The notes below the pieces were generated by a model. It was not told the origin of the DNA. It saw only the letters and a program-made list of their open reading frames with translations, and did no database searches. Of a stretch of 64,000 bases of DNA, positions 1 to 64,000 are shown in pieces. The stretch lies in assembly GCA_964188305.1 (NCBI GenBank), contig OZ076900.1; one strand, 5' to 3'. The translations under genes and the position numbers were made by a program. The DNA comes from Podarcis bocagei. Its lineage: Eukaryota. Every line of letters starts with the position of its first letter. Positions within the stretch are counted from its first letter, which is position 1.

Positions 1-167
1 AGGCCAATGATCCATCTAGTCTAGCAACCTGTTCTCACATGGGCTAACCAGATGCTTATGGGAAAGCTGAGAACAGGACCTGAACACAACAGCACTCTCC
101 CAACTTGTGATTCATGCAGATGTATGCTACCCCTGACAGTGGAGGTAGACCACTCTATAGCCATCAT
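1..167 (-). mobile_element. CR1 LINE 3' end fragment, degraded
   Basis: ggccaatgatccatctagtctagc..ctgttctcaca..aaccagatgc matches the reverse complement of the lizard CR1 3' UTR. Related copies occur at ~17497, ~38580 and ~52914. Confidence 0.7.
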
Positions 168-3100
168 ATGTTGTGCTTAGCCCTGACTTGGTACCAGACA
201 CAGAGTCCTCCAAGGATGAACCAGATGTCCCACAGGTCAAGGGCCTTTTAAGAGAATCAAAAGAATTATGATAGATGCATCATTACTTGTTGCGCAGATT
301 CACTCAAACAATATTAGCCCCATTGTTGTCTCTGGTTAAGAGGTCTTGAAGGTTCCTGAAGTCATCTAAATCCTGTGAAGCCTGTATCTCTCATATTGCT
401 TTCAGCACTTTGGGACCCTTAGTGTTTGACCAAACTTAAAAATCTCTTGATTTTCTTTCTCCAATTAAGGCTCCAATTATGAAATGCAACCATCAATTTC
501 TTCAAGCTTCTTTCTTTTTAGGCCAAGGAGCCAAAGAGAATTCCACCTGTCGTAGGCTCAGAATACATTCTACTCTCAGTTTCTCCATATGAAACCAGAT
601 GCACGCTCTCTGCAAACTAAGAGATTAGTTTGAAAGGCATACTTGTAACCCCCACCCCAATCCAATCCTGGTGCTTGGTGTTACTTTATGAGATTGTGCT
701 GTGTTTTCATTATCTTATCATTCTGGGCAGCAGCACAATATTATGAACTTGTAATGCAACCCTAGAACTCATCAAAATGTGATAAATAGCAATTTCAGAA
801 TCCAGATAATAAATGCATGATCCCAGTTCCCAGAAGTGAGCAGGAACAAAGTGAACACTGAGTATCAGTGAAGTTTGTAAATCAGCAGGAACATGCTGTG
901 ATATCTGGGTTGTGTATATTAGAAGGAATTGGAGTTCTTGTGATTTTATTGAGAATCTTAAAACATTCACATCTTGTAATGGGAGTGGGTGGGAATCTAA
1001 ACAGCACATTAAATCACTCACCAAAGATATTTAAAATTAAGACCCAGCTCTATGATTGAGGTTTATCCTTTCCCTGGTGAATATTTATCACAAACGGCAG
1101 TGACATCTTTGATTTTTATATAAGCTCTCGACTCCATGGATCTGTACTACTTTCCCTGTGATACAGTTTATTTCCTGCATCTCTGAATGTTACGGGGCTA
1201 TATTTCTCAATGGCACCAAAATTGTACTAGAGTGCTCTTATTAATGGCGGTGCAAACACCTTTTCCTTCAGTCACCTCTCAAGCAGCATTGCAGATGCAG
1301 TGCTGTGGCTTGATAAGATGCCCTGGTAGAGGCATCATTTTCAACAATGTGCAGAGCCCTACTGATAAACACCCAAGATGCATAATTGCATGTGATAGTA
1401 ACACTTTATAGTAGTGTTAAGGGTTTAATTTAATGGTGCTTGAAGAGTCAAATGAGTGTTCTGTTGATGCCTTGAGTAGTAGAAAAGGAATAATCATCAC
1501 TTTATGGAACCTTTATAAAACTCCATTGGGAAATGGCTTGCCATTGTTCTGGGCATACCAAGGTAAAATTGAAGAGGAGATCAGGGGAATCTTCTATTAT
1601 CCTTTTATTGGATTTATTTCCACCACCCCCATCCTATAACATGCATCTTCAGAAAGGTAGAAGTTCAATGGTCTTGAAATCTCAGCTTACGATACACAAA
1701 ACAGATGCAAACATAATTGGTGAGCTTTAGAGACTTCATAAACTCCAGTAATAAAGGGCAACAGGATGAAAAATTAGAAAAGGTCACCTTTCAAATGAGG
1801 TTTGTAAAAGCCTGATCCTAAAATTTGCTTCAGTAGCACATAATTGATTAGGATGGGAGATAAAAAAACAGCTGCACTAACACAACATTGCAACATGTGA
1901 TGGTTATACCGGTGTTACAAAGCTGATGTAGCGGTGTGGCAGATGGATACAATGGCACAGTAATCACCAAGCAATAGCCAAGAACTTTGATGTTGGCTAG
2001 CTGGATCCCCAGTTCTCACTGGAATATTTTCAAATGCATAAGTACACCATAGGATGGAATCTGCTGGGGCTGTCAGCTGTAGCATGCTTGGTATTGTGGT
2101 TAATCCAACTCTAGACTATGCTGGGTATCTTTGTCACCTTTTGGGATCCAGAGGACATGCATTTCATATTGATAGGAACCAACTTTTTTCTGGTCACTTA
2201 TCTAAGTATCTTACTCATGGAGGCTCCCTTTCATGCAGTGTTCTAAACTGTGCAGGGAACCTCTACAAGTTCAGAAGTCTCCCTCCTTCAGACCTTTGCT
2301 CCCCACCTAAACTGGTGGAGAATGATGTGGAGCTTGGCATACTCATCCCCACTTACAAGTACACTTTAGACACAAGCCGACCACCTGCATAGGGTTTTTG
2401 TACACAGTACGTGGGGCTCTAGCTCATGGCATTTGTATTCTCTTCCACAGGGTTGGAAAGTACGCCTTTATTGTCATAATTCATAATAGCAGGATCACAC
2501 AACGGAGCCTAGATTCTGCTAATGACAATGCTAATTCACAGTAGGAAATTATTGGCTGACAATCCCAGTTAATATTTGGCTCATTTCCACCCCACGGCTG
2601 AGATGGGATAGCTGGAACGGGATCAGACAGATCCCCACAGTTCAGTTACCGCCATGGTGTCTTTTGCATACACTTGGGTAGCTTGTTGTTTGCTCAGTCA
2701 TATCAAGGCTATTTAATTATTTAAATGATCAAACAGTTTACAACCAAATGAGCGCTAATGACACGAATATAGATGAGAGTTAATTAACACGCTGGATAAT
2801 TTATTTGACTGTAGAAGATTCCATGCTAACAATCATCCTTGTGCCCTTGTGGTGTTTGTTTCAGACATTTCACATTTGCTCACCTGTTGCCTGGGAAGAT
2901 AGCTCAGCAGCTTGTGTTTTTAACTAGTCAGGGCATAACTGGTTGCCTAGGATTCTGTTGTTGTTGTTGTTGTTGTTTAAAAACACACACCAACCACACA
3001 CACAGAAAAGCAGTAGGTCGACAAATTAATTAGAGCAGAATTGTACATTTTCTGCACAAGTAAATGAAAACTGACTGTTTCACATATTGTGTGGGGTTTT

Positions 3101-4009
3101 AAGATTTTAGGAAGCAGGGGGCTGGGGAATCTAAGCTAATGTAAAACAATGGCTTGCAAGAGCCACCTGGGAAATTCATAACAAGCAAGCCGACTACAGC
3201 TAAGTTGCATATGTACAATTAAATACTCCATTAGCAATTTTTAGCATACCATTTTACATGTTCCTGGCAGAGAACAGGGCTACATTTATTTATTTAACAG
3301 CCATCCTAAACATGTTTACTCAGAAGCAAGACCTTCTAAGATCAAGGAGACAAGGTGAGGGGACTTATCCTGACTCAGAACCTAGTCCCTGAGAGCACCT
3401 ACCAGAGTGTGAAACATAGTACTGATATTTCAATCCCTTTCAAAGACCATGCTTTCTATCCCACCAGGGTAGCTGCAGAGTTCCCTCCTGCAAGAAGTTA
3501 GACTAGCCCCATCCTATGTGGCTTTTAAGGGTGTTTAACTAGAATTCTGCAGTTTTAATTGCCTGCTCACAATGTTGCAAAATTTTATAATGTTTTAAAT
3601 TGTCTTAATGATACTGTAAACTGCTTTTTCCCCCCAGGGGAGTGCTAGGACTGAGAGCTGTCTAGAAACACCAAATAAACATTCATGCAGTGGTTCCCAC
3701 AGAGTCAGGCAACATACATAGGAGCCCCATAACACCTCTCAAAATGGCAAGGAGGATTTATCTCACATATCACACATAAATCTGGAAAATTGGGAGAGTA
3801 ATAAAAAAATGTCATTGCTTTCATGGGTGGCCGCAAGAGTCAACACAGCTGGTCATCTTTGGAGGATCCACCACCCCAGCAAGGGGTCCCCTGGTTTGAA
3901 ACCCTGGATTTGCCCAGTTGCCTTTCGCTTTGGCCCAAACAATAGTGGAAGTGGGAAGGAGAACCCGCTGTCTGCTTGCTCATTCTTTAGTTCACTGTTG
4001 ATTTTATTT

Positions 4010-4527
4010 ATTTTTTTAAAAGATATTTATTAAAGTTTTTTAAAATATAACAATGAAAATGAAAAATAAAAAGAAACAAAATACAACATAAAAACAGTTA
4101 AAAAACAAATAATTTTCCATAACATATCTTCCTTACACTTATTTCCCCAGACCTTCTCATACCTCCCTTCTTTGTATTCCACTTCAATTTGTTAGTTCAG
4201 CAAATCCTTACCATTAAGCTATCACCCATTTGTAAACCCTTTTTTGTCCGTATCTCCTAAAGCATTACAGCTGGAAACCCCTTAGTTTCTATCCAACATC
4301 CTTCTAGCATTCATTAATTTTACAATATTTCTGTAAATAGTCTTTAAATTTCTTCCAGTCTTTTTTCACCATCTCTTCTCCCTGGTCTCAGATTCGGCCA
4401 GTCAGTCATTTCTGCCAATTCCATGTAGTCAATCACCTTCATCTGCCATTCTTCCAGAGTGGGTAAATCTTGTGTCTTCCAATACTTTGCAATGAGTATT
4501 CTTGCTGCTGTTGTAGCATACATAAAT
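4010..4527 (-). mobile_element. L1-clade LINE, 5'-truncated 3' fragment
   Basis: The minus strand reads FMYATTAARILIAKYWKTQDLPTLEEWQMKVIDYMELAEMT (ORF2 C-terminus), followed by a 3' UTR and a poly(A)-like end (T-run at ~4010 on the plus strand). Confidence 0.85.
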
Positions 4528-5529
4528 TTTAATTAGTTTTTAAATGTCTTTAAACAACTGTTTTTAGCGGTCTTATTCATAATCTTAGCTTTTTTTTTTT
4601 TGTAAAGTGCTATGAGGTTTTGTCACAATCAGTTTATACTGTCATAGATCTAGGGTACTGTTAGTGAATGGTAAGAAAATAATGGTCAGGGGTGCCATGG
4701 TCAACACTGGCCTCTGTCCCTCTTTCCTCTGATACCCTCGCGTGTCTCTGCCTCCCAAAGGCTGCACAGCTGTTTGTTGCAGCAGTCCTGGCTATAAGCT
4801 CCACAGGTGAATGGTACGTCTGGGGTTGTCCAGGGGGTGCTGGTTGCCAGGAGCTGAGGTGGCCTTGGTGTAAGCAAGCAAGTGGGAGTGAGATCCCAGC
4901 CAACCAGTCCACCAGCCTTTGCTGTTGGGAATGGACAAACTAGTGGGAGGCCAGGCAGGTAGGTGCTGCTCTGAGCTTTCTTGTGCTTGCTGTGTGCAAG
5001 GCCTGCCATGAAACTGAGTGCCCACTGCTGCCACTGCCACCTCTCAAGGTAAGGTGCTGGCCTCAGGTTCACATTTGGTCAGTCTCTGTTGGGCTACAAA
5101 GACTTGGGGTGTCTTCTTCCTAGGCTTCTGTGGGGCAGCGTGAGGAGGAATCTATCTGTGGAGTGTGGTGTGGGCAGCTCAGAGACCAGGGCAGGAGCAG
5201 CAGCTGCCCAGAGGACTCCTAAGGAGAGGGGAGAGGAGAGGAGGCACGGGAAACACTCCACAGAGGGGTTTGAAAAAGGGTGAGAAGCTGCCAGCTCTGC
5301 AGGCAAGGGGTGACATAACTGGCTCCTGAGTCCCACAGGGATGCCACAGAAAGAAGGTAGCTGGTCAAGGGAGCTGTGGACTCAGAAAGGTTGAAAACCT
5401 CTGGTTTATGCAAACCAGCCTGGCCAGTCTAGCTAAGTGCAGAGCCATTTAGAAACAATGGGGAGCCATTGGGGGGCAATTGGCCATTCATTAAGCTGTC
5501 TTCGCCAGCAGACATGGGAGCTGTTCTTC

Positions 5530-5635
5530 AGTAGCATCTTTCTCAACCTGTGGGTTCCCTGAGCAAGGCCAGAGCTCAGGGATGATGGGAGTTGTAGTCC
5601 AACAACATCTGGGGACCCACAGGCACAGGTTCCAC
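5530..5635. mobile_element. Short palindromic hAT-like MITE (gggagttgtagtcc family), internally deleted
   Basis: Contains gatgatgggagttgtagtccaacaacatctgggg, which is shared with many other copies in the window. Confidence 0.65.
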
Positions 5636-5669
5636 TTCTCTGCCAACACTACTTAGGAAAACACCTTAT

Positions 5670-6215
5670 ACCAGACCAACCTCTACTCATCTACTCTGAC
5701 TGGCAGCAGTGCTCCAGACTTCCAAGTCATTTGACAAAATTCTTTTAACTGGAGCTACTAGGGATTGATTCTGGGATCTTTGGAGTGGGGCACGCGGGTG
5801 GCGCTGTGGGTAAAACCTCAGCGCCTAGGACTTGCCGATCGCATGGTCGGCGGTTTGAATCCCCACGGCGGGGTGCGCTCCTGTTGCTCAGTCCCAGCGC
5901 CTGCCAACCTAGCAGTTCGAAAGCACCCCCGGGTGCAAGTAGATAAATAGGGACCGCTTAACAGCGGGAAGGTAAACGGCATTTCCGTGTGCGGCTCTGG
6001 CTTGCCAGAGCAGCTTCGTCACGCTGGCCACGTGACCCGGAAGTGTCTGCGGACAGCGCTGGCTCCCGGCCTATAGAGTGAGATGAGCACACAACCCTAG
6101 AGTCTGTCAAGACTGGCCCGTACGGGCAGGGGTACCTTTACCTTACTAGGGATTGATTCTGGGATCTTTTTTCTGCAAAGCACATGCCCTTGCACTGAGC
6201 TTTATCCCTTCCCTT
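5670..6215 (-). mobile_element. Squam3-like tRNA-derived SINE interrupted by a Sauria SINE
   Basis: ctactctgactggcagcag...ggagctactagggattgattctgggat[insert]..tgcaaagcacatgcccttgcactgagct; a reverse-complemented tRNA-like head lies at the right end. Confidence 0.65.
5787..6143 (+). mobile_element. Sauria SINE, full length
   Basis: Head ggggcacgcgggtggcgctgtggg, B-box-like ggtttgaatccc, tail tacctttacctt. A 26-bp TSD tactagggattgattctgggatcttt is present at 5756-5781 and 6144-6169. Confidence 0.95.
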
Positions 6216-8342
6216 AATGCCACCCATTCATTACCAGCTGTGGGCTCAAGTCTCTCCTGCCACACATGTACTACAGGCCATATTTGTCCTCCCTCCTACT
6301 ACTCAGGAAAGTTAAAACTCTGCAGTTCCTCAGCAGCCTTTGGCAGAGCAGAAGGTGGGGGCGACACATAAATGAAAACCCAGCTTCCTTGCCTCTATGC
6401 AGCTTGGCTGCCTACCATCCAATTTACATCCCGTGAAGCTGTTCACCTGCAGTGTGAATCCTTTATTTTCCACTGAATGCACCATGGCTTTTAAAACCAC
6501 TTCATGAAGTGACATCATATCCAATTACGTTATAAGTAGCAAGAGGGGAAACCAGGGATGCAAAGAGAGAGTGAACAAAAATTGTTCTTGATATCATCAT
6601 TACCATCAAACAACTTTGTACTGAAAAGGGAATGCGTGAAAGAGGCTTGGGATATATATATTTCCTGATTGCCTCCATTTAAGCTAGGTTTGGTGCTGAG
6701 CTGGTACCTGTGCTTTCCTAAAAACTAATCAACAGACCAGTCACAGCTTATGAAGCATGGATTCCAGGCATCTCCGATGATGAATAACTGGGAGCTACAG
6801 GGTAAACACTCAAAACACCATGAAGGGGTCCAAAACAGCAGTCAGTCATGGCTCCCGGTCTGTCAGAGCAGCCTCCTCCAGCCAGTGCCAAAATGGTTCT
6901 GCCTACTTCCTCATTGTTCCCAGAACATATTGGATTTCAAAAAGGATACATTTTTCCTGTGACATCATCCCCCCCCCCGTCACCTAGACCACTTCCCAAA
7001 TCTGTTGTCTCTGCCCAGATCTCAGAGCAGGCTGGGGAAGACTAATTGAACTGGCAGGTTAGAGTGGGCTGGTGATATTCCATGTCCCCTATAGCAACTT
7101 TTGATCAGACCTTCTTAATGCCTTTTTTGATTATGGAACACCTCCAGTTGCCCCGCTCCATCACTGTTTTCCCGCTTGAAAACTACTTTTCCCCCTTAAT
7201 GTTCCAGTAGGCTGCAGACAAGTGGTGCAGAGGATAGGATACCTGGGTCCCACAGAGTCTCTCCAGTTCAACACTCCTTGCCTCTTGCACCCTGTTATCT
7301 AATGAGACATAGCGTCCATAGGTTTATGTCATGTTGTGTTATTATGAGGTAAGTTAGAAGGAAGGGCATTTAGGACATATACTGAAGTCTTCTAAAACCA
7401 GGACCTGTACATCCTGCTTGTTGTCTTCCAATAAGCACTTGGTTGGCCATTGTGGCCAAGAGAATGCTTGATGAAATGGACCTTAGGCTGAGTCAGTAGG
7501 GCTATTTGGATATTATTAATCCTAGGGACTTAAAGGCTGCATTTGGTCCCCGAGTCTCTCTTTTATGGCCCTCACGTGCCTCCTCAGGCCACACAACTCT
7601 CAGCAATGCTTTGCACCTTCCTGGTTGGAATAAATCCTTGATCTCTGATGACAATGATCTTTAAAAAAAAAAAATCCGGGAGAGAGAAACTCAAAGTGAT
7701 TTACAAAAAACATTAAAAACAAGTGTGAAAAATGGGAACTAAACAACATAAAATACACCAGCCATATATATGTGTAGATCAAACTAAACCCTACTCCATG
7801 TTAAAAATAATGCTTCTTGCTTTCCTGAGTGGAAGATAGAGAGGAATGTGTGAGTGTGAAGAAGCTATGCTGCTGCCCAAAGGTAAAATTCACCTTTGTT
7901 GTTCTGCCAACTTTTGCTCCCGATCCCTCCTACCACTGCCACATGACCCTTGGAAAGTTGCCCAGCATAAACTGTGTTCTAGTCTTAACATTCAGCCTGC
8001 TCCCATAGGGGAGGACAGCCTTCGGGCTTATGGGGTCTACTTTGCCTTTTGCTGGGACTACTGAAATCCATGAACTGGAACCAAATTGGTACAAAAGACA
8101 TGCACTTGCCATGAAAGAAGAAAATGTATCTAAGCAGCTGCTGGGCACGGGGATCAGAAATGAGTCCACAGTCCTTTTTCCACAAAGAGAGAAAGAGAGA
8201 GAGAGAAAATCCTGGTTACCCAAGCTTTCTTTATTTCCCAGCAGTCTAATTTAGCATTGGCAGGGGTGTTATGTTATAATCATCACTAAACCATTGGGAA
8301 TCAGAATTCCTTGCTGTTCTACTGCAAATCATCCATTAAGCA

Positions 8343-8921
8343 CAGAGGTGTACAGTAACTAGGGTCCCTTGTGCTCTTGGCAATGAGCTGTTTTGGTGCC
8401 CCCCATGGGGGGGGGGGAATCACTTTATCACAATAGCCAGATTAGAAATTACTACATTTTACATGAACCAAGTACTCAAAAGTGTCCAGAGTGAGGGCAA
8501 GAAGGAGGGGGAAATACTAACAATAAACACACAGCTTCATACCACGGTGTAAGAAGGACAGGAAGCTTCTCTCTTGTTTGATCTCACTGCAATAGTGATG
8601 GCCATAGGAGTTAACTTCTAGGGGCTGAGGTGCCTTTGGGCCCCCAATAAAATATTTGAGGGGGCTAGAGCCCCCCCCCCAAGTTGATGGGCATTGCCAT
8701 TGAAATGGTGCGGTGTGTGCCATGTCATGTGATCAATTATGCAAGTCAGGGCTCACCTGTCCCCCCGCCTTCAATATTTTATTCAAGTTGGCACCCCTGG
8801 TGGTGGCCTTTAACCACACACATATGTCATGCACTACATAATCTGATGGGTGATTTGTGCACCCTACCTGGGCATGGACTCCTAGCAGGAGCCTGCTTCA
8901 CCATCCCTAGGTATGCCTCTG
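8343..8921. mobile_element. Non-autonomous hAT element (host of a nested hAT)
   Basis: Termini cagaggtgtac / gtatgcctctg; 8-bp TSD attaagca (8335-8342) / attaagta (8922-8929). Confidence 0.75.
8603..8799. mobile_element. Non-autonomous hAT MITE nested in the previous element
   Basis: Termini cataggagttaact / agttggcacccctg; 8-bp TSD gtgatggc / gtggtggc. Confidence 0.75.
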
Positions 8922-10292
8922 ATTAAGTACGATCCCCATATATACTCTGCTCACCCTTGTATGTATGTCCCACAAGTACATACAGATTTATTTGCAAGTC
9001 CATATATATATAATTTCATTTTTTTCAAGAGATTAACCTGAAATATGTGACTAAAGGTTCCTCCCCCATCTCCGGCAACCTAATAAATGATATTTGAATT
9101 TTCTTGGTGCAACCACTTAGTTTAAAAAGGACAGGAGGGAACCAGGTATATCTATCATCAAATAAACCAAATTAAGGTGTTCATTCGTGCCACTTCAGTA
9201 GAAGCGGTTTCTGGGTCTCTTGGTGGCCAAAACTCTGTTTTGTATTCATTCCTGCCATGTGCATCTGATAGCCTCCCTTATTGTAATTTATATACTGTTT
9301 CCTAAAATACTGAACAATAAAGCAAATTATTTGAGGTGCTTGAGTGGATGATGAAGAACGACAGAGGAAAATGTGCATAAATTGATTAGCCTGCCATTAA
9401 ATGATGTACAGGCTAAGGCGATAATAATAATAATTTAGTATACAAATAAACTTGATTAACAATAAGAGTGAAAACACTTAATGAACTAAAAGGGTATGCA
9501 TCTCTGACATAGTCATAGTCTGTTTGTCTGTGCTGCACAGCAGATTACTGTATTGTAACTAAAGCCATTTCCTTCTAAATTTGTACATTCCCTTCTTAAA
9601 TATATTTCTATGTCACAGTTGGATTTAGCTTAAAAGGGTGATACCTAACTAAGTCAGAGTTGAGTGTAACTCTGAGCATGACTCACATCTTTTTTTAACC
9701 ATTCAGTGTTGAGGGGAAGAAAATCCACACTGTTTTGGAGTGTATTTTTTACCCCGCTGATATTTCCACTGTATGGAATGTGTGTAGACCCTAGATACGA
9801 TTTGTGATTGTGGTGTCAGATGAAGCATGCCTGACAGTACTCAAACACCCAGAACCAGAAAAAAGTCACTCAGAGGAAACAGAATTGTTCTGTGGAGCAA
9901 ATGTTGGCCCTTGCCCCTCCAAACTGAGTGGACAACACAATTTCTGTTCCTTTACTAAGCTGTGATGTTGATTTTCACTTATAAACAATTACAAACAACA
10001 AGAGCAACCCTTCGAAGTAAAAATGTTATGAAAATATTGTAAACTGCCTAGCAAATAAATAAATAACTAAATAAATCCCTGTATTTCAATGGAAAACTAA
10101 GGTTAGCAGTTTTTAGGGTGTTTTTCTAACCCCATGAAGAAACTTGCAAGAAAACCAGCCTGGGTGAAAAACATGTCCCCAAAACAACATCATGTGGTTT
10201 CTGCCAAGCTACTGAGACTTTGTAATTCCTCTTGTAATTCCTGGAGGATTCCATTGTTGAATTAGCCAGGCAAGGGCCATGCTTACCACATA

Positions 10293-10961
10293 CCGTATTT
10301 TTCGCTCCATAAGACATACTTTTTTCCTCCTAAAAAGTAAGGGGAAATGTCTGTGCGTCATATGGAGCAAATGTGTGGTCTCTGGAGCCGAATTGCCCAG
10401 GGGCAAAAAGCAGATCATGCTCTTTTTTTAAAAAAAGGAGGGAAGGGGGTGTTGAAACAAAGCTGCTGAGCAGTTGATCAGCAAGCGATCAGGAGGGACA
10501 TAAGGGACTCTAGAGATAAGGGAGGCTGCCTGGGAGCGGGGAGGTAAAAACACATGGATCCTCAGGATTTTGCATTGGGTCACCCCAAATCCACCATCAG
10601 ATCATATAGCATGTCCATGGCTACAGCCTGCACCAAAAAAATCATGCATCCACTTTTTTGTGTGACCGCAATGGCGCAAAAATGTGGTTACAAAGCACGT
10701 ATCCACATGGATCCTCAGGATTTTTGCACTGGGTCACGCCAAATTCACAATCAGATCACACAGCACGTCCATGGCTACAGCCTGCACCAAAAACTCACCC
10801 AAACTCACCGTCAAATCACATATTATGTCTGTGGCCACAGCATGAACCACAAAAATCATACATCCACTGTTTCGTTCAGAATATTTTTTTTTCTTGTTTT
10901 CCTCCTATAAAAACTAGGTGCGTCTTATGGTCAGGTGCGTCTTATGGAGCGAAAATTGTGG
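10293..10961. mobile_element. Tc1/mariner (Tc2-like) non-autonomous element
   Basis: TIRs ccgtatttttcgctccataagac / gtcttatggagcgaaaattgtgg flanked by TA; internal ~90-bp direct repeat at ~10551-10640 and ~10704-10792. Confidence 0.85.
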
Positions 10962-11002
10962 TAAGTGCAGTTGTTAGTATAACAAAGGAATTGGCTTTGT
11001 GA

Positions 11003-11351
11003 AGGTAAAGGGACCCCTGACCGTTAGGTCCAGTCATGGACGACTCTGGGGTTTCGGCGCTCATCTCGCTTTACTGGCCAAGGGAGCCGCTGTACAGCTT
11101 CCGGGTCATGTGGCCAGCATGACTAAGCCGCTTCTGGTGAACCAAAGAAGCACATGGAAATGCCGTTTACCTTCCTGCTGGTGCGGTACCTATTTATCTA
11201 CTTGCACTTGGACGTGCTTTCGAACTGCTAGGTTGGCAGGAGCAGGGACTGAGCAATGGGAGCTCACCCCGTTGCAGGGATTCGAACCACCAACCTTCTA
11301 ATCGGCAAGCCCAAGAGGCTCAGTGGTCTATACCACAGTGCCACCCGCCTC
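11003..11351 (-). mobile_element. Sauria SINE, full length
   Basis: aggtaaagggacccctgacc...ccacagtgccacccgcctc; 11-bp TSD tggctttgtga at 10992-11002 and 11352-11362. Confidence 0.95.
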
Positions 11352-11404
11352 TGGCTTTGTGACAGAGGGCAAATGAATGCAAATGAATGTGTGGGCTGGG
11401 CTAG

Positions 11405-11900
11405 AAGCAGCAGAACCCAGAGAGTAAGAGCCATTCCTGATCTCTGCTCGAATCCAAGGCTGTGATAATGGAAGAAGCAAGATCTTCTGGGGTGTTAATG
11501 CTGTGAGTCCCTCCACTGTAGGCTCAAGTTGTATATTTGTGTAATTTTTTTAATGAAATTTTATGAAATGAATTAATAAACCATATATCATAAAGCTGCA
11601 ACAGCCTCCACTTTCCTTCATTAAAGGAAACTAAACCCTAGAACCCCCGGAATCTCACACCACTCAGAAATTGGGAGGGCATGCAACATTGGTGTCAGAG
11701 GTTGGATTTGTGTTTCCTGGAGGAAATGTGTGAGCGAGGTGTGCCTGAATTGAAATGAAGGGGAAAACAGCAACATTCTCGGAATAGATAAAGCTGATAG
11801 TGGAGCAGTGAGGCCAGCTGCTTGACAAAATGGAGCAGCAGCAGAGGCATTGGTTTGGTAAATGGAGCAGCTGCAAGCAGAGATAGTGGTGAAATGGACT
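11405..11900 (+). mobile_element. Gypsy-type LTR 3' part, tRNA-Leu PBS and degraded gag start
   Basis: AATAAA at ~11575; LTR ends ...gcatgcaaCA at 11688. It is followed by tggtgtcagaggttggatt (11690-11708), which resembles the complement of the tRNA-Leu 3' end, then a Q/E-rich decayed reading frame. Confidence 0.65.
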
Positions 11901-13988
11901 GTGTTGCTTGAAGGAGCCTCCCTGCCTTGGGAGGGAGCTCTCATAGCACATGGTAATGCAGGCCTTTATCCATCATGCTAATGATGCTGGAAAGGCTCAC
12001 ATCTGTTTTTATGTGCACTTCTGGCTGCTCCCTGAAGGAACATCCCTCTCTAAGGCTGGGGAAAGCTACCACCCAAGGGGTTGGTTGGTCTTCCTGCTCA
12101 ACTGTAGCCTGACATGTGTCTGTTCTGTGATGCCTGCCTGATAGCAAAGGACTGTGCACTAAAGGTTTCTAGGATGGAACTGTATTCATGGTACACAAGC
12201 CATGGATTTGATCATGGACCTCTGTAGTTAGGCCTGCTGAAGAGTGTCCATCCTCTTTGCTCTCAGGACCTGATGGACCATCCTCTGAATCTTGTCAGTG
12301 TGCAGTGAGGGAAAGCTCACCATGCCTTGCTTGGTGTCTATCACCACTCCTGCCCTCCTGTGGCTTCCAGCCACTGGTATTCAAAAGCATCCTGCCTCCA
12401 ACAGTGGAGGTGGAATATAGCTATTATGGCTTTCAGGCACTGATAGCCTTATCTTCCATGAAAGGACCTTCTGCATGCACTCTTCCACTCTTCCCTTTCC
12501 TCCCCTCTTCTTGAGAGCCACAGGTTCCTCATCCCTTGTTCAACAGTTAGGACCACCCTGCTCTTTTCTCATTTAGCTTCTGTTCCATTGTGCATGATTC
12601 AGTCCCAACATTTTGTCCATTGCCTTTCTTCCCCGTTGATTTTAATGCATGTTTTCATCTGTTTCATTGTCTATTTCTAACCTTTCCCATGCCTTATTGT
12701 ATTATTCCTTTGTCCTCACTCAGCAGTGCTTTACTGTTTGTTATCAGATGCTCATTTAATTAACGAGCTGCTGAATAGCTTTCTCGAAGCCAGTCAATAT
12801 TCTATCTTTCAGACAGTTAAAAAAAGAGATGCTGAATAAATAACATATTTGGAGCTTTACACCCCAGTCACTTGCTGCTCAGTTGCCCCAGTTTGTGAGT
12901 TGCTCTTTTCTTTATGACTTCCAAGTTCTCCCACATCCATTTTACAGAAATAGCTTCTGAAAAAAATCAACAACAATAATCTTCTAAATTGCTTCCATTT
13001 TTGTTCTTCCTAATTGATTGCACAATGAAGTTTAATAGTGCAGGCATTTTCAGAATTGTTTAATTTTGTCTTCCTCTTAATTTATTAAAGAACTTGCATC
13101 CTCCGAGGAGTTTTCCCCTTGATATATATGTTAACGGCTGCTGCTCTCCCTAACTCCTTAAAGTAAAATTAATATCCTTTCTTCCTTATCTTGCCTTGTG
13201 AAATAGGACAACAGAACCAATGCACACACACCCCGGTGCCCCTCACTTATTACATCTTCAACTAGTTTTCTTTTTTTTCTGTGCTTCTCTTATTGGTTCC
13301 AAAGGGTCTGCTTTGACTTGAATTTGTGTTTCTCTTTCGTTCTTAGAAGATTAATAGCGAGCAGGTCACATAACTATTCACATTTCCCCCCTTCCTTTAT
13401 TAATAGTCTGGAATATGAAATATGGGCCGAAGAAAGCATATGTATTGTTATAAGGGTGTGAACAGTGCCTAGGGTAGGAAAAAAAGCTCTATCAAAGTAA
13501 TTTCTCTTGTAAAAAAAAATCTTTATGGCTGTGTGCTGGCAGGAAGTGGCAGGTTATGTGCCCAGATGGTCCAGTATGTGTGGACATGCCTGCAATTTTA
13601 TGATGTGCATGTACAAGAATGCAGCACTCCACATGATTAGGGACAATGATTTCTCAAGAATCCCAATTGTGTGGAATCCTATCTGTGCTCATGGCACTTC
13701 CAGACGTCCTTTTACTGCACATTCATAATGATTGATGCTCTTGATACCATTGGGATGGTCATCCATGAACCCACTTTCAATACTCACTGCATCTGCAATT
13801 TTTTTGGAACCGTTACACTGCTTCATTTCCCTTCAGCGCACACATTTCATAACTTTTTATATTTCAGTGTTTGGTCTATTTTTGTTCCAGTTTTTGTTGT
13901 GCAGTAGCCCACATTGATGGTGTGGTAGCATTGGGGAAGCACCACGGAATAAACTAATGCAGAATAATTAGCTTACTCTACCATTAGC

Positions 13989-14325
13989 TCTACCACAGAG
14001 CCTAGGACTTGCCAATCAGAAGGTCAGTGGTTCGAATCCCCACAACGGGGTGAGCTCCCGTTGCTCAGTCCCAGCTCCTGCCAACCTAGCAGTTCGAAAG
14101 CACGTCCAAGTGCAAGTAGATAAATAGGTACCACTCCGGCAAGAAGGTAAACGGCGTTTCCGTACACTGCTCTGGTTCGCCAGAAGCGGCTTAGTCATGC
14201 TGGCCACGTGACCCGGAAGCTATACTCCAGCTCCCTCGGCCAATAAAGTGAGATGAGCGCCGCAACCCCAGAGTCGGTCACGACTGGACCTAATGGTCAG
14301 GGGTCCCTTTACCCTTAACTTTTAC
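13989..14325 (+). mobile_element. Sauria SINE, slightly 5'-truncated
   Basis: Typical body and ggggtccctttacc tail; 11-bp TSD ctaccattagc at 13978-13988 and 14326-14336. Confidence 0.95.
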
Positions 14326-14434
14326 CTACCATTAGCATACTTCCATTGTGTCAATTCAACTCAGAGATCGATAGAAAGTCAAAGCCTGAGTTTAGAATTG
14401 AGTCTAGAGTGATGTGACCTAAGAAGCAAAGGAA

Positions 14435-14680
14435 CAAGCAGAGAGATAGAGAGATCATTCCAGATCTCTGAAACCAATGCTGCAGTTATGGTAAAAACAA
14501 GACCCTTTTAGGGTGTTACTGCTGTGAACCCCTCCATTGTAGGCTCAGGTTGCATATATGTTCAAATAAACCATAAAGACACCACAGTCTCACCTGTGCC
14601 CCATTTCCAAAAGGAAACATGAACCCCAGGTAAGTGCATGGAACCTCTGGAATCTCACACCTCTTGGAGATTGAGGTGAA
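14435..14680 (+). mobile_element. Degraded LTR fragment of the same family as 11405-11688
   Basis: Shared blocks gggtgtta(a/c)tgctgtga..ccctcca(c/t)tgtaggctca(a/g)gttg..aataaaccata..ggaatctcacacc. Confidence 0.6.
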
Positions 14681-15319
14681 TTATATTTCCCCTTAACCTT
14701 TACTTCTCTAGGCTAAACATGTCTAGCCCTTTCAACCATTCCTCATAGGAAGGTTTCCACAAGAATTCTTGGCCCCCAAATAATTCCATTTATGCGGAAC
14801 ACATGTTATGCTAGAATGCAAAATATGATAGCATTCAACATATTCTAGACTGATGATACCTTTGGCACTGTCTTGGCACTGTTGACTGATACATGTGAGA
14901 TTTCCCTTGAAATACTTCCAAGAGGACGAGTTAGCTATCTACAAGTTCCCAAAGGAACATAGTTATGACAAAATACATAATGTAAGATACACAAGGATAC
15001 CATATAGTGTAATAAAAAATTGTCTTGGCACAGAGAAATGTGAAGAGACACTGTCAAAACTTATTCATTACAGAATGTTATCATCAGAATATTTATTTAT
15101 TAGTTATTTATATCTTGTCTTTCAGTTTACAAGAAACATTCCCCCCCCAAAAAAAACTCCACAGTAAACAATATGAACATAGAAAAAATTACCAGGGTCC
15201 TTCTTGTAGTGCAGTTGGTGGTAGATGCCCCTATGAAGGGCAGGAGGGTAAAAATCAGCTAGATCGGTCTCTGGGGTGGTTTTTGCCTGCCTCTGTCTCT
15301 GGGAATCCTCCCCAGAGGA

Positions 15320-15475
15320 TGGTTTGTTTATTTATTTTTATTTTTACATTTATATTATATCCCTCCTGTCCTCCAAAGAGCTCAAGGTGGCATTTAACAA
15401 GCTTGCATGGCTGAGTGGAGATTTTAATCCTGGTCTCCCAGGTCCTATTCAGACACTCAAACCATAGACCACACT
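15320..15475 (-). mobile_element. MIR-like/CORE SINE, internally deleted
   Basis: ccaaagagctcaaggtggc..gcttgcatggctgagtggag matches the fuller copy at 49950-50160. Confidence 0.55.
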
Positions 15476-16581
15476 GACTTAGTTGATAGTAAATGGTCCA
15501 GTGGTAAGGGAGGCTGAGGGGTGAGGCCAGGCTTATCTTCTCCTTGCAGAGATTGTGATAGTGCATAAGGCTACTGAGTTGTTGTTGTTGTTTTTTTAAA
15601 AAAAACATTCCTCCCATACTCCCCTTTTACTAACCAAGGATGAAGCAGGGTTAGCTTAGAAAGAGAAAAGGGGTGAACGGGCAAAAGCAGGGATGCCAAG
15701 CAGGACTGCGGAGCAGAACAGAGAAGTAGATTCAGAGTGGAGTTGGCAAGGTGAAAAACAAGCTTAGTAGTTGCATGGGGTGGGAAGGGGAAGCTCTAGG
15801 GCATTAATATGGAAGGAATGGCAAAGGAGGTGGTAAGTGGAGTGTGTAGAGACAAAGCCCATCAAATATGTATATATACATATACAGACAATAACTGTTT
15901 TGCATTTCTGACCCATGCACATGTTGGCAGAGCATGTGCAAGCCCCCTCGCCACCCCTTTTCTGGCCACTTCTAGTTTATGGTGATGCACGTGTGCATGG
16001 TCACACGTGCTTTGAACATGCGCAAAACGGTTGTTGCCTGTGCACACACAAACACACACAGCCTTGTGGTTATACTGGATGAACCAAGATGGTGAACTGA
16101 CCTACTGAGCTGTTTCTAACCTGGTTGTGCTCCACTGTTCAGAGGACAATGCTTGCACTTCCACCTTTCCTCCCAGCATTCCTTGTCATTAATGCCGTGG
16201 TGCAAAACACACCTTTATGAATGATTGTACCAATGAAAGTGTCAGTTTATTGCAAAGTCTTCTGAACACTGTTGGCAATAAATGAAACTCTGACAGAATG
16301 GTAAGGTCAAGATGCAACTCCACTTTGGCAAATTAAAGAAGAAGATAAGAAGCATGAAACAACGTAGCTTCTTTATAATCAGAAAGAATAGACAATATGG
16401 GACTGGGTGGATAATATAGGCATACCTTGTTCTGTTGCACTTCACTTTTCTGTGGTTTGCAGTTATTTCTCCTAATGAAGATGTAGCTGCAGTCATCCTG
16501 GTCCCTTCCAGGAGGAGAAAACCTTTCTGCTGTCACTGCCTGTCTTCTGGCCTTGAGAGTGGAACTGGCTAGGGGTGGAGC

Positions 16582-17106
16582 CAGGGGCGAATGAAGGCAT
16601 TGTGATACCTGGGGCAGAGTGTTGCTACATAGGGCGCATGTGTTACGTCACTATGTACGACACATGCGCCGTATGTAGTGATGCTGCACATGTGCTGTAC
16701 ATAGTGGTTTGCTGGCGCCGCCGCTCCAGCGCCGTATGGACGGTGCTGGGATCCCTCTGTCGCCGCTACAGCCGAGAACGGAGGATCCTCTACATGCAGC
16801 TGTAGCGGCAATGGAAGGATCCCACCACTGTCCGTACGGCACTTGAGCAGAGCCGGCGGCAAAATGCTATGTACAGTGCATGTGCGCCGTCATTACGTAC
16901 AGTGCATGTGTGTGACGCCACACATGCACTGTACATAGCATTTTGCTGCCGGCGCTGGAATTCTATGCTCGCAGCTGCAGCCGCAAACAGAAGGCCATCC
17001 ACGTGCAGCTGTGGCAGCATGATGGCTGAGCCCCCACGGAGTGCCTTCTTGTCACCCCCCCAGACATGGCCCCTGGGGCCCCCTGCCCCCCCTTGCGACG
17101 CCACTG
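16582..17106. mobile_element. Non-autonomous hAT element with internal foldback repeats
   Basis: Perfect 8-bp TSD ggtggagc (16574-16581, 17107-17114); imperfect TIRs caggggcgaatgaagg / ccttgcgacgccactg; CpG-rich. Confidence 0.85.
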
Positions 17107-17377
17107 GGTGGAGCTGGGGTTTTCCTGTCCAGCCAGGGGACCTTGGCTTAAATGACCACAATATAATATAACCATAATTTTAAATGCACTGGGAAACAAA
17201 AAACATATATTGTGAGACTCACTTTATTGTAATTTTTGCTTTATTGTGGTGGTCTGGAGGCAAACCTGCTATAGTCTGCTCAGTCTCACCTTTTGAGTTG
17301 TGTGTTGCACCTATCCTGTTGAACAGCCTGGAATGTTTAATCCTGTACTGCTTTCCATTTCTTAGTCACTCTAGAAT

Positions 17378-17720
17378 AGGGATAGGGGACCTGTGGCCCT
17401 TGAGATTTTGTTGGTCTTGAACTTCTATCAGCCCTAGCTAGCATAGTCAAGGACAGTGAAAATTATAGCCAAACAACCTCTGAAAGGCAAAAGTTCATAA
17501 GACCATAAAAAGCTCTACTAAATCAGGTCAAAGTCCCATTTAGTTCAGTGTCCTGTTTATACAATGGCCAACCAGATGCCCTTGGGGAGTCCACAAGCAG
17601 GACCCCAGTCCAACACTGCTCTCCTCAGTTATGATTCCCAGCATAGTGCCTCCAACAGTGAACTAGCCATCATGGCTAGTAACCAATGTTAGTTTTATCC
17701 TCCATGAAAGTTCCCCATCC
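17378..17720. mobile_element. Palindromic hAT-like MITE with a nested minus-strand CR1 3' fragment (~17497-17708)
   Basis: ggggacctgtggccc..gattttgttgg MITE body, then cataagaccataaaaag..ggccaaccagatgcc..ttatcctccatgaa, then the MITE end gttccccatccctg. Confidence 0.6.
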
Positions 17721-17764
17721 CTGCTCTAGAACATGGTAGATGTCTGGAAATTGAAGTAACAATA

Positions 17765-18621
17765 AACGACAAAGGTATGCTCAACAAATCTACAGATGAA
17801 ACCAAACTGGGAGGGGTAGTTAATGCTGCAGAAGACAGAACCAGAATTCAAAATGACCTTAACAGATTGGCGAACTAACAAAATGAATTTCAATAGGGAC
17901 AAATGTAAGGTCCTGCACTTAGGCAGGAAGAACCATATGCACAAATATAGGACGGGGGAGACCTGGCTTACTTGCAGTACATGTGAAAAGGATATAGGAG
18001 TCTTGGTGGACAACAAGCTTAACATGAATTAACAGTGTGATGCAGCAGCAAAAAAAGCTAATGCTCTTCTAGGCTGCATCAACAGAAGTATAGTGTCCAG
18101 ATTAATGGAAGTTATAGTACCATTCTATTCTGCCTTAGTCAGACCACACTTGGAATACTATATCCAATTCTGGGCACCACAATTTCAGAAGGAGGCTGAC
18201 AAGCTGGAACGTGTGCTGAGGAGGGCAACCAAGATGATCAAGGGTCTGGAAACTAAGCCTTATGAGGAGCACTTGAAGGAACTGGGTATGTTTAGCCTGG
18301 AAAAGAGGAGAGGCTGTCATATGGAGGAGGGAGCATGCTTGTTTTCTCCTGCTCTGGAAGGCAGGACTTGAACCAATGGCTTCAGGTTGCAAGAAAAGAG
18401 ATTCCGACTAAACATTTGGAAAAACTTTCTGACAGTAAGAGCTGTTTGACAGTGGAACAGACTCCCACAAGAGTTGGTGTACTCTCCTTCCTTGGAGGTT
18501 TTTAAACAGAGTTTTGATGGCCATCTCTCAGGGATGCGTTAGCTGAGATTCCTGCATTGCAGGGGGTTGGTCTAGATGACCCTTGGGGTGCCTTCCAACT
18601 CTAAGATTCTATGATTTTATG
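17765..18621 (+). mobile_element. CR1 LINE, 5'-truncated (ORF2 RT C-terminus pseudogene plus 3' UTR)
   Basis: ORF pieces MNFNRDKCKVLHLGRKN..CEKDIGVLVDNKLNM and [32 protein letters not shown] are classic CR1. Ends in a (attctatg)-like tail. Confidence 0.95.
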
Positions 18622-19896
18622 AAACGTATGTGTGTTTTAAAGGAAGCATATCTATAATGTAACACTCTACAATAATAGGAAGTATTCAGTTTCTCTGTCT
18701 TCTTTTTTAAACCAATTAAAACATTTTCCACAGAAAAATAGAACTGAGCTGGGCAATTTTTTTAAAAGATCACTTGGAAGAAAGGACCAGGCTAAAAACT
18801 AACCACCACAAAATGCAAGAACCAGTTAGGCAACAGCAGGATGACTAGGAACAATCACTTGCATAATTCTAATTCTGGCAAGGTCAGTGGAGGTTGCCTT
18901 CAGCTTGGCATTACAATTTAGCTTACTCATACTGCAGGGTGGACAGGAGAAGAGCTCCCCAGGAAGAGCGGAGTTTTTGAGATAAAAAGTGTTGCAATGA
19001 AAGGGGACAAAGCAGTGATAACCCAGTGCTTGAAGAGTAAGAGCTGTGGCTAAAAGAAAACCAATTGGAGGGGGAAGTTCTTGTCATAGAATGAGATTGC
19101 TGTCACCTTGAAAATGAGCACCCACATGTGAGGAGAGAACAGTATATTGACTTCAGCCAACCTGGCAGATGTCATTGGAGCAGCCACAACAGAGCAGAGA
19201 AGAATGAAACCTAAGATGAGATTATTTTCAGTGATCTTTGTGGTTCTTTGGCTAAACTGGTCAGGTCACGGTGCAAATGATGGTGGCAGTTTTAGGGACT
19301 GGCTCATTTAAAGATGCTTCTGCAGTTGCAGTTCCTTTATATGGCTATTAAGAATAAGACTTGGCAGGAGGCCAGGTTGCAATTAGAGCAGTACCAGTTT
19401 TGACAAGTGCAATTTCTCAGTCATTTCACTGACCTTGAAACCGGTTGTTTAGTTTCAAGTGTATATCAGTTGTATCCCATAGGAGAGGTGAAACTCTGTT
19501 GGTGGGAAAAGTGGCTGCCATTTTGTTTTCCTCAGAGATTTCTGTTCTGAAGTGCTTTTTGAGTTTTGGGAAATGGCTAAGACAAGAGTGGAGAACTGTT
19601 TAAAAGTTCAGAAATAAGCAGGCCTTAAAAACCAGAGGAAAAAAAGGGGGTGCATGTTGCTTAAAATAAGTTGAGGTGGGAATTCTCTCACTCTCTTTTT
19701 TATTATCATCACACATTAATGACGTAATCTTTATTATCATCACACATTAATGACGTAAAACTCAACAAATATTACACAATACACAGTACATACATTTCAT
19801 ACAATACCTATCCTCGTACCTTTACACTGGACATCACATCACACATATTTGACTTCCCACTTTCCTCTTAATGCTACGTTATCAATCTTAACTCAA

Positions 19897-20497
19897 TGTG
19901 CTGGTCCTGGGGGCTAACTGAGAGGCGAGGTCCGAGTCCAGTCCGAGGTCGATGGTGCGGTATGGAGGCTGTCCATCAAAGCTGTAGCTGGGTCCAAGGC
20001 GGGGAGTCAGGTGGGGTCAGGCAGAAGAGCAGAACAGGGTGCAGGCAGGAACATGCTAGCAACACCGTTGCTCCCGCAACCCGGGACTGGGGCTGCCTGG
20101 CTTTTATCTGCCCCGAGGCATAGGGCGGCCCCGGTCCACAGGTGACTCGCCTCTCCTGGTCTGGAGGCGAGCACTCCTCCTGCAGGAACTTAGTTGCCTC
20201 CGCCTCTCTGCCCTGAGCTTCTGCAGCTCAGGAGAGGCTGGAGTGTTACCGGACCCAGAGGCAACCTCCTCTTTCCCTGACGGGGCTGAGAGTGGAGCAC
20301 CTGCAGGCAATGGGTCCTCCATCACCTCAGGGGCCAGAGCAGACTCAGCTGGTGCCTCCACCTGAGGATCCAGCACAGGTGAGGACCCTTCAGGCTCAGG
20401 CCCCAGCCCCAGCTCAGCTGGTTCTGGAGGCGGGGAATCCTGTGCAGGCTGGGATTCCTCAGGTTCAACCTCTGAGTCCGAATCTCAGGCCATCACA
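19897..20497 (-). mobile_element. Solo LTR (probably Gypsy), 601 bp
   Basis: TG...CA ends with imperfect inverted termini tgtgctggtc / ggccatcaca; 5-bp TSD ctcaa at 19892-19896 and 20498-20502; GC-rich; TATA-like GATAAAAG on the minus strand at 20101-20108. Confidence 0.85.
20104..20493 (-). pseudogene. LTR U3-internal ORF (~129 codons, acidic/Pro-rich then basic, RRSARL motif) with one stop at codon 3
   Basis: Manual in-frame extension of the track ORF 20104-20376 gives ATG GCC TGA then DSDSEVEPEESQPAQDSPPPEPAELGLGPEPEGSSPVLDPQ...RRSARLQTRRG...RGR*. Confidence 0.45.
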
Positions 20498-21869
20498 CTC
20501 AATACGCATGTTGCAGTGATTCTTCCACATTTCCTTTTGTTTGTCTATTCATATTTCACTGTATCTTCCCTCTATTTACAAGATTTAGTCTGAATCTGCT
20601 AGGAGATTTGAGTTGTCCATATAGCTTTTTAAAATATTCTTTAAAGATTAACCATTCTTTATTAACTTTTTGAACAATGTTTCCTCTTACTCTCCCTGTT
20701 AGTTTTGCAAGATGTAAATATTCAATCATTTTAGCTAACCAGTCAGATTTGGTGTGGATTATGTTGCTTTTCCAATTTTTTGCTATGAGAATTCTTGCCG
20801 CTGTGGTGGCATACATAAAGAATGGTCTACATGTTTTCTTGATTTCCAAGGACATGATACCAAGCAGGAATGCTTCCAGTTTTGTTTTGTTTTTGAAAGG
20901 GAATTTAAACATTTTTTTCCAGTTTGTTATAGATGATATCCCAGAACTTTTAGTTTTTTGCACTCCCATCACATATGTATGAAGGTCCCTTTCCCCTCTT
21001 TGCACCTCCAACATATGTCTGTACTGTTCTTGTACATTTTAGCCAATTTGGCCGGAGTTAAATACCATCCATATTGCATCTTCAATATGTTTTCCCTAAG
21101 ATTGTAACAGGCAGTGAATTTGATGTCGCTTTTCCATAACCTTTCCCATTCACTCATAAGCATGTTATGATCAAGGTCCTAGGCCCAGTGTATCATGGCT
21201 GCTTTTAGTTCCTTCTCCTTTACTTCCCTTTCGAGAAGAAGATTATACATTTTTTAATATAAATTTTCCTTTGGTCTGTATTAATTTTTTTTCTAATTTC
21301 AGAATTTCTTTTGCAAATCCTTTTTGTTTGTCTAATCTCAATCTTCTGTTAATTTGAAAATATTGAAGCCAATTGTTCAAATATGATAGTATTTCGTCAA
21401 ATTATTTTATCTTTAATTTGTTATTTTCCTCTTTTAATATCATTTTGTATGTAGGCCATTTTTCTTGCATATTTTTCTTTTTCACTGCCATAGCTTTTGT
21501 AGGCGAGGTCCACCAGGGGGTTTTCGGTTCCAATATATCTCTGTATTTTCTTATTATATGGTCCAAAAAACCCCTGTGGACCTTCACTTTATCGTAAATT
21601 AGATATGTGTGCCATCCAAAGCGGGTGCCATAGCCTTCGATATCTAATAGATCCGTATCTCTCCCTCTCTGTCATTACCACATGTATATGAGGTGGTATC
21701 TGTGTTGATCCTCTCATGCATGCAATTCATCTCATGACGTTGCAGTCATCAAGTGATGATTTCACATGTGTGAAGCACGCTTGAATCTCTTGCAAGTGAA
21801 TGAATATACGACATTGGTAAATGAACAGCGCTTTACCACGCAAAGACAGATCTTAGGGAAATGTTTTCT

Positions 21870-22290
21870 CTATTTCGCTTCATAAAATTTCCCCTGGCTC
21901 TCCACTCCCAAGGGATTCCCAGAGCATTTTGCAAATCAAACAGTTACAACAATAAGAAGATCAGTACACTAAATAATTTTAAAACTTAAGAGCAGAAAAT
22001 CAAACATCAGAACCAGAACCAGGTAAGGCATTTGTTAAAACCTGGCTAAATTAAAAGGGTCTTTACCTGGAGCTGAAATTATAATAAAGGCATTCTAAAT
22101 ATAGGGCACCAACACTGAAAAAGCCCTATCGTCAGTCACTACACACCCGTCTCCTGAAAGTCTGAAGATCCATTGAGGGATCTCAGCTGAAGAACTCAAC
22201 ATCTCGGCAGAGCTTAGTGACAGGAGCAAGTGGTCCTTAATGTATGCTGATCCTATGATGTAAAGGTCTTTAAAGGTCAAAACCAGCAAG
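21870..22290 (-). mobile_element. L2 LINE 3' fragment, degraded
   Basis: The minus-strand ORF contains KLLLVLTFKDLYIIGSAYIKDHL..DRAFSVLVP, typical of the L2 ORF2 end. Confidence 0.75.
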
Positions 22291-24769
22291 AGTTTAAGAG
22301 GGAAGGAATTAAAATACCAGGAGGCAATTACATATTTTATAATGGGCAAGATGAGCATCAGTTTTTCAGTTCACTGGGTTGTTGGCCCTGACATAAAGGA
22401 CACCCTGATGTATTTTTGGGAAAGTTGAACTGTGTAAGGAACACTCATCTGTGACACTGGCATTAGAAAATTAGGCAGATTACTGAAGAGCTCTTTTTAA
22501 AAGATGGATTAATATTTTCTATGCAAGTAAGTGTTCCTACTCTAGGGCATTTGTTTAGTCAAATGAAGCAAGAAAGAAATGAGGTAATAGAACTATTTGT
22601 CACTTGTATGCTTTAAGTGGGGGAGAGGGAGCAGAAATTATGAATTTCTTTGGCACTGCAAATGCGTTTTACTAATAAAAAAATACTTGGTGATCTTTAA
22701 GAGAACACTTTAGAGAGGGCTGATTTTTAGCTTGTGCCAAATAAACTTGACTTCGCCGTAAAAAATAACCCGGAAAGAAATTGACTAATAAGTTTCCAGA
22801 CCTTGTGAAATAGCAGCCTTCTCAGCCATGATGTTAGAGTCAAGTGGCATTGACATTATCACTCTCCTCTCCACCCACACTACCCAGCTGCAAATGATAG
22901 TTTGCATCATACACCTTAAAGTAAAGGGTCAGGCATTTTATCTGTTATGTCTGTAAATCTGCTTGAATTATGCTGCTCAAAAGTTGTGCTGGTGTATTAA
23001 GATGCGTGGGATTTTCAAGCATGCTATCATGCTGATGTCTATTAATGGCATCAGTCAATGGAACTCTGATAGACCCTAATGCATGCTTTTGTTGTTGATG
23101 ATGATTATAAGGTTCTGCCTCTCCAGCCATCAATAGCCTTTTCACAGAAGTTACATATCTAACTCCCCCCCCCTTATGGTTTACTAAAAAATTGCAGTGA
23201 GGGAGTAAAATGAAAGAAAAGGGGGTGGGGGAGGACCCCCCCTGAAATTATGATACAATATGTGGGTACAGTGCTTTTTGTACCCCTAAACATTTGGTGA
23301 ATCTAACAGGAGAAGAAACTATTGTGTGTTTTTTTTAAAGTTGTTTCTTCTCTAGCACGGTGAATTGTCAGTTCTGTTGAAAAGTACGTTGAATCGTCAG
23401 TTCCATTGCTACCCCCCAATGGCGGCCTCATTTCCTTTCCCAGTGTTTCCTGAGTCTCAGATGGAAGTGAGCGTTTAATGTGTGAAGTAGGAATTGGAAT
23501 CTAGCACAGTGATTGGTCATTTTCATTGTTGGTGCACACAACCTCATGCCAATGTGGAAGTTACTGTGTGTTGTCAGCTGCCTAATATGAGGTAATGCAT
23601 GTTCTTTGTCCATTTGTCCATTTACTGTATTTATTTTTCCTGATTTGAACTATAAAATGGTGATTTTATTGAGTCAAAATGAGAGTATCCCTAAACATTA
23701 TTTTTTTTGAAAAAGCACTGTGTGGGTATATAAATTTAAAGGGGGCTACATGCCAGTGATGGGCCAGAGGCAAAAGTGGGTGAAGTAATGAATACAAAGT
23801 TTACCTTTGCACATTAGGCTAAATTCAACTCACACATCCGTCTCCAGCCATCATCTGGGCAAGCAAGGGTCATGATCAGAGTTTACAGACACATTGCAGC
23901 CAGGCAAAAACATTTAAGGAGGGTGCAAAGAAGACCTATTCAGGAGTGTGGCCCGGGGAGAAGGAGTGTTATGCTGAGAGAGTTCTGACAGCCAGATAGA
24001 TAGGATTAGGGGCCGCATATACCACCCCCAGGCCTCATGTTCTCCACCCCTTTTAGAAGTTTAGCTAAGTTTATATCTTTATTTATATGTACAAATGGGA
24101 GAGCTAAGGTAAACCATACATTCATAGCATTAGTTATCTCTAAAGGAACTTCTAAAAGTGTGGCACTATATGCAGGTTCTTCTACTGAGGATTTGTAATG
24201 GACTGCAGCCTCCTCCAGCCATTTTGCTGAACACATGGTGATTAAAAGAGTGTTGGAAATGCCCCCCCCCAAAAACCCCTATATAATTTTTCCTAAAAGT
24301 GCGAAGTCCAGGATAGGCATCCCAAGTGCTTGGCATAGGGCTTACAAAGCTGCTCCCTGGCTCAGTCATGCAGCTGATCCAACCATGTCTCTACTTGCCA
24401 TACACCTGACATCACAGGTGTCAGGTGTGTGACATGTGGGCATGGTTTGAGGGAAATGACCTCCAGGCCAAGCTGAGACCCATGCTGCATCAAATTTGGC
24501 CCATAGAGCAGAGTTTCCTCACTCATTGTATAAAAAAGAAGGTATATCAAACTTCTTGTAAAACCTCTCTGAGAAATCACTGCATTCTTCTGGTTGCTGA
24601 AGGAATAAGGATGATTGCTACCATGATAGAAACTGCTAGGTGAGGCAGAAGTTACCTCACCAGTTTGAGCCATAGAAAAAAGTGGTTCTGGCTACTACTG
24701 TGTCTCCAAAGGAGGAACTGAGATCCACAGGGTGTGTGTGCTCTCTGTCTCGTTACATGAAATGTTCCA

Positions 24770-24783
24770 GTTGCCATGGAGAC
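24770..24783. promoter_or_regulatory. RFX X-box motif
   Basis: GTTGCCATGGAGAC, a near-palindromic canonical X-box in apparently unique sequence; function not shown. Confidence 0.4.
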
Positions 24784-26074
24784 CTGGCAGTTAATTTTCC
24801 ATTATGATCAGGGTTTGTAAAAATCCAGAAGCTGTTGCAGCTGAAATACAATTTGGGGACAATTCTGTCAAATTAGAAATTGACTACATGGGATTTGAAC
24901 CCACACGTTGGGGGGAAAATAAATATATGGCCCCTCAGAGTGCTCTGAATGCCACCTACGTTTGAAAATCAAACCTTTAGTTCAAGCAACTGTGCAAAAA
25001 CATATTGGGTAAAAGATGCAAAGCTTTCCTAGGGGAAAAGGTGGGGCTGAATTATATCCGGATTGGGTCTGTTTCATCAAAATGTTCACTGTCTCTCATA
25101 CACCTGGCATTATTAGATTTCTTCCAGCTTCTGAATGCTTTTAGAAACAACTTGGGCAGTGTATAATGCTAGGCTTGAACTTTTGCTGTTGACAAATTAA
25201 ATACCTTTGCCATGTACTTTCAGGAGAATATATAGCTATTGATTCCCAGAATTGAAACTTTGGCCAATTTTCCTTGAATCTTAACAGGCCCTGAGAGGAA
25301 TTAGTTCAGAACAAAAAAAGGCTGTTTGCCTATAGTCTGAGCCCGAGAGAAATGGAGGCAGGTGTCTGGGTGGAAGGCATTTTATTGTAATTAGACTGAT
25401 CATTCTTCTTTTTTATTTTATTATGGATATTTAATCATCCTAAACCTAATTCTCTGCTTGTGCATTGGGGCTTTTGGATGGTTCAGACTTCACCATTTGC
25501 TACAGAGCTGTGATTCACTGCCAGTGTTTTAACAATGGACTATTAAAAATGCGTGTCCCTTCAGGCATTGAGAGTCTAGACACCAGTACTGTTGAAAAAT
25601 ACACTGCTGCGGCAGAGCCTAGGTGATTTCTAAGGCTTCTTTAAGGCTGCCTCTGACCGTACAAGCAAAGCAATTGGCAAAATATCCCCAGGGGCTATCA
25701 GTGAAGCAATGTCCTAGATGAGATGTGCACTCCAGGCAGGGCTGCTTAGAGAGGGACTTGAGCAAAATGCCCTCTGCCGGACTCTTTTGTCCATTGTGGG
25801 CCCTGGGCAATAGCTTCCATCCTCTGTTTTGATTTCCCACACTGTTTCACATCTACATTATGGCACATTGTGGGCACTTAAAGTGGTGGTTGGACCCAGC
25901 CACTTGGTGTTGACTTGGAATAGGAATTTTTGCTAGTTGTCTCAAAAAACTTATTTCCTCTTGTTTACACCACAGTTGTATGCTCCACTCTAGCAGGAAC
26001 CTTAAAATTTGCCTTGCTTGAGGTTATGTTTGGTGGTAAACTCTATTGCCTACACAACTTCTCTTGAAAGAAAA

Positions 26075-26147
<73 letters not shown>
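26075..26147. repeat. Compound (TG)n(AG)n microsatellite
   Basis: Read directly from the sequence. Confidence 0.95.
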
Positions 26148-26150
<3 letters not shown>

Positions 26151-26794
26151 TGCTAAAAATTCTACCTGCCTTATTTGCTTTTGTTTGAAAATTGTGAGTT
26201 TTGGAGCTCTTTTAGCTAAGTTTCCCGACAAACCTTGGCTGGCTCTCATCGCAATTCTTGTTTTTTCCAGCTATTTGGTTTTTGGAATTTTCAAGATGTG
26301 AAGAAAAGTTTCACAGGACTGAACAGTCTCTAATGAAAGAGTCTGTCAACAGAGCTCATCCTTGTTTTGCTTAAGGAAAAAATTCTAGGCATGGATATCC
26401 GACTGTTCACCTGCTGATTCTTAAACCAGTCTGTCACCAGGAAGGTTACTGATCCAAGGATCATCTGGGGAAAGGATTTTAACTATTCTGAAAGCAATCC
26501 TAGCTAATTAAGGATCGGTGATACCTTGGCTGCAAAATCAGTTTCAAAAGTCTGGCCTTGTGTGCCAGAGTTCTCTAATTCCCTACAGGTGTGTGCGAGA
26601 AAGCAGATAAGTAAAGTATTTTGTTCTTAATCTTGGTTTCTGCGGCTTGCAGGATGCCTGCTGAAGCCAAAGAGCAATGACTCCAGTAAACACTTCTACA
26701 TTATTAAAGTTCCCTCTCTTTTTTTGGCAATAATCTTCACAACTTGAAAGGGGGAAAATCTATCTGACTTTCATAGCTGGGGAATGAGCAGATG

Positions 26795-26796
<2 letters not shown>

Positions 26797-26850
<54 letters not shown>
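26797..26850. repeat. (AC)n microsatellite
   Basis: Read directly from the sequence. Confidence 0.95.
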
Positions 26851-26853
<3 letters not shown>

Positions 26854-27014
26854 AAAGGATGACCTTGTTTACTAGAGACAGACAAGAATGAAATTTAAGA
26901 AAGACACATTAAATACCTAATAAAATTTACTTAAAATGAAATCAATCAATAAACATCACCATGTGGCAAAAAATCCCAGCTTGATTCCAACTTTCTTTTC
27001 TGCGTCATCTTAGA

Positions 27015-27175
27015 CACATCCACACTGTACATTTAAAGCAAATGGCTCCCCCCCCCAACAAATCCCTCATAGAGCTACAATTCCCCTCACAGAGCTACAA
27101 TTCCCAAAACCCTTAACAATCTACAGTTCCCAGGATTATTTGGGGGAAGCTGCATGCCTTAAATGTTTAAATGTA
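27015..27175. mobile_element. Short MITE-like repeat (ctacagttcccag family)
   Basis: Contains repeated agagctacaattccc; a related copy lies at ~59535-59700. Confidence 0.5.
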
Positions 27176-28284
27176 TGCTGTTAATGCAATATTGTTAAGA
27201 TCTTTAAAATTGCCTCTATTGTAATAAGTGGAGAACTCAAAGCTGGTACTTGTTTGCTGGGTCAATGGGGAAGGGAGGGCTAAAATAAAGTTATGTGGGA
27301 TTTGCTCTGACCCCTGCTGTCCACATGTACAGGGAGCACATCAGCAGCCCATGCCCTTTAGAAACTTTCTAAGGTTTGGGTTCAGGCATTCAGTATCTCT
27401 GCGTGATGCACCCCGATTGTCCACAGGGACTTGATTTGAATACAGAATATAATATGTGACCTAAGCCAGAACAACACTGTCTGGGAGAATTGCCCTTGAC
27501 TGTAAAAGGAGGTTCCTAGTTGAGTAGGCAGGGAGACAGTAAGAGCCAGAGACAATGACAGAGCTAATGGTGGGTGGAACCACTAATTCTAGCTTTGTGC
27601 CCATCCTCCTCCCTGCTGAGTTCTACATAGGCAACACAGACACTAAAGAAGACAGGTAGTGCCACTCGCTAAACTAGAAGTAAGTAAGCAGATGGGGGCT
27701 GGCTAAAGGCAGGCAGGGGCTAGTAGGGCCCTAATGAACCAGCCTCCATGGGTGGGACTGCGGAGTTCCAAAGCTCCATTGGAGAGCCACTGGGAGGTTG
27801 CACCCCTTACCTACATGCATTCATGGTGTCTGCTGCTTCTTCCAGAGTTTTGGAATACACTAATAGAGGACTCTGCATGTATTATCATATGCATGAGTTA
27901 CTTTTCAAAATGTACAAATGAGCATGTATAAGTCACAGGTGGAGATCTGCCATAGTGATACTACATCTCTTCTGAGTCTGGGAGTACATGGAAACCTCTT
28001 GAGTGTGTTTGACAGAGAGCTACAGTTTGTTCTAGGTTCTGAAAGGCATACTGTACTTGCTTTGTAACATGTTTTCCAAACAAGCATATTTCTCCTTTGC
28101 ATATTCAGGTGTGCATTTAAATCTTAGGCGTACACATTCGAAAATAGAATCCTAATGTTTGAATTGTCCCTAAGATAGAGAAATTCTACCGTTACAGAAG
28201 AACCGCTAAGAACACATCTCAGTATATCTCTTGCAGACCCATGGTGCATAGACATACTGAGAAGGTGCAGTTGATAAAACTTTA

Positions 28285-28425
28285 GATATAGGGCAGGCAA
28301 CATGATGCGCTTGAGACATTGTTGGGCTGCAACTCCCAGCATTTCTGACCATTAGCCATCCTGGCCAGATCTTTTTGGAATTGTAGTCCAACAATGTCTA
28401 AAGGGCACCATGTTGGCTGCCTTCA
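28285..28425. mobile_element. Palindromic hAT-like MITE
   Basis: tagggcaggcaacatgatg..gctgcaactcccagc..ggaattgtagtccaacaatgtct..catgttggctgcc. Confidence 0.65.
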
Positions 28426-31400
28426 AGTTTAGATTATTATGATAGGGGCAGTTGTTTCCTAGGTAAAATGGGACCATTTACTACTAGTTGAAAAGTAACA
28501 CAGGAAAATGAAGAACTCTGTGGGAAGTGAAAGTGTTGCAGGTAATGAAAGTCTCCCTTCATGTCTTGGTATCCCGCTGTGTAGGTGTATTTTATTTTCA
28601 AAGAAACAAAATTTATGGCGCTCATTTTTGGTAGGACTTTGAATTAGAAGCATATAATTTCATCGGGCACGGGACTTTGAAGCTTGGCAGAAAGAAAATG
28701 GCAGCCTTGACGGTCTGTGCTATACAGGATCCAAAATTCCCCTCGCTGGCTTTAACTTCCATTTGATGTTGCTGCAAATTATCCAGCCTCCTGGTTCTTC
28801 TGTGTAAACAGCATGGGATGCAATTGCTGTCAGGACACGCCAGGTTGTGAAAAGCAGCACGGTACCAGCTGGAAACTGCTCACGGCTTCCTAGTAATTTT
28901 CGGATGCTAATCAGAACTGAATTTGAACATGGGAGTTCAAAGCTGTTAAGAGGCACCATATGAGGATTCATTCATATAAAGAATATTTCTGGACAGGAGC
29001 TTTCTCCTGGGAGTGGGAAGAGAAAGTGCTGCATCTGAACTGCATGGGGGAAACAAAAATGATAAAGAAATGGAGTGAAATGAGATAGCAATATCTATAT
29101 CTGTATATTTGACATGTATTTCAATAAACTATTGGGTGTTTGACATCCTAGGAGAGGCGCCTGAATTGTGCAGCAATGAAAGCGAACTAGAAGCTTTAAC
29201 AATCTTGATCGCCAATGAGTAGATTTAGATGAGGTGGACTTAACAAAAGAACCTGTATAACAAATCTCTTACATTTGTTTGAGTTGGGGGTGGGGGGCGG
29301 AGATACAGTACCATAAATCTAATCCTAGAAAATGTACAGGTAGGTAGAAACCACAGCAAGCACTGAAAATGCCATTAGGAAGGTGTTGGACAAAGGAACT
29401 AAGATGACTGTGGAAGGTCTATTGTTGACTATTTAAAAATAGGTTACAAAGAAGACAATTTGAACTGGCTTTTGGTAAGAAATCATGTACATTTCTGACA
29501 AGGATAGAATAAAAGCATAAGCCAGGATGCCAATATTTTGAATTCAGTGTCTCAAAGCCTTTTTACAGGGACCTGCAAACATGGGCAGAAAGTTACCAGT
29601 GGTGAACTTAAATCTAATCCTGTTAAATCCCCACCTGCCCCAGATGGCACAATGTGAGAGAACTAGTTTTCATCTTGTTTAACGAAAACTCAGAAATGGT
29701 GGGGATTTATCTCCAACCTTTCTAATAACAAGGGGCCAGCCAGGCCACTTCCATACAGAATTCTCTGGCACACAAGAGACTTGGACAACCAGGGACAGGG
29801 CTGCAGATCAGTGGTAGGGCATCGTGGTGTCTGGGGGAGACTCCTGACTGAAACCCTGGAGAGCTGTTGCCAGTCGTTGACAATGCTGAGCTAAATGGTC
29901 TGATGGTCTGACTTAGGAACATAGAAACCTGCCTTATACCAAGGATTAGTATATGCACCACTTAGCACCAGGCACTGGGGGAAAGATAAGCAGTAGCAAA
30001 AGAGAAACTCTTCAAACCCCAAGTACTGCCTTCTTCAGATTTTCTTCTGTTTGCGCCAGAGAACTTGGTTGATGAAGGGAGGTCAGCAGTGACCTTCCAC
30101 CTACTGCACACAACGGGAAATGATAGATACCTTCTAAAAGAAATCAACGCAACCTCCACAAGCTCCAACACACCCACTGAAACACATTATAATGTGAAAA
30201 ATAGTGAGCAGTATGGAGGACTATTTCCCAGATTGGACCCTAACTGCTTGACCTTTTAGGTTTCAACATGGCATCTAAGTGCAGTCATAGTGAGCTTATT
30301 AAAATTCAAATCGACAAATTAAGTAGCTTCCCAGTCCAGCTCTTAATTGCAGATGACATTGCAGCCTCAAGCATTTTCTAACTGAAAAAATTAGTCCGGC
30401 ACATACGTTGGCTGCCAGCAAGTTCTCGGTAATTTGAAGGCCATTTAATATTACCCCATTTTCAATTAATATTATGTATTCACAGCATTAAAGGCAATAA
30501 TAATGCTGGAAACACATGCACACACACACCACTTTAGAAGTGTATGCAGTTAGGGCCACTATTACATGCATCTTAAGCTCTTAAATTGTAAGCAAATGGC
30601 AGTTTCCGAATGGTTAACTACATATTTACTCTGAAAATCTAATCCAGAAAAATATATAATCCTCAGATATATTGCCCCTGCTCTTCCTTCAGAGGCATGT
30701 TTGCCTCCACTACATGCAAAGGGGACTCAGGAATTTGCAGAGGACAAGTCAGCTGAGGGCTAAAGGCCAATGGGAAGGGGGTTGGGCAGAGCTTCATAAG
30801 CCCATTTCTCCCCCAGGTGTGCCCTCTACTCTTTGTTGTGCCCCCTTCCCTATATGCAGTGTCAGCTCCTGCCAGTCACCTGCTGAAGGGGCTGAGGAGG
30901 TTTTTTTCTGAAAGAGCTCCTTGACAGGCCATGGCGATCCTTGCTATTTTTTTGCTTACTTCACTCTGCTGGGAAGAATTTGATGGGCAACCCAGAAGTG
31001 GCATAGTGGTGTTGCTCTTCAGGCATTAAACATGGGAAGGTGAGAAATTTGAGGTGAGATACAATAGGGACACTGGTGGACTATTGTGTTATGGGCAGCC
31101 TCTGTGGACCCACCAGTGCATTTTGCCTGGGGGACTTGGGGTGCTCTTTAGGCCTGATATGCACATTTAGTGTGTCTCACTTAGTAAATAGGGGTTTATT
31201 TCCTCCCTATCCTTTGCTGAGGAGACACAGACTGTGGTTGCATCTTTCTGAATTTGGTTAATCCAGTTAATCTGATTTGCACTTATTCCAATTCTGTTAT
31301 ATTGATAAGTATAACCATTGCACCAAGTGTTGCCTCCTGAGGGCAATGCATATTTCTAAATGCATCCTGTTTCAGATGTTTCAGTCACTGGAACAAAACT

Positions 31401-31976
31401 GAGGTCCTTCAAGTTCAGGGAAGAGAAGACTTTAGTTCCCAGGGTAGGAAACTGCAAAACTTCCATGGCTTCTCAGTTGTTGTTTGGGTCCCTGAGGGAC
31501 TTTATGATTATTTATACATTTATTTCCTCATGCTTCTATCTTGCCCTTCCTCCTAATGGGAGCACAGGGTGCTGACAATACAATTTTTATTTATTTTGAA
31601 GCATTTATATACTGTTTGACTGTAATGAAACCTCTAATTGGGTTTTTTTAAATAAAAAAAGAACTTTAAAATTATCGAAAAAAGTTCAAAGCAAGTATTT
31701 TAAAAGAAGCAAAAGGTAATTAAAATCAACAGTAAGCAAAAAGAAATTAAAACACAATACCACATTCAAAGTGGTGTTAAGATGTCACACCAAACCAGAT
31801 ATTAAAAGAGAATATACCCCAGCAATAGTAGAGTAATTAAAAAAAACGAACTTTTAGTGTCTTTTCCTTTTTTGGGTTTGTAAAACACCGGGAGGCTTTA
31901 TTACAACCAAATGGGATACAAATTTTGTTTAAAGAGAATTAAAAGCGTAGAGATGGAAAATCTGCATTCTAACTTC

Positions 31977-32018
31977 TCCTCCTCCTCCTCCTCCTCCTCC
32001 TCCTCCTCCTCCTCCTCC
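31977..32018. repeat. (CCT)n microsatellite
   Basis: Read directly from the sequence. Confidence 0.95.
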
Positions 32019-32679
32019 TTTTTCTAAAACTGGAAGCATTTCTCAGTGCTACTTATTAAAAATATTGACCTCTATCTAGGTCCAGGTATTGGCTGTATAG
32101 CTTAAGGGGAAATGCTGTGACAGTGTTAGCTAATCAAGAGCAAGAGAGAGCAGGAAGACGGGGGGGGGGTGTTGAGATGAAACCCTATACTTTCTTGGCA
32201 GAAAAATACTGTGCTTGGTGTGAGTTGGAACAGTAAAAAAAGCAAAAAACAACAACAAAAACCTGACTTAAATAACCTGAGGAAATGTATCTAAAGCAGA
32301 GTTTACAGTTCTTGTTACACTGCCATCATATAAAGCTTTCAAGGAGGCATAGCGGAAAAAGTCACACCATGAAAATTGAGCGCACAAGTTTTAAGGCTTG
32401 AACATAAAGGGCATCAAAGCATTACAAAGACAAACGAGGGCTACAAATTAAATTCAGCAAAAAAAGCAACAGAATGCTTATGCATGAGCTGGAGTTAATG
32501 CCTGCTCATAAACCAGCGAAGAAAATGGGAAGCACGAAGAACCTCCAAGTTTATTCTGATCTGGAGGAACCAACAGGTTGTTGGAAAAGGGACTTCCAAG
32601 CAGCTCGGAGAAAATGGTGGCTGTGGAACAGAGTAGATTTGCCTAATGTGACATAAGAAAGTATGGGGGGGGCGGGTGT

Positions 32680-32820
32680 CAAGGAACAGGAACCTGTGGG
32701 GCCCTACAGATGTTGTTGAACTACAACACCCATCATACCTGGCTATTAACCAGGCTTGCTGGAGCTACTGGGAGTTGGAGTCCAGTGACATCTAGAGGGC
32801 CACAGCTTCCCCATCCTTGG
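32680..32820. mobile_element. Palindromic hAT-like MITE
   Basis: ggaacctgtggg..gatgttgttgaactacaac..gggagttggagtcc..agggccacagcttcccc. Confidence 0.7.
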
Positions 32821-33286
32821 GTGGTCTCTTGTCCCTCTACCAAATTTTAATTTAGGTTTGCTAAAATGTTTGCCCTCTGTTTTGAGTGAAAACTACTTGA
32901 TGCTAGTAAGTTATTCAGCAGTGGAATGGCCTTCTGTGGAAGGCAATGCATTTTTTGATAGAGGTTTCTAAACCAAGAATGGATGTCTATCCACCAGGGA
33001 TCCTGCATTTAAGGGCCTCTGTATTGACAGGGAGATTCCTTTTGACTCTATGATACTTGGATAATTATACGCTGGAAGAATCAGAGCATTTCTATTCACA
33101 TCTAGATGTGTCTTCTCTACTTTGATGGGCAACATATCCCCCAAACCTTTCCCAACACTGCTACCTGTAATCACTGTCTCTATGAGGATTCTGTCGCCCT
33201 CTAGGTGTTGTTGAATGTTCATCAGTCCCAGCCAGGACAGCCAATGATCCAGGATGAGGAGAGTTGTAAACCAACAACATCTAGAG

Positions 33287-33773
33287 CAGTGTTTCCCAAC
33301 CTTTTTTGGGCAAAGGCACACTTGTTTGATGAAAAAAATCTTGAGGCACACCACCATTACAGCCCCGTGATGTCAGCGCGCAGCGTCACGCCGGGAGGGA
33401 CGCACGAAAGTGTAAGTTTCAATTTTTTACCCTCCCCCTTGCCGGGGAACCTCCAAGCTTTGGGGGTGGGGGGGGGAGGAGGCAGCAAAGCGAGGCAGGA
33501 AGGAGAGCGCGGCTTGGCTGGGTGAGCTTTGGCAGGGGCAGGGAATGAGAGCCGCGAGGCGGGCGCTGCGGACGGAGGCGCTGCCCACCGAGCTCGCAGG
33601 CAGCCAGGCAGGCAGACGGCGAGAGCCCCGTGCTGGGCGGCCTCTCCTTGCCGCCGCCGCCCCGCCTCTCGCCGCCCGACTCGCCCGCCTCCCTCCAGGC
33701 AACATCTCGCGGCACACCAGGCAACATCTCGCGGCACACTAGTGTGCCGCGGAACAGTGGTTGGGAAACACTG
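33287..33773. mobile_element. Young non-autonomous hAT (Charlie-like) element nested in an older MITE (~33185-33800)
   Basis: Perfect 15-bp TIRs cagtgtttcccaacc / ggttgggaaacactg; perfect 8-bp TSD atctagag (33279-33286, 33774-33781); very CpG-rich interior. Confidence 0.95.
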
Positions 33774-35527
33774 ATCTAGAGGGCCATAGAGTCCCTACTC
33801 TGTTTCAACTGGTGATGCCATGGAGTGAATCATAACTGAAGTCATTACCGCTACAGGGCAGCAACGTCATTATTGGCAGAATAACAGTTTGTGATAAAAT
33901 ACATGTGATAAAATAGACACATGTCGTTGTATCCAATGCTAATCCTTCACAGAGAGGACCCATTAGTATCAGTGGAGATACATTAGTCACATCTATTGAT
34001 TTAAATGTGTTTACTCTGAATATGTTCATTGGATGCAACCCATGATCACTGCCTGGAGAACTGAGTGCCCCTGAAGAATGCAAAAAAAATGGTCACCCAG
34101 ATAGAAAATATTCTTAACAATGTAGACAGACAGACAGACAGACACACACACACAAGGGGCGGGGGGCGGAGAGAGAGTTGGCGTGGTGCTATAAACAGTG
34201 AGGTCAGAAGGGAATGGAATGCAGAAAAGTATACATAGTGATCATTATATTCTTGGCCCAGGCTTGCCTACCATTGGCAGAGGGAGGCACCTGCCACAGG
34301 TTGAAAATGCTGGGAGGAAGAGAGCAGCAGTAAGATGTTGGAACAACAGAACTACATGTGCTATGTGGCTTGCCTTAAGCCATTCTGTTGTCCTCAGGAA
34401 CAGTGACAGACACTGTCCAATTACCAGTGTTGAAATAAGATTCAGTTTCCAGTCTGATTAGATTTTGTACATGGAATAGGAGGGAGAACCATCTTGATCT
34501 CTGCCTCAGGCAAAATGCGTTGGTCCAGCCCTGCAGTGACCTTTGACAACAGATATTACAGTTTTTTTAAAATCTTTTTTTATTATGTATTTTGAACTGT
34601 AGCCTTCTCAGGGCTGAGATCTGTCATCATCACTCAGGAAAATGCCGTGCATGCTGATAGTGCTGTGTAAATCATGGTCTTATGCACATAGGCATGGAGA
34701 TGGATCTAGCATCACCTGTCGGGAAAACCATTATTTTATTTGATAATTGGACCTAATTAATTCTAGACATCAGGGGAACTGGAAAGAAAAATGGGGGGGG
34801 GCAGGGCCAGGCCAGCAATATGCCCACTGATTGTAGCACAGCTCCCAAAAGCTTGCTGAAAGAGAATTTTCCTCTAAGGAGCAAACAATTTCATAAGTGC
34901 TGTAGATTGGATTGAAACAAGAATTGCAAAGAATTTTGCATATCATACCAGGAAGCAAAAAAAGATAGAGAAAAAGCATGCCTTCTTCATCTGCAAGCCT
35001 TTGCTTAGGTGAATTGCTTTCCTGAGGAAAGATTAGGATCAAATTACAAGAAATTGCAGAGGCAAGCAAAAGATGGTTCTGAATTTAAGGAGAGGATGCT
35101 CCAGTGAAATGAAGAGAGAAAGCAGGGCGGGTAGTGGGGGGAGAGAATTATGCAGATTTCAAAATGCATCTGAGATCCATGTTGCATATCAAGTTTTCAT
35201 CCGGTGAAAATTGAGTCCAATCTAACAACGTCCCTGAGAGAATACAGAAAAATATGAAGTGAGTTGATGGATAATTTGGAGAATGCAAGAGTTATAGCAA
35301 GGTGGCTTTGGTCTCCTGGGTGCAGAATGGACAGAGGAAAATCAAGGCACTGAATAATGATATTGAGCATTTATATAGAACTCTTGTGTGTGATTCTCAT
35401 ACATTATAATGCTGTTTGACTTTGCTTGGCTTTTCTCTTCCCTTCCCATCCCACCCCTGCCACTTTCGTGTTGTACCCATTAGAGTAGGAGCCTGCAGGA
35501 AAGGACTGGTTTGGTGTTGATCTCTAT

Positions 35528-35665
35528 ACAAGTGAGGAACCTTTGGCCCTTCATAGTTGTGGAACTACAACTCCCATAATCCCTGGCCATTGCACGTTCT
35601 TGCTGTGGCTGATGGGAGTTGTAGTCCAGCAATATCTGAAGGGCCACACGTCCCTCAAACCTGAC
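35528..35665. mobile_element. Palindromic hAT-like MITE
   Basis: ggaacctttggccc..gaactacaactcccat..atgggagttgtagtcc..gggccacacgtccc. Confidence 0.7.
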
Positions 35666-36214
35666 ACAGAACATTTTAGATGTGCTATAAATGATAAAGC
35701 TGTATTCTTTTCAATCCCTGCTTAAAATATTTTTGTTTAGGCAAGCTTATCCAGACATGTACAAGTTACATGTGTCTTATCTCTCTTTAGCTATTGTTGA
35801 TTTTAATTATCTCTTGAAAGTTTTAAAATATTTTTATCAATGCATTTAATGTGTTCTCATGATAATTATATTATTATTCTTGTCGTAAATAAATAATATA
35901 ATTATTATGTTTATTTTTAATGCCTTCCATGCCTGTTGCTTGGAGTTTTCTTACAATCAAATGGTATATAAATTTTGTTAAATAAAACAACTAATAATCA
36001 TTGCTGTTATCTGTAATTCTTATAGGATCTCTGTGAATTAGGCCAGGATTAGCCTTCACGACTGATCAGGGACAAAATGAGAGAGTAAAGCAATGTCAGT
36101 GGTGTGGGAAAGGTGGCATCATCATCTCTGAAGAAGCTTCTCAGGATGGCCTCCCTGTTTCCTGCTTACCTGTCTGTCTAGTGGATTTATAGTGGTGGAA
36201 CAAACAGGCAAATA

Positions 36215-36634
36215 CCATAGTTTTCTGTGTATAAGACAATGTTTTTAATTATAAAATATTGTTAAAAATTTGGGGTTGTCTTATACATGAATAGTGCATG
36301 GGGGGCGATTGGTTGCAGCCGTGAGCAGGAGATTGTCAGCGGTGATTGGGCGGGTGATTGGTGGCTGCAGCAAGGGCTGCTGTCGATTGGCTGCTGTGGT
36401 GGCAATTGGGCGGGCTACTGGCAGTTGCTGGCGGCGAGCAGGCATACAATTGGTAACTTTGGCGGCATGTTTGATTGTCAGCGTCGGTCAGGCGGGTGAG
36501 GGATTTTCAGCAACCCCCCCCCCAAAAAAAGCTTAAGAACTCTGGGCAATCTTCCCCCCATTTTCTTAGTTTGGAATCCCCCAAAGTAGGGGTCGTCTTA
36601 TACACGGGGGCGTGTTATACACGGAAAAATACAG
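36215..36634. mobile_element. Tc1/mariner (Tc2-like) non-autonomous element
   Basis: TIRs ccatagttttctgtgtataagac / gtgttatacacggaaaaatacag flanked by TA; internal gattgg repeats. Confidence 0.8.
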
Positions 36635-36737
36635 TAATGATCCCATTTTCTCAAATGGTTTTATGGTCACCTAGCTCTTAGCTCTTCTTCAACACACTCA
36701 GTTATGGTAGCCTTCCAGAAAGTTACTACTTCTAATA

Positions 36738-36968
36738 TAGTGGTACCTCGGGTTACAGATGCTTCAGGTTACACATGCTTCAGGTTACAGACTCCGCTAA
36801 CCCAGAAATAGTACCTCGGGTTAAGCACTTTACTTCAGGGTGAGAACAGAAATCGTGCGGCGGCAGCAGGAGGCCCCATTAGCTAAAGTGGTATCTCAGG
36901 TTAAGAACAGTTTCGGGTTAAGAACGGACCTCCAGAACAAATTAAGTTTTTAACCTGAAGTACCACTG
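36738..36968. mobile_element. Tc1/mariner (Tigger/pogo-like) MITE
   Basis: TA|(t/c)agtggtacctcgggtta ... taacctgaagtaccactg|TA; a sister copy lies at 49645-49885. Confidence 0.9.
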
Positions 36969-36977
36969 TATTGAACT

Positions 36978-37180
36978 CAGGGCTTGTCTACACTTCTGCT
37001 TGGCCCATGCCTAGAAAGCATGGGTCTGAGCAGTTTTCCTCTTGCTCCAGGAAAAAGCCCACTCTTTAGCTTCAAATTGGAACAAATGGCAATCTGCAGA
37101 AAACCAATTGCTCTGATTGAGCTCTAAAGAGCAGCTTCCCCCAGGGGAAAGAAGCGGGACAAGTGTGCATAAGCTCTTAG
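36978..37180. mobile_element. Harbinger-like MITE
   Basis: Termini agggcttgtctacactt / aagtgtgcataagctct; a related copy lies at ~43080-43300. Confidence 0.5.
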
Positions 37181-37624
37181 CAAGTGAGTACCAACAGGGC
37201 TGTAACCAAAACACAATAAACAAGGAGGTTTTAGCAGGCTCATCTATGGTCATTTTCAGAATACGAACCTAAGACATAGCATCACAACTGAAGCAGTTCG
37301 TTTTCTACTTCATTCCTCACTGCAGTAACACAGCAGAATGAAAAACAACCTCAAGAAACCAAATAGGTGTGCCGACCCAAAATTAGAATTTATCCCCCTT
37401 TAAAGTGCCTTGACCAAGTTATCAGCTAAAGCTTTAGCTATATATTGATTTAACCCAATTAATTTGGCTATGATAGTAGAAAGGCAGGAGAGAAATTAAG
37501 AAACAAAGATGCAAAAAATATTAAAAGGCTGCATCTCTAGTGAGACTCTATGCACATAAATATTGTAAAATAATTGGAATGAACTGGCCAATTAATATTT
37601 GTGTCCTTTCCTATCTTCACTGAA

Positions 37625-37625
<1 letters not shown>

Positions 37626-37668
<43 letters not shown>
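37626..37668. repeat. (TG)n microsatellite
   Basis: Read directly from the sequence. Confidence 0.95.
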
Positions 37669-37670
<2 letters not shown>

Positions 37671-39169
37671 TTTGTGGATCTTCTTAACTTTTGGTTCCCT
37701 TTCCTCTCCTCAAGCTATGTGCTGCTATTTTTTTATAATTGGCATTTCTTCCCTCCTGGTCTCGTAATAGTGGCAGGATGCTTTCCAAGTTTTTACTTTG
37801 TCACTCCTCTGCTCCCTCTGATTCTCCCCACACACCCATTTGTCCTGTTACTTGCAGAGTTCCTTCAGAGGTTGGAGAGACAGTCTTCATCTGTTACCTG
37901 TATTCTCAAAGGTGGCGTAATCAAAAGAGGAAGTGTTTTGGGTTCGATAAATCACTTCCTTTTTGTTAGATGATTTCCTCTGTGTTATGGAACTGAGTGT
38001 ACTGGGGCTGGGGCAGAAAAGGCAAGTTTCCTATATAGGCTCTGTCAAAGTCATTCAGTTGTTTGTCTTGAGAGACTTCCAGAGCAACATTCTAGGGATT
38101 TTTTTTTTTTATTCTTGTAAATCAGAAAGCACTCTTACATCTACCTCATGGCTTAGTTTCTGTACATCCTAAATCTCATTGAAGTCTCATCTTCCATGCC
38201 TGTTGCCTCAGGCTACTAGTAAGAAGTAGAACTTCTCTGCTTCAAGATACATAGCTACAAATGAAGAGAAATGTAATAACTCCATTGGCTCCTTTGGGTC
38301 CCTCATCTTGTAAGACTAAATCACACAGTAAAGCTCAGTTGCCGGGCTTCTTGTTGTCTTTCAGTTTCTGTGTGCTGTTCTTATTATTAGAAAATAAATG
38401 TCTTATGTTATGGTGATAGGCAGGGTACATTTGGGTGAAGGGCATGTATATCGCAGGAATGTCTAGAGGAATATTTTATTCCTTGTGGTGTCAATGTCAA
38501 CAGCATATATTCAGGACTCTGACACTGATTTTGATGCTGAAGACAACTCTATGGAGACAAGCCAAGAGCCCAGAAGAAGAGCCCCATTGACTCAGACCAA
38601 AAGTGGCCAACTAGATGCCATTGGGAATCCTGCAAACAGTCACTGGGATCCAGAGGCATATTGCCTCACACACTGGAGGTACCACATACTCTTATTGCTA
38701 GTAGCAGTTGACAGCCATATCTCCCATAGATTTTTCTAAACCCCCTTTAAAGCCATCTAAACAAGGTTGTTCTCAAGTTCTCTTGAGGTTCAGTTTGAAG
38801 GAAAGCATTCTGCAGGCTGTCCATAGGAAAAGGATGGATCACCTACTGATGTTGATGGTTCAGCATCCTCCACTAAGTACCAGTAATCAGAATCCACTAA
38901 TCCACCTTGTTTCCAAAGAGTGAAGATACCCCTATAAACTGGAAGCACAGTATGCAAAGCAGGTAGCTGAGGACCACTTCCTGAAGCTGTAGTGCAGACG
39001 CCTAGCCAGACTACACTCTAAATTTCTCACTAACGATGCAGACAGAAAAGAATCCCTTTTCACATACCTTGTGCTATTCTAGTTTCCCTGTAGGACTGAA
39101 TGGCCACAATTCTTTCCTAAAGAAGAAGTAAGCACAGTACTGGAGTATAGGGACACAGAAAGCAACCTT

Positions 39170-39340
39170 ATACTAAGTTACACCAATGATCCATCAAGCT
39201 CACTACTGCCCACAATAATCTGCAGTGGCTTTCTAAATTTTTAGGCAGGGTAATTCATAGGTCTGCCTGGAAATGCTGGAGCTTAAATATAGGACCTTCT
39301 GAATACGAGGAAGATGCTCTACCACTGAACTACAGCTCTT
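39170..39340 (-). mobile_element. Squam3-like SINE, degraded
   Basis: ggaccttctgaatacgaggaagatgctctaccactgaactacagc is a reverse-complemented tRNA-like head. Confidence 0.65.
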
Positions 39341-39507
39341 ACTGGGATGGCTATTGCACCCAGGGGTGGTTACTGATATAATCTTACAGTGGTGTGCTAA
39401 TATAATAGGCTGATCTGGTGCAACATGAGTGAGTTGAAGAGGGAGACCTGTGTGTTGGGTTGATGCGTAGTTTGCACATGCCACATTTTTATACATTCCC
39501 ATAAGTT

Positions 39508-39852
39508 AAAAGATAAAGGAGCCCCTGACCATTAGGTCCAGTCGTGACTGACTCTGGGGTTGTGGCGCTCATCTTGCTTTATTGGCCGAGGGAGCCGGCG
39601 TACAGCTTCCGGGTCATGTGGCCAGCATGACTAAGCCGCTTCTGGCGAACCAGAGCAGCACACGGAAACGCCGTTTAACTTTCTGCCAGAGCGGAACCTA
39701 TTTATCTACTTGCACTTTGATGTGCTTTCGAACTGCTAGGTTGGCAGGAGCAGGGACCGAGCAACGGGAGCTCACCCCATCGCGGGGATTCGAACCGCCA
39801 ACCTTCTGGCAAGTCCTAGGCTCTGTGATTAACCCACAGCACCACCCACATC
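39508..39852 (-). mobile_element. Sauria SINE, full length
   Basis: gcccctgaccattaggtccagtc...aacccacagcaccacccacatcc; no clear long TSD. Confidence 0.95.
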
Positions 39853-40714
39853 CAGAAAGTTAGGTATGTTTTAATGTTATGCATTCTAATGCATGTTCTT
39901 CCAGTAAAGCTTCTAAGTTTACAACTACCTTTGCCATTCTGCATCATTGCAGCTTTTGTCTTCTTGAAGTAGACCAGCCTTTAATGCCCTTAGTGTAATA
40001 TCAACCAGTTCTGAATAGTACTGAGTGAGGAATGTATGCATAATTGGAAAAGAACACACTGCTGTCAGGAAAGAAACAACTGATAATGTTGGCATATTGT
40101 CTCAAGGTATTGCGAGGGTGTTTACATTAAACTGAGAGCACATATTGCTTATGAAACAAGTAAAGAATACACTAAAACAAAAATAAAACAGGTAAATGTT
40201 ACAGAAAAAGAAATGTGATGTCCCAAAATTACAGAAGCTCAAAATATTCCCTTTGGAGCAAATTCAAATCAAAGTTGGATAAATGTGATCCACTGGCCCT
40301 TGTCTAGAACAGTCTATAAGCTCAGCTGGCTCTTAGCAAAATTCCTTGATTGCAAGCAGGCCTTTCTTCCTTTTTTCCTCTCTCTCGGGTGCACACAAAA
40401 TTTGCTTAGCATGTGAGTTCCACCTGGAACTAAAGCCTCCTGGCTGCCTATCTGTTTTTATAGTTCTCCCCTGTCAATCATGTGCTCCTCCCCTTGGGAT
40501 GCATGTTCAAGGAAGTTTTGAGCTTTTAAGTTTTCCCACTCTTAGAGAGAGAGATGCAGTTAGTCACAACAACAATGGCAGATGCCTGTACTTTTGTGTT
40601 TCATGAGCCTTGGGACACCAGCTAAGTTTCCCCAAGGAGTTGCAACAAGGCATACAAGCAAGACATGCATTCCCATAATATATAAAAGCAGTAAAGTCAA
40701 ACTACTTCACAATA

Positions 40715-40923
40715 CAGTGGTACCTCTGGTTGTGAACGGGATCCGTTCCGGAGGCACGGGTCATGATTTGCTGCTTCTGCTCATGCACATGACTTCATTT
40801 TGTACATCTGTGCATGTGCGAGTGGCAAAACCCAGAAGTAACCCTTTCTGGTACTTCCGGGTTGCCATGGGATGCAACCTGAAAACGCGCAACCTGAAGC
40901 AAACGCAACACAAAGTATGACTG
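40715..40923. mobile_element. Tc1/mariner (Tigger/pogo-like) MITE, internally deleted
   Basis: TA|cagtggtacctctggttg ... caaagtatgactg|TA. Confidence 0.8.
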
Positions 40924-42182
40924 TACAAGTTTTTGCAAAGCAATTTCCCCAAATGTATGTTGTTTTCACTAATATGTGTATTTTTATGCATGCATATATT
41001 TCACCCTAGTACATGCATTTTTGTAGACATCTGTTGGCTGGAGAACTGCATTGCACAATTCAGAGAAGAGTGAATTTCAAAGGATGGCTGTGTTTTGGTT
41101 CATGTATTGTTTCAGAAATTGCAAATCAGGTACAGTAGGTTTGCCTTTAGATGTGAAATGAATATTGTTTTCTCCTCACCCCCTAGTGCTGTTACAGTTC
41201 TCCTTCACCAGGGGAAGTACATGCAAATATTTCTACTTAAGTGGTTTGGCTTCATGACAATTTTACAAAACATTTGTTTGATGCTGTGACTCTTATGATG
41301 GCTGCTGCAAGCACACGAGAAAGCCAACACATAGGTGGAAGTCTTTGCACGCACCCAAACTGCCAGTGAAACAACTGGATGCAGTAGCAGCAGCAGCTTA
41401 CACACTAGGAAAGGTATGTGAAAATGACCCTTATTTCTGAAAATGAAATGGACAGAACTGTTTCTCAGAAATGTAGATTTATTTTGCAGAAATGCGTGGT
41501 GATATTTGAATACTAACTTTTCTCCATTGTTTTGAGTAAAAGGACAAAATCAATATTCAGTTTATCACTCCTATTTATTTGTTTGTACAGGTACCTCATT
41601 TTTTGTGTGGAAGCTGGTCCACTAGGGCAAACAATACAGTGTCCCACCAACTTCAGTTTGCACTTAGCCAGCCTCCACCTGCCTGCTTTCTTACTTACAA
41701 TTTTAAGCAGTGGCAACAGCTGCCAGCTTTCTCCTTTTTAGTCCCCATGTTGTCCTTGTAGAACTCAGCAGGCAGGAGGATGGGGACAACACTAAAATTA
41801 GTTGGTTCTGCCTGTCATTGCCTCTGACTCCACCTACGGTTTGGACTCCCTGTTTTCCTCCACTGCAGCTTAGTCCCAGTGTTCACCTGACACCAGTGGT
41901 TTTTTTAAAAAAAGGCTCCCATGGCTTTATTGTAGTCCAGGAAACTGCCAAGGGACATCAAAAAGATTAGAGAACATTTTAAAAAGTTCTGATTTTCAGT
42001 AACATTGTTCCATTTCCCTTTAGGGGAGCCATTGTGACATTTATTAGGCAACGTCTTCTGTCTAGTAGAGCAGTTAGTTATACTGAAGTCTTTGAAAATC
42101 CATAGAAAATCAATTGTGTTTTTGGTTGCATTTGCATTTATATAGGTCTTTTAATACACTATGAGATAAAAATGGTTTCCTT

Positions 42183-42183
<1 letters not shown>

Positions 42184-42232
<49 letters not shown>
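42184..42232. repeat. (CA)n microsatellite
   Basis: Read directly from the sequence. Confidence 0.95.
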
Positions 42233-42234
<2 letters not shown>

Positions 42235-42344
42235 ACATACTCACAAAAGGATGAATTATGTTGCTCTGTTGTGATCGCTGGTGTGTATGCTGAGGTGGCA
42301 ACTATTATGCTGTCAATTGTATTTCTCACACAGGTCTTGTAGGT

Positions 42345-42465
42345 TCATTTGTCGGATTCAGCGACAAGGCATCGTGGTGAATTAATTGGAGAAAAGACTT
42401 CGGATCAACACAGCAGGATTTTCCTCTGATCTTTGAATAGCACTATTTGATCTTTTACATCTCTT
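42345..42465. mobile_element. Possible ancient AmnSINE1/Deu-domain relic
   Basis: ..aacacagcaggattttcctctgatctttgaatagcactatttgatcttttacatct resembles the Deu-SINE core (..gacaccgggga..cccctgctctt..cgaatagtgccatgggatcttttacatcc), recalled from memory. Confidence 0.4.
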
Positions 42466-42965
42466 TCAGCATCCACCAGTTAGAAGAAGGGGTGTAGCGC
42501 ATACTTTTTTTTCCAAGGGGAGGGAGAAGGGAAAACTTTCTAACAATAATCCAGCTGAGGCCAAGTAAAATTGTCTATCTATCAATCTATTTATCTATAT
42601 GCTTTTGTTCATAGAAACATGTGAAGAACACAGCTGAAAACTTAAATAAAATTCTGTAATGTAAATAAAAGTTGCTTCCAGGGACTAATAGGCACAGCAA
42701 AAATCACAGAATTACATTCTACCAAGTACAACAGAAAGATAACATATGTTGCTATTATGCTTAATGCTACGTACTACAGCAAAATATTAAACTATGAGTT
42801 CCACAACAGCAACATACTGAGTTGGAGGCATTACATAATTAGTTTTCTAATTCACATGCTTTCCAAAATAAAACTGTTCTGATGCAAAACTTAGAGGAGC
42901 TTTGTGGGTAGGCAAGTGGTGTTGCCAGGCCCATGCAATGGTGGCAGGGCAGTAGTCCGCACAAT

Positions 42966-43043
42966 CTTTCTTTCTTCCTTCCTTCCTTCCTTCCTTCCTT
43001 CCTTCCTTCCTTCCTTCTTTCTTTCTTTCTTTCTTTCTTTCTT
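42966..43043. repeat. (TTCC)n/(TTTC)n tetranucleotide repeat
   Basis: Read directly from the sequence. Confidence 0.95.
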
Positions 43044-44197
43044 TGAAACTTTTGCCCTGGCAGATGTGGTGAAATTACTTAGGGCTCATCCACACCTGTT
43101 CCTGTACCAGAAAACATGGATCCAATCAGTTTTCTGCTTGACTAGCCAGCTCCTTTCCCATGGAAAAGCCACTCCTTAGTGCTAAACAAGAACAAGTATC
43201 AATCTGGAGAAAACCCAAATTGTTCTTTTCTCTGATTGAGTGCCAAAGGGTAGTTTCCCCTGGGGGAAAGCAATGGAACAAGAGGAAGTATTGTTGTGCC
43301 CTAAAACAGGATACCAGTGTTGGGTGAAAATCGGGTCAAATTGTTATTGACTTCAGCAGGCAAGCAGGGTTGGCATGACAATAGGGCAAGGATCAGTTCC
43401 TCATTCCACTCAGCCTTGATGTAATGGCACTCTGTCAGGGTTGGAAAGCACCCTGGCCCCCTCCATGGGAGTCACTTAGCATTTAGCTCTTTCTCAGCCC
43501 CTCCTCCCTCTTGTGAGTTCCTGCAGGGTGATGACCATCCTTCAAAGAATCTCATGAGACCCTGACAGGGAGATGGAACTCTGCCCCCCCCCCCACTTGT
43601 TTCTGGGCCACACAAATGGGCAAAGTCACCTTGCATGCTGTTGTGCCTGAAATGAGGCTTAGAAAACAAAACTTAGTGTTCTGGGTCTGCTATTGCTGTC
43701 AGCCGGCTTCTGTGGGGGAGGATGAGGCTGTGACAATGTGAGTCAAGTAACAATGGGTGAATCTGTCAATTTTGGTTCCTCTCAGTGTCCCACTTTCCTT
43801 CTCTTAATTTCAGTGTTTCATATTTTCTTGTGAATTAAGTGAATTAAACTCTGTTAGGTTATGATAACAAATCTAGTTCTCGACAAAGGAACTCATGCCA
43901 ACAAGAAAAGAAAAGTAAATGTATATTTTAACCTGTCTTCTCTCAAGCAAATATATCTCCCCTTTCTTTTTAAATTTGCAGCGTATCTGTGGAGTTAAAC
44001 CATGCTGTCCTTGAGAGTTCATTGACTGATTTCCATTTACAAGCCAAGAGGATTCTTAAGTCTGCCTTTTCTTAAAAACTTTGGAGCTAATAAAACTTTG
44101 CCACTGCTGAAAGGTGTGCTGTATGACATCGAAGGAAGCCTGGAAGTGTCTGCTTCAGTAGTCATCTGGTGTATGTCACAATGCAGCCAAGATGTTA

Positions 44198-44497
44198 AAA
44201 AGGTAAAGGGACCCCTGACCATTAGGTCCAGTCGCGGATGACTCTGAGGTTGCGGCGCCAACCTAGCAGTTCGAAAGCACATCAAAGTGCAAGTAGATAA
44301 ATAGGTACCACTCCAGCGGGAAGGTAAATGGCGTTTCTGTGCACTGCTCTGCTTCTCCAGAAGCGGCTTAGTCATGCTGGCCACCTGACCTGGAAGCTGT
44401 ACGCCAGCTCCCTCGGCCAATAAAGCGAGATGAGCGCCTCAACCCCAGAGCCCGTCACAACTGGACCTAATGGTCAGGGGTCCCTTTACCTTTACCT
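44198..44497. mobile_element. Head-to-head Sauria SINE fusion: minus-strand 3' end (44198-44258) joined to a plus-strand 5'-truncated copy (44257-44497)
   Basis: Begins aaaaggtaaagggacccctgacc and ends ggtcaggggtccctttacctttacc; the orientation switches at gcggc|gc|caacctag. Confidence 0.9.
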
Positions 44498-46095
44498 ATC
44501 ATGCCATTTGTTACCTTTTCTCTAAACTAAAGGCCTCAAATGCTGCAACAAGAGTTGTTTCATTTATTCGATCCTTTTAGAAGCCATTTTCTGAACCTAG
44601 GAAGGTGACTTATGCTGAGTCAGACCATTTGCCCATCTAGCTCAGCAATGTCTCTTAAATAAGTTGTGATCTCCCACCCCAAAAGCCATATTTGAAGTGG
44701 CCACACCAGTTTACCACCTGCCAATGCAGGTGGCAGCGCTAGTTGAATCACTGAGGGATATTGTATCACCCTGCCCAAGGCTGCATGAGATCCAATCTCT
44801 CTGCACTGCAATACTTGCATTCTTGCTATTCAGACAAATATTGTGTGTAGTAGGGATGTCAAAGAATATTGATGGAGACAGCAACAGAAAATTGCTGATG
44901 TTTGCTTGTTCATCCCATGTCTTGAATGGAAATCAATCCAGTGAATACCATTGATATTCACTGTTGTTGTTTCTCAGTCTGCTAATGATACATAATTGAT
45001 GGCTCCCTACCATTTGCATTGGGTTTACATTGCATTGACGTGAATGGGGTGCAATAGCCTAATAGTAACAGAATAGCATTAAAATAATGTAAATAATTAT
45101 GCAAATAAGCAAGTAAGATTCTTCCCAGCAGACTGTATGATGAATAAATTATGATTAACAGAATTTATATACCACTTTTCATTTCAAGAAGAAATACCAA
45201 GGCACATTTTTTTTGTTTTTTTTCCAGAAGCTGAACTGCAGTGGAACAAAAGCAATGATGCATGTGATGAACACAGGTTGGAATGGAAACCAGTGCCTTC
45301 TTGCATCTGTAGTATGCATTTTTAATTTGAACATAATATATAAAACAACAACAGCAACTTTGATTCCATGCTTATGTCTGCTATAAGCTGCAGACATAGT
45401 GCTGAAGAGGTAGCAATGGTAAAACAGCGAGACAAGCAACCTGAGCTACAAAGCAACAAATCTGAAGCTGGAAAAAAATCAGAGTAATATATTTGGGTAG
45501 CAATGGAAAGATAATTTTGTCTTCTTCTTAAAAAGCAGTTAAGGATGCTTTTATGCACTCTTTGACTAAGCGTTATAAACAGCCCTCTTAACAATTGGGA
45601 ATACAACAAATCTTTCAAATTCCTTGTATTAGTTGGGTTGAAAGGTGTCTCTAAATGGTTCCATGGACTGCAGCTCAGCACAGTGGAAGGTTTAAATCCA
45701 AGCCTACCCATAATAGATAGCCTAATTCAGTAATATTTCCAGGGAATTCATAAATCCCTGATGCAGCTCAATGTATTACTATGTTTGTACCTGCTACAAG
45801 AACAACATTCTTAATTAACTGGGCTTCTATTCTCCTCCTCCTACCAGTCTTGAGCAGTTTATTTATGCTACGGAGGGTTCAGGGCAGGGGACACAGGCTA
45901 GCCTTATTTTGCCCTCACAACCATATTCAAGGTAAATTAGATTGAAAGAGGATGTATCTGAGCCAAAACAAGCTAAGGAGTTTCAGGACATGAATGGGAA
46001 TTCTAATGCAGATCTTCTTGGTACACTGCAGTTGTCCTCAATGAGTTCAAGATGGGTCTCCTGTCCAGGTACTGATCAGGGCTAAAATTGCTTTG

Positions 46096-46260
46096 AGGAA
46101 GGGCTGTAGCCTAGTGGTATAGGATCAGCTTTGAATGCAGAGGGCCTCAGGTTCAATTCCAAGCATCTTCAGGCAGAGCTAGGAGAAGCACCTGCTTGAA
46201 ATGTTGGAGAGTGCAGGTGAACTGTTGGTATAACTTAGTATATAAGGCAGCATCCTATGT
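46096..46260 (+). mobile_element. Squam3-like SINE
   Basis: tRNA-like head gggctgtagcctagtggta..ggttcaattcc; tail tataaggcagcatcctatg. Confidence 0.75.
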
Positions 46261-46310
46261 GAATATCCTGCTAGCAGGTGCATTTGTGTTTTCATTATTT
46301 TATAGAATTA

Positions 46311-46974
46311 CCGGAGTCTTCAGGTTCCTTTCGCTGAAGCCAGGAAAGTCCTGGCTTCAGCAAAAGGAACCCGAAGCCTGAAGAGCGCAGTGGGAACTTG
46401 TGCTGCGCTCCAAAGGCTTCAGGGATCTTTGACGTTGGCGGTGAGGGAAAGCAGTGCTTCCCCCCACTGCCAGCCCCACAAGCTTGGGGGGCAGCAGGAA
46501 GGCTGTGCGCAGCCTTTCCGCTGTTCCCCGACCTGCTCTTTGGGGCTGGCAGTGGGGGAAAGCAGTGCTTCCCCCCACCAGCCCCAAAGCGCAGGTTGAA
46601 AGGAACCCGAAGCCTCCGGAGCCTAGTGGGAACGCCTACTGTGCTCCTGAGGCTTCGGGTTGCCTTCACTGAAGCCTGGAGAGAGAGAGGGGTCAGTGCG
46701 CAGCGACCCCTCTTGCTCTCCAGGCTTCCAAGGTAGCTGCCTGAAGCCTCCAGAATGCAGCTGGAACTTCCGCTGTGCTCCGGAGGCTTCGGGTGAACGC
46801 ACCTTGAACGCACAGAACACACCTTGTTTTAGAGGGGGAGAACAAGAAAAAAAAATTCTCCCTCTCTCTACACAGTGCCCCTTCAGCAAAGCGGGAGGAG
46901 AAATGGAAGGGCCTCCCCCTCTAAAACAAGGTGCGTCCTATGGTCGGGTGCATCCTATAGAGCGCAAAATACGA
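46311..46974. mobile_element. Tc2-like non-autonomous element lacking most of its left TIR
   Basis: The right end gtgcgtcctatggtcgggtgcatcctatagagcgcaaaatacga|TA resembles the 10293-10961 terminus; GC-rich internal repeats (aagcagtgcttccccc, gaagcct). Confidence 0.75.
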
Positions 46975-49644
46975 TATATTTATTTTATGACTTTATTTTT
47001 TATATAAAAAGGCATCATTTGGACCCTCCTTGGCTTCATTTTGGGTTTGGAGGGGCTTCCCCCTTTCCTCCTGTGACCTGGAGCAATATTGCCAAAATAC
47101 AGAGCTGAAATGAAAGTTTGCATGCTTTTGTAATGTATAGGAACTAGGGTAAAGTGTGCATACAAATGCATATATTAGTGAAAATGCATTACATTAGGGA
47201 AAATTTTCTCTAAAATGCTGATGAATTTTCATGAGGACAGAAAAAGAATTGCAGTAAGTTGCAGAAATACAGAGAACTGCACTTAACATTTGGGGGCGGT
47301 GGCAGCGGGGGGTGGGGATGAAGAACCGAAAGAAAACAAAATTGACAGATTTGTTCACCCCCTACTGTCCTGCAAGTGCTATAAAACATACACTGCACAT
47401 GACAGGATAAAAACACATTGAGTCTCAGGAGGCTGCTTTCCTGAGTGATTGCTGTTTGCAAAATGCCTGATCAACTTCACTCGCCCCCTTCGACACACGG
47501 GTGCCACACTTAACTCAATGTGGCATCTGTGGTCTAATTAGCGGGCGTACTCAATGAGTGAGGAAGTCGGTCATTGTTTAATGCACGCCTTGGCAGGCCA
47601 CACACTGCTTATCACCATAAATCTTTTAGCTCCAGTGTCAGCTTCTGCCACCATCTCAGCATCTTGAGAGAAGATGAAGTGCGGCATATGCCTTTCGAAT
47701 TAGCCTGCTCCATCCGTCATGGGACTCAGCCTTGGCAGAAGGATATGACGGGACACATAAATTAGGAAAGTAACTGGGATGTCTCCTGACTTGGTATCTA
47801 GCATTGGGATGTCTCTGTGGTAATCTGGGCTTTAATGCTCCGTTGAACCCATTCCTTATAGCAAAGTGAAAAATGGCATACTCAGTCAAGTTGGTTATTT
47901 TTGAAAGGCGCTTTCCCCTGTCTTCCTTCCTTCCCCTGACCCTCCTCACCAACATCTCTTCAAACAAACATCACTACTTACTACCTGCCTTGTTTAGAGC
48001 AACATCCGATAATCAGAGGAATAATTTATATTAAAACGGCTTGGCTAAATCTGTTTGAAAGTACATGGGAAAGGGGGGGGCGGTGAGAGGAGAGGGAAAA
48101 ATGCTTAGCATCAAACAGTGCCCCCTTTGGACATCTGATAAAAATTTAATGCGACTTCAGAAGTTTCTGCAGCAGACTCCAGCTGCCATCTTTCTCAGAA
48201 TCTCTTTTTTAAAAAAACTTCTCCTTCCCTTCAGAATTGCTTCTTCGGAAAGAAGGCAATTGTGCCTATGCAGGAAAGATGAAAGAAATGTAGCAGTTTC
48301 AGAAACTGTTAGATAGTGAAAGCCTGCTTGATAGGTATGAAATTATATGCTTCTCTGCGGGCACAAAGTAGTTTGGCGCCGACACATTTCTAGATGGGGT
48401 GTTGGTTTGCAAAATTTGAAACATCTGGAAATAGAACTGCCAGGATGCAACCTGGAGAAAGTTGAATTTAAAGGTATAGCAACAATGAAGTGGGACACTT
48501 CTCCTCCTCATCCTCCGCATATATTATATGTGATATATATATATAATGTCTGTATTTTCTAATATTCCAGTCAACAAGGGAGAGGATGCTTAAAAAGCAT
48601 CTGAGCTAGACTTCAAGCTGTGCGTTTATTCTTTGTGGTCGTGATCCAACAAAGCCATACACAGATATAAAGAGCAGGACCATTCATTAAACCATGCACA
48701 AAGCAAGGTGCTTGGATTTTTTCATGCATCTGTTTGCATTGCTAAGAAGACAAGCCACATTTTTTTTTTTTTAAAGTAAACTGAAAAGTGGGCTTGCCTC
48801 TTCAACATGTGGTGTGCATCTTTTGCTCCTCAGTATTTTGTCTTTTGTTTTCTGTGGTGATCACCCCAGAATGAACATGTACCCCCCCCCCCAATCTGGA
48901 CCACATGCATGGCAAAAAAATAACAAAGATGGATTTTACTTTAATTATAATAAAACCCATGTACCGTATATCTTTCCAGATCTGGAAGCTTAAAACCAAG
49001 ATCACGAGACCGCTGCAGCAGCTGTAGATATAGTTTGGAGAACAGGATCCTCTCTACAGATTGTGAGTCTACACCAGCAGGAAAATATGGGAGTTAACCC
49101 CCCTCCAATTGATTGTGGTTGAAGAATAGACAACAAAGTTGAACAAATTTGTTTTGTGGCCTCCTGTAGCACCCTGAATATACAGTGAACTCATTAAAAC
49201 CAACAAGAAAGCAATTGGCGGCACTAAGTAAAGAGTGTAATTCCCTTAATCACATTTTGGCAAGCTTTACCTCAGTTCTTTACTTTGATATGCAAATAAA
49301 CAATAATAATTAGAAAATTCGAAGGCACCTGGACTGCAGAAGATCCTAGGGGGGTGGGGGTGGGAAACATAGGAAAGACTCTGCTGCTAAGGTTTGTGGT
49401 GCTGGAAATGGTAGTTCTGACACGGCAGCCTTGTCTAACCACTCATTATTTAAGTCCTCGGGGCTTATCAGCTCATGCAAATAAATCAGGTAGTATAGAA
49501 AGTTTAAGACAGTACTGCACGTGTGGTGGCTGCCCCAGGATTGCTCACAGTTCTGCAATCATAGCAACTAATTTGTTTTGTAAAAGGATTAATGTGAGTG
49601 GAAATTAGATCCTTTGGGGGCATGCTGAACTGGAGCTAGAACTA

Positions 49645-49885
49645 CAGTGGTATCTCGAGTTACAAATGCCTCAGGTTACAAACACTTCAGGTTACAAACT
49701 CAGCTAACCTGGAGGAGTTACCTCGAGTTGAGAACTTTGCCCCTGGATGAGAACAGAAATCGTGTGCCGGCGGTGCAGCAGCAATAAGATGCCCCATTAG
49801 CGAAAGCACACCTCTAGTTAAGAACGGTTTCAGGTTAAGAACGGACCTCCGGAACGAATTAAGTTCGTAACTAGAGGTATCACTG
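49645..49885. mobile_element. Tc1/mariner (Tigger/pogo-like) MITE
   Basis: TA|cagtggtatctcgagttac ... gtaactagaggtatcactg|TA. Confidence 0.9.
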
Positions 49886-49949
49886 TAGTTCCTTGTTAAA
49901 TGAAATTTTCAAGGTCTGAAAAATGCCAGCCCAAATGGGCATCTTCAGT

Positions 49950-50160
49950 ATTTTTTATTTATTACATTTACATGCAACCTTTTCCACCAAGGAGCTCAAG
50001 GTGGTTTGCATGATTCTCCCTTCCACACTTTATCCTCACAACAACCCTGTGAGGTAGGTAAGGCTGAGAGGCTATGGCTCTGCCCAAGGTCACCCAGTAA
50101 GTTTCATGGCTGAGTGTGGACTTGAACCCAGGGCTCCCATTACACCATTACACCACGCTG
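49950..50160 (-). mobile_element. MIR-like CORE SINE
   Basis: tcctcacaacaaccctgtgaggtagg..gctgagagg..gcccaaggtcacccag is the reverse-complemented CORE domain. Confidence 0.8.
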
Positions 50161-51454
50161 GCATCACATCACACTGGCAGGTGGCCAAGGCACTTTGACT
50201 GTTAGCAGTAAAAGGAAAATAAGAAAATTGGAGGAAAGGTAGAATGCTGTAGCTCTTTACAGCTGATAGCTTCTCAGAGGAGGAGATGGCTTACTGTCAG
50301 AAACCTTGAATAGAGCATAGCTACTAGGAAGTGTGGGTAGAATGCAACTTGTTATTGCATGCCCCAGTTGTACCTTTCAATACTGTTTGCAGAGAGAGAA
50401 ACATTGGCAGAGGGCCCTTGCCTTTTGTTCTTCCTTGTGGGCTTCACAAAAGATCTGGCTAGTCATTGTTGGAAACAGGATGCTTGATTTGTTGGACTAT
50501 AGATGCACTAGTGGTTCAGTTTGGCAAAAGGCAGCTTTTTATGTTCCTACAAGAGGAAGAAGAATATGCTACCCCTGCACCAGTCTTCCCCAACACGGTG
50601 CCCTCCAGGTGTTTCAGACTACCTCTCCCTATCCAACATGGCCAATGATCAGGGATAATGGGACTTGTAGTCCAAAATATAGGGAGGCTGTCAGGTTGAG
50701 GAAGGCTGATCTGCTCTTTTCAGTGTGCACAAATCAGTTGGAAGCAATCAAGTATCCACTCTGCAGTTTCTTGTTTGTTTTCACTTTTTCAGAACATAGA
50801 GATTCACAACATATTTTGTTCTTTTGCAGCAAATGGTAAGGTGCCCTTAACCTATATTTTGTAGGTGAGCATTTAGAAATGTAATTTGCTTTTTAAGTCA
50901 TTGTTGTGTGCTGTGTTAACTTGGGTGGTTAGGAAAATTGCTTGTCTGAGCCTCACTGAGCTTGACCATTTGTTAGAGATGAAGAATTAGTGGCAAATGT
51001 GAGTGAAATAAAGAGGGTCCTCCCCCCTTAATATTGCCTTAGATTTCAGTGGTAGCAAAGCCCGGGTTGCCTAGAAATGCTTTTTCCTTTCTTTCTTGGG
51101 TATAGTACAGATGCAGGTAATCAATAATGTAGTTTTGGTGTGGGGGCGGGGGTTCCCTTTTGACAAAAGGTGTAAGATTGATTACTCAGATCAATACTAT
51201 TTTTAGAACCAATTCATCAAAATTGTACTTAAACAGAAACCATGATGCATTTAACTGTTAATAATACAAATGCCTTTTTGTCCCTTGTGGGTGATCTTGT
51301 TTTTGCAACACACAACAGTAATTCTTCCCTCTCAAAAAAAAAGTTTGTTTTTCCCCCTTAACCCCTTCTGGATTAAAAAGGGGGTTGCAATCAGTTCCTG
51401 TAAAAAAAGAAAAGAAAAGAAAAATGCCTCAGCAATCCTTCTGAAGCATAGCAA

Positions 51455-52440
51455 CGTACAGCATAGAAAGCTGACTTATACTGAGCTAGACCATTTGTTT
51501 ATTGAACTCAGTATTGTCAAAACTGACTTGCAGCAGCTCTCCGATGTTTCAGAAATCCTCTCCTCCTCACAGAGGGGAGGCATTGTGATCGGGAACTGTT
51601 CCCGCGCGGAGCAGGGGGCGTTCCAGCCCCTGCTCTACGACATCGCTGACACGCCACGCCCCCATTAAGCCTGCCTATCAGCAGCAGGCATGGGGGCGGG
51701 GTTTAGCCGCTTAAACGCGGCCGCGGCAGCCCCGTTCCTCATTGCGCTGCCGGGTTCTTCATTGGGTCACCCACTCACCCTCCCTCTAGTCATTCCTTTT
51801 GCACCTGACCTTGCTATGGACCTATGGTTGGTTGCCCTGGTTGCCTAGGGGGCCTGGTAGGAGTTTTTTTCCATTTGGCAAATTGGCACCGGCCACTTGG
51901 TTTTTCGCCTACCTCGTAGCAATTCGTCACAACTTTTTGGTATTGGCAGTTAGGCATTGGAACATGTGGTTGGTGTATGGAAGGGCAGAGTGTGGCCATC
52001 GCCTACCCCTTCTTTTATGGGTATTCCGTTAAAGGAATCTGGTGGTCATGGATAATGTCCGATGCCCAGCTGGGCTGGTGGCCATGGCATGACCCCGTTG
52101 ACATCAGGGGAGAGCTTACAGTTGTATTTGCATCAACAGGCTCCCCCTACTGGTGATTAACCCCTGCTAGACTCACCCCTCACTGAGTGGGTGGAGTCAA
52201 TGTTGCTGTTATTCCAATGCCTAAGCCAATACCTCTCACATGCTGTAATCAATAAAGTTGTGGCCTTTTTCTAGCCCAAAAACCTAAAATACTGTGTCCA
52301 TGTGTCTTTCTTATCCCAAGCTAAGAGGGCGGGTCCTTGAATCACAACAGGATTCTCCCCCAGCTCCATCTGGAGATGCCATGGATTTAACCTGGGATTT
52401 TTTGCATGCAAAGCAGATGCCGTACCACTCAGCCAACTAT
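51455..52440 (-). mobile_element. Squam3-like SINE split by an LTR-like insertion
   Basis: The left half catagaaagctgacttatactgag..cagctctccgatgtttcaga resumes at acaggattctccc..ggatttaacctggga..gcatgcaaagcagatg. Confidence 0.75.
51554..52346 (+). mobile_element. LTR-like element (solo LTR or Ngaro/DIRS-type repeat)
   Basis: CpG-rich 5' part, AATAAA at ~52251, inverted ends tgtgat (51584) / atcaca (52346), no TSD; a degraded relative lies at ~62190-62945. Confidence 0.65.
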
Positions 52441-54928
52441 TTTAGAGCAACCTCCCCATCAAGTGCCACACCCTTTTGGAGGTAACTTGAGAAGGGCCAA
52501 TGGTGGGAGGCATCAGAGTAACAAGTGACCACCCCTTTTCTCTCTGTGTCTTTCTGCTATGCCCTCCTCTTTCTCTGATTCATTCTGCGAATCATTTTCT
52601 TCTCTGTTTCTGATATCCTTTCTCCCCTCACACAGTACTAGATTTGCTTACATGTCTACATATGTGCACACATGAATCTGCTTTTTACCCATGTGTTCAT
52701 GCAAGTACCACTTGAAAGAATAGAACTGTGTGCTGGATTTTTTTAAAATTATTTTTTGCTTGCAATGGACACAATTCGATAATGTCTTGCTATCTAAGGG
52801 CCAATAAACAAGTATCCCTACCACGATTTGGTGTGATACACAAAATGGTAGGTGGAAAATGAAATGGCTTTGCATCTTGGAGAACCAGAACAGAAATATA
52901 TATTTCTGATCAAGAACATAAGAATATGAGAAGAACCTGATGGATCATCAGGCCATTGGCCTATCTAGTCCAGTGTCTTGTTCTCATAGTTGCCATGCAT
53001 GAGCCATGGCATAGCAGGGGGTGGGGGTGGAGGGGACCCCCCCGGCACATTTTTTTGAGGAGAAACTGCACCTGGGCCCGGGGCTGGTGCGGCAGCAGCA
53101 GTGGCTCCTTCTCCTTTGGGCTGTTCCTGGGCTGGCTGAGGGTTTGTGTGAGGGCACAGCCACCAACCTCACCCAGACCCAACCCAGGGAGCAGAAGCGG
53201 CAGAGAACACTGCTGCCGCCCCTCTCTGATGCGGGAATCCAGTGCACGAGGGAACTGTGGAGGCAACTTTCTTGCAGAGCGGCCTAATGCTGAGAGCAGG
53301 CCACAACTCCACCCTTGGGTCAAGCCTGACAAAGGGATGGAAGCATCCTATTCACCAAGAGGATACTCTAAAGGTGGCATTTGGTGGTTGCTGCTTCTGA
53401 GGAAGCAGCAGATCTAGCTTCGAAGGAGCATACTACAGATCTTGCTGCCACTGCTGCAGCAGTGGCAGTGGCAGTGAGTGAATCATTCCTGGGAGGCCAG
53501 ATCTGCTGCCCCCGTGATCCTGCTGCTCGAGGGCCGGCCCTGCTCTCTGTCCTCCCTGGAGTTGCTGGGGATTGAGCCCGGGACCTTCTGCATACAAGGC
53601 AGGTGGTTTACAACTTAGCTACAGCCATAGCTAAATAACCCAGCTATTAAGTTTGCCAACATCCCAAACCACCACCCCCTCTATATACACACACACACCT
53701 GAGCAAACCTTATATCCAGTCTTTTCCTAGCATGCAGCTCAGATGAAGCAAAGGCTTAAGCATTAACCTGCCAGAATGTCATGCTGTGGATCACCAGGCT
53801 GATTTCAGAATTAAGATTGGATTATGCTGTGTAGCTCCCCCCCCCCGCACCTCCCCTTTAGGAACAACAAATCTAAAATGCTTTTTAAAACTAATGTGAA
53901 TTTCTATGCTGCAGAAAGGAAGGCTATTTGGCATCGATTGCTAGTCACTGCACATCTCTGTCGACTCTCGAGAAATGAAGAAAAGCTCCTTTTTGTTGTT
54001 GCTATGCTTGCTATACAAAGCAGAAGAAATGGAGCAACGGTGAGAGGCCCCCTTGGTTGTGTCTGTATATGTAATTTTATTTCAAACACATCACCAGCTG
54101 CGGGACTCGCGGAAAGAAGCTTGTAGCAGCCAGGAGATTTGAAAGGAGAATGATAACAGGCTGCAATCTTATCACCATGGTCTTTAATGGAGACTAGAAC
54201 AGTTATTCCCACATGGCACTGGTAGTTTTTTAATGGATGCGCACCCAGAATGCCAAGCATCTCTTATTTTGTGCTCCCTGCTTTTCTACAATGAAGTTAT
54301 TATTTTCTATGGTAGATGCAATGGCAGATGTCACAGATGGTGTGAATGGCACACTGCAAATTGTTCCGACAAGCTCTTTCAGCTAATCTGTTAATCCAAG
54401 TTACCAAGATAAACAGTTTGTTTAAATTGTGGTTGGAAGAAACCATAGCTCTTTGAGTTCATGCATAGCGAATACTTGTTTTCATTCTTCTCCTCTGAAG
54501 GAGGAGGAGAGAGGAGGCGATCCACTTGAGCCTGAGGATCATTGCTGCTCATTTATGTTCATATACCGTAAACCATGTTTTCGGTGAGGGTTTGAACTGG
54601 GCCTGTATCTAAAGTTTGGGAAAGATCTGTAGTTGTAAGACTTTGCTAGCTGCAGAAGAAGAAGCAATGACCTAACTTATTGTAGAATCATCAAATAGTG
54701 TAGCTCACTGTAAGTATTTAGTTTGATGTCATGTAAATTTGTTTGTTTAGCCCAAATGAGCCCAGGGAAGCAAACAAAACATAAGCACAAATAATAAAAG
54801 TATATTTTAAACTTCTTAAAATAACAATTCTAATACAGACGTGGATAGAGAAAGTTCTCAACTTAAAAGGCTCATTGAAAGAGGAAAGTATGTTTTTGTG
54901 TTTTTATTATGAATGATGATATTATGAT

Positions 54929-55308
54929 GGGGACATGGGTAGCGCTGTGGTCTAAACCACTGAGCATCTTGGGCTTGCCGATCGGAAAGTTGGCAGTTCA
55001 AATCTGCAGAATGGCGTGAGCTCCTGTTGCTCTGTCCCAACTTCTGTCAACCCAGCAGCTTGAAAACACACCAGTGCAAGTAGATAAATAGGTACCACTG
55101 CAGCGGGAAGGTAAATGGTGTTTCCATGCACTCTGGCACTCGTCACTGTCCTCCGCGTGCCAGGTTAGTTATGCTAACCACATGACCCGGAAAGCTGTCC
55201 GCAGACAAATGCTGGCTCCCTTGGCCTGAAAAGTGAGATGAGCACCACACCCCATAGTCACCTTTGATGGGACTTAACTGTCCAGGGGTCCTTTACCTTA
55301 CCTTTACC
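54929..55308 (+). mobile_element. Sauria SINE, full length, older subfamily
   Basis: ggggacatgggtagcgctgtgg..tail cctttaccttacctttacc; 15-bp TSD tttattatgaatgat at 54903-54917 and 55309-55323. Confidence 0.95.
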
Positions 55309-57360
55309 TTTATTATGAATGATTGGTGGATAGTTTATTTTATTGTGTATTTTTAAATAAGATATATTCTCACTAGCTAAATATATATTATTTTAATTTT
55401 GTTAAGTTTTGTGTCTCTTAGCAAATTTTGTAAACTCTTTTGACATTGTGAGGCATCTTGAATATGACTTCCTATGGAAAGGTGGCCCACAAATCAATCA
55501 CGATAATTACACAGGATCAAATCAAGTAGCTGTGCTAGCTGGGAGCTAATGTCAAATCCTAGCTTTTTAGCAAATGTGCACATTTAATTGGCACATGTAC
55601 ATGCTTAATTTAATGTGTCCATGCTAGTTTCATTCATATACCTTACATTTGTAGGTGTTCAAATATATTTGTAGAGGCACACCTTTAAAAATGTAACATG
55701 CTTTTAAGAACCAACAAAGGCAATCCTGTGGCAAGAAGTGTTAGAATTAGCAGCTTTAGGTTGAAGTGGCTCTCTGGCTCAGCTGGCTGCTTCCTGGATC
55801 AGCTAGGCTCAGCCAGGGTTATGTCCCCACTCATGGCTCAGCTGAAGATATGCCAGCATAATTTGAACATCCCGGTTTAGCTGGTTGAGCCTAGGACAGT
55901 GCAAATCTGCCCCCTCCCCCACAAAGGGGTGCTCCGGGGGCATGGGGTGTGTGCGAGCAAAGAAAGAAAGGGAACTTAGGCTGGATCCCCAACCCATTGA
56001 GCCTGATCATGTGACCAGGCTGCCCGGCATATAACGCTATTTTAAAAAGTTTGCTTTCCCTCTGCCAGACTTAGGCAGAGTGGCAGCAGCTGTCTCACTA
56101 CTGAACAGGTTTTGGATGTGGTGTAAATTTACAACTGCTTAACTTAAACCAGCTTCTGTTACACCAGCTCCTTCTGCAAAGAATTGCTCCCTTGGCCTCT
56201 CAAAAATGTTACAAATGAATGCAAACCCTTTGGGGACTGTGTCTGCCGAAATACTGATTACAATGGGTATTTACTTTTCGTGCTAGGTAAAGAGGAGCAA
56301 GTCATTGAAAAATCATGCATAGCTTTGAGTTTTTTCCCCTCCCTTTCAGTTCCGACAACACAAATCCTGCTAAGCTTTAGGATCTGTTGTTATACCATAT
56401 GTGGGTTTCTCAAACATAACCTGCCAACCCTAGAACGAATATGTTGTGTTGCTAAAGGTTGAGTCTTCCTTTGATTATTTTAATGAGCAAACAGAGGATG
56501 AGAAAACATGCACAGATGTGATTGATCTTTGCAGAACCCTATGAGAATATCCATATAAGCTTGCTGTTTTTGTCTCTTCACACCATCATGGGATGGGCTT
56601 GGCCAGCAAAATAACCTTATTACTTTTAGTGAAGTTTAGGAAAATAGAAGTGTATAGAAAACATCACAGTAATAAAACTTTAAAAGGAAGCCCCTCAAGA
56701 ACCAAAACAAATGTCCTTGTGTTTATGCATAAAGGTGCTTGGTGGGAACAGAAGATGAGATCATACTTATCTTTTTACAGGGCAAAGAAATAACACAATT
56801 GAAGTGTGAGATGGATAGAAAACAACATTAGAAAGTTGTTGAATCAGAATCTCAAGTCCAAAAGTGACTCCAGGAATGATGCCACCTGGCTTGGTAGGTG
56901 AAAGGTATCCCGTTTCCAAAGGTGGTTGAGCTTATCTGAGGAAGTATCATGTTTCTGGAGGGGTAGCCGAAGGGCTTAGCTTTCAGACTTCATTTCCTTC
57001 AGGCATGGAGAAAGAGAGCTTTTGATCTCACTTAAAAAGAAGAGAACTTAAGAACTTCTGGCAAAGGATGAAGTTGTACAGTTCTGAAAGAGGGCAACAA
57101 AGCTTGCAAATGCATCTTGCAGGTTAGCCACATGATGGATTCTATTTTCTGTTGTTTATGGTGTGTTCCTCCTCCACACTCCCAGGAAAAAAGTTGTGAG
57201 ATCTGTATGCTTGGTAATATTGAAGTTCTCCAGAATGGTAGAGAAAATGGGACAATTCTGAAAGGAAGTTACTGACAGATTATTTGAAATAAGCATTTTA
57301 CAGCACAGCCTGTAGACATGTTGACTCAAAAGTAAGTCCAATTGGGTGCAATGGGGATCA

Positions 57361-57629
57361 CTCCTGCCAACCTAGCAGTTTGAAAGCACGTCAGTGCAAG
57401 TAGATAAATAGGTACCTCTGTGGTGGGAAGGTAAATGGTGTTTCCGTGAGCTCTGGCTTCTGTCACGGTGTCACGTTGCACCAGAAGCGGTTTAGTCATG
57501 CTGGCCACATGACCCAGAAAGCTGTCTGTGGACAAACGCTGGCTCCCTCAGCCAGAAAGCAAGATGAGCGCTGCAACCCCATAGTCACCTTTGACTGGAC
57601 TTAACCATCCAGGGGTCCTTTACTTTTTT
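57361..57629 (+). mobile_element. Sauria SINE, 5'-truncated, inserted into a short palindromic repeat
   Basis: ctcctgccaacctagc..ggggtcctttac, with a short actcc duplication. The host reads ctcaaaagtaagtcc..aatggg..actcc|cag..tagatttgcag. Confidence 0.9.
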
Positions 57630-59094
57630 ACTCCCAGAAAACTGGGTTTAGATTTGCAGTCACAGGTTTTTAAATGTATTACTAGGGCCTACCCCCCACT
57701 AGTATTGCTTGTTGACTCCACCTACCACTTGCTTGCTAAACCCCTACCTGCTATCCCAACAACCCCACCCTTTACACCTTGCCCTGACATCCCCCAGCTC
57801 CTCCTACCCCCAGCCAGTCCCCATAGCTCCTTCCACTTCCCTTCTGCACCCAACAATCACCTGATGCCATAGTGACATCAGGTAATACTTCCCTTTGGAA
57901 CCCCTTTTGTTGGGACTTCAAAGGTCCTGTCAGCTTATTTCTGGGGTTCATTTACTGATCTAGGGGGCTGGCTAGGCCAGAGTGGTATGCAACATAGGTT
58001 TCAATCCTACATGCACTTACTTGGGAGTAAGTATTATTGAACTCAGTGGGATGTATTTTTGACTAGGAATGCATGGGTTTCTTACAGGTGCTTAAGTAAA
58101 GACCGAACTATTATGGTGCAAACTTGAGATGCATATGGCTCAGTTGTCTAAAGTACCCTGAAATGCACTGGAAATTCATTTTGGTACCTGTTACTTTGGC
58201 TTCTATTCTGAATCCACATGTAATTGTTTTTCAATGAATAATTAATTAGTATGCAGCAGACAGCTTCTTATTGGTTGAGAGGAAGCAAAGATGTCACAGT
58301 GACATTAATGCTAGTTGACTCGGATTTAACACCTTTTTCTAATGATGAAGTGTGGATTTGTTATTATTATTATTTTAGAAGAGTAGCTACCTGAGTCATT
58401 TTGCTTGGCAATTGCAGCTATTAAGTTGTCTAGGCTTGTTATGAGAGAGGTGTGTTGTTCAGCTAAATTGTTTTCCCCAGGATATGACTAGTGTTGATGC
58501 TTTTCATGAACTGGTATCCTTTTTATCACATGGGAGCTGTACAGCTGGGTCCAGTCAAGTGTCCACATAAGTGTAGCATCTTTTATATTGACAGTGACCA
58601 ACCAGATGCTCTTGAGAAACTCTCTATATGATGCATTCCATATTATTAATCTTCACACCTGAAGGTCAACAGGCATTCATGGGAAGAAGAAATATCGCAA
58701 CAAACCTAAATACTGTAAATATTTAAGCAGAAAATGGCAGATGGCTCTAAAAATGAGCAAAATATTTAGGTATAGTATGTCCTAGTCTCATTCACATGCA
58801 CAAACATTCACACACACATGCACAAACACACCATTGTTATCTGGTTGACTCCGAACGCCAGAAAACTCCAGAAATACCTTCATTTTGGGGCTAGAAATGG
58901 TAACAGCTGACTAATTTTATATCACATTGGATAGAGACTTTAAATGGGGGGGGGGTCCTGATCCCCTTGTTGTGAGATACCATACCTGTGAGGATAACTT
59001 GCTCATCCTGTACTTTCCTGCTGATTGGTCCTCATTTGAAGACTGCCACCTTCATTGAGATAAAGAGCTACAACTCTTAGTTACAACACATGAT

Positions 59095-59535
59095 TTGAAT
59101 GCAAAAGGATCCAGAGTCAATTCTTGGCTTCTCCCAGGTAAGGGTTGGGAAGGGCTTGACTGAAACCTTAGAGAGCCACTGCCAGTCTATGTAGACCTGT
59201 GGTTCTCCAGCTGTTTTTAATGTCAACTTTCATTATTCTTAGCCAGGCCCATGTAGAGCTTGTCTGAGGCCCAGGACAGGAATCTTGTTCTTGGCATGAC
59301 AGTGCAAGTCCAGCAGACTCCTGGTGGGCCCCTTGGCTGCCTTAGTCCTCCAAGGCCCACAGCAAGTGTACCCAGCTGCCCCCAGCCCCCTACGAGCCTG
59401 TTCTTAACTGTTGGCTAGTGATGAATGGGACTTATGGGAGTTAGAATCTGGCAGGCACTACGTTTGGGAAAGTTGGTGTAGACATTATTGAGCTAGATGA
59501 GTCAAATTTTTGGTGGTGTTAATCAGCTTTCTATT
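59095..59535 (+). mobile_element. Squam3-like SINE containing a MITE (~59196-59478) that contains a hAT (59244-59400)
   Basis: SINE halves gagagccactgccagtctatgtagac / gtagacattattgagctagatg. The inner hAT has termini caggccc / gagcctg and TSD ttcttagc / ttcttaac. Confidence 0.7.
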
Positions 59536-61584
59536 AAAGCATATTTAAAGCATGCTCTCTCCCCCAAATAATCCAGGGAAATGGAGTTAATGGTGCTGCA
59601 AATTATAACTCTAGGGTGTGTGGGTGTGAGCTACAGTTCCCAGAATTATTATGGATGTGCTTTAAATTATGGCACATAATTTGGATGTGCTTTAAATTAT
59701 GGGCTTAAAGGGTCTTCTTTTGCAGGATACATGCATAAATTATCCTCAGAGCATCTGAGTGCAGAAGTTCACCCTGCTGTATCTGAGACTATCCTTAAAC
59801 AATTGCATCTACTGAACAAAAATGAAAAGGTCAGAAGCAGATGCAGTTGCTCTAGCGACACACTTCTGGAGAGGCACGTGAGCTGCTCTTTCTTATCTTT
59901 ATTTCTCTGAGGAAGATGCATCGAATTGTACAGCAAGGTCTTGTGAGAATAAGTGAGAGCATAAGTGGTCCTACCATTTTAAAAGTACTCCCTATAGGTT
60001 ATGTTGCATGGGGAGGAGGAAGAAACAGTTTACAAGGCAGTATTAGAACTGAGCACAGCTTTAATCAGGCACATTTTATCTTGAATTTGTTTTTCATTTG
60101 ATTTTACTGTTTCATCACAAACACACTCCATCAAAGCTTTCATGACAGAAACATAGATTTCTCTTTCCTGCGTGTCAGCTTTCACCTGCATCACTGTCCT
60201 TACAGTCTCTTCTTCTTTTCACTTTGCCATCTTACAAAGACTCACCAATCTGCAATCAACTTTGTTACAAAGACACAGCACCAATAATTTTCTTATCTTT
60301 TGTCAGACACTTTAGAATTCTTACTACTTAAGTGGCATGAGGTTAGCATTTGGCAATTTATGATTTTTGTAGTTTACATAATGCTCCTGAGTCCCCAGAA
60401 GGAGCAGTATTCAGGTGAGTCCCACCACCAGATCTAAAAACCTTGAAAGAAGACCATGCCCTGGATGTTGAAGGTGCAATAATCCCTGCAATTATTACAG
60501 AAGTTCCAGAGGAACTGTGAGGCAGAAATCCCTGTATTCAGATGTTCTGATGAACACAAATACTTCCAGGTCACACAGTGTGTTCTCACATTATTACACA
60601 CATAAACACACACAGAGCTCTGGTTACAGGCGTGCAAAGAGCTTGATAAAGGAGGAAATATAGAAGTAGTGATGCTTATGTGTGACAATTACTAACAATT
60701 ACTTTCCCCAGTTGTGCTTCTCATTAAAAACAATTCAATTGAATATACACTCCGATTTTGACAAAGGATAATAGTTTCTGTGTTAACTTCACAGGATTTC
60801 AGAACTTTATCTTATTCTCATAATAGTGTTGATATGGCATCCCTATCAATACAGAACAGAGTTGTTCTAAGTAACAATCTTTGTTAAATCTCAAAGCTGT
60901 GTTCCTGCTGTAGGTATAGAGAGAAAATTCCTAATTACATAGTTACTGTGAAAATAACACATCATTTCCCCAGGAAAGTGCATGGCAACGTGCTTCAGGC
61001 AATGGTAATTACATGGTAACGTGTACTGCAGATCCTACATTTTGTCTCTGATAACAGTAAATAACATGTACTTTAGCTATGTGGAAGGGTTTGAGATAAA
61101 TGTCAGGCAGTATGTATGATGAAGAAGAAGGGAGCCATTTATGGTGAAATCGAAGGGAAACTTTAGATGATGACTCTCAAAATATCAGCCATATGGGTTC
61201 ATTTCTGGCTCACATAAATACTTTTGGTCCATGGTTTTATACTGTTCTTTGTGTGGCATGGCTCGCAATATTCTACACAGGTGTCGTTCTGTTAACAATC
61301 AAGTGCCCTGCAGAACTTCGGTAATGAGTAAATTTGCTGTTAAGTGAAACTGACCTTTCAGGGAAGTCATGGTTTTAACACCACATTATTGTGATCTAAA
61401 AAGCAAGTCATTGGAAGCATATTTCCTGTTAGGGGTGTCAGAAGAGAGCTGTTATTTTGAAAAACAGTAACATTTTCCATCATAGGTATTGGCACTCCAG
61501 TTTTTCACACAACTTTCAGCCTGACTGACCCAGTGGAAAACACAAGGAAAGTCTTGGTGGGCCAGATAGCCATCAGAAGAGGTA

Positions 61585-61715
61585 GACTATGTGGTGTCCT
61601 TCAGGGGTTGTGGTGCTCCAACTCCCATATTCCCTAGCTATTGGCCATGCTGGTTGGGAATGATGGGAGGTGAAGTCCAGCAGCATCTTGATGGCATTAC
61701 ATTGGCTGTCCCTGC
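61585..61715. mobile_element. Palindromic hAT-like MITE
   Basis: ctccaactcccat..atgatgggaggtgaagtccagcagcatct. Confidence 0.65.
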
Positions 61716-61814
61716 CCTGAAGTTACTTACCTGTAAAATATTGTTTAATATATAATAATCTAAAGTTGGAGGGCATATCAACAACCATTAGAATTCCAAA
61801 CCAAGTAAATATCT

Positions 61815-61872
<58 letters not shown>
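61815..61872. repeat. (GA)n microsatellite
   Basis: Read directly from the sequence. Confidence 0.95.
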
Positions 61873-61877
<5 letters not shown>

Positions 61878-62189
61878 GAGGAGAGTGGAACTGGATTTTT
61901 CCGTATAAGTCTACCTCGAAAATTGTTGTTAATGCACCATTCTTACTATCCTAGGTGGAAGTACAGCTTATTTTAAATTTATATGGTAGTTTTGTGTATT
62001 TGTGAGCTATTGGGTTTCAGTTTCCATTGCTTAGTTTGGGTTTCTTTCCTTTCTGTAGAAATCTGAATAAAACAAGCTTGAGAGAGAGGACAGACAGATG
62101 CACACACACGCGATCTATTTATCTAAGAAAAAGACCACTCACCATCTTTGCGGTGACGGCTGCTGCTGCAACTGCTGGCAAGTGGGGAG

Positions 62190-62945
62190 GGGGGAGGCCT
62201 GAAAAACCCCCCATGTGACTGGCTGGCATTGTCATTAGACTTGGCTGACAATGTGGAGTTTTGAGGCTCTAGTTCAATTTAAATTTAAATGGGCCAATGA
62301 TAGCCAATTTAGGGGGTGGTCCTTTTAGGGCAGACCTGCTTGAAGCCTACCTGTACCTGGCTTTACTCAGGTCCATCTCCAACCCATTTAAACTGGCTGC
62401 TCTTGTCTTCAGAAGTGCAGTCAGCAACAGATGTTCTACCTGCCCACCCCGAAAGTTTGGCCCTGCCCGATGTTAAGCAGGCAACACATGTGCATGACTT
62501 TGCTGTGAAGTTACTTGGCCGCTGTATTTGGGTCCTGGGAGGATTGGCCTAGTTTGGAGGGGTTTGCTTAGCTCACAGCAACTTGGGAAAAAACATTGAG
62601 TTGAATCCTTAGTCTAAACAGAGGGGGTGGGAAGGAGCTATGACCCTCTCTTCCTGATCAAAGTATCAGGGTACCCCAGAAGGATTCTATCTGAATGCCC
62701 AGACAGGGGCTAACAGGCCATGGAACCCCCCTACTGCTATCCTGGAGGGGTTGCCCATATTTGATGTGCATCTTATGGGGATTCTTAATTCAGGATTGAC
62801 CCTGGTGAAGTAATTAGCCTGCAATCGGGGTGGTTGATTCAGGATACATACCAACTGCCTATGCCAAAGCCTACTGACATCTGTAATCAATAAAAGTTGA
62901 GCCATTTTGATCCCAACATGTTGTCATGTCATTTTATTTCTTCAT
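62190..62945 (+). mobile_element. Degraded LTR-like element related to 51554-52346
   Basis: The 3' block ccaactgcctatgccaaagcc..ctgtaatcaataaaagttgagcc parallels ccaatgcctaagccaatacc..ctgtaatcaataaagttgtggcc. The left boundary is uncertain. Confidence 0.5.
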
Positions 62946-63106
62946 GTGCCCCTGCCCCAGCGACCTTGGCCTCACTGCAAATGCCCCCCCCCAAATAAAA
63001 TAGGGATTGTAATTCTATTTCTTGAATAAATGATTGAACCTGTGTAGCTCTCGCACCAGTATCAGTGGAAACCCAGCTTCTGATTATAAGAATGTAGGGA
63101 TTTTAT

Positions 63107-63120
63107 GTTGCCATGGAAAC
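63107..63120. promoter_or_regulatory. RFX X-box motif
   Basis: GTTGCCATGGAAAC, a canonical X-box; function not shown. Confidence 0.4.
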
Positions 63121-63772
63121 TCAATATGCATTTCAAAACTCTTGGATTCTTATGGATTCTTAAAAGGATGGGCTGCCTGGCCAGAAGACTCTTGCATTCA
63201 CTCATGGCCTAGATTCTGCCACTTGATGGCCTTGAAACTTTGAGGTTAGGGAGAGACAGTCTCTGAAAGCTTCACAGGCTAACTACAAACCAATCTGAAA
63301 CATACAAATAGCTAGTTTCAAAAGTGAAAGAGCACGCATGGGCTGCAATAGTTTTTCCCTTTTGAATGTTGTCATCTCAGATGTGCACTATCTCCCTTTG
63401 GTTTCTCCTTAGAAATGCTCTCACACCTAATTGACTCTCTGGATCACAGACTATTCTGTCTTCTGAGAGTGAATTTTTACATACACTTCTTCCCACCACA
63501 AGACTATTACAAAAGCCTGGATTTTGTTGTTGTCACTGGAAATGAATATGACTTTTAAAAACAGGAAACACTATGAAAATTACTAAAATAAGAATCCCAC
63601 CACTCTTAATATTCTTTCAATTTTGTTTTCAGTGCTGTTGGGATTAAAATGTTCACACCTTTCATCATTTTAAAACATGTAACAGGGAAGAGGTTTGTTG
63701 CATTTACTGAAAGTTATTTCCACAGTAAGTTATTATCATATACAATTTATTGAGTCTCTGTGTTGTTTATAC

Positions 63773-63900
63773 CAGGGTGTAGAATTTGTGGCCCTCCAAA
63801 TGTTGTTGAACTCCATCTTCCATAATCCCTGGCCCATTGCGCTGGCTGTAGCTGATTGGTTCAACAATGTATGGAGAGCCATAAGAACACCACCCCTGGT
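63773..63900. mobile_element. Palindromic hAT-like MITE
   Basis: cagggtgtagaatttgtggccctccaaatgttgttgaactcc..acaatgtatggagagcca..cacccctg. Confidence 0.6.
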
Positions 63901-64000
63901 TTATACTTAGAAAGGATAGAACAGTCTAAAATGGAACACTGTACTTTAATGAAAAGGGTGATGGACCTGCACTGGGAACACCTGGTTTCAAATACCCACA

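Follow-up and report, generated by a model that had tools for sequence, protein, structure and literature searches.

LTR retrotransposons with an ORF that runs into the LTR are known from plants. In group A of the CRM elements, centromeric chromoviruses of plants, the ORF reaches into the 3' LTR and encodes a putative targeting (CR) motif there (PMC3059260). Among the chromodomain elements of Beta vulgaris, the gag-pol ORF of Bingo1-4 and Bingo7 extends into the 3' LTR (PMC3605345). A short motif in a C-terminal tail is also found on the integrase of Ty1, where it directs integration (PMC7459421). Independently of retrotransposons, several proteins hold on to the nucleosome through an ordered arginine motif. 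Specifically, the HMGN core reads RRSARLSA, and HMGN-like motifs are described in Dsup (RRSSRLTS; PMC12487698) and in yeast Dot5 (RRSARIAT; PMC13347269). HMGN2 RRSAR and Dsup RRSSR dock on the acidic patch, Dsup R363, R364, S365, and R367 contacting H2A E56/E61/E64/D90/E92 and H2B Q47/E113 (PMC12487698), and Dot5 binds nucleosomes with its three arginines being required (PMC13347269). Viral acidic-patch tethers include foamy virus Gag, KSHV LANA, and CMV IE1, and the PFV intasome, according to the same review, uses no arginine anchor on the patch (PMC9040877).

Here, we describe a retrotransposon family of the lizard Podarcis bocagei whose ORF, like that of CRM group A, continues past the 3' LTR boundary, with a conserved motif in the LTR-encoded part. 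In CRM group A, the CR motif replaces the chromodomain (PMC3059260), whereas the lizard element keeps its chromodomain with the LTR tail behind it and carries a motif that matches a structurally solved acidic-patch binder. The lizard element belongs to a vertebrate clade, unlike the plant CRM elements, and the comparison between them covers the ORF layout. The Bingo elements differ in being plant group II chromodomain elements, and the accessible text on them names no motif or function for the extension (PMC3605345). Like HMGN, the lizard tail has an exact RRSARL, with Ala at position 8 in most copies and predicted contacts to H2A E61/E64 and H2B Q47; unlike in HMGN, which is a small stand-alone protein, the motif sits near the end of a retrotransposon polyprotein, an acidic region precedes it, and there is no match to HMG14/17 or any other Pfam family. 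As with foamy virus Gag, LANA, and IE1, a selfish element is predicted here to use an arginine anchor that holds its genome or integration complex on nucleosomes; the foamy virus anchor sits on Gag, whereas the lizard anchor would be on integrase and LTR-encoded. Ty1, in contrast to the lizard element, is a Copia element that binds AC40 through a targeting domain that is not LTR-encoded (PMC7459421). In the open-access literature, no paper turned up that describes an HMGN-like motif for the integrase or the LTR of any retrotransposon, and this variant is apparently undescribed.

Results

The window, i.e., the whole 64,000-nt stretch of DNA that was analyzed, contains a solo LTR of 601 bp (Table 1). 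The initial annotation had recognized the element and its minus-strand orientation; its range of 19892..20502 takes in both TSDs, and the LTR proper is 19897-20497. The surrounding LINE, presumably the C-terminal part of an L1/Tx1-like ORF2, gave no Pfam match. A genome search with the solo LTR returned 2,415 candidates, of which 40 were scored, and copies are scattered over all large contigs (these contigs carry no centromere annotation). LTRs of the W type also flank a decayed gag-pol element (locus L092). The copy in the window is an ordinary dead solo LTR. Two identical matches 9 kb apart on contig C11 were considered as an LTR pair and rejected, as they share both flanks and therefore represent a segmental duplication. 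A ~9-kb segmental or tandem repeat accounts for at least three occurrences of one solo LTR whose flanks are identical (C11:11226011-11235687; C38; L030, L031, L040).

Table 1. Features at the solo LTR and its surroundings, in window positions
Feature	Position	Strand	Remarks
Solo LTR, chromovirus-type Ty3/Gypsy, older subfamily "W"	19897..20497	minus	TGTG...CACA ends, 5-bp TSD
TSD, 5' copy, TTGAG	20498..20502	minus	
TSD, 3' copy, TTGAG	19892..19896	minus	
U3 reading frame, C-terminal Gag-Pol/integrase tail	20104..20493	minus	shares the integrase/chromodomain frame of full-length elements
Acidic Pro-rich spacer, codons 1-85	20239..20493	minus	by composition; length differs by in-frame indels
SPxLQxLRAERRRxL segment	20191..20235	minus	most conserved part of the tail across subfamilies
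RRSARL, HMGN-like motif	20164..20181	minus	RRSARLxA[KR] in most family copies
TATA-like box GATAAAAG	20101..20108	minus	overlaps the stop in subfamily W; putative promoter role
Decayed LINE hosting the LTR insertion	20503..21700 (outer bound approximate)	minus	broken frames, CWRC motif

Re-reading the sequence confirmed the reading frame that had been reported in U3, together with the position of RRSARL. The frame starts with an ATG at LTR nt 5 (20493) and runs for 130 codons to a TAA at 20106-20104 inside GATAAAAG, with a single internal stop at codon 3 (20485-20487). The earlier view that this copy is dead holds. The acidic, Pro-rich N-terminal part and Arg-rich C-terminal part were likewise recovered: codons 1-85, likely a disordered spacer, contain 19 D/E, 17 P, and 1 K/R, and the last 45 codons contain 14 K/R. 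The SPxLQxLRAERRRxL segment is likely a basic helix. Positions 7-8 after RRSARL read KA or QA in most copies and QT in the window copy. When the bases of U3 were shuffled, the 126-codon stretch stayed open in 361 of 20,000 cases, and with the whole LTR shuffled 20,000 times, RRSARL arose in 29 trials, all frames counted. With the tail as query, Pfam returned 0 families at E 10, and a PDB sequence search found no match. The ESM Atlas gave chromodomain clusters alone, at 0.86 or lower, which serve as leads only.

The initial annotation had proposed checking whether the frame is intact across the family. Among 37 distinct close copies (92-94% identical), 25 keep it open over the whole length, from the first codon to the shared stop; another 9 carry a frameshift or read through, and internal stops occur in 3. 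The ATG is kept in 35 of the 37, where G at -3 and +4 makes for a good Kozak context. RRSARLQAR is intact in 16 of the 28 in-frame close copies, with losses mostly at the CpG-bearing fifth codon. The sister subfamilies terminate the frame a few codons upstream of the GATAAA box, which is present in 8/8 aligned LTR representatives.

A search of the genome for a PPT joined to an LTR start gave 345 overlapping matches (0 for the control pattern), and 20 PPT-joined loci were fetched for full-length analysis. These are mostly elements of 5.6-5.8 kb with matching TSDs, a length that leaves no space for env. Their equal-length LTR pairs are 98.5-100% identical; therefore, the family moved recently. 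At 4 of the 20 loci, a single 1,564-codon frame ends ...RRSARLKARVGGAPGGRDRP in the 3' LTR. In the encoded protein, Pfam recognizes gag, zinc knuckle, protease, RT, RNase H, integrase, SH3_Tf2-1, and Chromo (1371-1418), and no domain in the tail. The chromodomain (PF00385, E 8e-15; HP1/CBX5 alignment, E 8e-15) keeps the group I aromatic cage residues Y/W/Y. Behind it, the frame crosses the PPT, continues for ~115 codons in the 3' LTR, and ends soon after RRSARL; this continuation is in the same frame as the U3 ORF of the window, and one decayed full-length element of the window's own subfamily shows the same integrase-LTR junction. Judged from its sequences, with a gag-PR-RT-RH-INT order, a chromodomain at the integrase C-terminus, TG..CA LTRs, a PPT, and a short TSD, the family is a lacertid chromovirus (Sushi-like Ty3/Gypsy).

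Since the gag-pol frame is continuous via the PPT into U3, the U3 ORF is, as read from these elements, the C-terminal tail of Gag-Pol and no separate U3 gene. U3-encoded accessory genes such as MMTV sag and nef have their own start codon and their own transcript, separate from pol. In contrast, the lizard U3 frame is continuous with pol, and its ATG belongs to the LTR terminus and is not conserved in relatives, which read V-T or V-V in its place. In addition, U3 lies upstream of the LTR's own TATA-like box. Of the two options raised in the initial annotation, a tail of pol/integrase thus stands, and a separate accessory gene or transactivator of the sag/nef kind is not supported. Of 51 chromodomain-LTR junctions, 22 break the frame, in nearly every case by a length change in the G runs just before or in the PPT, and among 11 elements compared, the eight-G run at the junction is the sole homopolymer with indels; slippage, assembly error, or dispensability of the tail may be responsible. 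The description of the ORF as unannotated is partly right: Podarcis and Anolis Gypsy models in UniRef already include the tail, without comment on it, as in a Podarcis muralis protein that is 96% identical over chromodomain and tail.

Two further observations concern the chromoviruses of this genome. At the gag/pol boundary, all of L071-L090 and L092 have a slippery heptamer, GGGAAAC or GGAAAAC, which we take to be PEG10-like. Of 20 copies, 8 have a stop at the end of gag with pol in the -1 frame, and the other 12, which are mostly the youngest, read through from gag to pol as a single frame; loss of programmed frameshifting may be a recent event in this family. A second chromovirus family (L196 ~1083-1500, L206, L208-L217) has an LTR of ~415 bp with an acidic U3 frame ending SAKERRVLKRR and no RRSxRL; at both junctions that were read, G runs put this frame out of register with the chromodomain. 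A search for further tail-bearing families by PPT pattern (83 matches versus 257 for the control) yielded one additional chromodomain family only, and the Anolis tail as query found no real match in this genome.

To quantify selection on the tail, we started from 123 LTR copies and kept the 92 with an open frame, 91 of which fall in four subfamilies. Between subfamilies, dN/dS of the tail is 0.35-0.61 at kappa 3 (5/6 bootstrap intervals exclude 1) and 0.39-0.67 at kappa 5.2 (3/6 intervals include 1), where the intervals come from a codon bootstrap and the 5' and 3' LTRs of one element and the copy pairs are not independent. The +1 and +2 frames give 1.4-5.0 (mostly >1.2). Differences between subfamilies are in excess at third codon positions (e.g., 20/21/40, or 40/81 differences; p ~0.002), and two subfamily-level indels within the frame measure 18 and 30 nt, while 3' of the GATAAA box many indels are not multiples of three. 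Both codon-level constraint and indels in multiples of three had been named in the initial annotation as marks of a coding U3. In one comparison of the helix-plus-motif stretch, dS is 0.49 versus a dN of 0.09. Within the window's subfamily, the tail dN/dS of 0.86-0.96 is as expected for decay after insertion, and the codon positions differ by 5/9/9 (p 0.35). By these measures, purifying selection acted on the U3 frame as the subfamilies diverged, and solo copies undergo neutral decay. Constraint on the integrase is far tighter (dN/dS 0.10-0.15), and the weaker constraint on the tail fits a disordered spacer with a short motif.

To find relatives without bias from the tail, the homolog search used the integrase and chromodomain as query and left the tail out. 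The best 120 of 2,107 and the best 150 of 21,918 matches comprise 267 distinct proteins (226,505 residues), 255 with a recognizable chromodomain and 31 with a PPT-to-LTR read-through signature; some homologs end upstream of the LTR. RRS.R[LI] occurs five times in the 267 proteins, four of them in LTR tails (4/31): Podarcis P0001 (the query family), Anolis P0006 and P0007, and protein P0225. In shuffled tails, one match appeared in 59/5000 cases and two in 0/5000. Among the at least 30 listed members of the two Anolis clusters (460 in all), 17 have both chromodomain and tail, reading RRSARI (12), RRSLRI (4), or RSSARI (1) with varying spacer lengths, so that RRS[AL]RI is present in 16/17 and position 4 alone varies among these. 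The Podarcis and Anolis tails give no significant alignment, their score being reached by 85/1000 shuffles. P0225, which groups with amphibian-type elements, has RRSARIAAR 8 residues after the LTR start. For the Anolis and P0225 tails, the placement in the LTR follows from the protein register and not from DNA.

Retention of the motif in related families, which the initial annotation had named as a test, is seen as RRSARL-like motifs in the Anolis clusters and P0225 and fails in four related acidic-plus-basic LTR tails (Rhineura P0200, Vipera P0212, P0013, and the second family in this genome). Squamate relatives share an acidic spacer with a basic end that finishes KRGRP, RRRRQ, RRRWDRRR, or KERRVLKRR. 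Inner squamate nodes have 46-58% support, and another tree joins Podarcis and Anolis with P0013; as far as these sequences go, the motif may have a single origin with losses or have been gained repeatedly, and the trees fit both. Frog P0002 (RRSPRL) was left uncounted because the query that found it included the tail and because it is itself Arg-rich (shuffle p 0.007).

In Rhineura P0200, the acidic LTR tail ends KRGRP, presumably an AT-hook-like core, where Podarcis has RRSARL. Fish-type chromoviruses (P0273, P0311, P0312, P0316, P0319, P0323, P0261, P0266) have an AT-hook-like RPRGRPRR directly after the chromodomain. Their LTR-encoded tail is short and finishes with R-x(1,2)-S-P-x-[YF], so that a second conserved motif is encoded in an LTR. 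Public gene models such as P0148, P0149, and many of P0196-P0332 join Gypsy pol/chromodomain pieces to host genes (e.g., Anolis PCBD2 and KCNQ5 isoforms) and are probably annotation chimeras.

To assess docking on the nucleosome, we modeled the 46 C-terminal residues of a natural tail copy together with lizard H2A and H2B, in three runs and three controls. The complex scored 0.64 versus 0.02 for the best control; the mark for this score was reached by 51/78 solved and 2/108 mismatched pairs (39/65 and 2/126 for eukaryotes), in a calibration that contained no peptides. The confident interface is confined to V1533-L1541 (VAPRRSARL) on H2A E61/E64 and H2B Q47, residues that Dsup and HMGN2 also contact, with Arg5 contacting H2A E61, Ser3 contacting E61/E64, and Arg1 contacting H2B Q47. 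One of the three runs scored 0.02, contact agreement went down to 4%, and partner pLDDT went down to 39. The pass may reflect memory of solved acidic-patch peptides; therefore, the model shows likeness and not binding. The positions that make contact in Dsup, HMGN2, and Dot5 are those fixed in the retrotransposon tails, and the variable position 4 is not among the contacts named for Dsup (PMC12487698).

Discussion

Our main reading, to which we assign a probability of roughly 0.6, is that the U3 frame encodes the last ~130 codons of Gag-Pol and that its RRSARL likely tethers integrase to nucleosomes via the H2A-H2B acidic patch. In the proposed mechanism, the tail would remain on integrase after protease processing, with the acidic spacer (~90 residues) acting as a flexible leash. 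The chromodomain would read methylated H3 while motif residues Arg1, Arg2, Ser3, and Arg5 would dock on the acidic patch, giving the integration complex a two-point capture of the nucleosome, and the anchor would help fix new insertions to chromatin. As both ends of the element receive U3, each solo LTR is left with a copy of the tail that lacks a promoter and, as in the window, goes on to decay neutrally.

In the main alternative, the tail would be a real part of integrase that serves as an NLS or as a general basic end for binding DNA or partners, like the acidic-basic C-terminus of Ty1, with RRSARL interchangeable and no specific docking on the patch. We consider this unlikely. It is in line with the other endings behind a shared acidic spacer in related squamate tails and with the Ty1 targeting domain, which sits in the linker of a bipartite NLS (PMC7459421). 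However, an ordered R-R-S-x-R-[LI]-x-A with position 4 free recurs in three lineages, beyond what shuffles of the same composition give; Ser3 and Leu/Ile6 would be needless for an NLS, and the model puts exactly these motif residues on the predicted acidic-patch interface.

A highly improbable explanation is that pol enters U3 passively, that the tail has no protein function, and that conservation reflects a promoter element in the DNA, ~55 bp upstream of the TATA-like box. Among the four subfamilies, the DNA of the six motif codons hardly varies, so within this genome a DNA element is conceivable, and both the 22/51 out-of-frame junctions and the homologs that stop before the LTR accord with passive entry. 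Yet dN/dS below 1 is specific to the frame and is accompanied by third-position excess, in-frame indels, and the low dN relative to dS in the helix-plus-motif stretch, and P0225 has the motif at quite another place, 8 codons after the LTR start.

That U3 also or instead yields a free protein of ~129 residues from the ATG at LTR nt 5, via a subgenomic or host read-through transcript, is barely credible: the conserved ATG with its Kozak context, the 25/37 open copies, and host-LTR chimeric reads in related RNA runs would allow it, but the ATG lies within the terminal motif of the LTR, with V-T or V-V taking its place in relatives, solo copies decay neutrally with the fifth motif residue lost in 10/28 in-frame close copies, none of 70 candidates is a stand-alone homolog of the window frame (69-221 aa), and the reads, at low depth, showed no canonical splice joint that leads into U3. 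Raw RNA reads from a related population cover pol and LTR at a low level and mostly on one strand (149, 127, and 45 reads); these counts come from 6-12% of three runs and are too thin for mapping starts or splicing.

Returning to the integrase anchor, we are evenly divided on a broader version of it, in which the U3 of vertebrate chromoviruses would be a swappable cassette that equips integrase with chromatin-docking motifs. Lizards and at least one amphibian-type lineage would have a true HMGN mimic in this cassette, which together with the chromodomain would make a two-point reader of methyl-H3 and the acidic patch and the first integrase-borne acidic-patch anchor. If so, thousands of solo LTRs would be ready-made HMGN-like coding modules spread genome-wide. 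An HMGN-type anchor on integrase gives a concrete and cheap test of how vertebrate Gypsy elements search for and hold on to chromatin. If the anchor is real, plant CR motifs, foamy virus Gag tethers, and HMGN-like motifs would be repeated solutions to one problem. The U3 of these elements is under a dual constraint, as coding sequence and as putative promoter. For the annotation of solo LTRs, an open U3 frame represents an integrase fossil and not a new gene.

Other features of the window

A dispersed repeat of ~300 bp, probably a squamate SINE or MITE, occurs on both strands of the window (5815-6144, 11002-11315, 13992-14320, 39510-39807, 44199-44497, 54937-55299, and 57360-57632). At 46349-46794, the DNA is GC-rich, with clustered short direct and inverted repeats that include a 95-nt imperfect palindrome.
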